DNA of 36,958 bases, taken from the IMG/VR virus record IMGVR_UViG_3300009455_000001. One strand, written 5' to 3'. Below the pieces are notes generated by a model. It saw nothing but the letters and a program-made list of their open reading frames with translations, ran no database searches and was not told where the DNA came from. The translations under genes were made by a program, and so were the position numbers. The stretch comes from a virus. Shown here piece after piece: positions 1-36,958 of this stretch. Positions within the stretch are counted from its first letter, which is position 1. Every line of letters begins with the position of its first letter.

Positions 1-123
1 ACAACGGTTCGGCGCATGTATGCTGAAATTGCCTATAAGCAACTTCCACAAAGACTGCAATTTTTGCATACTGCGCCTGTTGTTTGCTGTTCTCCCGCAC
101 ATTCCTTAGTTTTCTGCGGCGCG
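1..123. repeat. Terminal direct repeat, copy 1 (identical to 36836-36958); contig closes on itself, unit genome 36,835 bp
   Basis: Read directly: acaacggttcggcgcatgta...ttttctgcggcgcg occurs at both window ends. Confidence 0.95.
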
Positions 124-386
124 GTCTTTTTTCTTCCTTCAAAATTTATCGAATATCCAGTACCTTCACAAGCGCTACAAGCATAATCTTCGTATCCATC
201 AGACACTTTTCCAGAACCACCACAATTCGAGCACTCCCTTGGCGCAAGAGTGGTGATGCAATAAGGAGCACAAGAGCCTGGGAGCGTGTTCCATATCTTC
301 GTATCGTCCGCAAGCTCTTGACAATCTTTCCACGTCAAACCCTCGGCTATTACTTTATCGTCGCAGTGCATTATTGCGTAGTGCAT
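33..386 (-). CDS. Small Cys-rich protein with two DnaJ-type CxxCxGxG zinc-finger repeats
   Basis: 117-aa ORF; CSNCGGSG and CSACEGTG motifs; AAGGA RBS upstream of ATG 386; TAG stop lies in the loop of a long hairpin. Confidence 0.6.
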   Translation of the reverse strand: MHYAIMHCDDKVIAEGLTWKDCQELADDTKIWNTLPGSCAPYCITTLAPRECSNCGGSGKVSDGYEDYACSACEGTGYSINFEGRKKTAPQKTKECAGEQQTTGAVCKNCSLCGSCL

Positions 387-389
387 TTT

Positions 390-456
390 GTTTTCCTTCT
401 TTGTATTCCGCGCCGCCTACAACTCCCCTGTCTTGTGCGGGAGAATTGCAAACAAC
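390..456. repeat. Solo half-copy of the GC-clamped repeat module (CCGCGCCGCC...GCAAACAAC), directly upstream of ORF 33-386
   Basis: Aligns by eye with 36780-36840 (ttcttctgtctttccgccgccgcctacaat...attgcaaacaac). Its reverse complement aligns with 79-124. Confidence 0.7.
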
Positions 457-566
457 TTATACTTATCTGCGTATGAGTAGTTTCTGACCCACCCAGGTTA
501 CGCCTTCGTTTAAAAAATAGTAGCCTTTTTTATTTTCTATTTCTGTTTTGCAAATCACGCCACTTC

Positions 567-761
567 CTAAGATTTTTTGCCAGCGATAAGGTTTTTACCA
601 GCGAGTGCCGTTGCAATACCTGTTAGCAAATCGGAAACCTTCCCTGCCCACCAGCTTAGTTGTTGAAATTCTGGAAATGTGTATTGAACAACTAAAGCTA
701 TAGCTGCAAGCGTTGTCATCACACTAAGTGGGTGCTTTTTTAGTTTTTCGAGCATCACCAT
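567..761 (-). CDS. Holin-like small membrane protein (two hydrophobic helices)
   Basis: 64 aa; hydrophobic stretches LSVMTTLAAIALVVQYTF and LLTGIATALAGKNLIAG; immediately downstream of and overlapping the endolysin gene. Confidence 0.55.
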   Translation of the reverse strand: MVMLEKLKKHPLSVMTTLAAIALVVQYTFPEFQQLSWWAGKVSDLLTGIATALAGKNLIAGKKS

Positions 762-1072
762 CTCCTTTTTGGGCCGACATCACCATGGCAAAAAGTCTCA
801 TAAGCGTGTATTCCGCCAAACCCTACGCTTTGCATTGCAAGATAAATTTCCTTGGGTTTTGTGCGCGCTGCTCTACAGTCTATGGCCATGCCTTTTAAGT
901 GTGTGCTTGCTGGCTTTCCGCTAACTTCTTTGTTGTGTTTTTCGCACCTAAACCCAGAATTACAAAATAATTCTTCACCCAAAAGCACTTCCAGTTTTTC
1001 AACTTTTTCCTTTAGAATTGGATTTGGGGCTCCCTTACCGCAACATTTGCAGCTAAATTTAGTCCAGTCCAT
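755..1072 (-). CDS. Endolysin, peptidase M15A-type (zinc D-Ala-D-Ala carboxypeptidase fold)
   Basis: SGFRCEKHNKEVSGKPASTHLKGMAIDC ... FCHGD matches the SGYRCxxHNxxVGGxxxSxHxxGxAxD / H-x-D zinc motifs. ORF extends to 1177 but ATG 1072 has an AAAGGTG RBS and avoids overlap with the upstream gene. Confidence 0.8.
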   Translation of the reverse strand: MDWTKFSCKCCGKGAPNPILKEKVEKLEVLLGEELFCNSGFRCEKHNKEVSGKPASTHLKGMAIDCRAARTKPKEIYLAMQSVGFGGIHAYETFCHGDVGPKRRW

Positions 1073-1085
1073 GCCACACCTTTTT

Positions 1086-2045
1086 TTACGGCCCTTTGCA
1101 AGGGGCCATCCCTGCTCGCCAAAGCCTCCCGCATTTACGGGAAGTGGTAGAATCGCTTGAGTCATAAGGTTCATCACCGCCGATACTCCGCATAGTGCGC
1201 CAAAGCTCGCTATCGATATCTCTAAAGCTACCGCTTATGGTCGTCCCCACACCGAATAAAGGACTAGTCTTAAGAATGTGAACGCTATCACTTTTAAGTT
1301 TGATATCCGTGATACTTAAAAGGCTGTTCGCCCCTGGTGCAGTACCGTCATAACTTGAATTATAATTTCCTCCAGCTATTAAGGCTGAAAAGGCAGGTTG
1401 CGGGCTTGATTTTTCTGTTACAACTGCAACGTTAGTGGGTAGTGCTTCCGTTATCCCTTGCTTAAATCCTATCACGGTTACATTATTTAAGGCTATGGGT
1501 GCGTAGACCCCAGACTTCGTGCTAGAGCCAGTACTGCATCGCACAACGCTATTTTGCAATATCGCTCTAGGAGTACCACCTGGCAAGGCGGAATAAGTCA
1601 CGCCGTAAGCATCTACTATCGCTTTGATATAACATTTATCAACTATAACCCCTTCTACTGCTGAGTTGTATCTGACTACGTATTGACTGCTGTTTCCTTG
1701 CGCAATTGTTAAGCAACATACCCTAGCAAAAGGGGAATTATTTATATCAACCGTATGAGTTGTTGAGTTATAAATTTCGACCTTACTGTAGCCTAGACTG
1801 CTCATAAACATCGGGTAATTTGTCGCATCCGTATTCGTTTGTCCAGTAATGACGAGCGCACCTACATACCTCCCCGCTTGAGTCACGTCACAAGTATCAA
1901 TGCCGACACCTGAATAGTTTTTTGTTAAAAAATCCTCGCATTGCTGGGGTGTAAGGTAATCACCTGTCCCGTCCGCTCTAACAGTATACCTTTGGCCTGA
2001 AAAACAAAACGCTGTAAATAATAATATTAATTGCAGGATTTGCAT
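1086..2045 (-). CDS. Signal-peptide protein, probable right-handed beta-helix (pectin-lyase-like) fold; possible depolymerase
   Basis: 319 aa; hydrophobic N-terminus MQILQLILLFTAFCFSG; VRADGTGDYLTPQQ resembles the N-terminal motif of pectate-lyase-fold proteins; repetitive N/V/G-rich body. Confidence 0.4.
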   Translation of the reverse strand: MQILQLILLFTAFCFSGQRYTVRADGTGDYLTPQQCEDFLTKNYSGVGIDTCDVTQAGRYVGALVITGQTNTDATNYPMFMSSLGYSKVEIYNSTTHTVDINNSPFARVCCLTIAQGNSSQYVVRYNSAVEGVIVDKCYIKAIVDAYGVTYSALPGGTPRAILQNSVVRCSTGSSTKSGVYAPIALNNVTVIGFKQGITEALPTNVAVVTEKSSPQPAFSALIAGGNYNSSYDGTAPGANSLLSITDIKLKSDSVHILKTSPLFGVGTTISGSFRDIDSELWRTMRSIGGDEPYDSSDSTTSRKCGRLWRAGMAPCKGP

Positions 2046-2542
2046 TTTTCACCCTGTAAATAAATGCTAGACCCAAGCATTCCTCTTACAACGCCGTACG
2101 TCTTCAATTTTAATTTATCTTGCTCGCTTAGCCCGTATAGTTTTAATTTCCACCCCTCTTTTTCTTTCAAGCTGTCACTCTGAAAATAGTTTTTAGTGTC
2201 TTTCGCTTTTTTATGCCAAGAATCAGGCATCGCTAAAAGAGCGAAAAGTTTTGTAGAATCCACTAATATCGCAGGTCTTTGCGTACAGGCAAATGGGCTA
2301 TAATCGTGAATACTGGCAATGGTGTAGGGAATATCATTCCCACATTGACCATCGTTAATCATCGATTTGCTAGAGTCTGTAGGGCATGGCCTAAAAAATT
2401 CATAGCAAACCAAAACGTTATCCCCTGTTCGGTGATCATTTTGATAAATTCCACTAGCCTCAACGACTGCGCCTACCCAAGGCGAAATATTTTCCGCCAA
2501 ACAGACTTCTATTAAAAAGAATGATATATAAATAGATCTCAT
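2027..2542 (-). CDS. Hypothetical secreted protein (N-terminal signal-like sequence)
   Basis: 171-aa ORF; MRSIYISFFLIEVCLA hydrophobic N-terminus; overlaps neighbours by a few nt in operon style. Confidence 0.5.
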   Translation of the reverse strand: MRSIYISFFLIEVCLAENISPWVGAVVEASGIYQNDHRTGDNVLVCYEFFRPCPTDSSKSMINDGQCGNDIPYTIASIHDYSPFACTQRPAILVDSTKLFALLAMPDSWHKKAKDTKNYFQSDSLKEKEGWKLKLYGLSEQDKLKLKTYGVVRGMLGSSIYLQGEKCKSCN

Positions 2543-3075
2543 TTTTTTGCCTCCTTTACTAGTCTATAATTACCGAGAGATACTATTTTTGAATTTGTAT
2601 CTTTTAGTTTATCTCTTTGAGATTTTGTAACGTCACTAAAATTAATAACGTACCTGTTACCCGAATCGTTTAGGAATTTTTCTTTTTGCCCTTTCTTCCA
2701 GACCTGCACGCTAGGTTGAAATCGGCCCCATGCTTTAGGGGAACTATCAAGGCAAACGTCTGCCCATAATTTTACATCATCAGGCCCCACAAAAAAAGTA
2801 TCTTGCAAAGAATGCACTCGAAGATGTTCTCCGTGTTTTATATTTCCATCAACGCCTTTCCAAATCTCCACACAAACGCTTTCCGTGTCGCTCGAAGTTG
2901 GGGGAAACAGAATATCGGCGTTGGTCGCTGTAGCTGCTATAGAATTTTTATCTAATTTTTGCCCCTTAGCGCTCACACGCATAGCTAAAAATGTGAGCAG
3001 TATAACTATTAAAGATGCAAGGCTAAACAACGTAGCTTTTTTCCTGTTCTCTAATTCGTGCATAAACTCTCCCAT
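2539..3075 (-). CDS. Hypothetical membrane-anchored protein (single N-terminal TM)
   Basis: 178-aa ORF; ATLFSLASLIVILLTFLAM transmembrane segment after a charged N-terminus. Confidence 0.5.
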   Translation of the reverse strand: MGEFMHELENRKKATLFSLASLIVILLTFLAMRVSAKGQKLDKNSIAATATNADILFPPTSSDTESVCVEIWKGVDGNIKHGEHLRVHSLQDTFFVGPDDVKLWADVCLDSSPKAWGRFQPSVQVWKKGQKEKFLNDSGNRYVINFSDVTKSQRDKLKDTNSKIVSLGNYRLVKEAKK

Positions 3076-3088
3076 CTAAATATAAGTT

Positions 3089-4303
3089 TTAAATCTGCTC
3101 TCGCCATACGAGCGCGCCATGAAAACTTTGAGGCGAAGCTGATAAATTTGTAATCGCTAGCGACAAAATATCCGAGGTTCCAGCTATATTTGCGCCTAAC
3201 CTAAGTGCGTCATCCAAGGGAAGAGAAATCCCATCCTGTGAATTGGAAACGTAACAGATATAACCTTGCGTTCCACCAGTAATAACGGTAGCCGCGACAT
3301 CGTATTCAATTGCGGAATTGGTTATCGAATTCCAGCTCGCCCCCGTCAATGTTGGGTTAACAAGCAGCCTCCAAGCGAAATTAGCAACTCCAGTCGTGAG
3401 CACAGAAACGAAAAGTGTGTTAATTGGAATATCTAAATGTGTTGATTTTTTCCTAATACTTAAAACTGGATAGATCGCCCCAGAGCCTATGGAAACGGCT
3501 ATTGAACGGTCTATTCCTGTAACCCGTCCAGCTGGGGTCTGACCACCCTCAGAAACAACACTAGAGCAGATCTGCACCAAGTTACTCGCGGCTCCGCTAC
3601 CATCGTTTACGATCTCATAGCGTAACGGAAGATTTGGATTGGACATATAAACCACATTAAGGCTATTAGCGTGGTTCATTTCGTGACAGTAAACGATTTC
3701 ACCGCCAATCACAAAACCGAATCGAACGCGTCCGACTCCAAGCCATTCAAAGTCTATGTAAAATACTTGAGTTTTGCTGGTATCAAGCGTAATCCCGCTT
3801 TTGCCTGTTCCATCAAGTTTGTCTAGGTTCCAATTAGATTGCGAAACCGATGAATCTACTGCGCTTCCGCTAGTGTACGTTCTGCGAGCCACACTCAAAA
3901 TTGAACCCGCAAGCTCGAAAAATAGTCCATTTTTCTCATCAAAATAGCCGATTCTACGTGTTATTCCTGCGGCTCCAGAGCCTAGCACTCCAGTCATTCT
4001 AATTAGCTGACTTTTCCCTGGTTGATATCCAAAACGCCTAAACGTCTGCCTAACTCTCGTTCCTGCCGCGCTTGCGCCGACTGATAGAGTTACGCTCGCT
4101 TGATTAGTGTTGTATGTTGAGCTTGTCCCAGCTCCGCTGGTTTGCTGGTCATCCCAAAATAACGGTTGAGCATCGTTGGTTAGTTTTGAATCAAACAAAG
4201 TTTCAGGCATGGAAACTCTTGCATAACCAAAAGCATCAACGCTCGCGCTGTCACCAAATTTAATTGATAGAGGATTAGGAATAGCCAAACCAGGGGCGAT
4301 CAT
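3089..4303 (-). CDS. Virion structural protein, beta-sandwich type; probable tail fibre / receptor-binding protein
   Basis: 404-aa ORF in the late operon; beta-rich sequence (FYIDFEWLGVGRVRFGFVIGGEIVYCHEMNHAN...LPLRYEIVNDG); function from position and composition only. Confidence 0.45.
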   Translation of the reverse strand: MIAPGLAIPNPLSIKFGDSASVDAFGYARVSMPETLFDSKLTNDAQPLFWDDQQTSGAGTSSTYNTNQASVTLSVGASAAGTRVRQTFRRFGYQPGKSQLIRMTGVLGSGAAGITRRIGYFDEKNGLFFELAGSILSVARRTYTSGSAVDSSVSQSNWNLDKLDGTGKSGITLDTSKTQVFYIDFEWLGVGRVRFGFVIGGEIVYCHEMNHANSLNVVYMSNPNLPLRYEIVNDGSGAASNLVQICSSVVSEGGQTPAGRVTGIDRSIAVSIGSGAIYPVLSIRKKSTHLDIPINTLFVSVLTTGVANFAWRLLVNPTLTGASWNSITNSAIEYDVAATVITGGTQGYICYVSNSQDGISLPLDDALRLGANIAGTSDILSLAITNLSASPQSFHGALVWREQI

Positions 4304-7002
4304 TCGTTGTACTCCCTGTTAATTTGAGAAACAATACGAGCGAATACTGCTGGTGATGTAGCTTTCTTCGCAGCGGATGAAAGCGTTCTTAACCGTTTCT
4401 CGGCCACCCCACGCTTTAATGCAGATTTTATTGCATCTTTCGCCTTCTCTGGCATCCCCTCCCACATCGCGCTCTGCCCTTTCATCGCTAAGTCTAAGTA
4501 GTCGTCTCCTGCTTTCATTTGAGTCTCAAACGCTTTCTTTAATTCTTCCCCTTGACCATAAGCTTTTTCTGCAATAATCTTTAGTCTGCTTTGCAGAGCC
4601 TTAGGAAACTCTTTTGGTAGTTCACCTTCACGCGCTAAATAGGCTACTCCGTAGGCCATCCTTTCTCGTGCCTCATCGTCCCATTCCTTCAAACCCATAG
4701 CCTTAACAAACGCTTTACGGTCGCTGTCTGGCAGTTTGTCCATGTAGTCTGCTGCGTGGTCAATTTCGTGTAATGCTGTTTCAAGGTCAGCTTCTTTACC
4801 AAACTCAATCCGTGCGCCTTTGTCTGTTTTTACGGTTGTTCCTTTGATAGTCGATTTGGATTTTTGGTATGCGATGTCTTTTGGGTTGTCCGATTTGCCT
4901 TCTGGTACCCTAGAAAGCTCTATAGATTTTTGATTTAGTAAATTAGCTCCATCTTCTCTCCCTAAATAATTAATCTTATTAGGTTTAATCTGTTCGCTGG
5001 ATGGTCGGTCAAAATAAGCACTTTTGGAATGCGGCGTAGGCGACGTCGTGATCGTCATCCCACCTTCTGTCCTGAAAACTTCATCTTCGTACAAATCCTC
5101 GTCTGGGTTGTGGTCTAGACCTGCTTTTCTGTCTAATTCTCTAGCGTTGCGATATGATTGTTCGTAATCTTTATTTCCTAGGTAGCCTTCTTTAGGAAAT
5201 GGAATTTCTGTATGAAACAATACATTCCCATTTTCGTCTAAAAGTTCTCCTTTGTCGTTTAGTTTAGTTTCAGGTTTAATTTCTTTGCGCTTTTTTGGCG
5301 GGAACGTTTCTGGGATAGGTTCTCCAGATTTAATTAATTCTAAAACTGCGTCATCGTTTGTCGGCTTTCCTCTTCTTTTTAAAAGCTCTTTGGCTCTCTC
5401 GAATTCTGGTGCTTTTTCATTTTTCCATTGTTTCCCCGTTTCGCCCCAATCTCTTTCTGGAAGCGATTCAAATGTTTGAACCTGGTCAAAGTCTTCGTTA
5501 CGTCCGCTTCTTCGGTAGTAAGCTCGTAGATCGGCAATTTCGTTTTCTGGTATACCTTTTTTTCGAAGGACATCGAATAATTGTTCGCGTTCAGCTACGC
5601 CTTTGCCTTGTATTCTTTTTCCCATCCAGTTTAAAAGCCTTGCTGTTGCAGGACTCTTCAACGCTGCATCCGCGACCATTCCTACAGCCGCCCCCTTTAC
5701 GCCTCCTAATACTCCCCCCAATCCTCCCGCCCATACATTACGGCTAGGAAGTACATTTTGACGGGCCTTTACTCCGTTTCGATATTTTACGGCATTTTTT
5801 ACGGCGATCAAACTATGAATGTCTTGATTTAATTCGTTCAATTCTCGCCTTGCTGTTGGGTTTTTAAAGGCTTCTTGAACTGCTTTTTCAATATGATCTC
5901 TTAAAACAGTAAAAGCTTTAGTGTAAACTTCTTTTGTTACTGTCGCGTTTGGGTCTATTCCCATCTTTTGGCCTACAGCTGCAAAAGCAGCTTCATCTCC
6001 CCAAGCTGATTTTATTTGTAAAGCGTCTGCAATGTTAACATGTCCAACGCGCCCATTTTTATCAATTAACGATCTGATTGACTCTTTTAAAGAATTTATC
6101 GCTTGTTCTGATTTTGCTTCTCTACCTAATGTCCCCTTTGCAAACGTTTCTTCAAGCGCATTATCTATACTTCTATTTAAATCAATTATCGGATTTTTTT
6201 TACCTGCTGATTTTAACATGTTTCTTGCTTTGTTTGTCAATTCTGCTATTTTATCGCTTAAAACTTCTTCCGCGTCTTCAGTTGCTCCGTGTATTCCATA
6301 TTTTTTTAGTGTCTCAATTTTGGCACCTTTTTTTAGGTCTTTAGACAAAAATCTTACATCGCTTTTCGTTATTGCATCGGATAAATTTGTGAATGGTTTA
6401 GCTGTTAATTCTCTTATTGCTGCAATCCCTTCTCTAATCGCTGGCCGTGCTGCGCCATAACCTTTTGCTGCTACTCCTAGTACACCAGAAGCTAATAATG
6501 TTGGGTCGCTAGCCGCGCTAGCAACAAATTCTCCTACCATCTCCCCTGTTTTCTGCCCAATATTTCCCATATATTTTGCTGATTCTTCTGGATTAGATTG
6601 CATACCTATTGGGGTTTGATACGCCATTCCTCGTCCGTAGGTTTCGCCAACCGCTCGTCCCATTTTTCCCAACGGCTCGGAAATAGGCTTAGCAAAACTG
6701 GTAAATTCTTTCGGGTCACCAATTTTTGATTCCTTATACCCAGCCATCCTATCGATTGCAACGGGCACGGCATTTCCGAGCACAGTAAGAGCAGCTAAAG
6801 GATCGCTTTTTTTTGCTAAGTCTGGATATCTTGGATCAACTTGACGAATCGGCTGACTCAAAGCTTGTTGAAGCTGGCCATACTGGCCTCTTATACCTTT
6901 TGGAATTGAGTTCTGCGTTGGCTGTGGTTTTATAACTCCATTTTCAATCGCTTCTTGTTCTTCAAGTTCTAAGAGTTCAAGTTCTTCCGCTTCTGTTAAC
7001 AT
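4300..7002 (-). CDS. Large (900 aa) probable internal virion / ejection protein with a C-terminal HExxH zincin motif
   Basis: Long ORF with acidic coiled-coil N-terminus and Gly-rich hydrophobic segment; ALHEIDHAADY (HEIDH encoded at 4756-4770). Confidence 0.5.
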   Translation of the reverse strand: MLTEAEELELLELEEQEAIENGVIKPQPTQNSIPKGIRGQYGQLQQALSQPIRQVDPRYPDLAKKSDPLAALTVLGNAVPVAIDRMAGYKESKIGDPKEFTSFAKPISEPLGKMGRAVGETYGRGMAYQTPIGMQSNPEESAKYMGNIGQKTGEMVGEFVASAASDPTLLASGVLGVAAKGYGAARPAIREGIAAIRELTAKPFTNLSDAITKSDVRFLSKDLKKGAKIETLKKYGIHGATEDAEEVLSDKIAELTNKARNMLKSAGKKNPIIDLNRSIDNALEETFAKGTLGREAKSEQAINSLKESIRSLIDKNGRVGHVNIADALQIKSAWGDEAAFAAVGQKMGIDPNATVTKEVYTKAFTVLRDHIEKAVQEAFKNPTARRELNELNQDIHSLIAVKNAVKYRNGVKARQNVLPSRNVWAGGLGGVLGGVKGAAVGMVADAALKSPATARLLNWMGKRIQGKGVAEREQLFDVLRKKGIPENEIADLRAYYRRSGRNEDFDQVQTFESLPERDWGETGKQWKNEKAPEFERAKELLKRRGKPTNDDAVLELIKSGEPIPETFPPKKRKEIKPETKLNDKGELLDENGNVLFHTEIPFPKEGYLGNKDYEQSYRNARELDRKAGLDHNPDEDLYEDEVFRTEGGMTITTSPTPHSKSAYFDRPSSEQIKPNKINYLGREDGANLLNQKSIELSRVPEGKSDNPKDIAYQKSKSTIKGTTVKTDKGARIEFGKEADLETALHEIDHAADYMDKLPDSDRKAFVKAMGLKEWDDEARERMAYGVAYLAREGELPKEFPKALQSRLKIIAEKAYGQGEELKKAFETQMKAGDDYLDLAMKGQSAMWEGMPEKAKDAIKSALKRGVAEKRLRTLSSAAKKATSPAVFARIVSQINREYNE

Positions 7003-8462
7003 TATTGTAATCTCCCCGCTGCTCTTTTTGCTCTAAGCTCGGCCAATCTGCGAGCTTTATCACTAGTCCATGTAGGTTGAGTTAAATTCTGTTGGGGACG
7101 TTGTTCTTCAATAACTTTAGGAACGTTTTTAAGCTGCCCATACCCTTGACGATCGACTCTTCTAGCTGATTCTTGGTCTGCGGTAACAAATCGATCGTAG
7201 TCGTTTTTGATTGCCTCATAGTAATTCTGAAGCCCCTGTCTAAATTCTTCGATCGTTCCTGTGGTGTTGACTCCAAATTCCTGTTCAAGCCGATTTAATT
7301 CCTGCTCTGTTACTGCGGCACCAGAACGCTGTTTTAAAACTTTATTTATCAAAGCTTGGACTCCAGGGCGAATCTTGTTTGCCTCGTCTGTTTTCCAAAA
7401 TTTTCTAAATGGCTTTGTACCAAAACCATATCCAGCAATTCCATCGGTTCCGTATATTCCACCTGGTACTAGCTTGTCTAAGTTTTGGTATGCGTATAAT
7501 ATTTCCGCTTGGTCTTTAGTGTTTTTTACAAAGTTGGTTAATTTAGATGTTTCTTGTCTTTTTTGGTCTTCCTTCGCAAGGCTTAGACGTTCTTCGCTTA
7601 ATCCCAAGCCTTTTTTCTTAAGTCCTAGTTCTTCGCTTCTTAATTGTAAGATTTGCTTTTGCCACTCTGTCAATGGCCGCCCAGCCCTTAAATCTTCTTT
7701 TAAAATCGCTAACTGTGCTTTTTCTTCATAAGGAATTGTTTTTTTATCGAATCTCCCACCTTGCGCTCTATCCTGTTGCGCGATCAAACTTTTTTCGTAT
7801 TCGTCCACGCCTGTAGCGCCAGCTTGGAACGATTCTCTGGCTAACCTTCCAGCTGTCCAAGGTTCAAAGGTTTGGTCTTGTGGAGGGTTGCTTTCAAGGT
7901 CTTCGATACCTGCCATATGAAATCGATTTGCCCCATCCTGTGCCATCTGGTTAATTTGTTGATCTACGTTATCATCCAACCCACCTTGAATACTTATTTC
8001 CTGCATCTCCCCTGGTTGAGTAGCCCTCTGATGCCGAGTCGGTATCCCCTGAATACTTCTAGCTTTATCCAAGGCTTGCGCCGTTTGTTGAGCGTATAAG
8101 TCTGCTTGTTGTTGTTTTTGCAGAGCTTTGTCTGCGTTGCGATCTGCTTCTTTTTCTGCCGCTCTAGTTGCTTGCTCGATACGTTTGTTTTGTTCGTCAA
8201 TCATTTTTTGACGTACTTTTTCTTCGGCAGCAATGCGATCTTGTTTTTGTTGAAATTCCCTTTGTCTTCTGCTTTCCTCTTGTTGCGCTCTAAAAGCCGT
8301 GTCTTTTGCCTCTATCCTGCGTTGAATCATGTCCTCAAGCTGTTGTTGCCGTTGTGAATATTGGAATTTGTCATCCTGAATATTCTTGTAAGTTTCGGGA
8401 ATGAGTTGACCTCCTGCGATCAAGCTTCTGCCGATTTCCTGCCACATTTGAGGTTTTGTCAT
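7002..8462 (-). CDS. Coiled-coil, Gln/Glu/Arg-rich virion protein (probable internal/ejection protein)
   Basis: 486-aa ORF; long heptad-like charged stretches; sits between other large late ORFs. Confidence 0.45.
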   Translation of the reverse strand: MTKPQMWQEIGRSLIAGGQLIPETYKNIQDDKFQYSQRQQQLEDMIQRRIEAKDTAFRAQQEESRRQREFQQKQDRIAAEEKVRQKMIDEQNKRIEQATRAAEKEADRNADKALQKQQQADLYAQQTAQALDKARSIQGIPTRHQRATQPGEMQEISIQGGLDDNVDQQINQMAQDGANRFHMAGIEDLESNPPQDQTFEPWTAGRLARESFQAGATGVDEYEKSLIAQQDRAQGGRFDKKTIPYEEKAQLAILKEDLRAGRPLTEWQKQILQLRSEELGLKKKGLGLSEERLSLAKEDQKRQETSKLTNFVKNTKDQAEILYAYQNLDKLVPGGIYGTDGIAGYGFGTKPFRKFWKTDEANKIRPGVQALINKVLKQRSGAAVTEQELNRLEQEFGVNTTGTIEEFRQGLQNYYEAIKNDYDRFVTADQESARRVDRQGYGQLKNVPKVIEEQRPQQNLTQPTWTSDKARRLAELRAKRAAGRLQ

Positions 8463-8473
8463 TCTACTGCTCC

Positions 8474-8905
8474 TTACATTCTGTTTCTAGTGTAATAATT
8501 TCCGTATGCTGAATCTAAGTTCTGTCTATAGTCCTGAGCGTATTGCCCGCTTGAAATGTCATTGGAAAAGTCTTGTTGTTTTAACTGATCGTCACGCTGC
8601 TGTTGTTGCATTTTCATCTGGAGATCAAAACGCCTTTGATTTTCTCGCGCAGCTTCTTCTGTCGCTTTGTCTTGTTGATAAGCACCGTAAATATTGGCTA
8701 AAAGTCCAGCTCCCTGCATCGCTGCACCTGCTATCATTAGTGGCGGTGCTCCACTAGACATGGCTAAACCTCCAGCTTGGCTTAAAACAGATCCTGCCAT
8801 TCCATTGCCTGAGCTTTGTTGCATTGGAACAGTAGAAGGTTGAAACTTGTAACCCCCATACTCAGGGTTTGGCATGCTCTGTGGCAATTGTAGTCCGTGA
8901 TTCAT
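8474..8905 (-). CDS. Small virion protein with Gly/Ala-rich hydrophobic segment (membrane-inserting ejection-protein-like)
   Basis: 143 aa; GSVLSQAGGLAMSSGAPPLMIAGAAMQGAGLLANIYGA followed by a Gln-rich charged tail. Confidence 0.4.
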   Translation of the reverse strand: MNHGLQLPQSMPNPEYGGYKFQPSTVPMQQSSGNGMAGSVLSQAGGLAMSSGAPPLMIAGAAMQGAGLLANIYGAYQQDKATEEAARENQRRFDLQMKMQQQQRDDQLKQQDFSNDISSGQYAQDYRQNLDSAYGNYYTRNRM

Positions 8906-8914
8906 AAATTCCTC

Positions 8915-10201
8915 CTAGTCTGGGTCATATTCTTTAGTCATAGCTATTTCTACTTGATTGCCGTTTTCATCGTAGGCTAAAATTCCATCCCTTGCCCTGG
9001 TGTTTCCATACCAATTATTCCGTGTTGTGTGATAGGATGGGTTTGCAACCATATATTTTTTCCCATTATAATTTATAACATCACCAGTTTTTACATTTTT
9101 AGCGTATCCAGTATTAATTATCGTAACTGCTGGCATAGACTTAATCAAATCAGGTCTTGTGCTGTTCAATATCTTCCAGCTTGACGCATCGAAACCCTTT
9201 CCAGCCTGCGCCAATTGCTCTACTTGTTTATTAGTTTCGTTTTGTATGTTCTGAGCCCGATTGCCCTCGTTTACCGGATTAATTGCTGCCTCGTCTATCC
9301 GCCCAAGCCGATCTCTAGTTAATTTCGCTATTCTTGCATTATAATTCTCTATAGTCTCCCCTTGTCGTCGCGGAGTTATGTTGACAATCTCTTGCCATTG
9401 CGAAGCGAAAGACTGTTCGGCTGGGGTTGCGCCCCTGTAAGGCGCAGCTATCGCCCCTGTTGCGTCGAAGATTCCTGACGCGGTAGTAATGTCTTTACCT
9501 TGAGCTAAAAGAAGACGTAACTTATTCTGTATATTTGGTGGTTGTTGCGCTATAAAATCTCTCATATCTTGCTGTTTGTTTGTGTATGTTTTGTCATTTC
9601 TTGAATATTCGAGTGCGTCCGCAGCTTCTTCGTGTCCTCTCTCTCCTGTTGCTCGGCTATACATCTGATCGCCTATTCCTTGTGCTCGATTCATCGCATC
9701 AGTATAGTAGTTTCTCTGCATCTGTCGTACAGCGTTTGTGTCTTGCATATTCTGAGTTTCTGCGCCCGAAACAGCCATTTCAATAGCTCTATTGTACTCT
9801 GGGGTTCCTGGTTTAAATCCTGCTGCTGCTGCTGCTGCTTCGCCTGCCTGTTGACCTCTTGAAGTTCTAAGTGCAGTATCTCGTCCAGTTCTCTGCATCG
9901 CGGCTTCTACATCTGCAAACTTACCAGTTTTCAACCCTTGAATTGTTTGATTTTGATAAATGCTCTCCGCTTTGTTGAATGGGCCACGATCAAAGTCTTT
10001 CAAATTGTATCGTTTTACCCTTGGGTCTGGTGCTGGATCAAGATTTCGTACTTGTCCTGCAACAATATCGTCTTGAGCTTTTGCAGCTGCAATTCGTTCT
10101 TTCTCAAGTTCTTGAGGCGTTTTGACTGGAGCGGTGCCCCTTACTGTGTTCGATAATGCGTCTCCTACGGCTCTCGCTACTCGACTATACCATTTTGCCA
10201 T
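8915..10201 (-). CDS. Hypothetical virion protein (about 428 aa)
   Basis: ORF 8915-10213 (GTG); ATG at 10201 has a GGGGG RBS 5 nt upstream; late-operon position. Confidence 0.5.
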   Translation of the reverse strand: MAKWYSRVARAVGDALSNTVRGTAPVKTPQELEKERIAAAKAQDDIVAGQVRNLDPAPDPRVKRYNLKDFDRGPFNKAESIYQNQTIQGLKTGKFADVEAAMQRTGRDTALRTSRGQQAGEAAAAAAGFKPGTPEYNRAIEMAVSGAETQNMQDTNAVRQMQRNYYTDAMNRAQGIGDQMYSRATGERGHEEAADALEYSRNDKTYTNKQQDMRDFIAQQPPNIQNKLRLLLAQGKDITTASGIFDATGAIAAPYRGATPAEQSFASQWQEIVNITPRRQGETIENYNARIAKLTRDRLGRIDEAAINPVNEGNRAQNIQNETNKQVEQLAQAGKGFDASSWKILNSTRPDLIKSMPAVTIINTGYAKNVKTGDVINYNGKKYMVANPSYHTTRNNWYGNTRARDGILAYDENGNQVEIAMTKEYDPD

Positions 10202-10694
10202 TATTGCCCCCACTTTTTGCTATGCGTTGTTGCAAATCTCTTACCAGGCTGTAAAGCGCGGTGATTTGTTTACTTAAATCTGTTATGCTACCCTTTATTA
10301 TTCCAGCTAAACCGCTACCGCTTACAATAGTTGCGACTGAGGCTGTAAGTGTGTAAATTTCCGTTAAATTTAACTCAATATCGTTCCTAAAGTTTACCCT
10401 TGTGACTCCCGTAACTAAATCATTTACGGGGGCGACTGTCCCGATAAGGAATTCAGCGTAGCAAATAAACGTATAACTGCCATCGTTCCAAGCTGTTCTA
10501 TTCTCGGTGCCCTCGTACAAACCTTTTAGAGTTGTATTCTCTGTTAGTATTTGTGCTGCTTGCGTTGCTGTCAAGCTATTTTCAAAGGCTCCGTCTGAGG
10601 CTCTAAGTAAAGCTCCATCAGAATCTCTTCGCACAATACAGTACACAGTCTGGCCAGTGGCTGTAGTTGTAGTGAATTGTTTCGTTGTAGCCAT
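10185..10694 (-). CDS. Hypothetical virion protein with C-terminal coiled coil (fibre-like)
   Basis: 169-aa ORF; Thr-rich beta N-terminal half, LSKQITALYSLVRDLQQRIAK helix at the C-terminus. Confidence 0.4.
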   Translation of the reverse strand: MATTKQFTTTTATGQTVYCIVRRDSDGALLRASDGAFENSLTATQAAQILTENTTLKGLYEGTENRTAWNDGSYTFICYAEFLIGTVAPVNDLVTGVTRVNFRNDIELNLTEIYTLTASVATIVSGSGLAGIIKGSITDLSKQITALYSLVRDLQQRIAKSGGNNGKMV

Positions 10695-10695
10695 G

Positions 10696-11262
10696 TTATT
10701 TTAATATAAAAATATTGCTTCTGATCCTTGTTGAATCCGTTGCACAATTCCCATTGTGAGTCGCCGTTGCAGGTCTAATTCCGATGCAAATCGAGTCGGC
10801 TTCTGGGAACCAAAGGCCACCAACGGAATATTTCTTGTATGCGGTGTTGTGATTTAAAACAGTAAACCCCGTATCTAGGCTGTTATTTAACCCCGAACCA
10901 AATCTGGAAACTGAGTCACTCCCGATATACTTCACTCGAAACTTTACATCGAATAAACTTGAGTCTGCTTTGCTACCAAAAAATTCGGAAACAAATGTCG
11001 ATATTTGTATAGGTTGTTGCCCGCCATCTTTTCGCATCGGGAAACACGCCCAACCAGAATTAGACTTGACCCATGTCGCAGGTGACGTTAGCGTGCTAAC
11101 GCCACTATCTACATAAGTTGATTCAGCACAAACTTTCCACCAAAACCCGCCTTTTTCATTTTTCACCTGGTAATGGCGCGCAATTGTTCCGTTAACGTCC
11201 ATGCTGGGCGAGGCGATTAATTCTCCCAAGCCGATAGCTAAAAGAATAAGTATCTTTTTCAT
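10696..11262 (-). CDS. Secreted protein (cleavable-type signal peptide)
   Basis: 188 aa; MKKILILLAIGLGELIASP signal sequence; GGAGAAAAAACATG RBS. Confidence 0.5.
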   Translation of the reverse strand: MKKILILLAIGLGELIASPSMDVNGTIARHYQVKNEKGGFWWKVCAESTYVDSGVSTLTSPATWVKSNSGWACFPMRKDGGQQPIQISTFVSEFFGSKADSSLFDVKFRVKYIGSDSVSRFGSGLNNSLDTGFTVLNHNTAYKKYSVGGLWFPEADSICIGIRPATATHNGNCATDSTRIRSNIFILK

Positions 11263-11272
11263 GTTTTTTCTC

Positions 11273-11518
11273 CTATGTTATAAGTTTAATTACAATACTG
11301 ATTGCAATGGTCTGGAAAATTGCACCGAACGCCATAATTATAGCAAGTCTCTTCTCTACATCGTGAATTTTTGTTTGTAAATCCTCGAATTTCTGCCAGA
11401 TTTTTTCCATTGAATGCTCCAATCCTTTGATTTTGATTTTTTCTTCTCCAAATTCTACCGCAAGGTGTTGAACTTGTTTAATTATTTCGTCTGTTTTTGT
11501 CCATTCGCTTGGAGACAT
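11273..11518 (-). CDS. Tail-anchored coiled-coil membrane protein
   Basis: 81 aa; helical charged N-terminal part and C-terminal TM LAIIMAFGAIFQTIAISIVIKLI. Confidence 0.45.
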   Translation of the reverse strand: MSPSEWTKTDEIIKQVQHLAVEFGEEKIKIKGLEHSMEKIWQKFEDLQTKIHDVEKRLAIIMAFGAIFQTIAISIVIKLIT

Positions 11519-12220
11519 TCAAGCCAATCCTTTCATTATGTTGTGGAACTGTTGAGCGCCAACCAAAGCGCGCTCTTCTTTTAAAATTCTATTATGAGAA
11601 ATTTTAGCAGTTGAGGGTACGGCTACACTATGCTCAGTAGGGATTTCACCTTGACAGGGGGAACCATTTAAATTCTTATGAATAATATACCAATCGTCTA
11701 TTCGCATTTCGCTAGTTAGAAGATATCCAGTACGTACAGTTATTCGTTTTGCTAGCGAAGCCGCAGGATGTGGAGCTAAATATACTGTCTTGATTAAACT
11801 TCCATTATATTTGATATAGATTTCTGTTTCATCGTTATTTGAGCTAATTGATATTGTAAACGGGTTGGTAAGAGTAACATGGCCTGACCCATACAGACCG
11901 AAATCAACATCCCCATTAGACCATACATCTATGTATACTGACTGAGAGTAATACGGTGTTCCATCCGCCATTAACGTCATAAAAACTGAGCCAGTTTCCA
12001 GATTATAGGTGGAAACCGTAACAGATGTTTCGAAAGGACCAGTTATTAGCTCCGATGGATTGTCAACAAAGGCTACAGCGTTGTTAAAACCGTATCCACT
12101 TTTAGCCCTTAATTGACCGTTGTTAATCTCTGAGGTTGGTTCAAGTACATATCCAGAAACTGAATCAAAGGAAGTTTTGAAATACTTACTACCCAACGGG
12201 CAAAACGGAGGATTGCTCAT
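11519..12220 (-). CDS. LamG/ConA-like lectin-fold tail-associated protein, paralog 1 (conserved termini, variable core)
   Basis: 233 aa; N-terminus MSNPPFCPLG and C-terminus SPCQGEIPTEHSVAVPSTAKISHNRILKE shared with ORF 14841-15521; core ends with a LamG-like ...RIDDWYII. Confidence 0.55.
   Translation of the reverse strand: MSNPPFCPLGSKYFKTSFDSVSGYVLEPTSEINNGQLRAKSGYGFNNAVAFVDNPSELITGPFETSVTVSTYNLETGSVFMTLMADGTPYYSQSVYIDVWSNGDVDFGLYGSGHVTLTNPFTISISSNNDETEIYIKYNGSLIKTVYLAPHPAASLAKRITVRTGYLLTSEMRIDDWYIIHKNLNGSPCQGEIPTEHSVAVPSTAKISHNRILKEERALVGAQQFHNIMKGLA
11577..11667. repeat. 91-nt direct repeat (about 88 percent identity) with 14899-14989; encodes the shared C-terminal tail of the two paralogs
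   Basis: tcttttaaaattctattatgagaaattttagcagttgagg... aligned by eye, about 11 mismatches, no gaps. Confidence 0.85.
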
Positions 12221-14862
12221 GCTAAAACTCCGCTTTGCGTTATAATTTGGCTCGTGCTCCCAGTTTTTAGTCCTGCAAAAAACTGTCCATTCAATCCGCC
12301 ATTGCTTAAGCAGAATTGAATTGTGTATGGTGTTGTACTCACCGTAATGATACCAGCGGTTGTGTAAAATTTCTTATTTATTACTACAGCAGAGGAAGAA
12401 TTATGAGTGTAAACATCAAACTCTAGACTTCCATCGGTATTTATTTTAAAACGCAAAAGATTCGAACCGTCTCCGCTTTCATCAATAATTATCGCAGAGG
12501 CAAGTGTGGTTACATAAACTTCAGATTCATACGTCATCGCATCGCTAAGATATCCGTCAGCCTGCAATAAATCTAAACCACTCCAATCGCTATCACCATA
12601 ATAACTACTTGTACCACCAATTATCGACTGTCCTCCGCCTGGCGCAAGTGCCGAATCGTACGCGTGTGAGCCCGCAGGGCTTCCGGCTACCCATGAGTGA
12701 TGCCTAGAACGCCCACTTATATCGTAGGCTATATCCCCTGCGGATTCATCGAAAGGAAGGTGCAAAATAACTTGATTCCCCCAGTTTGGAACGCTTGTAT
12801 GAAAAACCGTGTATTGGAATGGGTCAAAGTTAGGGAAATTAGCCGTATCAATAATTGCGACTAAAGTCACAGTTTGAATTGTAAAAGGGGCTTTCGTGTA
12901 GAGTCTAAAATGTAGGTAATTCGCCAATGGTCTTGGTGGTTCTATATAAAGGTTGTACTCCATCTGTCTTAGTGCAGTACTTGTGTAAGTATTCGGATCA
13001 AGTATAAAATTTATTTGCGTTGCGCTTACTCCGCCAGGCCATGGAAGCCCATTCACGTAAGGCGTTCCAACTAACGCATCGGTTAAATCTGCGGTAATTG
13101 ACAACCTCTCAAAATCTAAAATCCCTCGCCCATTATTTACGCTAAATTGGTGAGTGTAAATATCTCCGTAAATATCATCAGTAGTGTCGTCTGCTGTGTT
13201 TCTGTCTGTACTTACTGTTGCATCGTCTATTTGCACCATGTAAGTATTTCGGCTTATCACAAGACCCTTGCTACCGTTATTATAAGTTAAAGCGACTTCC
13301 GCTCTGCTATTCATTGGGTAGTCGTATCGGCTCCAACCTCTTTCGTTTTCTACGTGTAGAACGTAAAAAGTCCCAGTTCCTAGTGAAAGCCAAAGTTTGC
13401 CGTTTAGATAAAAAATAGATACTACCGAAAGCGTTGCAGTCTGTGTGACTGTTCGAATTGTCCTGCTCACCTCTACGCTCGAAACGTTTGTCCACGATTG
13501 ATTATAACCAAATATTTTAAAGTCGCCTTGGTCGTTTGTGATGGCGCAAATTCCGATTCCTGGAATGTATTGAGCTGCCCGAATATGGGTTACGCCGATT
13601 TTATGATCTCTCACATCAAATTCAATTTCAGGGTTACCATCAGTCAAAACGCAAGTCTTAGCTTCTTTTAATGCGACTAGATCCTTTTCAAACGAGATTA
13701 ATTTAATTGTTTGTTGTCCATCTCCTGAATCTACGTCTCTATATTGATAAATATCATATTGGCCTGCGTATGGTGTCCCTGCATAATTAGAGTAATAAAT
13801 TCGGCTCTGAGTCGCATCGTTTGATACGCCTCCAAACCATACTCTTTCTTTATGGTATGTTCCTATTCTAGCAGGTTTATCGCTTATTGGGGAAAGCTCT
13901 ATTTTGTCAATGGTGTAAAGTGGATACCAAGCTCCAGCCGTTGCGTTTGGTAATTCATCGTCCGTTAAGTTGTCCGTAAAGGTGTATGCTGCTGAAATGA
14001 AAGCAGCTTTAGCAATCAATTGACAAGGATAAAGTTCTGTTTCTAAACCTACCACGTCCAAGAATTGGCTCCCGCTTGTGTTTGCATCAAGCCTCTTTGA
14101 ACGATAAAGTCTAATATGAGTCCAAAGCGTGTCGCTGGTTAAAACTGTTGAATCAACAACTATACTACCCTGTTGTCCTGTGAATGTAGTTTTCAATACT
14201 TTCCCAACTGAATTTTTACGGTTAGGACTAGATGCAGCCGAATCAAAAGTATCTACTCCTTGACGATATACAAGCTCTATACCGTAGGTATAAATTCCAG
14301 TAAGATTTCCGCTCCCTGTCCCCGATACGCTGGTTAAAATCGGCAATGGTAATCCCATCTGAGTTTTAACAAATGCGCTGGTACCGTCCCATTCAAATTG
14401 AAAGTTTTGTTGTGAACAGAATCCGAATAATCTATTTCCACTAATAAACCAGTCTACATTCGCTGTCTGGCTAGCAATGGTAAATTGAGTCGTTCCCCCT
14501 TTTATATAAAGTTGTTGCGGGTCTTGCGCCGAGTCTATTTTCCAGTACCAGAATTTGCTTGTTGCGCCATTTAGTGTCTGTACTATCACATATTCGCTCG
14601 TTCCGACATCCCATTGAATAGAGCTTAAAACTGCTTCGTCGGCTAGCTTTCTTGTGAGTCCGTTAATATTTTCGCTACCTCGTCTGCTTTTTAAAAACTT
14701 AGGGAATATATCAATATTGATTGCTCCTCGCATTTCGCCAGAGTTAAGCAGAGCGTGAGGGTCGTAAAGGTTTAAACCAGTCCATTCGGTGATCCCCAAA
14801 TATTCTGTTTCTCTCTTTATTTTCCCTTCTCGTTCCGCTCTCATGTTGCGTTTTTCATCCAA
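12217..14862 (-). CDS. Large tail protein (nozzle / tail tubular B-like) with C-terminal LamG (laminin-G_3) domain
   Basis: 881-aa beta-rich ORF after an adaptor-sized gene. C-terminal LHLPFDESAGDIAYDISGRSRHH...GGGQS resembles the LamG_3 signature. ATG 14844 forms an ATGA overlap with the upstream stop and may be the true start. Confidence 0.5.
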   Translation of the reverse strand: MDEKRNMRAEREGKIKRETEYLGITEWTGLNLYDPHALLNSGEMRGAINIDIFPKFLKSRRGSENINGLTRKLADEAVLSSIQWDVGTSEYVIVQTLNGATSKFWYWKIDSAQDPQQLYIKGGTTQFTIASQTANVDWFISGNRLFGFCSQQNFQFEWDGTSAFVKTQMGLPLPILTSVSGTGSGNLTGIYTYGIELVYRQGVDTFDSAASSPNRKNSVGKVLKTTFTGQQGSIVVDSTVLTSDTLWTHIRLYRSKRLDANTSGSQFLDVVGLETELYPCQLIAKAAFISAAYTFTDNLTDDELPNATAGAWYPLYTIDKIELSPISDKPARIGTYHKERVWFGGVSNDATQSRIYYSNYAGTPYAGQYDIYQYRDVDSGDGQQTIKLISFEKDLVALKEAKTCVLTDGNPEIEFDVRDHKIGVTHIRAAQYIPGIGICAITNDQGDFKIFGYNQSWTNVSSVEVSRTIRTVTQTATLSVVSIFYLNGKLWLSLGTGTFYVLHVENERGWSRYDYPMNSRAEVALTYNNGSKGLVISRNTYMVQIDDATVSTDRNTADDTTDDIYGDIYTHQFSVNNGRGILDFERLSITADLTDALVGTPYVNGLPWPGGVSATQINFILDPNTYTSTALRQMEYNLYIEPPRPLANYLHFRLYTKAPFTIQTVTLVAIIDTANFPNFDPFQYTVFHTSVPNWGNQVILHLPFDESAGDIAYDISGRSRHHSWVAGSPAGSHAYDSALAPGGGQSIIGGTSSYYGDSDWSGLDLLQADGYLSDAMTYESEVYVTTLASAIIIDESGDGSNLLRFKINTDGSLEFDVYTHNSSSAVVINKKFYTTAGIITVSTTPYTIQFCLSNGGLNGQFFAGLKTGSTSQIITQSGVLA

Positions 14863-15521
14863 TCATGGAAGCGTTGAGCTTCTGTTCCAGTTCTGTGCTC
14901 TTTTAAAATTCTATTATGAGAAATTTTAGCAGTTGAGGATACGGCTACACGATGGCTAGATGGAATCTCTCCTTGACAGGGAGAACCATACGCCCCCCAA
15001 TTTGAACCTACGAACACGATATTGGTTAGCGTTGAACCAAAGTGTGGTCGTATCGTAAAATCTTCGTGATACCCACCATATGGTATAGGATTTAGCGAAT
15101 GAACATAAGATATTCGTCCTAATAACGGAGAGTCCATTATCAATGTTGTGTAAATTCCGTTGTATTCTGCGGAGCAGAATGCTGATTGACTGGAATCAAC
15201 GCTACCATTTCCCCATAAATTATTCCCTACTGGTGGAGGCCACCCGCCAGCTTCTATGCCCATTAGATTTGCAGGGTTATTTCCAGTTGTTCGTATAAAA
15301 CGGAAAAACGGCCCCGCTTGGTTGCTAAATGAATGTGCTAATGGTGATACTAGGTAGGCTCGGGTATCCACATAGGCTATATTAAAATAAAACAAATAAG
15401 GGTTATCCCCGTTCGCCGTAGCATTTGGAACCAAACTAGCAGAACCAAGCGCATTTACATATAATGGCCCTGGATTATAATAAAATCTACGTCCCAACTG
15501 GCAAAACGGAGGATTGCTCAT
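14841..15521 (-). CDS. Beta-sandwich tail-associated protein, paralog 2 of 11519-12220
   Basis: ORF runs to 15593, but ATG 15521 (MSNPPFCQLG) makes an ATGA overlap with the upstream stop and matches the paralog N-terminus. C-terminus is SPCQGEIPSSHRVAVSSTAKISHNRILKE. Confidence 0.55.
   Translation of the reverse strand: MSNPPFCQLGRRFYYNPGPLYVNALGSASLVPNATANGDNPYLFYFNIAYVDTRAYLVSPLAHSFSNQAGPFFRFIRTTGNNPANLMGIEAGGWPPPVGNNLWGNGSVDSSQSAFCSAEYNGIYTTLIMDSPLLGRISYVHSLNPIPYGGYHEDFTIRPHFGSTLTNIVFVGSNWGAYGSPCQGEIPSSHRVAVSSTAKISHNRILKEHRTGTEAQRFHDWMKNAT
14899..14989. repeat. 91-nt direct repeat partner of 11577-11667
   Basis: See 11577-11667. A second 29-nt repeat (12192-12220 vs 15493-15521, 1 mismatch) covers the shared 5' ends. 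Confidence 0.85.
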
Positions 15522-16165
15522 GGCAGATTCCCTTCGCTTATCCCATTTCCACCTTGCCCAATTAAAAGGGTATTTTCTGCCATGTCTGACCAAAAATCTC
15601 TAAAGAATGGTTCTATTTCATTTGCCGAAAAAGGCTCTTGGTAAGTCTCGAAGTCGCAAATCCTGCAAGTTGCATTTATTAGACTTAAATGATATTGCTC
15701 AGGAATAATCAAATTTGCGTTGTCTGTTACTCCAGTTAGATCATTTGGGTTTCGGTAATAAATCCATCTCCATTTATTTGCTTCGGTCCCTGGGTCTTCG
15801 ATAAAAGTGAACGTTTGCCCAAAAACATCGATTCGTCCAGGCGCGTTCTCCGTTCTCTGATCCGCCCAATCTCTGTTCATTCCGTAATCGTAGTCTGGGT
15901 CAATGGTAACAGGATTGGTACCAAATATTTCTTCATCGGTAAGTTGCGTCACTCCAATAAGTTTTCGTACTGGTGTTGCTAAAGTTGCAAAAGAATAGGA
16001 AAGCGTAGAAGTTGTCGTGCTTAGCGCAGCGTACAGCTTAAACGCTTCCAAGTCTTTTTTGAAAGCCCATTTCTGGGCAATATTCAAAAAGGTTAGAATA
16101 TCTGACTTGCTGACTCGGTTTTTCTGAATCTGAAATACTTTGTCAATAATATTAGAAGTATTCAT
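15518..16165 (-). CDS. Putative head-to-tail adaptor (tail tubular A-like) protein
   Basis: 215 aa; size and position between capsid genes and the large tail gene; no motif recognised. Confidence 0.35.
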   Translation of the reverse strand: MNTSNIIDKVFQIQKNRVSKSDILTFLNIAQKWAFKKDLEAFKLYAALSTTTSTLSYSFATLATPVRKLIGVTQLTDEEIFGTNPVTIDPDYDYGMNRDWADQRTENAPGRIDVFGQTFTFIEDPGTEANKWRWIYYRNPNDLTGVTDNANLIIPEQYHLSLINATCRICDFETYQEPFSANEIEPFFRDFWSDMAENTLLIGQGGNGISEGNLP

Positions 16166-16166
16166 T

Positions 16167-16463
16167 CTAACCTTTCAATTCTAACCCTGAGTCTGGTTCA
16201 ACTATCAGAAAACTTCCTTCATTAAGATAACTTTTGCAAATATCAAGATTTCTCTGTGTGTAAAGAATCTCGTATTTCATAAAGTCCCCGTCACGTTCTC
16301 CGCTTACTGATAGAGCTGCTTGGTTTACATTATTCTTGATATCAAGGCAGTCCATACCGTGCATAACGGGGTTGGTTTTAACCTTGAAAAAGAAAAGAAT
16401 GCTACGCCAAACCTTATGCTGGAATGAGGGCAATTTCTCACCCCCTTTCTGAACCTTAGCCAT
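16167..16463 (-). CDS. Hypothetical protein
   Basis: 98-aa ORF tightly packed in the late operon. Confidence 0.45.
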   Translation of the reverse strand: MAKVQKGGEKLPSFQHKVWRSILFFFKVKTNPVMHGMDCLDIKNNVNQAALSVSGERDGDFMKYEILYTQRNLDICKSYLNEGSFLIVEPDSGLELKG

Positions 16464-16765
16464 TAGTTAAATTCCCCTTCGACATCGGCATAGACCGTTA
16501 TCGAAGCATCACCCGAACCACTAGCGTGCGAGCGAAATCCCACCACCACTTGAGTTGCGGTAACTGAGGAAATGCCCTTAGAAAGAACCATTCCATAGCT
16601 AGAATCTGTTCCAACTTGTTTAACCTTTGGGGTGCTACGATAAGCCCTTGCAAACGTAATAGTTGCAAGGTGAGTCGTATTGGCGACCGATGTTAAAGCA
16701 AGAGTACCATCGTGCCGCTCTTCAACGCCTCTAGTTTTAACGTCTAATAATGTTGTGGTTGGCAT
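16463..16765 (-). CDS. Hypothetical small beta-rich virion protein (possible capsid decoration)
   Basis: 100-aa ORF immediately downstream of the capsid gene; AGGAG RBS. Confidence 0.4.
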   Translation of the reverse strand: MPTTTLLDVKTRGVEERHDGTLALTSVANTTHLATITFARAYRSTPKVKQVGTDSSYGMVLSKGISSVTATQVVVGFRSHASGSGDASITVYADVEGEFN

Positions 16766-16780
16766 TTTATTACTCCTTTC

Positions 16781-18052
16781 TTACCCTAAGTAAGAGGTTG
16801 AAGGTGTTGCGGTTAAGTACAGAAATGAAGTTTCATTAGTAGGAATAGTGGAATCTGTGCTGGCTCGAAAATCAGGACGTTGAACGCCCAATTTGGCCAT
16901 AATCGCCATATCCTTGGTGAAATCATAATCTGTACTGGTCTTTTTCATGATCTTAGGCAACATAGGAAAAGCGTTAACTAAAGCCTTATCGCCTAAAAGT
17001 TGCGCTACCTCACAAGTTCCTGTAGCCGCTCCTGCTCCATGTCCAACACGAGTCGGGTCTGCATTTACGCCGTAATCTGGTTGGAAGTAATCGAAACGAC
17101 TTCCAGCGGTTAAGCTATGATCGTAAACTGGAGCATATTGGTCAACAACAACCAAAACGCCTCCCCAACATCCGATAATTCCAGTTAATGCACGATTTTC
17201 CATGCCTCGGTCATCGCCTTGACGAGCACGATCAACCATTCCTGTAATGGCGGTTGAATCTTGCCCAATCTGGTAAGCTTGAATCGGCGAAACCATTAAA
17301 ATCCAGTTTACTTCCTGGCCTTTATAGTTCCACTTTAAAGGACGAATTCTACGGCTGGCGATGTGCGAAACCTCAAAAACCTTAGCGATGGTCATTCCCG
17401 ATGTTGCGGAAAGCGCGCCAGCTGCGGTATTGATGTTTCCGTCATAAGTAGCCGTGGTGTTGTTCCAAGTCACGAAATCCGTGTTTCCAGTAACTAACAC
17501 TCTTGGATGTATAGCCTTTGCTACAGGAGCGCTAGTGAAAGTTGAACCAGTCCAAAATGAAGACTCGGTCAACAAATCGTTTGCGCCTTCGCAAATTGCT
17601 CTGTGGGCTGCGAAATCGAAGTATTTTCCAAAATAAGTGTACAAAGCATCGCTGGCTTTCGCCGCTAAGTCCCAATATTCTTGTGCATCGCCATCAACGG
17701 ATTCGTCGGAAACTGGCGTTGATTTCCGGAAAACGTTGTAGTATGCCGTAAAAGGCTTGAGACTTCTCTCTTCCTCGTGACCTTCTTCTTTTTGCAGACC
17801 ACCACGATAACTGCTCTTGAGTTCATCGAACCATGGAATGGTAACTGAGGTTTTTCCCGTTTCCAAGGAATCGCCAACTGTCATCATACACGCCGATGGG
17901 ACTTTTTTGAAATCCTTTGGATTCGCCGGTGTGGTGGTTGTGTCCGTGTAGGTTGAGAGATTAAAATAATTTGATTCTTTAACCAATTTATTAATCCCTT
18001 TTTGTTTCCAAGCCTTAACTCGGAGTTCGGTCGATAACGCTGATGCGCCCAT
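16781..18052 (-). CDS. Major capsid protein (HK97-fold type)
   Basis: 423 aa; canonical position after portal and scaffold; size and composition typical of podovirus coat proteins. Confidence 0.7.
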   Translation of the reverse strand: MGASALSTELRVKAWKQKGINKLVKESNYFNLSTYTDTTTTPANPKDFKKVPSACMMTVGDSLETGKTSVTIPWFDELKSSYRGGLQKEEGHEEERSLKPFTAYYNVFRKSTPVSDESVDGDAQEYWDLAAKASDALYTYFGKYFDFAAHRAICEGANDLLTESSFWTGSTFTSAPVAKAIHPRVLVTGNTDFVTWNNTTATYDGNINTAAGALSATSGMTIAKVFEVSHIASRRIRPLKWNYKGQEVNWILMVSPIQAYQIGQDSTAITGMVDRARQGDDRGMENRALTGIIGCWGGVLVVVDQYAPVYDHSLTAGSRFDYFQPDYGVNADPTRVGHGAGAATGTCEVAQLLGDKALVNAFPMLPKIMKKTSTDYDFTKDMAIMAKLGVQRPDFRASTDSTIPTNETSFLYLTATPSTSYLG

Positions 18053-18067
18053 TGTTTAACCTTTCTG

Positions 18068-19342
18068 TTATTCCAGTTGCGCCCTTATGGCTGCTGGGAT
18101 TTTGTTTAAGTCTAAATCACCGTAGGAGTCTAGCCATTTACTTGGTATCGGTTTATTGCCCTTTACCATAGCGTTGACATCTTCGATGGTATAGTTTGTT
18201 TCTGTTTTTGTTCCGCTCGCCGCTGGCGTGATGGACCTTTTTGCGTTCTGAATTTTTTGGACACCACGTTGTTCTGCGCCTAATAGTTTCCCTTGCATTT
18301 TCTCAAAAGCAATGGTTCTAGCTGCGATCTCAAAGGCTTTCTTATAGTCGTCAATTCCAAGCTCTTTAGCTTTTTCAAAGATTTCTACTAAAGGTTTAGC
18401 CCTTGGGTCAATCGGGTCTCCGTCGTGACCTTTCCAGTAGTCGTCCATCAATTCCTGAACTGTTCCAGATTTTGGGAGGAAATATTCCCTAAATTCAGGC
18501 CTGCCAGCGATTGTCGCCAATTCAGTTTTAATATCCTGTCTGGCTGCGTTCCTCATGGCTTCACGCGATTGCTTCCGATAAAATTCGCTAGCCTCTTGAC
18601 TGGACTGGTAAACCTCGGAAAGCTGCTGTTGCAATGTCTCCACTTGGTTTTTCAAACTACCAATTATTCGGTTAACTTTTCGTCCTGCATCTGGGCTAAT
18701 GAATTCATCTTCATCAATAATTTGGTCAAAATCACCTTGTGGCAATTGGCTTAAAATCTGTTTATTCTGACCCAACACAGTTTGGAGATATTCGATCGCC
18801 TCTGGTCGTGCAGACTGTAAATCTTTCAGCCATTGTTGGTGGTTTTGCGCTTTTTTACTCAAATCATGGTGCTGCTGCTCAAGTTGTTTATACGCTTGTG
18901 CGTCCCTAGAACCAATAAATCTCTTCAATTCTTTAATCTTTGAGGCAAGCTCTTCTAGGCTTTTAGCTCCAACTTCCTTCAAAGCGTCCTGTACGGGGTC
19001 ACTTTTAGGCTGTTGTTGCTCTTTTGGCTCTTCCGTTGTGGGTTCCTCTGGGTCTAGTTCACCAGACTCATATTTTTCCACTAAGGCTAAGTCCTCATCT
19101 GTTAAATGGCCCTCTTTATTCTTGAGCAATTCACTCAATCGCTGGCCGTCTGATTTCGCATCGCTTTTTTCAGGTTGGGCTTGGTCGCCTCCTTCAAAGT
19201 TTTGCTCGGATTCGGTCGGCTTGCCGAATTCAAAATCACTTGTAGCATCCATTGCAGCGGTAGTGCTTGCCGAATCTGGGGCACCTCCATCTCCAACGTC
19301 TACGCTATCTGGTGACCGTAAAATTTTAAGTAATTGATTCAT
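18068..19342 (-). CDS. Scaffolding protein
   Basis: 424 aa, strongly acidic, helical/coiled-coil, located between the portal and capsid genes. Confidence 0.65.
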   Translation of the reverse strand: MNQLLKILRSPDSVDVGDGGAPDSASTTAAMDATSDFEFGKPTESEQNFEGGDQAQPEKSDAKSDGQRLSELLKNKEGHLTDEDLALVEKYESGELDPEEPTTEEPKEQQQPKSDPVQDALKEVGAKSLEELASKIKELKRFIGSRDAQAYKQLEQQHHDLSKKAQNHQQWLKDLQSARPEAIEYLQTVLGQNKQILSQLPQGDFDQIIDEDEFISPDAGRKVNRIIGSLKNQVETLQQQLSEVYQSSQEASEFYRKQSREAMRNAARQDIKTELATIAGRPEFREYFLPKSGTVQELMDDYWKGHDGDPIDPRAKPLVEIFEKAKELGIDDYKKAFEIAARTIAFEKMQGKLLGAEQRGVQKIQNAKRSITPAASGTKTETNYTIEDVNAMVKGNKPIPSKWLDSYGDLDLNKIPAAIRAQLE

Positions 19343-19352
19343 TAATATCCGC

Positions 19353-21416
19353 CTATTGGTTGGGATGCCCCACTAACTCAGACTGGGGAATTGTCTGGCT
19401 GGCTAATCCAGCTTGCTTGTTCATAAATTGTCGAATTAGCTCATCTTGGTCTGGCTGCGCCCCTCTTTGGGTGGGTGCTTGCTCCGCCTCTGTCTGCGCT
19501 ATTTGTTGAGCTTGCTGAGTCTGGTCAAGCTCTTGCTGTTGCTGCTCGTTCTGCATTTGCTGTTGTTTCTGCTGCTTTAGAACAGTTGACCATTCTTTTA
19601 CCTGAGTTTTGAAATCCTGACTTGCATCGTTTTGCTCTAGCCAATACATAGTTAGCATTGTTAGAAGAACGGGGTCTTGCGCAGCCGATCCCGATTGCAT
19701 TAAAGCCTGTACAATGTCAAGATTTTTCTTTCTAATACTTGGTGATTGGGTTGAGTCTTCGATCACAACGTCATAAGGCGCAGCGTTTATATCATTCCAT
19801 TTAATTATATTTCCAGTTTGATAGCCGTATTCATCCGTCTCCCATTGCTCTTTATTGATTGTAAGATAATCGTTCTTACCGTCTTTTGTGATACGGATAA
19901 CTTTTTCATCTGTGTAATATTGTCTCCAATAAGCGTAACGGAGCATAATTCGCATTTTCATGAACATCTTCCAGTTTGCGATTGCCTGTTGATGTTGCGT
20001 GTACGCTTGCTGCATCAATTGTTCTTGGAGTATTCCGCTTTGACCGCTTTGACTCATTCCTTTTAACGCTTTAGGAGCTGCGCTAAACTCTTCTTGAGCC
20101 ATCGCTGACATCTCAACTAGTTTGTTAACATCGCTATTAAGTGGTTGCCCTTTTGGAATTTCGAATAGCGCATCACCAGCTCGTCCAGCGTTTACGCGAA
20201 ATCTGCGATCGCCTTCTGAACCATATTTTTCGAATAATTTAGCATCGTTTTCCGATTTAAAAGCTGTTGGGTCGATTAAATAGCCTGGCGCACTTGAGCT
20301 ATGTTTGACGTTGTGATACCAATTAGATAACATTCCGTTGGTCATTTTGTTGGGTGCAATTTGGTCATCTGTGAAGCTGTTGATAGAACCATTGAAAGAT
20401 TCCGCTATAAATTCCAAGACTGGGAAAATTAATTGTCCTTCGTCTGGGAAATCTGCATCGGTCATTCTTGGCTGGCAATGATATTCCCCGTTGACGGCAA
20501 ATTCAGTTTGTGACCAATAGGGGATGAGAACAGCCTGAAACAATTTTTCTACCGTTCTACTTTTTGTAGGTTTCTTGTGTTTCTGTTTGTATTCGTTCGC
20601 TTGTTCTTCGTTTTCAAAATCTACCCGTCCCTCATCGGAAACAGCGAATCGTTCGGTAACTCGCTTTTTGTAAAAGCGTTCAATTACCTTAAAAGTGCCG
20701 TCTTGCTCGTCCTTTGTTTCGTGGTCTCGATCTGTTTTTTTGTTTGTTGTCGATTGATAGTTACTTTCTTCTCTGTTCAAAGCGTATAAAGTCTCGTGCA
20801 AGTCTTCTTTATCTGGAAACATTTCGGCTATTTGGTCTGCCGTTAACCACCAGACAACGTCTACAAATGTTGCATCGTCTCTGATGATATAGTGCCTGGA
20901 ACTGGGATCCCAGTACACTTGAAGCGGACTCAGATTGTCAGTCCGCATTCGATAACGCCCGTCTTCGAATGTCTGCATATAGCAAATTTGACAAGCTCTT
21001 CCTGCGCCCCATCCTGTTTGAAACGTATCGATGTCTCGATATTGATCGTTTTGTTGATTGGAATTCCAGACGTTCAACGATTCCAAAACATCAGAAAGTG
21101 GTTGATCCTCTGGTTGGAAAGGAGCGAATTTCCCTGCGTATTTGTTTTGAATAAACAGTCCTACGGCGGTTCTGAGGGCTGGGCGAACATAGTTATAAAC
21201 GATTGGGGCTTTATTTTTTTTGCGGAAAAGCTCTTTTTCTTCTGCTGTCCATTGGTCACCGCCAATAAAATTTACTGCGGTTACAAAACGGTCGTTATCC
21301 TTTCCCCACCATTGAACAGCATGCTCGTGGGATTCGTGCATTTTTTGCGCCGAATCCATCCAGCTAGAGCCTTTTTGCATAATGTAAATATGCATTTTGC
21401 AAAATGAAAAAGTCAA
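19353..21416 (-). CDS. Portal protein (P22-like, Gln-rich C-terminal extension)
   Basis: 687-aa ORF downstream of terminase; C-terminal QQKQQQMQNEQQQQELDQTQQAQQIAQ helix reminiscent of the P22 portal barrel. Start uncertain (TTG 21416, ATG 21395/21380/21359). Confidence 0.7.
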   Translation of the reverse strand: MTFSFCKMHIYIMQKGSSWMDSAQKMHESHEHAVQWWGKDNDRFVTAVNFIGGDQWTAEEKELFRKKNKAPIVYNYVRPALRTAVGLFIQNKYAGKFAPFQPEDQPLSDVLESLNVWNSNQQNDQYRDIDTFQTGWGAGRACQICYMQTFEDGRYRMRTDNLSPLQVYWDPSSRHYIIRDDATFVDVVWWLTADQIAEMFPDKEDLHETLYALNREESNYQSTTNKKTDRDHETKDEQDGTFKVIERFYKKRVTERFAVSDEGRVDFENEEQANEYKQKHKKPTKSRTVEKLFQAVLIPYWSQTEFAVNGEYHCQPRMTDADFPDEGQLIFPVLEFIAESFNGSINSFTDDQIAPNKMTNGMLSNWYHNVKHSSSAPGYLIDPTAFKSENDAKLFEKYGSEGDRRFRVNAGRAGDALFEIPKGQPLNSDVNKLVEMSAMAQEEFSAAPKALKGMSQSGQSGILQEQLMQQAYTQHQQAIANWKMFMKMRIMLRYAYWRQYYTDEKVIRITKDGKNDYLTINKEQWETDEYGYQTGNIIKWNDINAAPYDVVIEDSTQSPSIRKKNLDIVQALMQSGSAAQDPVLLTMLTMYWLEQNDASQDFKTQVKEWSTVLKQQKQQQMQNEQQQQELDQTQQAQQIAQTEAEQAPTQRGAQPDQDELIRQFMNKQAGLASQTIPQSELVGHPNQ

Positions 21417-21446
21417 GCCGTATTTTTCGCAAAATGTAAAATTAGA

Positions 21447-22490
21447 CTATTTAAAGATTTTTTCCTTTGCAATTTGCGAAAACACAGCGTACTGAGTGCC
21501 ATACTTATTAACTGTTGGCCCAGTTAAAACATACTGCGAAAGTAGTTTTATGTCGTTCCAGAGCATTCCAAGTTTAAATTTAGCATCAGGATGTGTGCTT
21601 TCCCTGTAAAGCTCGCTCGCTGTCTCTGTTTTTCCAAGAGCCTCGAACGCCATTCCTAAGTAGTAGTTTGCAGCGTTTAAATCATCTTTTTGAACATCAA
21701 AGCAGAGGCACGCATATAGCCATTTTAACGATTCGTTTGGCTTGCCGTCCATTAATTCCATACGTCCTAAAGCCATGCAATCGGTTGGGTTCAGCCCAAT
21801 CTTTTCAAGCGATTGAAGTAAAAGGTCTTTATTCCTGACTCTTTTAAACGCTACTTTGTCTGGGTCGTCGTAGCCATAGTGGACAATCTTCGCTCCCACA
21901 ATGTTTGCCGTTTCCCCTGGGGAAATTATCTGCTCGTGGACGCATCGTTCCCACTTCGCATACGGTTTATATAGTCTAACTTGCAGAAATGTCTCTCCTG
22001 CGTGGTTATTCTCAACCTCTAGAGCAATTTTGTCTATTTTCCCATCTTTATCTTGCTCTTCTACTTTTTGGATGTATCGCTTCAATCCTTTTTGCAGTTT
22101 TTCCGAGCAAATATCGTCTGAGTCTACCCACAAAAGCCATTCTGCGTCTATGTTCGTTTCTGTAAGTCGCTCTAAACAAGTGTTTCGTGCCCACGCAAAG
22201 TTCTGGAAAATACCTTTAAAGACGTCAATATTACCGTTGCTATAGGTCTTTACTTTCTCGAAGTTTTCTGCTGATCCGTTAAACGAAATTACGATCAAGT
22301 CGCAAAATGTGAGGCTGTCTATTGTTGCCTTTAAACTTTCTACTCCTTCGTCCCCGCAAATAATCGTAGCAACCAGGTCATGAGTTTTTTTACCCATTGC
22401 ATTGCTAATTTTTCTGACTGCGTCCCCAATAACGGGGTCTCGTCCCATTGGAAGCCGCAAACTGGACATAGCCTCTTGATCAATTCGCAT
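21447..22490 (-). CDS. Family-2 glycosyltransferase with C-terminal TPR-like repeats
   Basis: VATIICGDEG...SFNGS Rossmann-like N-terminus, WVDSDD (DxD) motif, C-terminal YYLGMAFEALGKTETASELY TPR-like helices. Start may be ATG 22397. Confidence 0.65.
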   Translation of the reverse strand: MRIDQEAMSSLRLPMGRDPVIGDAVRKISNAMGKKTHDLVATIICGDEGVESLKATIDSLTFCDLIVISFNGSAENFEKVKTYSNGNIDVFKGIFQNFAWARNTCLERLTETNIDAEWLLWVDSDDICSEKLQKGLKRYIQKVEEQDKDGKIDKIALEVENNHAGETFLQVRLYKPYAKWERCVHEQIISPGETANIVGAKIVHYGYDDPDKVAFKRVRNKDLLLQSLEKIGLNPTDCMALGRMELMDGKPNESLKWLYACLCFDVQKDDLNAANYYLGMAFEALGKTETASELYRESTHPDAKFKLGMLWNDIKLLSQYVLTGPTVNKYGTQYAVFSQIAKEKIFK

Positions 22491-22603
22491 TCTTTTCCGT
22501 TCTCCTCTTTAATGAGATAAGCCGCATCAGCATACCAAAATCGCCCTTTTATAGCACCGCATTTCTGACATCGTGATTTAAGTTTGAACTGTTTCATATC
22601 CAT
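22340..22603 (-). CDS. Zinc-ribbon protein
   Basis: 87 aa; CQKC ... CPVC pair; its 3' end overlaps the glycosyltransferase ORF, so one boundary is uncertain. Confidence 0.4.
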   Translation of the reverse strand: MDMKQFKLKSRCQKCGAIKGRFWYADAAYLIKEENGKECELIKRLCPVCGFQWDETPLLGTQSEKLAMQWVKKLMTWLLRLFAGTKE

Positions 22604-24069
22604 TCGTTTCCTTGTAGCTCTTCTTGCTCTTCGTAAATTCCAAAATCAATGTTTTTCGAATATTTTCGTCTAGCAGGTTCGGTTATGCGGCTTCTTTTTC
22701 TTGCATAATTCCAATATGCGAATGCGTCTCCTATATCTGGGCTTCGGCCTAAATGTTCTGCTTTTCTTAAGTCTGACTTTTTGATTACTCTTAAAATTCC
22801 GTTTACCATTTGATAGGTCATCGCCAAAACTTCTTCTTGAAGTAGTGCAAAATCCTGGAAAAACGAAGTAACGTTGTCGCCTTTTAAAACTCCAGTCATT
22901 AAAAGCGATAAATCGATATTTCCTTCTTCCAAATCTTTCCGAAGCTCCCACCAAATAGCCGATCGCAAAGTGTCAAAGGCCAATGCTTTTTCTGGGTCGC
23001 ACTTATATTCATCTGGTTTATATCGCAAAGGGTCTATCTGGTCGGAAAACCCTAAGTCAATCAACGCAGTCCAGACTCCTGAGCCTGGTCCAACGGAATC
23101 AACGCAACCGAAGGTTTCATATCGTCCGTATTTATCGAATATCTCGCTTAACTTTACTGCGGCGACTCCATGCGGCAAATACGGCCAGGTTTCGCCATAG
23201 AACGGTTGATTTCCATTTCCGATAATCAAGCAACATTTGTCCGCCCCCATTTCTGCGTAGTCAAAGCCAAAGGTCGTCATTCCTGGAACGTGAGCTACAT
23301 CACCGTTTATTGCCCTTTCCCACCATTTAGCACTTATTAGCTGATTTGGTTTATCGGATTGCTCCCATTTCCCATATTTGAGTGCTTGTTTTTTATCCTC
23401 TGGGAGCTGCTCCAGCATTGCTTCATAGTTTTTGTCTAAAGCAGTATTTTCTTTGCGTATACATGGTATCCATTGGCGGCTAATCGCCCCTTGTGTGCCC
23501 GCTGGGACTCGAACATCTTTGTTATTCCTTGTTAAAAACCAACCGATTTCATACGGTTTGAGTCTATCAATAAATCTGCTTTTATACGCTAAAAGATGTT
23601 CTCCGTCCGGGTTCCCCGTGGATCGAATGTATCGGAGTATACCTCTATTGGTTCCCCTTAACCTACTGAAAAGATATGTATACGCTAATACTGGAAACTG
23701 CGGTAATTCATCAAATGCGATGAAGTCGTATTGCGCCCCTTGATGATCGTAAATGTCTTTTATATGGTTCAAATGGTTAAACTTGACTAATGCTCCGCTT
23801 GGGAATAGAAAAGAATGGTTTTGCTGCGAATATTCCGCTCCCAAAGGCTTGTAAATTTGCATTGCTTCGCCTATTAAATGTTGCAAGTCTGGATAACTTC
23901 TGCGAAAAATCACTGCTTTATACGCTGCCTCTTTATAATATCTAAGCGCATCTAGGATAAGGCAAAAACTTTTCCCCCCCCCTGCTTCTCCCCCATAAAA
24001 GCACTCTGTTGCCGAGCTTTGCAGAAAATCTTCTTGAGAGCCTGGGAACGGCTTGATTATCGCTGTCAT
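22594..24069 (-). CDS. terL: Terminase large subunit
   Basis: 491 aa; Walker A GGEAGGGKS, Walker B-like FIAFDELPQ, C-terminal nuclease-sized domain; overlaps the small-subunit stop. Confidence 0.85.
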   Translation of the reverse strand: MTAIIKPFPGSQEDFLQSSATECFYGGEAGGGKSFCLILDALRYYKEAAYKAVIFRRSYPDLQHLIGEAMQIYKPLGAEYSQQNHSFLFPSGALVKFNHLNHIKDIYDHQGAQYDFIAFDELPQFPVLAYTYLFSRLRGTNRGILRYIRSTGNPDGEHLLAYKSRFIDRLKPYEIGWFLTRNNKDVRVPAGTQGAISRQWIPCIRKENTALDKNYEAMLEQLPEDKKQALKYGKWEQSDKPNQLISAKWWERAINGDVAHVPGMTTFGFDYAEMGADKCCLIIGNGNQPFYGETWPYLPHGVAAVKLSEIFDKYGRYETFGCVDSVGPGSGVWTALIDLGFSDQIDPLRYKPDEYKCDPEKALAFDTLRSAIWWELRKDLEEGNIDLSLLMTGVLKGDNVTSFFQDFALLQEEVLAMTYQMVNGILRVIKKSDLRKAEHLGRSPDIGDAFAYWNYARKRSRITEPARRKYSKNIDFGIYEEQEELQGNEWI

Positions 24070-24518
24070 TTTTTAGCAGGGATATAAATCTGCAATGTAT
24101 TTTTCAATCCTCCCGAATGCTCAATTTCTTGACGATCGGTCCATCTACCGACATTTTTTAGAGCAAAGATTCCAAATGCTGGCGGTATCTCCCCTCCTGC
24201 GGTCGCCTCGGCAAGGTTCGAAGCCAAAGAAGAGCGTGCAAACTTAAGAGCTTCGCTGAACCTAGAATTTTTTTCTGCCAATTCTGAGAGTTTTTGAGGG
24301 TAAGTTCCATTTTGCTTGCAAAATGATTCTAAATAGCAAGACGTATGAAGCATTGCCCATTTGATTAGTTTTTCTGCAAAGTCCGCGATCTTTTCTTCAT
24401 CCCATTCTGGTGGCCGCCCGCCTAATTTCCCGTTCTCTGCTGCCCATGGCTGAGATCTAAATGGTTTTTTAGGCTTATCTGCGTTTTTTTTTGACTGCTT
24501 TGTATGGTCCATTTGCAT
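24066..24518 (-). CDS. terS: Terminase small subunit
   Basis: 150 aa; GKLGGRPPEWDEEK ... FALKNVGRWTDRQE pattern typical of small terminases; directly upstream of terL. Confidence 0.7.
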   Translation of the reverse strand: MQMDHTKQSKKNADKPKKPFRSQPWAAENGKLGGRPPEWDEEKIADFAEKLIKWAMLHTSCYLESFCKQNGTYPQKLSELAEKNSRFSEALKFARSSLASNLAEATAGGEIPPAFGIFALKNVGRWTDRQEIEHSGGLKNTLQIYIPAKK

Positions 24519-24521
24519 TAT

Positions 24522-24749
24522 TTAATATTTTTTGATTTTTTCCGCAAGAGCTTTATTCCTATCCTTTAATTGCTCTACAGGAAGATATTCAATATCATCT
24601 ACGCTATATCTTGGCGGCCTGTTAAGCGGAATCGGTTTTCCTTCCATTGCGGCTTTCCTGTTGGAAGCAAAATCGCTCCATCGTTTTTTCGGTTTTGTAT
24701 CGTCTGTTTTTTGTCTTCTATCGGAGAAGATTCGATTTATATTGTTCAT
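24522..24749 (-). CDS. Hypothetical basic protein, first gene of the leftward late operon
   Basis: 75-aa ORF. Confidence 0.45.
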   Translation of the reverse strand: MNNINRIFSDRRQKTDDTKPKKRWSDFASNRKAAMEGKPIPLNRPPRYSVDDIEYLPVEQLKDRNKALAEKIKKY

Positions 24750-24997
24750 TTTTCTAATTTATTTTGATTTGATTCTTTTTTTTGTCTCATTTTTGTAACG
24801 CATTGATAGAATTTTTCTAAAAACGCCATGTTTGTAACAATTGTGTAATCCACACTAAAATTAGTTTCGAGTTAGCAACTATTAGACTATATTTATAACA
24901 TGAAGATGCCTCAATGTTGGGGTGGAAGAAAGGAAATGAAATGAAGAGCAACATGATTGATTACTTGAGGAAAAATATGAGGGAAAAGGAGTAAAAA
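24750..24997. promoter_or_regulatory. Divergent intergenic control region between the leftward late operon and the rightward small-ORF operon
   Basis: 248-nt AT-rich gap; two minus-oriented GTTACAAA motifs (24792-24799, 24831-24838). Confidence 0.4.
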
Positions 24998-25141
24998 ATG
25001 AATATAAATTTTAAAAAATGCCCAACCTGTGGGGCACAGTCAAAACTAATACGAGGGGTTTGTAAAAAATGCGATGAGTATTTCCTGAAATTAAGGCTAA
25101 AATCTGAAGAAACGGCCTTATTAAAGAAAGAGGAAAAATGA
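24998..25141 (+). CDS. Small zinc-ribbon protein (47 aa)
   Basis: Below the ORF-track cutoff; AAGGAG RBS 6 nt upstream; CPTC...CKKC; stop overlaps the next ATG (ATGA). Confidence 0.55.
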   Translation: MNINFKKCPTCGAQSKLIRGVCKKCDEYFLKLRLKSEETALLKKEEK

Positions 25142-25404
25142 TAAATTTAATGCTGGTATGTTCATTGACATACGAGCAGGCTCTAGCGGTAATATTTTTT
25201 TTACGAAAAAAGAAACGAGAAACCCGTAGGGCAACTGATCAAAAAAAAACAATGAATAGTCATAATATCCGCGCGTTTTTCTCAATGCCTATCACGCAAG
25301 AAATGAGAGATTTATTTCATAGTCTCATTGATTCAGATATTCAAGCTTTAAAGGATAATATTCTTTCCAGAAAGGGGGAAAATGAAATACTCGATGGTTA
25401 TTAA
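25138..25404 (+). CDS. Hypothetical protein
   Basis: 88-aa ORF, ATGA-coupled to the upstream ORF. Confidence 0.45.
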   Translation: MINLMLVCSLTYEQALAVIFFLRKKKRETRRATDQKKTMNSHNIRAFFSMPITQEMRDLFHSLIDSDIQALKDNILSRKGENEILDGY

Positions 25405-25597
25405 AAATTCTCATGGGGGCGAAAATATCTTGAGAATAAGTCTCAATAAATCAAAAAAAGTCGCAACCTCAGAAAATATTGCTATCTCATCGATAGTTTG
25501 CGGTTGCGGTTGCAAACTTGATTTTTTTCATGAAAAAAAACCGATTGCCAATATTTTTATGATAGCAAATTCATTCGTTTACGAGGTGCCGTCGTGA
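25382..25597 (+). CDS. Hypothetical protein
   Basis: 71-aa ORF; GGGGGAAAATG RBS. Confidence 0.45.
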   Translation: MKYSMVIKNSHGGENILRISLNKSKKVATSENIAISSIVCGCGCKLDFFHEKKPIANIFMIANSFVYEVPS

Positions 25598-25782
25598 AAT
25601 ATATCACTGTTTCGGAAAAAGCAAAAGAACTAGCAATTTCTGCCCAATTAGTTAGGAGATGGGCAAAACTTGCCCGATGGGAAAACTGCCAAAAGTTCGG
25701 GTCGTCGTGGTTAATCCCAGCTGGCGCAATTCCAAAAAAGAAATTTTCAAGGAAAGCAGGCAAACGCGAGGGGGGAAAATGA
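25594..25782 (+). CDS. Helix-turn-helix DNA-binding protein (excisionase/MerR-like HTH_17 type)
   Basis: 62 aa; MKYITVSEKAKELAISAQLVRRWAK...W.I pattern. Confidence 0.6.
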   Translation: MKYITVSEKAKELAISAQLVRRWAKLARWENCQKFGSSWLIPAGAIPKKKFSRKAGKREGGK

Positions 25783-25970
25783 GCATAGACGAAATCGCAA
25801 AAAGAATTAAACTTGAGGATTTTGAAATCTTAGCTATCCGAGACTGGTCAATCGATAGCGGAAAATCTGAAGAAGAGTGTGTTCGTGCGTGGAGGCGTGG
25901 AGCTGCGATCGGCTGGAAAATAGAATCTCTTAATGAAATCGAGAACATTTTGTCAACAGTTTCAGCCTAA
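25779..25970 (+). CDS. Hypothetical protein (63 aa)
   Basis: ATG 25779 overlaps the upstream TGA (ATGA) and follows a GGGGGGAAA RBS. The longer ORF from 25659 overlaps the HTH gene. Confidence 0.45.
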   Translation: MSIDEIAKRIKLEDFEILAIRDWSIDSGKSEEECVRAWRRGAAIGWKIESLNEIENILSTVSA

Positions 25971-25979
25971 TTTTAGCCC

Positions 25980-26618
25980 TCACCAGACTTCACGGCTGGC
26001 TAAATGCGAATTTCTAATTTTTTCCTGAATTTTCTTTATTCTTAGCCTTGCTCCTTCTTTGGATATTCCATTTTGCTCACCGATCTCGCTGAGCGTTCGT
26101 TTCTCTACTCCAATTCCAAAAAACTGCTTTAGATGTAGTTTTTCATTCGATGTTAGATTTTTAAGCAACAACTCTACATCTAACCCCAAATCGTCTTCTA
26201 TCTCATTTTCTGCAAATTTAGATTCCCCATCGCCCCATTCTATATTTTCTGTTTTTCTTGCATTTTTCAGCATATTCATGCTTTCTTTATTATTCTTTGA
26301 AGCCTTCGAAAAAGCACTCATCGCTATTTGAGCTGGCAGCTTGACAGTCGTATCGCTCTGAATATATCGCATAATTCTAGCGCGAATATGCCAAATTGCG
26401 TACGTTATGAAGGATACTCCAATATTTGAATTAAATTTTAGAGCGGCTGCACAGATAGCTATTTTCCCCTCGGAAACGCAATCTTTTATATTGCTGCTGT
26501 TCGCATATTTTCGCGAAACATTCCACAAATGCCCTTCGTTTGCTTTTATTATTTGTCCAAGAATTTTGGAGCATTTTGTTTTTTGATATTCGCAAACCAT
26601 TTCGTTAATTTGATTCAT
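25980..26618 (-). CDS. Phage-encoded sigma-70 family RNA polymerase sigma factor (regions 2 and 4)
   Basis: 212 aa; region 2-like SEGKIAICAAALKFNSNIGVSFITYAIWHIRARIMRYI and region 4 HTH TLSEIGEQNGISKEGARLRIKKIQEKIR. Confidence 0.8.
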   Translation of the reverse strand: MNQINEMVCEYQKTKCSKILGQIIKANEGHLWNVSRKYANSSNIKDCVSEGKIAICAAALKFNSNIGVSFITYAIWHIRARIMRYIQSDTTVKLPAQIAMSAFSKASKNNKESMNMLKNARKTENIEWGDGESKFAENEIEDDLGLDVELLLKNLTSNEKLHLKQFFGIGVEKRTLSEIGEQNGISKEGARLRIKKIQEKIRNSHLASREVW

Positions 26619-27024
26619 TTTTTATTTCCTTTATTTTTAGTTGATAATATTCGATTAGCTGCTTTTGATTGACTCTTCCTAATTTCGACGTATTAAGCAA
26701 TATTTCAGCGATCCCCTCTCCAAACTTATTATTTATTGCGCGCCCATGCTCGTATTGTTTCCCTGATAAAAACCTGTTGCATTTCTTGCATTGAGCGTTC
26801 GCGTTTCTTTCGTCCCATCTGGTGGTTATTTTATTCCTGCTAATAAAGTGACCACAATCACAATTGTTATAAACGATTACTTTATCACACGTAATGCAAC
26901 GCCCATATCCATTTCTTGTGTCTCGAAGGCGTATATATTCGCTGAAAAGTCTGTCAAGTTTATTTTTTAGGTAGTTTGATGAAACTTTTTTTATTTTCGG
27001 AATATTTTTCCATTGCCAGTTCAT
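26605..27024 (-). CDS. ninG: NinG/Rap-like recombination protein
   Basis: 139 aa; LDRLFSEYIRLRD...CITC...CGHFISR...RWDERNANAQCKKCN matches the NinG family pattern. Confidence 0.7.
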   Translation of the reverse strand: MNWQWKNIPKIKKVSSNYLKNKLDRLFSEYIRLRDTRNGYGRCITCDKVIVYNNCDCGHFISRNKITTRWDERNANAQCKKCNRFLSGKQYEHGRAINNKFGEGIAEILLNTSKLGRVNQKQLIEYYQLKIKEIKNESN

Positions 27025-27365
27025 TTTCGCTCCTTCCGCTTTTAATTCTTATTGTCTTGCTTTTCGTTGCGTTGACTGTATCTGTCTGTTGCCCATTGGC
27101 AATAATTTGTATATGATTTGACATTTTTGACCTGCCTAGGGCTGCAAGACGAAAAGTTTATGCAAGTTTCGCATCCAGAGTGGATTTTCTTTGCGAATTT
27201 ACGATCGGGCAATTCCATAATTGGCTAAGACTTAGCCCCAATTGGCATGTTTTTTATTTCATCCTTCTCAAAAACATTTCTCATGGTTTTAAAAAGCTCT
27301 ACCACCGCCCAATTCTTAAAATTTACTAACATAACTATAAATTACAACATGCACTATATGAATTG

Positions 27366-27536
27366 TCACGCGCGCGTATTGGTTGCGTGAATACCACATC
27401 TAACTCTAATTTCTGCCATTATTTCCGCTAGGTTAGCTTTGGATATTTTTACCTTAGGGTTTCCCAATAATCTGCAAATAATTGCAAGATCGATTTTCTG
27501 CTCGTGTGCGCTGTCTATGATTTGCGAATCGGTCAT
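27366..27536 (-). CDS. Hypothetical small protein (56 aa)
   Basis: Below the ORF-track cutoff; translated by hand (MTDSQIIDSAHEQKIDLAIICRLLGNPKV...); AGAGGG RBS; follows the primase-helicase stop. Confidence 0.4.
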   Translation of the reverse strand: MTDSQIIDSAHEQKIDLAIICRLLGNPKVKISKANLAEIMAEIRVRCGIHATNTRA

Positions 27537-27569
27537 TTTGCCCTCTTTATTTTCTAAATTTTGCCACTT

Positions 27570-29327
27570 CTATGGGATTAAAAACGTCTTCCATTCATCG
27601 CTTTCGCTCAATATTTCAAATCCTCTCCAATCTTCATTAAAAATTATTGGGAGCTCGCCAAGTCGCCCCATTACTCCATGCTTTACTTTTGCAATGGTTA
27701 AAACACTTTCGTTTTTTTTTGCATCCCTCCATATTGTCAACCCATTATCTGCTTTATTGTAAAATTGTGCACTTCCAGCAATATCAAAAAGATTAGGTTT
27801 TGGGTATTCACCATCTTTTCCTCTTTGCATTTTTACTGGGTGCGCAACGAGAAAAACACTAGTCTGTTTGTTTCTCGCTACTTTTTTTAAGTCCATTAAA
27901 TATTTTCTTATATATTCAGTTTCCGTATCATTTTTATCTCGAACAACATCAAGTTCATTCCAAGGATCAATCAATATTCCGTTGTAATCGTTATTTTGCA
28001 TTTCGTCTTTTAGCTGTTCTGGCGTTACCGTCTCTTCTGTCTCTATAATTTTAAAATGCTCATGAAACCACTCGGACTCTCGCTCGAATTCTTCTTTTGA
28101 AATATATTTCCCAAACGTCCTTCGCTTTAGCTTTTTGCTTATCATTCTGTGCTTGATCATACCCTGCGGCCAAGTTTCTGGAATAAACAAAAGCCATTTC
28201 CAATCATATTGAATCGACAAATTTACAATCATCAATTCCGCAAGTTCAGATTTTCCGCTATTTGGTGTTCCAGTTATGATCGTTAATTGTCCAGGCAAAA
28301 GTTTTAGATGTTCGTCCATTTCTTTTCCCATGGAAAGCGATAGTCCTTTTGGATAGCCTTTTTCCCATATTTCCAGCGCGCTTTCATCAAGATTTTCTTT
28401 AGGTATAAAAATTAATTCTTTCCCTTCGGGTTCTTTTATTATTAATTTTATTTCTGGTTCGTGAAGTATGGCATTTTCCACGCATTGCGCTACCGTTAAT
28501 GCAGCGTTTTCTATCTTTAAAAGACATTCTTGCGCGTCTTTGCATGGCAATTCTACTCGATAAAATTTCCCATTCCACTTTTTAAGGAATATTTTTACCA
28601 TTTCTTCCCCTGCTTTATCCATGTCTGCAAAAAGATTTATGCGCTTAAATTTGTTTTTCATTAAAAAATCGTGCATTTCGTAGGTGTATGAGTTTGCGCC
28701 AGCAGGCACAGAAACGCAGTTTTCAAATCCCATCCATGCCAACGCCATTGCATCTTTTTCTCCTTCTGCAATGTTTAAAACTTCGTTTCCTTCTACTAAA
28801 TGCTGGCCGAAAAATGGTTGAGCAGTTTTAGGCTCTTGCTGAAACGTCTTTTCCGAGTCTGAGTTTAGGCGATAGTTGAAACCAGCGATTTCTCCAGTTT
28901 CGAAAATTCGAGGGAATGCGATCCACTCCCTGTCAAATCTTTTGACTAGAGAAACCCCATATTTTGTAAGAATTTCAAATGGTATTCCTTCAAGGGCCCT
29001 AACGTGGCCAAGAAGCCATTTTTGGGTCTTACCCCTCTCAATGTATGGCCTGAATGTTTTCTGGTCTAATTTAGCCCTTTCTGGCCTCTCAAATGGAGAT
29101 TTTCCGTAGTGCTTCATCAGCGAGTAAAGATTCCCCGTCCATCCGCATTTATTCCTGTGGTGACAAATCGCCGCTGTTGTGTCTGCGCTCATGTAAAATT
29201 TGTCCGATTTTCCACAAGATGGGCATGGAAATCGCACTTGATTGTTTGTGATTTTATACGAAATCCCCATCTCCCCTAAGAATCGAATTAACGACTCTCT
29301 GTCGTTTTCGTAGTTTTTCACTTCCAA
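27570..29327 (-). CDS. Bifunctional primase-helicase (T7 gp4-like: Zn ribbon + TOPRIM + DnaB-like P-loop)
   Basis: 585 aa; CPSCGKSDKFYM...CHHRNKC zinc ribbon, TOPRIM IAEGEKDAMAL and FADMDKAGEE, Walker A GTPNSGKS. Confidence 0.85.
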   Translation of the reverse strand: MEVKNYENDRESLIRFLGEMGISYKITNNQVRFPCPSCGKSDKFYMSADTTAAICHHRNKCGWTGNLYSLMKHYGKSPFERPERAKLDQKTFRPYIERGKTQKWLLGHVRALEGIPFEILTKYGVSLVKRFDREWIAFPRIFETGEIAGFNYRLNSDSEKTFQQEPKTAQPFFGQHLVEGNEVLNIAEGEKDAMALAWMGFENCVSVPAGANSYTYEMHDFLMKNKFKRINLFADMDKAGEEMVKIFLKKWNGKFYRVELPCKDAQECLLKIENAALTVAQCVENAILHEPEIKLIIKEPEGKELIFIPKENLDESALEIWEKGYPKGLSLSMGKEMDEHLKLLPGQLTIITGTPNSGKSELAELMIVNLSIQYDWKWLLFIPETWPQGMIKHRMISKKLKRRTFGKYISKEEFERESEWFHEHFKIIETEETVTPEQLKDEMQNNDYNGILIDPWNELDVVRDKNDTETEYIRKYLMDLKKVARNKQTSVFLVAHPVKMQRGKDGEYPKPNLFDIAGSAQFYNKADNGLTIWRDAKKNESVLTIAKVKHGVMGRLGELPIIFNEDWRGFEILSESDEWKTFLIP

Positions 29328-30196
29328 ATCCTTTCCGATTCTGCAAATGGAATTTCAATTTTTTGGCTAGTTATCTTTTGAACCAGTTTTAATTTGTTTT
29401 CTTCTTTCATCAAATCGTCGCGCACTTGACCAAAATGAATTGAAGCGAAGTTGTGCGGGTTTGCTCTCGTCAATCCAGGACGGACAAGGTCCCATCCGTG
29501 CCAAACAGCCCATATCGCGAATGGCGTCGCACCTATGTTTTCCAAGTCGCGTACAACCCTCCCCATTTCGCTTCCTCCTGGGCAAAAATTCCAGTAAACT
29601 TTGACTGCTTCCCAAATTTTATTTTTTTTAGTTTCTTTTTTTTGTCTTTCTGTCTTTGAAATTTCACCAGTCAACCCTTCGTCCGAATCTTGTTCGGACA
29701 AATCTTTCTTTACATTCTTTACATTCTTTACATTCTTGTTTGTGGTTAGTTGCTGGTTAGTTGCTGGTTGGCTGCTGGTTAGTTGTTGGTTGATTTGTTG
29801 GTTAGAATCTTCGTCTAATTGATACTTTTTCCATGAAATTATCGTAAAAATAGTATATTTGTTGGTTGATTTGCTGGTTAATTCGTTGGTTGATTTTAGC
29901 CTGTTTATGCACGTCCGTATCGATTGCTCTCCGATACCTGTTTCTAGGCTCATCGCATCTCTGCCAGAGACAAATTGGCCAGGCAATATTTCAATCCCCT
30001 GCCATTTTTTAGTAGCGTGGTTTGCTTTCATTAAGCAATATATCCAAAAATGCACCATGTTTGGAGTTTTGAACCACTCCCAATCTATTAAAGCTCTATG
30101 AAGCTTCAGCCATCCAGCATCAGACATCTGCAAATTTTCCAATTTGTTTTCTAAAAAACTCCATAATCTTAAATGAGTTTTCTTTTGTAAATTCAA
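29318..30196 (-). CDS. Replisome organiser / replication initiator (winged-helix N-terminal domain), contains the iteron array
   Basis: WLKLHRALIDWEWFKTPNMVHFWIYCLMKANH... typical of phage replication-initiator N-termini. TTG 30196 forms a TTGA overlap with the upstream small ORF; alternative ATG at 30127. Confidence 0.65.
   Translation of the reverse strand: MNLQKKTHLRLWSFLENKLENLQMSDAGWLKLHRALIDWEWFKTPNMVHFWIYCLMKANHATKKWQGIEILPGQFVSGRDAMSLETGIGEQSIRTCINRLKSTNELTSKSTNKYTIFTIISWKKYQLDEDSNQQINQQLTSSQPATNQQLTTNKNVKNVKNVKKDLSEQDSDEGLTGEISKTERQKKETKKNKIWEAVKVYWNFCPGGSEMGRVVRDLENIGATPFAIWAVWHGWDLVRPGLTRANPHNFASIHFGQVRDDLMKEENKLKLVQKITSQKIEIPFAESERIWK
29710..29893. repeat. Putative origin of replication: 3 x TTACATTCT (29710-29736), six tandem 11-12-bp iterons TTGNTGGTTAG (29739-29805), 52-nt AT-rich spacer, three more iterons (29858-29893)
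   Basis: Read directly; all iterons are in the same orientation inside the initiator gene, as with lambda ori inside gene O. Confidence 0.65.
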
Positions 30197-30294
30197 TATT
30201 TCCCGTCTGCTATTTCTGTGACGGCTATGCAGCCGTCAACATCTATTTGAATTTCGATTTTTGAAGATTCGCTTCTCACTTCTAAAGTGTTCAT
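30193..30294 (-). CDS. Hypothetical mini-protein (33 aa)
   Basis: Hand translation MNTLEVRSESSKIEIQIDVDGCIAVTEIADGKY; GAGGTAAAAAATG RBS; stop overlaps the downstream TTG. Confidence 0.35.
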   Translation of the reverse strand: MNTLEVRSESSKIEIQIDVDGCIAVTEIADGKY

Positions 30295-30471
30295 TTTTTA
30301 CCTCAAAATGAGGCAACACCCAATAAACGGAGATTTTCAATTGAAGTCAACTGGTGAGAATTTTATCTATTGAGTGTTGCCAAGTTCATTATAATCTCCG
30401 CGCTGCTTCTCACTGCAGCGGTCTTCCGACCATATAAATTTAAATTGTAAACAAAAAGAAGTCAAGCAAAA

Positions 30472-30963
30472 TTATTTAATCACCAGATTAAACCTAGTTT
30501 CTAAAGTCGCTCCAGGAATTTCCTTGCCTGCTTTTAAAGCATCTTTGATTTCCTGTTTTAAAAGCTCCTTTACCGTCCTAAAATACAACTTTGGAATCAG
30601 CTTCTCGGCTACTATTTGAACGGCTTGACTTTTTCTCCAGCCAATCGCCGCCCATGGACATGATAGCTTTTCCCCTTCTTCTAAATTAGTTTTAAGCCAA
30701 TCAGTTAATCTTTCGGCCTTCGCTTCAAGCGCTCTCCTTCTATCAGCGAGTAATTTTTCTTGTGCCTTTATAGCCGATGATTCTGCCTCAATTTCTTTAA
30801 TGTATCCAGCCAAATTAAGAACCTTCTGCTCGCGAGCTAGTTTTAGACCGTTAAGTTCTTCCTCTAAAGCGCTTGAAATCTCTCCGTCATTTTCTTGGGC
30901 GAAGAATTCCATTCGTTTAATCGCCTCTCGAAATTCTACATTTAATTCAAATAGATTCATCAT
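30472..30963 (-). CDS. Gp157-like protein (siphovirus Gp157 family)
   Basis: MNLFELNVEFREAIKRME...SSALEEELNGLKLAREQK...IKAQEKLLADRRRALEAKAERL pattern; GGAGG RBS before ATGATG (ORF track starts at TTG 30978). Confidence 0.5.
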   Translation of the reverse strand: MMNLFELNVEFREAIKRMEFFAQENDGEISSALEEELNGLKLAREQKVLNLAGYIKEIEAESSAIKAQEKLLADRRRALEAKAERLTDWLKTNLEEGEKLSCPWAAIGWRKSQAVQIVAEKLIPKLYFRTVKELLKQEIKDALKAGKEIPGATLETRFNLVIK

Positions 30964-30973
30964 TACCTCCATA

Positions 30974-31001
30974 AACAAAAAATACCACTCTTTTTGAGTG
31001 G
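30974..31001 (-). terminator. Candidate intrinsic terminator/attenuator after the SSB-like gene
   Basis: Minus strand: CCACTC-AAAAA-GAGTGG hairpin (30985-31001) followed by TATTTTTTGTTT; the stem is only 6 bp. Confidence 0.4.
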
Positions 31002-31041
31002 CATCGTCATAACATTGTCATAGTGTTGTGTCATTCACGTG

Positions 31042-31305
31042 TTAAAATGGGAGGTCGTCATCCATTCCTTGCTTATTGGGGACTCTCTCATTTTTTGTTT
31101 GTGGCCCATTTTCAACCCTTCTCGGCACAGAAATTTTACCTGAAAAAAACATTTGGCCGCCACTTCCTGAAAACTTTTCCCAAAGAGCTATTTCAAGCTC
31201 CTCGCCATTTAAACCTAAAACGCGCCCTTTATATTTTGGTGCGTTTGCCGACTCCGATTTGTTGTAAAATAGTACAACATCTCCAGGTTTTCTCTCGTAT
31301 GCCAT
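31042..31305 (-). CDS. Mini ssDNA-binding-like protein with SSB-type acidic C-terminal tip
   Basis: 87 aa; ends in MDDDLPF (canonical SSB tip is DDDIPF); core NKSESANAPKYKGRV...EIALWEK...FFSGKI resembles DUF736-like OB proteins; lies next to the annealase. Confidence 0.5.
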   Translation of the reverse strand: MAYERKPGDVVLFYNKSESANAPKYKGRVLGLNGEELEIALWEKFSGSGGQMFFSGKISVPRRVENGPQTKNERVPNKQGMDDDLPF

Positions 31306-32042
31306 TATGCTTTCTCCTTCATTCCGTGAACTGATAGTAGTTCAGAGCCATATTTACTTGGCTGGGTCACAAATTCCACTTTAGTTTTCCACGTCATTGC
31401 CTGACGGCAATGCGCTGCGATTGCTTTGTCAAACGTAATTAAAACTGCATTCTCTGTCGCTATTTTAAATAATGTCCACGCCCCTTTAGCGTTTGTGCCA
31501 GTTTTTTCTTCAACGGCATTAACGAATCCAACGAAAGTCCCCATATCGCGCTGTGATTTCGTCTGCCATGGTTTTGCACCACCTGGCGCAGGGTCCGATT
31601 TCTCTGGTAGTTTGTAATTTTCGTCTCGATATTTAGAGCCGTCATAGTTTCCAAAATAAACTTCTGCGCCTACGCCTAGTGCTTTCATCGCTACGCTTAA
31701 CGCATCGGTCACCGCCATCTTGTAACCTTCATCTGAGGCTCGTAAACCTTCGCGTTCTTTGCTTAAAAGTTTGCTTCCTCCAATTCCTGGTATACGTGAT
31801 TCTCCAATTATTAGAGTAACCATCGCGAAACACAAAATCTCATCCCCTATCGCCTCGTTCCATATTTTGTCAATAGCGTATGTCCATCGGTCGCCGCACC
31901 GCCCAAAATTCTCAGTCATGGTCTTCAACCGCCATTGTGGGTTAATATCGGTCATGCCTTGCAGTCTTCCGCCCTTTATCTGCTTTAGATATTCTTTAGG
32001 CGGTCGGGAAACTTTATCCCATAATTCTAAATTTTCGCTCAT
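31305..32042 (-). CDS. Single-strand annealing protein, Rad52/Sak-like (DUF1071-type)
   Basis: GGAGGTAAAAATG start at 32042; INPQWRLKTMTENFG and AVTDALSVAMKALGVGAEVY resemble Sak/Rad52-family motifs; syntenic with the SSB-like and Gp157 genes. Confidence 0.55.
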   Translation of the reverse strand: MSENLELWDKVSRPPKEYLKQIKGGRLQGMTDINPQWRLKTMTENFGRCGDRWTYAIDKIWNEAIGDEILCFAMVTLIIGESRIPGIGGSKLLSKEREGLRASDEGYKMAVTDALSVAMKALGVGAEVYFGNYDGSKYRDENYKLPEKSDPAPGGAKPWQTKSQRDMGTFVGFVNAVEEKTGTNAKGAWTLFKIATENAVLITFDKAIAAHCRQAMTWKTKVEFVTQPSKYGSELLSVHGMKEKA

Positions 32043-32090
32043 TTTTACCTCCAACCATAATTTAACATAACCAAAAAACAGAATTATCAT

Positions 32091-32181
32091 AGAATATTCA
32101 CAGAATTGTATTTTCTTTGGTTACAAAAACATTGCGCAATCGTGACAAATATAGACTCGCTTTAATTATAAATATTCACTC
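32091..32181. promoter_or_regulatory. Divergent intergenic region between the leftward replication operon and rightward ORFs
   Basis: 91-nt gap; plus-oriented GTTACAAA at 32120-32127; GTGACA / TATAAA hexamers. Confidence 0.35.
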
Positions 32182-32388
32182 ATGAAAAATTATATGAGAA
32201 ATTTGATACAAGATATAGATATAAAGATTCTCACCTGGCTTTCCTCCAAAAGACAAGTTTCTTCGCTAGAAGCGTTGTTGCGCTGTGAAATCGAACGGTC
32301 TGAGTATTGGCGGAAAAACGCCGTGCGGTGGCATCGCGAATTTGAGAAATTTTACAACTTATTGCAGCAGGAAAGAAAAGGAAAATGA
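32182..32388 (+). CDS. Hypothetical protein
   Basis: 68-aa ORF, ATGA-coupled to the next ORF. Confidence 0.45.
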   Translation: MKNYMRNLIQDIDIKILTWLSSKRQVSSLEALLRCEIERSEYWRKNAVRWHREFEKFYNLLQQERKGK

Positions 32389-32723
32389 AGCATTCAGATT
32401 TCGATTTTGTGCTAGATATAATATTAGCGCAAATAAAGGTTTTACTTTCCAACAAAGCAAAAGAATACGCAAGCGATAGCGATAGATTCCATAATTTTGT
32501 AGAGGCAGCTAGACAGGATAATATTTCAGTTTTGGAAGCAATGAGGGGTATGGACTTGAAACATAGAATTTCAATTCATGATATTTTAGAGAGCGCTAAA
32601 GAGACGGGAAAATTACCAGAAATCGCCATTGCTAAAGAAAAATACATTGACCATATTAATTATATGCTATTAGAGCTTATTTATATATTAAATGAGAAAG
32701 AACAAGAAATCTTGTCTTTTTAA
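32385..32723 (+). CDS. All-helical protein, possibly DUF1599 / nucleotide-modification-associated type
   Basis: 112 aa; KAKEYASDSDRFHNF...MDLKHRISIHDIL loosely recalls the DUF1599 pattern (K..DYG...F.NF...K..R); weak. Confidence 0.35.
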   Translation: MKHSDFDFVLDIILAQIKVLLSNKAKEYASDSDRFHNFVEAARQDNISVLEAMRGMDLKHRISIHDILESAKETGKLPEIAIAKEKYIDHINYMLLELIYILNEKEQEILSF

Positions 32724-32812
32724 GTTGAATAAATTTTTTGTCGATTTGTTTGTCAATGAAGTGAGGTGTTAATATTTCATTTACTGATGAAGATAAAACG
32801 GAGAAACCGCCT

Positions 32813-33055
32813 TCAAAACCCAAATCCATTCCACCACAACCAGAAAAGAGAGAAAGGACATTTAATATTATCTTCCATAGTCATTAATGAAAGTGACTTA
32901 TGTACTTTACCATGTTCAATATTAGTAAACCAAATGCCCCCACTCAAATTTACTATTTCTTTGCCTTCGCTATTTATTTTAATATCCTTTTCTTTAAACG
33001 TGTGCCGTGTTACGACGTGGACAGCGTTGGAAAACGTGACGGAGTTTTGCGACAT
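32813..33055 (-). pseudogene. Internal fragment of an M.EcoRI-family adenine methyltransferase (gene remnant)
   Basis: INSEGKEIVNLSGGIWFTNIEHGKVHKSLSL parallels M.EcoRI IDSNGNRIISPNNCLWLTNLDVFIRHKDLPL as recalled from memory. No catalytic NPPF region or C-terminal part in any frame. Confidence 0.45.
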
Positions 33056-33067
33056 GACACGTTTTCT

Positions 33068-33376
33068 TCAAACGCTGGACATGTGCCCGTAGGGCGAGTG
33101 CTTTGTATACCTGCGCCAAGCAACTTCTATGAAGGCGAGTGGCCTACCTTTTTCACAAGAAGTACCATCTTTTTCGATAACAAAATCAAGGTCGTGTGAA
33201 TTACCGTATTTGTCAATCCATGAAACTTTCTTCCCTTCTCTCGCACTGCCTCGGTTTCCTTTTGAATCAAGATAGTAGTGGTGTTTTCTGCAAAACTCCG
33301 ATAGAATCGGTTTTACAATTTCTTCCAATAAATTACCGATGACCTGTCCGAAAAGATGTGACGGTGATTCTGCCAT
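33068..33376 (-). pseudogene. Truncated restriction-endonuclease-like ORF, partner of the upstream methyltransferase
   Basis: Starts 3 nt after the MTase stop. HDLDFVIEKD...AFIEVAWRRYTKH is PD-(D/E)XK-like. Only 102 aa, ends at TGA 33068-33070 and is in frame with ORF 32813-33055. Confidence 0.4.
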
Positions 33377-33379
33377 TAA

Positions 33380-34708
33380 TCATCCCCTAATCCAAAGTCG
33401 CCCTTCTTGTAAAGGAACTCGGTGTTTGCGGTTTTTCCATTTTATATTTCTATCTCTTATTTTATCAAAGTCGCAGGAAATAAATCCCGCATTAATGGCA
33501 AGGGCTGAAAACCATTTATCCGCTGGTGCATAGATTCCGTATGGTGCGGAATCGTCAATCACAAAACACATTAATGAATCTTTTTTCATGATTTTTCGCA
33601 ATGCAATGAATGTTTTGGCGATATCCAAATAATATGCTGCAATCATGGTGTGGTAAGTTTTTTTGCCACCTTTTGACAATCTAATTATGGAGAGTTCCTC
33701 ACATACAGAAGACAGTTCAGGTTTAATGGGGTCTATTTCTGGGGAGTTAAGTAGATTGTCAAGCGTAAGTCTTTCAGCCGCTGAATGTTGTGAACACGAA
33801 CGAATCAAATATTTACGGATTTTATCCTGCAAGCCAGCCCATCCATTGAGTTCTCCCCAAAAGAGAAGTTCAAGACGTGTTGCATCAGCATAATCATAAT
33901 TATTGGGGTAAGGTGGTGATGTGATTAATGCGTCAAATTCATAGCTTCCGAATGGTAATATTTCGCGTGCATCATGCTTAAGCAGAGTTGAATGGGTGTG
34001 GACAAACGAAGATTGAGCACAAAGCATGTCTTCTGACATTTGGTTAACTTTTAATGAAAATGCATCGAAAGCGTCAATGACATTACTCTTGGGTTTATTT
34101 GGTAAGATATATTGCCATTGGGCTGTTCCGGCTGTACTTGTGATTCTTAGGATACTTGTTATTGCAAGCCACAAAAGTTCAAATTCTGGAGAATCGTCAT
34201 TGTACTTAAAAAATGCGTCACGAAGAGATTCTAATTTTGATAAATTCTCAAGAGTATAGCATTTGGAAAGTAGTGGGACCGCTTTTAATTTGGATTCAAC
34301 AGGATTCTTTTTGGCAAAATTGAGAAGTTTTATTGACAATTTGCAGAATAAATCAATATTGGCATTCCAGCGGAGTTTCGCAGTGGCGATTCTACTTACA
34401 AACGGATGCGATTCAAAACCAACGGAATTAATGCCAAGGGCGTCAGCACATACCAATACTGTTCCTGAACCAGCAAAAGGGTCGAGAACATAGCAAGAAC
34501 TGTTTAATTTCATTCGCCGCAAAGTTCTTTCAACCCATTCTGCCGAAAATCCTGCTGAATAACGATACCAACGATGAATTGGCAATTTCATATTGTCGGT
34601 AAAAGTGCCTTCGCGCTCTCTAACCAACTCGGGGGCCTCATTTTTGGTTTCGTCGGGTAAAAGCAAAGGCAAAGTTGTCTGGTATGCTACGCTCAAAAGT
34701 ATCTCCAA
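33380..34708 (-). CDS. Type II DNA methyltransferase (N6-adenine or N4-cytosine), motif I before motif IV
   Basis: 442 aa; DPFAGSGT (AdoMet motif I) then, about 190 aa later, TSPPYPNNYDY (motif IV). TTG start at 34708, first ATG at 34591. Confidence 0.8.
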   Translation of the reverse strand: MEILLSVAYQTTLPLLLPDETKNEAPELVREREGTFTDNMKLPIHRWYRYSAGFSAEWVERTLRRMKLNSSCYVLDPFAGSGTVLVCADALGINSVGFESHPFVSRIATAKLRWNANIDLFCKLSIKLLNFAKKNPVESKLKAVPLLSKCYTLENLSKLESLRDAFFKYNDDSPEFELLWLAITSILRITSTAGTAQWQYILPNKPKSNVIDAFDAFSLKVNQMSEDMLCAQSSFVHTHSTLLKHDAREILPFGSYEFDALITSPPYPNNYDYADATRLELLFWGELNGWAGLQDKIRKYLIRSCSQHSAAERLTLDNLLNSPEIDPIKPELSSVCEELSIIRLSKGGKKTYHTMIAAYYLDIAKTFIALRKIMKKDSLMCFVIDDSAPYGIYAPADKWFSALAINAGFISCDFDKIRDRNIKWKNRKHRVPLQEGRLWIRG

Positions 34709-34818
34709 GTCGTTGATTTTTATAGCCTATTACTCATTTCAGCAAATATGCTTCATAAAATACCTAATTGAACGGGTAAAATCCTCATACTATTTTACAC
34801 CGCCGCCTCTTTGTTTTG

Positions 34819-35048
34819 AACGGGGGCTGTCTTCGTCTTTTTCATGCTCTTTTCTTTCTCCCCGCCGCCGACTATAATCCATTCTTGCCCGGTTTATTGC
34901 GCCTAACGTCGTGGCCAACAGTTGATCGTGCGGCTTTGCGCATGTCAACTTTGGCCTGTTGTTTGTCTGTATGTAAAGCACCTACTACAGCTACTGTTCT
35001 TCGGCGGCGGTTTTTTTGTATTTCTTCCCTGGCATTCCAGCCCCCGTT
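34819..35048. repeat. 230-bp nested palindromic element with perfect 11-bp terminal inverted repeats (MITE-like), copy A
   Basis: AACGGGGGCTG 34819-34829 / CAGCCCCCGTT 35038-35048; CCGCCGCCG 34862-34870 / CGGCGGCGG 35002-35010 followed by T7; central hairpin 34913-34956. Confidence 0.8.
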
Positions 35049-35068
35049 TCGCCTTTTTTTATGCAGTT

Positions 35069-35803
35069 TTATTTGGTTGAGGAATTAAATATTACAAGGC
35101 TATTCCAATCAATACGACCACTATCGTCACAAAAAGTATTTGCAAATTCTTTTGTGAATTTATTAATCATTTGTGAGTATGACTCAAGAAAAGCTTCATT
35201 TTTTTCTTTTGCTTTATAACCAAGCGGTTCAATGATCTCAGTGTATAATGTGGAATTACCAGAAATAAATTCCCAAAATTTCTACCCACAATATTTAAAG
35301 TACTCACCTTTGTCTGGCTTATTATCACGACCATAACAACAACCATTTACTGCAAAAATATTTAATTGTGAATTACTAGTCCTAAGAGCCTTTTTTGCTG
35401 TCTTAAAGTCACTTTTCATTTTAGCTATTTGGGAGCTGTTCCCCCAATTTGGTCCAGACTTAATTGTTACAATATTCCTTACTTTATCATTATCGAATTC
35501 AAGGTCAATACCAGTAATTCCAGATTTCCGCCCCCCAAACACTTTCCCATTAATAAAAATCGAAAGGCCTTCAAGCCAATCCCCAAAAATGCCCTCTTCA
35601 CTGGATGAAATATGAGCGTCAACCAAACTTTTAATGATTTGCTCAGCAGTAAGAACATATTTGGCTTTAAACAAGTATGGATTTTTTCGTTTTAGAACCT
35701 GTTTTAATTTTAAACCGTCAAGGCTTTGAATCCTTTTTTTATGAAAAGTTCCGATATTTTCTTCAACGTACAGCGTAACGTCTTTTAGGTTTAGGTTTTT
35801 CAT
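35069..35803 (-). pseudogene. Eco47II/PmeII-like type II restriction endonuclease interrupted by an in-frame TAG (35282-35284)
   Basis: RKNPYLFKAK, SSSEEGIFGDWLEGL, GIDLEF and IKSGPNWGNSSQ motifs. After the TAG the same frame stays open for 70 codons (KFWEFISGNSTLYTEIIEPLG...) to TAA 35069-35071. Confidence 0.6.
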
Positions 35804-36641
35804 ATTTTCCTTTTGGTTCGAGAAGGTAGAGTTCCACTGGTGGTAATTGACTTTTAACAATATCATAGTAATCTTTGACAATGTCTATACCTATTGAGTT
35901 ACGGCGCATTCTATTTGCTACAACCAAAGTTGTTCCTGAACCCATAAAGGGGTCTAAAACGATATCGTTTTCTTTGGTAAACAACTTAATAAACCATTCA
36001 GGAAGTTCTGCAGGAAACGCTGCACTATGGTTTTTATTGCTACATTCAGTAGCTAAATGAAGAACATTTGCTGGGTATGCTTTATCTCTTGCCAGCCAAT
36101 TTGAAATGTTTTTACCAAACCCACTCCCAACTTTGGAGTTATCGCGTGTTTTATCTGTTTCGCTCAGATTTTTTAAACGAGTTTTTGCCCAATCTCCCAT
36201 GGGTACCATGACATTTTCTTGGTACATATTAAAACTTTTTGATTTATTGAACTGAAGGAGACGTTCCCAAGCATCACGGAATCTATTTGGCCATTTTCCT
36301 GGGTAGCAGTTTTTTTTATGCCAGATGAATTCTTCTGTCCAAAGCCACCCTTGTTTTCGCATTTCTAAAATTAATTCCATGACATAAGTACTACGCTCAC
36401 CGTTCACTACCTTTTCTTTTATGTTTAAAATGAATGTGCCACTTGGCTTTAAAACACGAAGTAACTGCTGTGTTATTGGAAGAAACCATGAGACATAGCT
36501 ATCTGGATGTATTCCTCCATAAGTCCCTTTTCTTTGGTCTGCATAAGGTGGTGAAGTAACTATTAGGTCTACAGAATCAGTAGGAATTTTAAGAAGCTCT
36601 ACCTTGCTGTCTCCCAAATAAATATCTGTTTTAATTTCCAT
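35763..36641 (-). CDS. Type II DNA methyltransferase, beta-class amino-MTase (motif IV before motif I)
   Basis: 292 aa; TSPPYADQRK near the N-terminus, DPFMGSGTT near the C-terminus; GAAGG RBS; 3' end overlaps the endonuclease start. Confidence 0.85.
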   Translation of the reverse strand: MEIKTDIYLGDSKVELLKIPTDSVDLIVTSPPYADQRKGTYGGIHPDSYVSWFLPITQQLLRVLKPSGTFILNIKEKVVNGERSTYVMELILEMRKQGWLWTEEFIWHKKNCYPGKWPNRFRDAWERLLQFNKSKSFNMYQENVMVPMGDWAKTRLKNLSETDKTRDNSKVGSGFGKNISNWLARDKAYPANVLHLATECSNKNHSAAFPAELPEWFIKLFTKENDIVLDPFMGSGTTLVVANRMRRNSIGIDIVKDYYDIVKSQLPPVELYLLEPKGKYEKPKPKRRYAVR

Positions 36642-36667
36642 TTTAGCCTTCTATTGCTTAAGCCTTT

Positions 36668-36733
36668 AAACGAATAAATTTACTCTAAAAATAACTATTA
36701 GACACACATGAAACTTGTTATTTTTATTCGTTT
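36668..36733. promoter_or_regulatory. Perfect 11-bp inverted repeat AAACGAATAAA / TTTATTCGTTT upstream of the methyltransferase gene (candidate operator or 5' UTR hairpin)
   Basis: 36668-36678 and 36723-36733, read directly; 27-92 nt upstream of ATG 36641. Confidence 0.4.
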
Positions 36734-36747
36734 GACTCTTTCCTTTT

Positions 36748-36958
36748 AACGGGGGCTGTCTTCCATTTTTCTATTGTTTTTTTCTTCTGTCTTTCCGCCG
36801 CCGCCTACAATTTCCTTGTGCTTTACATATTGCAAACAACGGTTCGGCGCATGTATGCTGAAATTGCCTATAAGCAACTTCCACAAAGACTGCAATTTTT
36901 GCATACTGCGCCTGTTGTTTGCTGTTCTCCCGCACATTCCTTAGTTTTCTGCGGCGCG
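36748..36958. repeat. Copy B of the GC-clamped palindromic element (continues to about nt 131 after wrap-around)
   Basis: AACGGGGGCTGTCTTC 36748-36763 shared with copy A. CCGCCGCCGCC 36795-36805 pairs with GCGGCGCGG (116-124). Core hairpin 36832-36867 / 36892-36922. Confidence 0.75.
36836..36958. repeat. Terminal direct repeat, copy 2 (identical to 1-123)
   Basis: Read directly. Confidence 0.95.

What the first reader, a model, noticed from the sequence alone, without database searches (positions are those of the whole stretch)
34709..36958. Repeat copies sit ~110 nt upstream of each methyltransferase and bracket a whole R-M cassette
Copy A starts 111 nt upstream of the M1 start (34819 vs 34708). 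Copy B starts 107 nt upstream of the M2 start (36748 vs 36641). Together they flank the M2-R2 cassette (35069-36641). Minus-strand order is: holin, half-repeat (390-456), Zn-finger ORF, repeat B, M2, R2*, repeat A, M1, R1*. Every accessory gene set at this end of the genome is therefore bounded by a repeat. This suggests either repeat-bounded moron cassettes acquired or duplicated by recombination at the repeats, or a repeat that carries the promoter/insulator for R-M expression. Direct repeats 1.9 kb apart also predict recombinational loss of the cassette.
Basis: inference. Interest (0 to 1): 0.65.

Follow-up and report, generated by a model that had tools for sequence, protein, structure and literature searches.

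The report
Mobile gene cassettes in a phage
The repeats are the boundary modules of a row of swappable gene cassettes, and one cassette, a complete restriction-modification system, also sits almost identical (96%) and precisely inserted in a Fibrobacter chromosome; this suggests the phage captured its host's own defence genes through a cassette system that resembles an integron but does not match the canonical integron.

Summary
Conserved sequence lies about 110 nt upstream of both methyltransferase genes and brackets M2-R2. A third partial copy precedes the Zn-finger ORF.

The repeats are composite junctions. Each contains the right arm of one cassette (ending CAAC), a bulged hairpin (J), a 4-6 nt spacer, and the left arm of the next cassette (GTTGnnnGCAAT, then TTRTAGGCGGCGG). 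The two arms of one cassette are inverted copies of each other.

The same architecture recurs in about 20 uncultured phage contigs. It flanks methyltransferases, Acb2/Tad1, Lar and Zn-ribbon genes, whose neighbours differ between contigs. The breakpoints fall at AAC|GTTG.

The unit from 36840 to 34958 is 96% identical to a Fibrobacter chromosomal locus with an intact endonuclease gene. There the unit, plus its own J hairpin, interrupts a repeat gene precisely at CC|GTTA. No target duplication is present beyond the shared GTT.

In the phage both endonuclease genes are dead. R2 has an in-frame TAG and R1 is truncated.

Best reading: mobile cassettes whose layout resembles integron attC sites, with an unknown recombinase. 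Homologous exchange at the conserved linkers, as with T4 PeSLs, also occurs. Promoter function is untested.

The parts
408..456 (-). Left arm of the Zn-finger cassette. s1 is GTTGTTTGCAATTCTCCCGCACA (456-434). TTGTAG plus s2 GGCGGCGCGG is at 422-408. An RBS and the ATG at 386 follow.
   Evidence: (I6, D10). The complementary right arm is at 101-79: score 18 versus at most 10.5 in shuffles.
33..386 (-). Zn-finger ORF with DnaJ-like CxxCxGxG motifs. It reads through its own right arm and the 5' arm of the J hairpin, and stops in the J loop.
   Evidence: Eight homologues have 62-89% identity. The tail TAPK..AGEQQTT.AVCKNCSLCG.CL is conserved in 6 of 8.
79..124 (-). Right arm of the Zn-finger cassette: s2' CCGCGCCGC (124-116) and s1' TGTGCGGGAGAACAGCAAACAAC (101-79). 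It appears again at 36914-36958 because of the assembly overlap.
   Evidence: There is a compensatory G:C to T:A change in s2 between the window and L121.
36841..36913 (-). Junction hairpin J_B plus spacer. It runs: A, 5' arm GGCGCAGTATGC (36912-36901), loop, 3' arm GCATAC(A)TGCGCC (36858-36846, one bulged base), spacer GAACC (36845-36841).
   Evidence: There are two compensatory pairs versus L121.
36748..36840 (-). Left arm of the M2-R2 cassette (the 'repeat B' core). s1 GTTGTTTGCAATATGTAAAGCAC is at 36840-36818. TTGTAG plus s2 is at 36810-36795. s3 GAAGACAGCCCCCGTT is at 36763-36748.
   Evidence: The 96% similarity to the Fibrobacter-type loci starts here.
35763..36641 (-). M2, an N6/N4 DNA methyltransferase.
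   Evidence: 83-98% identical homologues in many bacteria.
35069..35803 (-). R2, an EcoO109I-family endonuclease gene inactivated by an in-frame TAG at 35284-35282.
   Evidence: The bacterial copies encode an intact 244-aa protein.
34958..35048 (-). Right arm of the M2-R2 cassette: s3' AACGGGGGCTGG (35048-35037), s2' CCGCCGCCG (35010-35002), s1' GTGCTTTACATACAGACAAACAAC (34981-34958).
   Evidence: score 15 versus at most 10.5 in shuffles, 1.86 kb from its mate; similarity to the bacterial copies ends at 34956.
34908..34957 (-). Junction hairpin J_A plus spacer. It runs: A, GGCCAAAGTTGA (34956-34945), loop, TCAAC(T)GTTGGCC (34925-34913, one bulged base), spacer ACGAC (34912-34908).
34819..34907 (-). 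Left arm of the M1 cassette (the 'repeat A' core). s1 GTTAGGCGCAATAAACCGGGC is at 34907-34887. TTATAG plus s2 is at 34877-34860. s3 is at 34834-34819.
   Evidence: No complementary right arm was found downstream.
34792..34820 (-). Sigma-70-like match TTCAAA-17-TAAAAT upstream of M1. The B copy has TTAAAA-17-TAAAAA at 36749-36721.
   Evidence: These are consensus matches only and are not enriched over shuffles.
33380..34708 (-). M1, an N6/N4 DNA methyltransferase.
33068..33376 (-). 5' fragment of R1, ending in an in-frame TGA at 33070-33068. The 3' part of the gene and the cassette's right arm are missing.
   Evidence: L275 has an intact 289-aa ORF followed by a right arm. Window similarity stops at 33096.

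Best explanation
The 'repeat copies' are the junction modules of an array of three mobile gene cassettes (Zn-finger; M2-R2; M1-R1) at the early end of a roughly 36.8-kb phage, probably of a Fibrobacterota host.

Anatomy. A cassette starts at GTT(G/A)nnnGCAAT. A variable stretch follows, then TT(A/G)TAGGCGGCGG, an RBS and the cargo. It ends with an inverted copy of its own start (...ACAGCnnnCAAC). That is followed by a bulged hairpin (J) and a 4-6 nt spacer, and the next cassette begins at GTT.

Shown:
- The arms of one cassette pair with each other in a fixed layout: 9 bp, a 3x3 internal loop (AAT opposite ACA), then at least 10 bp.
- Cassettes are reshuffled between related phages with breakpoints at the core.
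- The M2-R2 cassette also exists with its own J hairpin in a Fibrobacter chromosome. It is inserted precisely at CC|GTTA inside a gene, with no target duplication other than GTT.
- Both endonuclease genes are dead in the phage.

Inferred:
- Cassettes move by structure-guided site-specific recombination across the GTT at the foot of the folded palindrome (right arm - J - left arm). The topology is that of integron attC x attI or secondary-site recombination.
- The recombinase is unidentified. It is not recognisable in this phage and is probably supplied by the host.
- Homologous exchange between the conserved linker segments adds further mosaicism.
- The pay-off for the phage is the capture of host methyltransferases, which would protect its DNA from the matching host endonuclease.
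For: Anatomy and coordinates.

Family:
- The junction core recurs on the coding strand in L120-L134.
- It also recurs in about 10 IMG/VR contigs recovered with a motif scan.

Arm pairing:
- 21 distinct cassettes show 89.6% standard pairs and a covariation score of 0.885. Shuffled and slid controls give 0.11-0.20.
- Non-cognate arms find a mate in only 79 of 3178 tests.
- Arm complementarity is Watson-Crick on both strands: 6 G.T versus 7 A.C among 399 cells. This argues for DNA-level rather than RNA-level constraint.

J hairpin: 6 bp, a 1-nt bulge, then at least 5 bp. The second helix is 60% paired with a 1-nt bulge and 25-31% with other bulge sizes.

Exchange points:
- The same Zn cassette in L121, L122 and L124 has different upstream DNA, diverging at AAC|GTTG.
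- L123 diverges from L121 just after AACCGTTG.

Mobility:
- The window is 96% identical to L272, L269 and L271 only from 36842/36693 to 34956.
- Empty paralogous sites read ..ccggaagcc|GTTATAGCC.., against ..ccggaaacc|[cassette+J+AGCCC]|GTTACGGCC.. at the occupied site.
- Reconstructing the empty site gives 79/100 identities at one offset and at most 55 at any other.

Cargo:
- Methyltransferases, Acb2/Tad1, Lar and Zn-ribbon proteins.
- R2 has an in-frame TAG and R1 is truncated.
- ORFs run into the arms in different reading frames, and L121 has an ORF-less 59-nt unit.
Against: - No tyrosine or serine recombinase or HUH transposase was found by Pfam among the roughly 40 window proteins tested.
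- Only the AAC/GTT triplets match the attC consensus. Spacings and stem lengths do not.
- Similarity between the phage and Fibrobacter copies stops at CAAC|AG, so the J hairpins differ. A simple cassette-plus-J unit would keep the same J, so at least one extra exchange must be assumed.
- Identical arm pairs carry unrelated cargo: L135 versus L141, and the window versus L143. Homologous recombination between linkers explains this more simply.
- Each cassette has a promoter-like motif with fixed spacing, unlike typical promoterless integron cassettes.
- The arm set was selected for complementarity, so the pairing percentage is partly circular.
- Only one precise insertion event was reconstructed.
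- The strict left-arm motif, scanned over 185,579 species genomes, gave 116 hits. That is about what I estimated by hand from base frequencies (roughly 87). Only a handful, mostly Fibrobacterota, look real.
Confidence: 0.55

Rival explanations
1. PeSL-like regulatory linkers. The junctions would be promoter-plus-hairpin expression signals that insulate each accessory gene. Cassette shuffling would be a by-product of the phage's own homologous recombination (Gp157-family protein, NinG) acting on these short conserved sequences. No dedicated recombinase or defined crossover site would be needed.
For: - GCAAT and TTATAG are 15-18 nt apart in 42 of 52 junctions, followed by a purine-rich RBS.
- A TTCAAA-17-TAAAAT match precedes M1.
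- Several different exchange points are used: CAAC|AG, spacer|GTTG, between s2' and s1' in L119, and inside the arms in L135/L141.
- The phage encodes recombination proteins.
- Precedent: PeSLs in T4-type phages (PMC2839356).
Against: - It gives no reason for each cassette's two arms to be complementary, for the conserved 3x3 loop, or for the bulged J.
- It does not explain a precise, duplication-free insertion into a pseudo-core (AACC|GTTA) inside a bacterial gene that shares no other homology.
- Canonical TTGACA-N17-TATATT promoters sit upstream of some arrays (L132, L129), so the junction motif is not the standard promoter.
- Sigma-70-like matches are not enriched.
Confidence: 0.25
2. RNA processing stems. 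In a polycistronic early transcript the two arms of each cassette would pair over long range, as the stems flanking 16S and 23S rRNA do. This would make an RNase III-type site with an internal loop. J would be a protective 3' hairpin, by analogy with the RNase III sites between T7 early genes.
For: - Long-range closed folds are more stable than shuffled sequence, with z-scores of -3.7 to -4.5.
- The 9 bp + internal loop + 10 bp layout resembles T7 RNase III sites (from my own knowledge).
- A single strong promoter sits upstream of some arrays.
Against: - G.U pairs are not enriched over A.C in the arms (6 versus 7 of 399).
- In one search, the J hairpins that follow ..CAAC-A directly mostly fold more stably on the antisense strand (my tally from the listed energies: 14 of 18). 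All 40 segments taken together show no bias (20 versus 19).
- ORFs are translated through the right arm and the 5' arm of J, with stop codons in the J loop. Cleavage there would produce non-stop mRNAs.
- It does not explain the precise chromosomal insertion.
Confidence: 0.08
3. Non-autonomous transposon. The cassette would be mobilised in trans by a single-strand (HUH, IS200/IS605- or IS91-like) or other transposase that recognises a subterminal 3' hairpin (J) and inserts 3' of an AAC(C) target. Because every element ends in ...AAC(C), elements would insert after one another and form arrays.
For: - The insertion has no target duplication and lies next to AACC.
- A hairpin sits 4-6 nt from the 3' boundary.
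- Every unit ends in (A/G)AAC(C), which matches the target.
Against: - No HUH or TnpA-like gene was seen in the window or the loci examined.
- IS200/IS605 elements lack long terminal inverted repeats, whereas these units have arms of 22 to about 100 nt.
- There is no left-end hairpin.
Confidence: 0.1

Closest known systems
Integron gene cassettes and attC sites, including attC clusters without an integrase (CALINs) reported in virulent phages (Qi et al. 2023, PMC9892861)
   Same: - Arrays of small accessory genes, all in one direction.
- An imperfect palindrome between cassettes in which only AAC...GTT is invariant.
- An inner stem with an extrahelical base on the arm next to GTT.
- A variable loop.
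- ORFs that overlap the site.
- The start of a cassette is complementary to the inverse core at its own 3' end.
- Insertion at a GTT-containing secondary site without duplication.
- Methyltransferase cargo in phages.
   Different: - The RYYYAAC/GTTRRRY consensus and the canonical spacings are not met.
- The 'R box' is 22 to about 100 nt long with a conserved 3x3 loop.
- The J stem is 11-13 bp.
- The spacer is asymmetric (1 nt versus 4-6 nt).
- Each cassette carries a promoter-like motif.
- No intI gene was found.
- MW202573, one of the published CALIN phages, has no copy of this motif.
PeSLs (promoter-early stem-loops) of T4-type phages (Arbiol et al. 2010, PMC2839356; Comeau et al. 2014, PMC4122927)
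   Same: - Repeated intergenic modules with a promoter-like part and a GC-rich hairpin.
- They flank non-essential genes.
- They mark the insertion, deletion and replacement points between related phages.
   Different: - PeSLs have no cassette-specific inverted arms, no GTT/AAC core and no precise insertion into unrelated DNA.
- They occur in a different phage group and have different sequences.
- PeSL hairpins were shown to terminate transcription, whereas J lacks a U-tract on the coding strand.
Morons, meaning independent transcription units inserted between phage genes (from my own knowledge of Hendrix and colleagues' work)
   Same: Accessory genes with their own expression signals, added at a module boundary, with base composition that differs from the neighbouring DNA.
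   Different: Morons are defined by content, not by a shared boundary structure. Here the boundaries are a conserved structured element shared with a bacterial chromosome.
Single-stranded-DNA promoters (Frpo) next to anti-defence genes in plasmid leading regions (bioRxiv 10.1101/2023.02.15.528439; mechanism recalled from my own knowledge)
   Same: The promoter-like sequence is embedded in an imperfect intrastrand duplex and is associated with anti-defence cargo.
   Different: - Frpo elements are local hairpins on DNA that enters single-stranded.
- Here the pairing partners lie on either side of the cargo, and the phage is presumably double-stranded.

Membership tests
Integron attC site / gene cassette | Inverse core R'' (RYYYAAC) and core R' (GTTRRRY) at the two ends of an imperfect palindrome | tested here: inconclusive
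   AAC and GTT are invariant and correctly placed (A2). Positions 4-7 are mostly GTTGnnn, which does not fit RRRY. Only copy A (GTTAGGC) fits.
Integron attC site / gene cassette | L''/L' inner stem with extrahelical base(s), an unpaired central spacer, and a total size of 57-141 nt | tested here: not met
   An inner stem with one bulged base exists. However, it is 11-13 bp, the spacer is 1 nt versus 4-6 nt, and the paired arms extend for 22 to about 100 nt.
Integron attC site / gene cassette | Crossover at G|TT, so that a cassette's 5' end matches the inverse core at its own 3' end, with insertion at attI or GTT secondary sites without duplication | tested here: met
   Cognate arm pairing. Breakpoints at AAC|GTTG. 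Precise insertion at CC|GTTA.
Integron attC site / gene cassette | An integron integrase (IntI) next to the array, or recombination by IntI | tested here: not met
   No integrase-family Pfam hit among the window proteins tested. Host genomes could not be surveyed. Recombination itself cannot be tested with these tools.
Integron attC site / gene cassette | Detection by IntegronFinder or HattCI models | not testable with these tools
Rfam gave no hit at gathering thresholds and only three matches far below threshold in the region.
PeSL (T4-type promoter-early stem-loop) | A strong sigma-70-like early promoter plus a terminator stem-loop in the intergenic space | tested here: inconclusive
   A fixed-spacing two-box motif and a hairpin are present. 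However, the boxes are not the sigma-70 consensus, matches are not enriched, and there is no U-tract on the coding strand.
PeSL (T4-type promoter-early stem-loop) | Located in hyperplastic regions of T4-type myoviruses, with sequence similarity to known PeSLs | tested here: not met
   This is a 36.8-kb phage with no nucleotide match in GenBank phages. Its portal protein is at most 23% identical to the nearest hits there.
DDE-type MITE / transposon | Terminal inverted repeats plus a target-site duplication | tested here: not met
   Inverted arms are present, but the reconstructed insertion has no duplication beyond the shared GTT.
IS200/IS605-type element or its non-autonomous derivative | Subterminal hairpins at both ends, no terminal inverted repeats, insertion 3' of a short target without duplication, TnpA (HUH) | tested here: inconclusive
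   The 3' subterminal hairpin and the duplication-free insertion are met. A left-end hairpin and TnpA were not found, and long inverted arms are present.
Type II restriction-modification system (functional) | Intact methyltransferase and intact cognate endonuclease | tested here: not met
   M1 and M2 are intact. R2 has an in-frame TAG. R1 is a 5' fragment with an in-frame TGA. The bacterial copies are intact.

The most novel reading that the evidence does not exclude
Fibrobacterota and their phages may share a previously undescribed cassette-mobility system, guided by DNA hairpins. Units bounded by GTTG...CAAC arms and a bulged 3' hairpin would integrate at GTT by a recombinase unrelated to, or far diverged from, integron integrases. 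The system would move defence genes in bacteria and counter-defence genes in phages. It would let a phage capture the very R-M cassette that restricts it.
Probability: 0.35. Interest if true: 0.9.

Novelty: new variant of a known kind. Interest (0 to 1): 0.78.

Why it matters
If the cassettes are truly mobile, this is a cassette-exchange platform that operates in both a bacterial phylum and its lytic-type phages.

- It gives a concrete route by which phages acquire host methyltransferases to escape restriction, with the endonuclease partner then being inactivated.
- It extends integron-like logic (structure-defined sites and arrays of exchangeable genes) beyond canonical integrons and their integrase.
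- The conserved junction motif is a practical handle. Genes framed by it in uncultured phage contigs are candidate anti-defence genes; Acb2/Tad1, Lar and many methyltransferases are already among them.
- The system is directly testable by read mapping for excision circles, by a co-occurrence search for the recombinase, and by recombination assays.

Tried and rejected
- Rfam. There were no hits at gathering thresholds over the whole window. Only three matches far below threshold appeared in the region. No known RNA family is involved.
- Small protein-coding genes inside the repeats. The 63-aa and 54-aa ORFs use different reading frames at homologous DNA. Rejected.
- Exact 16-mer in IMG/VR. The six hits share nothing else with the window and are chance matches.
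- Close relatives of the phage.
  - GenBank phages gave no nucleotide match.
  - Primase-helicase gave no relative in IMG/VR.
  - The only other assembly (Logan SRR5747426) is 100% identical.
  - The predicted deletion polymorphism therefore could not be tested on this phage.
- Zn-finger protein in IMG/VR (none) and in JGI metagenomes (5 short contigs).
- Right arm for the M1 cassette. None was found downstream. This was later explained by truncation of R1.
- Published phage CALIN MW202573. It has no copy of the motif.
- Motif scan of 185,579 species genomes. It returned 116 single hits, mostly chance, with no arrays and no cognate arms in the 8-kb loci returned.
- Strand choice from G.U pairs. 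The arms show no bias. The J hairpins taken as a whole show none.
- R1 family assignment. There was no Pfam or NCBIfam hit.
- M2 homologues in 23 other viral contigs. None carries the arms.
Full report
**1. What the window is**

The window is a circular phage assembly: bases 1-123 equal 36836-36958, giving a unit of 36,835 bp. Almost all genes are on the minus strand, in this order:
- accessory genes;
- Gp157-family protein, DnaD-like loader, primase-helicase, NinG and a sigma factor;
- terminase, portal, capsid and tail genes;
- endolysin and holin.

The finding concerns the stretch between the holin and the early genes. An identical contig exists in a second data set, Logan SRR5747426. GenBank phages gave no nucleotide match, and the portal protein finds only 22-23% identical relatives there.

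**2.

- GACAGCCCCCGTT occurs exactly at 34819-34831 and 36748-36760 on the minus strand. An inverted 11/13 copy lies at 35036-35048. That is 3 hits against 0.35 expected.
- These copies are 111 and 107 nt upstream of M1 and M2.
- Copies A and B align at 68% over 140 nt (E 2e-12) and 70% over 74 nt.
- A half copy lies at 456-385 (D10).
- M1 and M2 are N6/N4 methyltransferases. R2 is an EcoO109I-family gene with an in-frame TAG. 'R1' ends in an in-frame TGA.

**3. Anatomy of the repeats**

Read on the coding (minus) strand, each 'repeat' is a composite of four parts:
- the right arm of one cassette, ending CAAC;
- one A, then a hairpin (J) with a single bulged base in its 3' arm;
- a 4-6 nt spacer;
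- the left arm of the next cassette, which is GTTGnnnGCAAT, a variable stretch, TTRTAGGCGGCGG, and in the two R-M cassettes GAAGACAGCCCCCGTT.

The arms that flank one cassette are inverted copies of each other:
- 456-434 pairs with 101-79 around the Zn-finger ORF.
- 36840-36818 pairs with 34981-34958 around M2-R2, 1.86 kb apart.
- Matching s2 (GGCGGCGG) and s3 segments pair as well. The s2 segment of the Zn pair carries its own variant, GCGGCGCGG/CCGCGCCGC.

The motif occurs nowhere else in the genome.

**4. The elements belong to a family**

- The Zn-finger protein has eight homologues on short metagenomic contigs.
- In those contigs the same core, (A/C)AAC(C)|GTTGnnn(G/C)(A/C)AAT, sits at every gene boundary on the coding strand.
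- A motif scan of IMG/VR recovered about ten further phage contigs of 27-55 kb with the same modules.
- Across 52 distinct junctions, GCAAT and TTATAG are 15-18 nt apart in 42 cases, followed by GGCGGC and a purine-rich RBS.

Arm pairing has a fixed layout: 9 bp, a 3x3 internal loop (AAT opposite ACA in 19 of 21), then at least 10 bp.
- In 21 distinct cassettes, 89.6% of cells are standard pairs and the covariation score is 0.885. Shuffled and slid controls give 0.11-0.20.
- This set was selected for complementarity, so the fairer control is this: non-cognate left arms find such a mate in only 79 of 3178 tests.

The J hairpin is 6 bp, a 1-nt bulge, then at least 5 bp. The second helix is 60% paired with a bulge of one, and 25-31% with bulges of 0, 2 or 3.

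Compensatory changes are seen between orthologous Zn cassettes:
- s2 changes from G:C to T:A.
- Two pairs change in J. The 5' arm of J is coding and the 3' arm is not.
- The L125 left arm has been re-matched to a lineage-specific coding sequence.
- Zn genes that lack the left arm also lack the 14 codons that form the right arm (L129).

**5. The cassettes are exchanged**

- The same Zn cassette (protein P0005) has three different upstream sequences in L121, L122 and L124. They diverge at AAC|GTTG.
- L123 shares the cassette and its J with L121 and diverges just after AACCGTTG.
- In the closest relative (L132/L133, 89% identical Zn protein), the position occupied by M2-R2 holds other units, including a Lar-family gene.
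- Cargo across the family includes several N6/N4, C5 and small Dam-like methyltransferases (the last two classes read from motifs in the translations), Acb2/Tad1, Lar, DUF3850 and many Zn-ribbon proteins. This is largely counter-defence content.
- Arm pairs are not tied to cargo. L135 and L141 share both arms but carry unrelated genes. The window's M2-R2 arm type also frames a 404-aa methyltransferase in L143 and M1-type genes in L274 and L275.

**6. The decisive result: the same unit in a bacterial chromosome**

M2 has 83-98% identical homologues in many bacteria. A 98% identical copy lies in a Fibrobacter sp. MAG and in 18.9-kb contigs. There it sits next to MurJ, serpin and YDG-domain genes, and has an intact 244-aa endonuclease gene.

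- At the DNA level these loci are 96% identical to the window only from the left-arm GTTG (36840) to the right-arm CAAC (34958).
- In the bacterium the unit, followed by its own J hairpin and the spacer AGCCC, interrupts a gene made of 258-nt repeats.
- Uninterrupted paralogous sites read ..ccggaagcc|GTTATAGCCTTGCCGG...
- The occupied site reads ..ccggaaacc|[GTTG...CAAC-A-J-AGCCC]|GTTACGGCCTTGCCGG...
- Joining the flanks reproduces the empty site at exactly one offset (79/100 identities, at most 55 at any other).

This is a precise 1.95-kb insertion at a pseudo-core AACC|GTTA, with no duplication other than the shared GTT.

M2 homologues at 53-86% identity in 23 other viral contigs lack the arms. 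The arms are therefore a cassette frame, not part of the R-M genes.

The M1 relative L275 has an intact 289-aa downstream gene and then a right arm, J and core. The window keeps only the first 93 or so codons of that gene and has lost the right arm. That explains why M1 has no downstream repeat.

**7. How it most likely works**

Shown:
- the modular anatomy;
- complementarity of the two arms of each cassette;
- exchange at the core;
- one precise duplication-free insertion;
- a shared cassette between phage and bacterium;
- inactivation of both endonuclease genes in the phage.

Inferred: integration and excision occur by structure-guided site-specific recombination across GTT at the base of the folded palindrome (right arm - J - left arm). 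This is the topology of attC in a circular integron cassette, as described in the literature (PMC9892861, and my own knowledge). Four observations fit a DNA-level site:
- Arm pairing is Watson-Crick on both strands, with 6 G.T versus 7 A.C among 399 cells.
- ORFs run through the arms in different reading frames.
- L121 contains an ORF-less unit.
- In one search, the J hairpins that follow ..CAAC-A directly mostly fold better on the antisense strand (my tally: 14 of 18).

The recombinase is unknown; none is recognisable in this phage. Homologous exchange between linkers clearly also occurs. Examples are the different J in the phage and Fibrobacter copies and the same arms carrying different cargo.

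Host assignment to Fibrobacterota is an inference. It rests on the shared cassette and on four Fibrobacterota MAGs among the 116 genome hits.

**8. Rivals**

- *PeSL-like promoter/hairpin linkers shuffled by homologous recombination (PMC2839356).* This explains the multiple exchange points and the promoter-like motif. It does not explain the matched arms or the precise insertion into unrelated DNA.
- *Long-range RNA stems for RNase III-type processing.* This fits the fold statistics. It is disfavoured by the lack of G.U pairs and by translation through the stems.
- *An HUH-type non-autonomous transposon.* This fits the duplication-free insertion next to a 3' hairpin. It lacks a transposase, and the unit has long inverted arms.

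**9. Comparison with known systems and novelty**

The closest known systems are integron cassettes, including attC clusters in virulent phages that carry methyltransferases (PMC9892861), and T4-type PeSLs. This family fails the canonical attC consensus and spacing. It has no integrase nearby and carries promoter-like signals. One published CALIN phage lacks the motif. I therefore file it as a new variant of a known kind rather than as a member of either family.

The promoter idea remains untested. The predicted deletion was not observed.

Noticed in passing
window 1-123 and 36836-36958: The two ends are identical, so the contig is a circular assembly of 36,835 bp. Repeat B and the Zn-finger ORF span the artificial break.
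   Followed up: yes
window 35282-35284 and 33068-33070: Both endonuclease genes are inactivated. R2 has an in-frame TAG. R1 has an in-frame TGA, and its 3' part has been lost. The bacterial copies are intact (244 aa and 289 aa).
   Followed up: yes
window 32813-33055 (minus strand): An 80-aa ORF downstream of the R1 fragment has a weak Pfam match to part of the EcoRI methylase family (E 4.5e-6). It may be a remnant of yet another methyltransferase.
   Followed up: no
window 11577-11667 vs 14899-14989, and 12187-12221 vs 15488-15522: Two pairs of direct repeats (88% and 91% identical) lie about 3.3 kb apart inside the structural gene region. This suggests a duplicated module around the 881-aa gene.
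   Followed up: no
window 25980-26618 (minus strand): The phage encodes its own sigma factor (sigma-70 regions 2 and 4), next to a NinG-family gene. Its promoters were not sought.
   Followed up: no
L272 (Logan DRR784985, 1955 bp): This contig is exactly one M-R cassette unit, circularly permuted. The break lies in the J loop and the ends overlap by only 3 nt. It could be an excised circle, a tandem copy or an array context.
   Followed up: partly
L165 end and L271 start (Fibrobacter MAG GCA_012515615.1): In this genome a further element, flanked by the duplicated sequence TATTTTTAGA, is inserted between the cassette's left arm and the methyltransferase start. This is probably why the assembly breaks there.
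   Followed up: partly
L121 1177-1235: A 59-nt unit has a left arm, the TTATAGGCGG motif and a right arm (GTTGTAC...GTACAAC) but no ORF. It sits between two ordinary junctions and is in effect an empty cassette.
   Followed up: partly
L146 136-366, L121 546-785, window 33-78 and others: The J loops often encode short Cys-rich (zinc-ribbon-like) tails in frame with the upstream ORF. Many cassette proteins therefore share a C-terminal CxxC...CxxC module encoded inside the hairpin.
   Followed up: no
L190 1589-5909 (Fibrobacteres 113-kb contig): A left-arm motif with an s3-like box precedes a 158-aa ORF and a 1221-aa DUF6079 protein in a bacterial contig. No right arm was found within the 8 kb held.
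   Followed up: partly
L132 about 380-440 and L129/L131 upstream of the Zn gene: Canonical TTGAC(A/T)-N17-TATATT promoters sit just upstream of some arrays. The arrays may therefore be transcribed as early operons independently of the junction motif.
   Followed up: no
L119 16-1515: In this relative the Zn-finger array converges on the holin and endolysin genes. In the window it follows them on the same strand. Its Zn gene also carries a different right arm.
   Followed up: no
window 34820-34836 and 36751-36764 (plus strand): The conserved s3 box scores as a weak terminator-like hairpin followed by a T-run on the antisense strand. T-runs also follow the GC-rich s2' segment on that strand.
   Followed up: partly

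Follow-up and report, generated by a model that had tools for sequence, protein, structure and literature searches.

A 230-bp palindrome in a circular phage genome as the probable seam between two adjoining restriction-modification cassettes

Introduction

Correia and ERIC elements and MIC231 are examples of MITEs and mobile insertion cassettes. The elements described here resemble both in being non-coding, palindromic, intergenic and repeated, and they resemble the mobile insertion cassettes further in that inverted-repeat ends surround passenger genes and no transposase is present. They differ in that there are no target-site duplications, that the ends co-vary between cassettes, and that neighbouring units always meet via a hairpin bordered by AAC and GTT.

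Two systems known from phages also bear comparison. The PeSLs of T4-type phages are short promoter-plus-terminator units of one phage lineage that act via homologous recombination (Arbiol et al. 2010, PMC2839356), and they have been proposed to mediate cassette shuffling and the formation of mini-circles (PMC2839356). Like the PeSLs, the present elements are repeated intergenic motifs that contain G+C-rich stem-loops and lie on either side of accessory genes where phage genomes are plastic; unlike them, they measure 230–400 bp, their ends co-vary per cassette, and the family also occurs on a bacterial contig. The second system is the integron. Phage attC clusters without an integrase (CALINs), some of them with N6_N4 methyltransferase cassettes, recombine with IntI1 (Qi et al. 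2023, PMC9892861). Integrons and CALINs share with the present locus a co-oriented cassette array whose imperfect hairpin sites are bounded by AAC and GTT, and a cargo of DNA methyltransferases, restriction-modification (R-M) and defence systems, with no integrase in the phage.

Here we analyse a window of 36,958 nt (IMG/VR virus record IMGVR_UViG_3300009455_000001) with a 230-bp palindrome at 34819–35048, hereafter element A, to which a sequence-only reading had drawn attention. We conclude that the palindrome is the seam between two adjoining mobile R-M cassettes, not a free-standing mini-transposon.

Results

Genome and gene order

The window is a complete circular tailed-phage genome of ~36.8 kb, with a 123-nt terminal overlap and with terminase, portal and head genes; the minus strand carries nearly all genes. 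In gene direction, the order runs from the lysis genes through element C, a Cys-rich ORF, element B, the pair M1-R1 and element A to M2 and the remnants of R2. Elements C, B and A are co-oriented within 2.4 kb across the circular junction, which the sister copy B (start 36736) spans owing to the terminal overlap. The cargo genes are the following.

33–386, minus strand: Cys-rich ORF of 112–117 aa, cargo of cassette 0; resembles the DnaJ CXXCXGXG zinc finger weakly (PF00684, E 0.002, short of the family cut-off)
35763–36641, minus strand: M1, N6_N4 DNA methyltransferase, cargo of cassette 1
35069–35881, minus strand: R1, EcoO109I-family type II restriction gene, cargo of cassette 1 (PF14511, E 3e-76)
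33380–34708, minus strand: M2, 442-aa type II DNA methyltransferase, cargo of cassette 2 (PDLC03306, E 4e-113)
32677–33376, minus strand: R2, remnants of a type II restriction gene, cargo of cassette 2 (PDLC03525, E 2e-35, N-terminal 94 of 288 positions)

R1 has an in-frame TAG at 35282–35284, and R2 an in-frame TGA at 33068–33070 followed by a frameshift. Because both restriction genes carry premature stops, the phage retains two intact methyltransferases beside two dead restriction genes. The palindrome had been placed in a 360-nt gap (34709–35068) between a restriction gene and the next methyltransferase, and this gap exists only when R1 is read through its in-frame TAG. Neither the window nor the readable parts of the metagenome contigs described below yielded an integrase or any other recombinase. 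Exact-protein look-ups with five window proteins returned matches only on the same two contigs of this phage.

The palindrome and its fold

As had been read from the sequence, AACGGGGGCTG at 34819–34829 is the exact reverse complement of 35038–35048 (CAGCCCCCGTT on the plus strand). Inside these arms, CCGCCGCCGA (34862–34871) pairs with TCGGCGGCGG (35001–35010), next to which lies T7 at 35011–35017, and the central hairpin, put at about 17 bp, comprises 18 bp with two single-base bulges at 34913–34956. All coordinates and sequence details of the sequence-only reading were thus confirmed. The region 34800–35060 also folds better than shuffled sequence on both strands, with a minimum free energy of -78 kcal/mol on the plus strand (z -4.40; 0 of 200 dinucleotide shuffles as stable) and of -75.4 kcal/mol on the minus strand (z -3.65; 1 of 200). 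Perfect 11-nt inverted repeats within 300 nt numbered eight in the window, as compared with a mean of 4.4 and a maximum of 15 in dinucleotide shuffles, and a nested inverted-repeat pair arose 30 times in 200 shuffles. Since a lone 11-nt inverted repeat is not rare, the reality of the element rests on its fold energy, its G+C-rich arms, and the homologous copies elsewhere.

The 63-aa ORF drawn across the element (34790–34981) is present; its frame differs from that of the sister copy upstream of a shared EDSPR stretch, and among the ORFs across the element none is conserved in frame or at the protein level. A small protein-coding ORF was accordingly rejected, its frame not being kept. The view that the element is non-coding, repeated and associated with mobile DNA is supported by the lack of a conserved ORF and by further copies, both in this genome and on unrelated metagenome contigs. 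Rfam 15 gave no gathering-score match in the whole window, with only noise at 34600–35200 (11–19 bits, E > 2), and ARAGORN found no tRNA or tmRNA.

Anatomy of elements A, B and C

Read in gene sense, a full element consists of three parts. The right-end (RE) half comprises AACGGGGGCTG, ~28 nt of purine-rich sequence, CCGCCGCCG, ~20 nt, GTGCTTTACAT, ACAG and CAAACAAC. The apex is a variable hairpin of 50–240 nt that ends in (G)GAAC. The left-end (LE) half follows with GTTGTTTG, CAAT, ATGTAAAGCAC, ~14 nt, CGGCGGCGG, ~30 nt of purine-rich sequence, CAGCCCCCGTT and CAAAACAAAGAGGCGGCG. The parts found in the window are listed here.

34819–34907, minus strand: LE of cassette 2 (M2-R2) (nhmmer U3, 34909–34798, E 1e-24)
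34908–34957, no strand: apex hairpin of A, between two cassette ends (18 bp, 34913–34956)
34958–35048, minus strand: RE of cassette 1 (M1-R1) (nhmmer U5, E 2e-19; 72% identity over 135 nt to L181 3619–3747)
36748–36840, minus strand: LE of cassette 1, the 3' half of sister copy B (nhmmer U3, E 5e-26)
36841–36913, no strand: apex hairpin of B, stem GGCGCA(T)GTATGC paired with GCATAC-TGCGCC
36914–36958, equal to window 79–124 through the terminal overlap and continuing to ~140, minus strand: RE of cassette 0 (nhmmer U5, 148–74, E 1e-8)
407–456, minus strand: LE of cassette 0, copy C (nhmmer U3, E 0.048)

The LE of cassette 2 is made up of the R-box GTTAGGC (34901–34907), a cassette-specific block, the G+C clamp CGGCGGCGG (34862–34871), a purine-rich spacer and the outer arm CAGCCCCCGTT (34819–34829), beyond which lies an extra GGCGGCGG at 34799–34807. 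In the RE of cassette 1, the outer arm AACGGGGGCTG (35038–35048) is followed by an A-rich spacer, whose A7 is the T7 at 35011–35017, and by the G+C clamp CCGCCGCCG (35001–35010); its inner part holds the 11-nt block GTGCTTTACAT (34971–34981), ACAGA and the R-box CAAACAAC (34958–34965). The LE of the same cassette, in copy B, has the R-box GTTGTTTG (36833–36840), CAAT, ATGTAAAGCAC (36818–36828), the G+C clamp (36795–36805), a purine-rich spacer and CAGCCCCCGTT (36748–36758); each of the four blocks finds its perfect complement in the RE at 34958–35048.

Cassette 0 departs from this pattern in its variants. Its RE combines the R-box CAAACAAC (36914–36921, equal to 79–86) with a variant block, GTGCGGGAGA (91–100), and a variant clamp, CCGCGCCGC (116–124), and has no outer arm; copy B is without an outer 5' arm. 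Its LE reads GTTGTTTG-CAAT-TCTCCCGCAC-N19-GGCGGCGCGG, directly followed by the ribosome-binding site and ATG of the Cys-rich ORF; its block and clamp are the variants seen in the RE at 79–124. For cassette 2, no right end was found after R2.

Relatives in other sequences

Five true relatives were found on three JGI metagenome contigs, of which L179 and L181 came from a metagenome scan and L264 from a protein look-up; eight elements in two lineages are thereby known in total. The metagenome elements are ~77–86% identical to the phage copies over 70–110 nt, the RE half being ~72% identical over 135 nt, and tblastx of the window against the three contigs found no shared genes. The elements of L181 and L264 separate three gene sets, all in gene orientation: a 291-aa protein with a UvrD-like helicase; an 8.5-kb set with DUF4145, a type I R-M system and a reverse transcriptase; and a third set of further genes. 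Throughout, recurrences of the elements are confined to the borders of gene cassettes, and each is in gene orientation (C, B and A in the window; L181a, L181b, L179 and L264c in the metagenomes). The junction elements are thus common to a phage and an unrelated bacterial defence-gene array.

Beyond these contigs, blastn with element A and the LE gave no match in phage and plasmid collections, and an exact 16-mer scan of viral contigs gave chance matches in coding regions only. The pattern GGCGGCGG...CAGCCCCCGTT returned, among the matches listed for the genome and viral contigs, high-G+C chance matches only, and GTGCTTTACATA..CAAACAAC is absent from the viral contigs. No such element was detected by nhmmer at 105 related loci (25 with M1 relatives and 80 with relatives of the 261-aa protein); among the viral contigs, neither M2 nor the 319-aa protein has a relative, and homologues of the helicase system in other genomes lack the elements. 

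The copies allow one of the earlier suggestions to be weighed, namely an antisense-blocking intrinsic terminator on the plus strand, which would act one way and keep antisense transcripts from running into the early genes. Copies A and B fit it loosely, in that a G+C clamp on the plus strand is followed by a U-rich tract (CGGCGGCGG-U7 in A, GCGGCGCGG-UCUUUUUU in B), and a small terminator-like hairpin is conserved at 34820–34836 and 36751–36764. However, the clamp encloses a multi-branched "loop" of 129 nt, in L179 and L181b the tracts that follow the clamp are poorer in U and non-contiguous, and the small hairpin is weak and dependent on G.U pairs. As such a terminator would explain neither the matched cassette ends described below nor the sharing with another genome, we consider it highly improbable.

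Matched cassette ends

Within cassettes, the conserved blocks of LE and RE show Watson-Crick pairing at 28/28, 28/28 and 27/27 positions in three cassettes, and at 27/27 in a fourth, cT (type I R-M), where the 11-nt block is read as TGTTTAAATTT/AAATTTAAACA. Across the junctions A, B and L181b, in contrast, 17/28, 17/28 and 9/28 block positions pair. The R-boxes of LE and RE pair in all four cassettes (8/8, 8/8, 8/8 and 7/7), and the complementarity covers three further blocks; the purine-rich spacers between the blocks do not pair. Block variants agree across genes and not across the hairpin. Cassette 0, with the Cys-rich ORF, carries TCTCCCGCAC and GCGGCGCGG and has no outer arm at either end; both ends of cassette 1 (M1-R1), and those of the helicase cassette, bear ATGTAAAGCAC and CGGCGGCGG; and in the type I R-M cassette GTTGCAG, AAATTTAAACA and an outer arm 2 nt shorter again occur at both ends. 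The last case also bore out a prediction made before the contig with the far end was retrieved, since the cassette that opens with GTTGCAG-..-AAATTTAAACA closes with the complement 8.5 kb downstream, on a separately retrieved contig. What is conserved as a unit is the cassette, with its two ends coupled to each other.

These data change how the palindrome has to be seen. The inner blocks of A do not pair across the junction, and its two outer stems pair because those blocks happen to be identical in cassettes 1 and 2. Given that blocks are complementary within cassettes and not across junctions, element A is a composite of the RE of cassette 1, a hairpin, and the LE of cassette 2.

The earlier proposal of a self-contained MITE, in which a non-autonomous transposon of 230 bp, ending in 11-bp terminal inverted repeats, had inserted between R1 and M2, is not supported by this dissection. 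It drew on perfect 11-bp terminal inverted repeats, a fold-back body, the lack of coding capacity and related sequence elsewhere, and MITEs common to viruses and their hosts have been documented (PMC11602168). Several observations disagree with it. First, the flanks (...TTTTG/AACGG and CCGTT/TCGCC) contain no direct repeat and hence no target-site duplication. Second, conservation runs 18 nt past the supposed terminus (CAAAACAAAGAGGCGGCG). Third, there is no second copy with the same two halves, copy B lacks the left terminal repeat, and pattern scans, blastn and nhmmer of the 105 loci yielded no further true copies. Fourth, the two halves belong to different units, each matching the distal end of its own cassette. 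A classical MITE is thus very unlikely, and both it and the plus-strand terminator account for only part of copy A.

A different explanation of the matched ends is that each cassette is itself a transposon with long terminal inverted repeats, whose transposase is encoded elsewhere; the palindrome would then represent two such transposons end to end, with leftover target DNA as the apex. The LE and RE of each cassette do form multi-block inverted repeats of ~60–115 nt, no transposase lies inside the cassettes, and in L181 the inverted repeat reaches ~35 nt past GTTGTTTG. This explanation leaves unaccounted for, however, why the units constantly abut via an AAC/GTT hairpin and why the pairing of its stem is kept despite sequence change. 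No convincing target-site duplication was found, and the ends co-vary cassette by cassette, whereas transposase-bound ends are normally conserved family-wide. In addition, the spacers are purine-rich on the same strand at both ends, and the ends are thus not true mirror images. Tandem transposons are, in our judgement, a rather unlikely account.

The same pairing might operate in RNA. In that case, the LE in the 5' UTR and the RE in the 3' UTR would pair in the transcript as a processing or stabilizing stalk, as the flanks of rRNA do, and the junction hairpin would serve as an insulator or weak terminator. Consistent with this, all copies are in gene orientation, the sense strand is purine-rich in both spacers, the fold is significantly stable, and a 2x2 mismatch (CAAT versus ACAG) is kept inside the LE-RE pairing in three of four cassettes. 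The structured-RNA alternative raised from the sequence alone finds no support in Rfam, where no family appears even at E ≤ 10, or in the base pairs, with 0 G.U among ~110 conserved pairs. On the sense strand, the paired and mismatched LE-RE positions likewise include 0 G.U as against 7 A.C, and perfectly Watson-Crick conserved blocks are unusual for RNA stems so diverged. Moreover, the outer stem has decayed without compensation in L179 and L181b and is absent in B. Finally, ends that are ~85% identical in nucleotide sequence between the phage and an unrelated contig with unrelated genes require DNA exchange anyway. An RNA function as the explanation of the elements is improbable.

The apex hairpin and integron attC sites

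Where the two cassette ends meet, the hairpin is bordered without exception (5/5 full junction sites) by AAC towards the RE and GTT towards the LE, and the adjoining 6-bp stems change sequence and stay paired (GGCCAA/TTGGCC, GGCGCA/TGCGCC, GCGGTA/TACCGC). On the plus strand, the apex of A reads GTCGT, GGCCAA-C-AGTTGA-T-CGTGCG, the loop GCTTTG, and CGCATG-TCAACT-TTGGCC-T, its two bulged bases lying 6 bp apart. The apex stem of B is unlike that of A in sequence and equal to it in position, adjoining the AAC/GTT boxes; its one bulge lies 6 bp away from the base of the stem. Site A as a whole can be written on the plus strand as GCCTAAC-5 nt-6 bp-C-6 bp-T-6 bp-loop-...-GTTGTTT. In this layout, with its bulged C and T at a spacing of 6 bp, it agrees with the attC sites of aadA7 and of phage TJE1 (TJE1_attC2), for which we used the sequences in the supplement of PMC9892861.

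The likeness to integrons extends to hairpins that vary in sequence and keep their structure with bulges 6 bp apart, and to a cassette start that is complementary to the box at the cassette's own far end, as in 4/4 cassettes here. The cores measure 66 nt in A, 89 nt in B, 126 nt in L181b and ~256 nt in L179; attC hairpins between boxes span ~57–141 nt with extrahelical bases, a range that includes three of the four cores (66–126 nt). Site A carries the canonical GCCTAAC/GTTAGGC at 34901–34907, whereas its partner box and the other boxes (CAAACAAC/GTTGTTTG and CTGCAAC/GTTGCAG) miss the consensus RYYYAAC/GTTRRRY at two of four degenerate positions.

Several discrepancies with known integron sites were also found. 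First, the complementarity within a cassette covers ~100 nt in four blocks, as opposed to 6–7 nt in integrons. Second, the loop beside the boxes is asymmetric here (1 nt versus 4–5 nt). Third, cassettes of 1.9–8.5 kb and matched ends of ~100 nt are foreign to known integron cassettes. Fourth, the arm with the bulged bases is the one by which canonical attC sites mark the strand opposite to that of the genes. With a home-made covariance model built from five published attC sites, A, B and L181b were absent at E ≤ 10, all scoring below ~10 bits; the model is weak, giving a near-copy of a published phage attC only 15 bits. A CALIN comprises two or more co-oriented sites within a few kb, and the window has three; as it yielded no integrase, the array is at most a CALIN. 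In one further locus, L010, the gene for one of the closest M1 relatives found (86% amino-acid identity) is preceded, 100 nt upstream, by a site with a core of 24 nt in exact agreement with the published P12002L_attC1.

Discussion

Taken as a whole, the palindrome may be described as the junction of adjacent mobile cassettes in a short array on the circular phage genome, a reading to which we give close to, though somewhat below, an even chance. We take element A to be a cassette-array junction and probably a recombination site, and the junction elements suggest a cassette-swapping system resembling the integron. As each cassette has its own matched ends, the cassette is marked as the unit of transfer. 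It may be envisaged that cassettes move as units, probably via a circular and/or single-stranded intermediate, in which a cassette's two ends would close up on each other as a long hairpin with an attC-like site at its tip. A recombinase supplied in trans by the host, perhaps similar to an integron integrase, could then cross over beside the hairpin at the border of AAC and GTT. The array would in that case be a phage-borne, CALIN-like cluster through which the phage gained DNA-protecting methyltransferases, the linked restriction genes being presumably knocked out afterwards.

Where the exchange would take place is indicated by the extent of homology. Between A and L181b, homology extends from the RE 28 nt into the apex, and the homology of the LE ends at the border of (G)AAC and GTT; the exchange point is therefore placed at this border between apex and LE. 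As the eight elements fall into only two lineages, this placement draws on few comparisons. No circular or empty-site form of a cassette was seen.

Having raised the possibility of an integron-like system, we would note that phage cassette arrays with attC-like sites are already known. What appear to be new are the long co-varying cassette ends, the cassettes holding whole defence systems, and one junction family occurring in both a phage and a bacterial defence array. More speculatively, and with distinctly less confidence than in the junction itself, we propose that the elements might mark an undescribed mobile-cassette system. Its cassettes, 0.4–8.5 kb long and mostly with defence or anti-defence genes, would have self-complementary ends of ~100 nt. 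In a circular or single-stranded intermediate these would fold into one giant attC-like hairpin, and the exchange of cassettes between bacterial defence islands and phages would fall to a dedicated recombinase, which need not be IntI. The 230-bp palindrome would be one hybrid site of this system.

These questions bear on the traffic of defence and anti-defence genes between bacteria and phages and on the origin of integron-type cassettes. If a recombinase acts on the sites, phages would have a direct route for capturing whole R-M or defence systems of up to 8.5 kb; and if so, a phage could retain the protective methyltransferases and shed the restriction genes. The rule of matched ends provides a simple testable signature by which further arrays could be recognized.

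Other candidate functions were considered and rejected. A DNA inversion switch can be discounted because the homology between the 3' half of A and other left ends is in place, with nothing inverted. A retron, reRNA or bridge RNA was dismissed, no cognate gene lying nearby, and so was a single-stranded DNA promoter of the Frpo type, this being a tailed dsDNA phage with no -35/-10 pair in the stem. A cos or pac site or an origin was rejected as well; the element lies away from the terminase genes, and iteron-like repeats occur elsewhere. A Bacteroidetes-type or sigma-70 promoter within the LE is not conserved and was likewise rejected, and no sigma-70-like pair of promoter hexamers is conserved among the copies. 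One promoter candidate, TTCAAA-17-TAAAAT (34820–34792), is confined to A, B having a weaker version.

Methyltransferase and restriction genes

The restriction genes of the two cassettes, R1 and R2, are both inactivated, and their partner methyltransferases, M1 and M2, are intact. The lesions are located in the window as follows.

35282-35284: premature stop in R1 (EcoO109I family), an in-frame TAG after codon 199 with 70 further in-frame codons beyond it
33068-33070: premature stop in R2, an in-frame TGA after codon 102
32677-33376: R2 remnants, with a frameshift further along than the TGA

A close relative of M1, with 86% amino acid identity, is carried by the IMG/VR phage contig L010. There the R1 homologue (3776-4365) is likewise disrupted, through a short tandem duplication. 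The same contig has a 54-nt site at 2848-2901, whose 24-nt exact core, AAACGGCATTAAAACGACCGTTTA, is common to the published Polaribacter phage site P12002L_attC1. Furthermore, TAnnTTTG motifs lie ahead of start codons in L010, which suggests that the host of this phage belongs to the Bacteroidota.

Cargo and make-up of related elements

In the bacterial contig L264, a type I R-M system is held in a single cassette (4100-10000), in which a nucleotidyltransferase/substrate-binding pair interrupts the hsdM-hsdS order by sitting between the two, and a 517-aa reverse transcriptase (RVT_1) comes after the R-M genes. The entire set, namely the R-M genes, the inserted pair and RVT_1, is enclosed by one matched pair of cassette ends.

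A different cargo, consisting of a ~291-aa protein and a ~790-aa UvrD-like helicase, forms a conserved two-gene module (7120-10355 in L265-L267; 3786-7039 in the metagenome contig L181), which occupies unrelated chromosomal sites in many bacteria. In PADLOC, GajB is the entry most similar to the helicase module, and nothing matches the partner protein; on these grounds, the pair may be an uncharacterised defence system.

The apex of the L179 element, the variable hairpin between the right and left cassette ends (1640-1830), contains a G+C-rich insert of ~240 nt that folds strongly. This insert shares ACGTCGAAGACTCCG with another lying within the right end of the L264c element (L264, 10185-10210), and from such sharing the junction elements seem to be mosaics built from smaller repeated modules.

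Genome form and other features of the phage

Positions 1-123 of the window are the same as 36836-36958, and this 123-nt terminal overlap indicates a circularly closed assembly with a genome of ~36.8 kb. The circular junction falls inside the sister copy of the palindromic element.

Tandem repeats of 11-12 nt, of the GTTGCTGGTTA type, are found at 29738-29892 within a 292-aa ORF immediately upstream of the primase-helicase gene. Being iteron-like, they suggest a replication origin within an initiator gene. Upstream of the small terminase gene, a ~1.1-kb A+T-rich stretch (24519-25650; 33% G+C) has reversed G/C skew and contains no ORF of at least 90 aa. The phage itself encodes a sigma-70-family (r2/r4) sigma factor (25980-27024), whose gene adjoins that of a NinG/Rap-like endonuclease, directly ahead of the packaging genes.

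Follow-up and report, generated by a model that had tools for sequence, protein, structure and literature searches.

Restriction endonuclease genes disabled beside an active methylase, as well as lone methylases in phages, are well known, and the phage locus described here is a new example of this known process, not of a new mechanism. Many chromosomal R-M systems of Helicobacter pylori presumably belong here, with an endonuclease inactivated by a nonsense or frameshift mutation beside an active methylase. For phages, a survey of 831 genomes by Oliveira et al. counted nine R-M systems and 143 solitary methylases, the former thus being almost lacking and the latter enriched; its authors argued that degradation on the spot is seldom the source of solitary methylases, so that in-place decay may be a minority route to them (PMC4176335). 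On the side of the nucleases, the closest described enzymes are those of the PmeII family and EcoO109I (Pfam PF14511; structures 1WTD/1WTE). GGWCC is the recognition site of PmeII, the prototype of the family, and in P. mendocina, from which PmeII comes, GGWCC carries an m5C modification (bioRxiv 10.1101/2021.02.10.430591). The dimerization region of AvaII is largely helical and intertwined, and in EcoO109I the C-terminal side and the dimer interface are more elaborate (PMC7337904).

The stretch of DNA analysed here (36,958 nt, in the following called the window) is a complete phage genome of ~36.8 kb (36,835 bp), circular or terminally redundant. Its completeness follows from an exact terminal direct repeat of 123 nt (window 1-123 equals 36836-36958) and from permuted contigs (L007 and L008), which connect both window ends. 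The gene set is that of a tailed phage, with terminase, portal, major head protein, primase/helicase, Gam-like protein, exonuclease, NinG, sigma factor and M15 peptidase. Relatives sought via the phage exonuclease comprised 80 IMG/VR loci, all with at most 59% protein identity, and R1, R2 and M2 (see below) were found in none of them; Rfam gave no match anywhere in the window at gathering thresholds. The methylase gene M1 and the nuclease gene R1 form a cassette with the following features:

34956..36845, minus strand: M1-R1 cassette with some flank, a block of 1.9 kb (blastn against L001-L006)
35763..36641, minus strand: M1, intact cognate N6_N4-class DNA methyltransferase, 292 aa, SPPY motif (PF01555, E = 4e-46)
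35069..35803, minus strand: R1, probable pseudogene of a PmeII-family / EcoO109I-like type II restriction endonuclease (translation; PF14511 across the stop; 99% identity to the intact homologue P0001)
35285..35803, minus strand: ORF still translatable, 173 aa, predicted to hold the N-terminal helices and the PD-(D/E)XK core sheet (translation; AF2 model of the intact homologue)
35282..35284, minus strand: premature amber codon, codon 174 (all intact relatives examined have CAG)
35069..35281, minus strand: stranded C-terminal 70 codons and the original TAA (translation, alignment, model, shuffles)

The reading we prefer, to which we would assign a probability of about 80%, is that the phage carries an R-M cassette obtained from Fibrobacter not long ago, in which a young nonsense mutation has made R1 a pseudogene, and that the loss of R1 has left a functional lone methylase. 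The M1-R1 cassette would have passed from Fibrobacter bacteria into the phage genome, and after this transfer a C-to-T transition would have turned Gln codon 174 of R1 from CAG into TAG. Translation would now end after the last core strand, giving a product without five C-terminal helices, which presumably is unable to cut DNA, while M1, left untouched, presumably still methylates the phage genome and may thereby protect the phage from hosts with the same R-M system. Seen in this way, the locus would be an R-M system at an early stage of decay, with a lone (orphan) phage methylase as the outcome. An intact methylase beside a disabled nuclease gene in a phage genome is what it shares with the phage solitary methylases, for which a route from complete R-M systems has been proposed; the remnant of R1, however, is fully recognisable, with one nonsense codon and no other damage, and the decay would therefore have been caught at its first step. 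With the R-M systems of H. pylori it has in common the point-mutated endonuclease gene and the retained methylase, but those systems are chromosomal and this one resides in a phage genome; moreover, a simple-sequence repeat is absent at the TAG site of R1, which therefore is not a case of phase variation.

Translation of the minus strand confirms the frame, which had been described in a reading made from the sequence alone (hereafter, the sequence-only reading): it starts with ATG at 35803, continues for 173 sense codons to TAG at 35284-35282 and then, without a further stop, for 70 sense codons to TAA at 35071-35069, altogether 244 codon positions with one in-frame TAG. The same reading held that a read-through product of ~244 aa has the size typical of the family and that such an open extension is notable in AT-rich DNA. 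Both points stand, as the best 120 of thousands of homologues are 239-290 aa long and cover 96-100% of the 244-aa product, and as only 34 of 20,000 shuffles of the 210-nt extension past the TAG stay open. The other two frames of this 210-nt segment contain 2 and 13 stops, and the open 70-codon extension therefore is not a chance product of AT-rich DNA. Internal initiation past the TAG cannot rescue the conserved residues F176 and W177, because the first canonical start past the TAG is codon 212.

The read-through protein matches the Pfam family PF14511 (RE_EcoO109I) with E = 4e-92 and 307.8 bits (curated cut-off 22.5), in an alignment that covers positions 2-198 of the 198 profile positions and residues 8-202 of the protein and thus spans the TAG. 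The earlier label 'Eco47II/PmeII-like' has to be divided: its PmeII half is upheld by PF14511 and by the names of the homologues, several among the best 120 being called 'PmeII family type II restriction endonuclease' by NCBI, whereas its Eco47II half is unsupported, with no Pfam family besides PF14511 at E <= 0.01. No HMM of NCBIfam matches R1 or R2. The search for R1 homologues covered 5.8 billion proteins and returned thousands of relatives, the closest intact one (P0001, 244 aa, from a Fibrobacter sp. MAG) being 99% identical to the read-through R1; when cluster representatives were searched, full-length members at identities down to ~32% aligned to residue ~242. Homologues ending at the TAG, which would have spoken against an interrupted gene, are thus not what is seen: they span this position and carry Gln (CAG) there.

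In a diverse alignment of 64 family sequences (31-96% identity), position 174 is occupied by Gln, Lys, Glu, Arg or Ser, with Gln in 55 of the 64 members; the 13 close homologues have Gln throughout (13/13), and TAG at codon 174 occurs in none of the homologues examined. F176 and W177 are invariant (64/64) and make up two of only four invariant columns, and W233, also invariant, lies within the stranded C-terminal 70 codons. Conservation of these 70 residues is on a par with that of the N-terminal 173, the mean majority fraction being 0.48 and 0.50, respectively. Compared with the PmeII / EcoO109I-like enzymes, R1 thus shares the full-length profile match and the methylase gene just upstream, but differs by a frame broken at codon 174: an uninterrupted ORF of ~240-250 aa is absent, and the GQxFW motif and the C-terminal helices are cut off by the TAG.

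The sequence similarity of R1 to EcoO109I itself is below HMMER detection; phmmer and A1 profile searches of PDB sequences gave no EcoO109I match, and the link required structure prediction. An AF2 model from a shallow alignment (>=79% identity) reached a pLDDT of 42 and was discarded, while the second model, calculated for the intact 99%-identical homologue with the diverse alignment of 64 sequences, reached a pLDDT of 94.3. Its only significant PDB matches in Foldseek are EcoO109I with and without DNA (1WTE, 1WTD; full length, TM 0.65-0.71, best match 0.71, probability 1.0), and an EcoO109I-like PD-(D/E)XK fold is accordingly predicted for the intact homologue. The strands of the core sheet comprise residues 101-105, 108-115, 148-155 and 169-172 of the model. 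The TAG directly follows the last of these strands and deletes the helices 174-181, 186-189, 191-195, 198-224 and 233-241, so that five C-terminal helices, or 29% of the protein, are missing and the 173-aa product retains the complete catalytic core. By analogy, the lost helices probably are needed for the helical dimer architecture. Because F176, W177 and W233 are invariant, and because of the dimer-interface analogy with EcoO109I and AvaII, we infer from conservation and predicted fold that the 173-aa product cannot form an active dimer or cut DNA.

Regarding the origin of the cassette, the M1-R1 block shows 95.9-96.0% DNA identity to six contigs (L001-L006) over 1681-1898 nt (blastn); these contigs encode P0001, and one of the six comes from a Fibrobacter MAG. 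Because its DNA is ~96% identical to Fibrobacter contigs, we infer that the cassette came from Fibrobacter bacteria and was recently transferred, which would link this uncultured phage to a Fibrobacter host. Codon 174 is CAG in all eight intact DNA copies examined (L001-L006, L136 and L137). Together with the preceding codon, the sequence is GGT CAG in L001-L006, GGG CAG in L136 and L137, the next-closest copies, and GGG TAG in the window; one C>T transition therefore suffices, and judging from these copies it is how the stop arose. In comparison to L001, R1 contains 19 synonymous and 2 missense differences in addition to the stop; of these, 5 lie past the stop, and all 5 are synonymous. The divergence of ~4% would therefore almost entirely have accrued while the whole of R1 was under purifying selection, and with only synonymous differences past the stop the nonsense mutation appears to be young. 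Of the two options offered by the sequence-only reading, a very recent nonsense mutation or suppression-dependent expression, the former is supported by these differences and by the CAG of the homologues. For work on how R-M systems turn over on mobile elements, the locus is a useful example that can be dated.

M1 had been called intact, and rightly so: its 292 aa equal the length in the Fibrobacter contigs (L001-L005, with 5 missense and 19-20 synonymous differences), and the match to PF01555 extends over positions 1-220 of the 221 profile positions. The 3' end of M1 overlaps the start of R1 by 41 nt. An SPPY motif, as present in M1, is typical of N4-cytosine methyltransferases. Directly downstream of the M1-R1 cassette, the genome contains a second cassette (33068-34708) with the following genes:

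33380..34708, minus strand: M2, second N6_N4-class methyltransferase, intact, 442 aa, SPPY motif (Pfam; homologue lengths)
33068..33376, minus strand: R2', remnant of a small putative nuclease, 102-aa ORF (homologues; tblastn)

Most of the M2 homologues listed are 437-442 aa long, and the closest cover 99-100% of the query. Genes for R2' homologues lie immediately after N6_N4 methylase genes. These homologues are up to 165-179 aa long and match only 92% of the 102-aa ORF: similarity is lost past residue 94 (window 33095), no frame encodes the ~70-85 C-terminal residues that the homologues have, and tblastn with four full-length R2' homologues found nothing credible in the window beyond residue 94. 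A single in-frame TGA in R2', followed by 84 open codons, was considered as a parallel to R1 and rejected, as homology already ends at residue 94 and the frame downstream of the stop is without similarity. The closest M2 homologue on a long contig (L135 8001-9329; 85% identity, 442 aa) is followed by no R2-like gene, and M2-type methylases therefore also occur alone elsewhere; after this homologue, a Cas3-HD gene lies on the opposite strand of L135.

Neither methylase of the window thus has an intact nuclease gene as neighbour, M1 being followed by R1 with its nonsense codon and M2 by the truncated R2'. Comparable cases are found in another phage lineage. Only two IMG/VR viral contigs (L009 and L010) contain a PmeII-family gene, and in both (L009 6001-6604, L010 6001-6700) an intact 292-aa methylase is followed by a PmeII-family nuclease, which loses homology past residue ~162; L010 further shows a frameshift around residue 126 of the nuclease, and its methylase has an IS605 OrfB/TnpB gene as neighbour. 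Both phages have an SPP1-type portal as well as a tyrosine integrase and belong to a lineage unrelated to the phage of the window. The truncated R2' and the decayed nucleases of L009 and L010 lend support to the earlier proposal that the phage keeps methylation while cleavage is silenced. The genome would thus display two cassettes at different stages of decay, one with a fresh nonsense codon in R1 and an older cassette, whose putative nuclease already is truncated, and with them in-place R-M decay, a route held to seldom yield lone methylases (PMC4176335).

How TAG is read in this genome bears on two of the alternative explanations. With the standard code, ORFs of 100 or more codons take up 91% of the coding strand, and the gain in ORF coverage is smaller when TAG is taken as sense than when TGA or TAA is. 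Seven ORFs of 98 aa or more end in TAG, portal and primase/helicase among them, which in PHROG alignments appear as normal, separate proteins (for the portal, the profile is covered to position 624 of 681), and ORFs of 900, 881 and 687 aa are free of in-frame TAG. The sequence-only reading had counted at least eight other well-formed genes ending in TAG; with seven ORFs of at least 98 aa the point holds. ARAGORN detected no tRNA gene (0) in the complete genome. Two of the TAG-terminated ORFs on the minus strand are followed in frame by another ORF: a glycosyltransferase-like ORF of 347 aa (21447-22490) by the portal (19353-21416), and an ORF of 432 aa (8915-10213) by one of 143 aa (8474-8905). 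The first pair looks like a chance coincidence of frames and not like read-through, because the PHROG alignment of the portal begins at the portal's own N-terminus.

In some crAss-like and other recoded phages, TAG is predicted to be read as Gln, and R1 shares with them an in-frame TAG where its homologues have Gln. However, here one gene is affected, TAG serves as a normal terminator elsewhere, as seen from the seven ORFs, the long TAG-free ORFs and the coverage of 91%, and a suppressor tRNA gene is absent, so that genome-wide recoding, already judged unlikely from the sequence alone, can be regarded as excluded for practical purposes. Leaky or suppressor-dependent read-through, by which a trickle of full-length nuclease would be made, or nuclease would be made in suppressor hosts only, is in line with the fact that the 70 codons downstream of the TAG are fully open and without missense change, and the ancestral residue is Gln, which near-cognate or suppressor tRNAs insert at UAG more often than any other residue. 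An intact downstream frame is, however, equally expected for a young pseudogene, and programmed read-through differs from R1 in that the stop is not conserved among the relatives and no stimulatory structure is predicted (no stable RNA structure around or downstream of the R1 TAG; MFE z = -0.34 versus shuffles). To our knowledge, the context TAG AAA TTT is not a recognised read-through motif. An efficient suppressor would furthermore extend the 347-aa ORF into the in-frame portal gene, and lengthen the primase/helicase by 67 codons and the 432-aa ORF by 146. The search for a tRNA gene, which the sequence-only reading had proposed for an amber suppressor, came out empty for the phage genome, and suppression-dependent expression is very unlikely: the analysis yielded neither a tRNA gene nor an RNA structure past the stop nor any homologue with TAG at codon 174.

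A sequencing or assembly error or a minority variant, with CAG and an intact R1 in the real population, would explain a single-base difference in a metagenome-assembled genome. Two other assemblies contain the same truncated protein and are 100% identical to the window over 20.5 kb, but they probably sample the same population and then are no independent confirmation; all three TAG records, being mutually identical, may derive from one data set. On the other hand, two assemblers gave the same base (Logan contigs and a k141 assembly), no other sign of poor quality is seen, the remaining differences to L001 being the 19 synonymous and 2 missense ones, and loss of the nuclease is plausible in itself, as a decayed nuclease beside an intact methylase recurs in the neighbouring cassette and in L009 and L010. 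We therefore consider such an error improbable. It is still less probable that the 173-aa protein is kept for a new job, be it as dominant-negative partner of a host nuclease, with which it would form inactive heterodimers, or as a DNA-binding protein. The fragment still has its start codon, overlaps the stop of M1 and contains all of the PD-(D/E)XK core, and Fibrobacter strains carry a 99%-identical full-length enzyme; yet the helices probably needed for dimerisation are just the missing part, a conserved short form is not found (the shorter entries among the cluster representatives match scattered segments and resemble fragments), and the mutation is too young for any selection signature. 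That the amber allele is not junk, with the 173-aa fragment poisoning the host's 99%-identical enzyme or read-through of UAG as Gln providing a tiny, delayed dose of nuclease, is accordingly a long shot; if true, the dominant-negative fragment would represent a new kind of anti-restriction.

Returning to the reading of R1 as a young pseudogene beside a retained methylase, the composition of the genome offers a further hint. Site counts in the whole window were compared with a second-order Markov expectation, and both GGWCC (10 observed, 36.5 expected, z = -4.3) and GGNCC (25 versus 65.5, z = -4.7) are depleted. The depletion of GGWCC agrees with earlier restriction at such sites and with an advantage of retaining M1, with the site borrowed from the prototype; in the PmeII system, however, the partner of the nuclease is an m5C methylase, whereas M1 is of the N6_N4 class, and GGWCC is the site of the prototype only. 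Further deviations concern CCGG (7 observed, 48 expected, z = -6.6), CGCG (56 versus 97) and GATC (68 versus 106), which are depleted as well, and GANTC (150 versus 116.5), which is enriched.

Both methylase genes of the window, although unrelated to each other, are preceded by a GC-rich element of ~110-250 nt, of which the window holds two copies:

34790..35047, minus strand: copy A, between R1 and M2 (blocks GTTGTTTG..TATGTAAAGCAC, CGGCGGCGG, CAGCCCCCGTT)
36700..36958, minus strand: copy B, upstream of M1, running into the 123-nt terminal repeat (wraps to 1-123)

The conserved blocks of the element are GTTGTTTG..TATGTAAAGCAC, CGGCGGCGG and CAGCCCCCGTT; their inverted order recurs just after R1, copy A showing the blocks in inverted and then in direct orientation. 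The element also lies upstream of the M1 homologues in L004, L005 and L136 and of the M2 homologue in L135, and its coordinates outside the window are 1-247 in L004, 3970-4162 in L136, 7800-7948 in L135 and 115-275 in L138. A pattern of 35 nt from the element was found in no viral contig (0) and at two loci in metagenome contigs, and a 16-mer scan of genome contigs for the repeat core gave only chance matches across many unrelated taxa. RNA folding of the element results in z-scores of -3.3 and -2.95, with no match in Rfam, and a scan for promoters and terminators around both cassettes gave counts no better than in shuffles. L138, a chromosomal contig on which a valyl-tRNA synthetase gene is found, has the element without the cassette; there, the opposite strand of the element provides the ATG and signal-peptide-like start of a 426-aa repeat protein; the corresponding ATG is ACG in both copies of the window. 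Candidates for what the element represents are a site of recombination, a promoter or leader, and the remnant of a gene.

On its left side, the mobile M1-R1 cassette follows the 10-mer TATTTTTAGA in two genomic contexts (window 36693, L002 ~117-135, L138 ~115-125), while no matching duplication is found at the right end (window ~34956). This common junction, together with the lack of a duplication at the right end, suggests that the cassette may have inserted in a target-specific manner without target-site duplication. The candidate L138 for the empty site of the cassette is partly supported, as the sequence of the left junction matches and the right flank does not. In L136, a gene for an IS200-type Y1 transposase is located ~750 nt upstream of the element.
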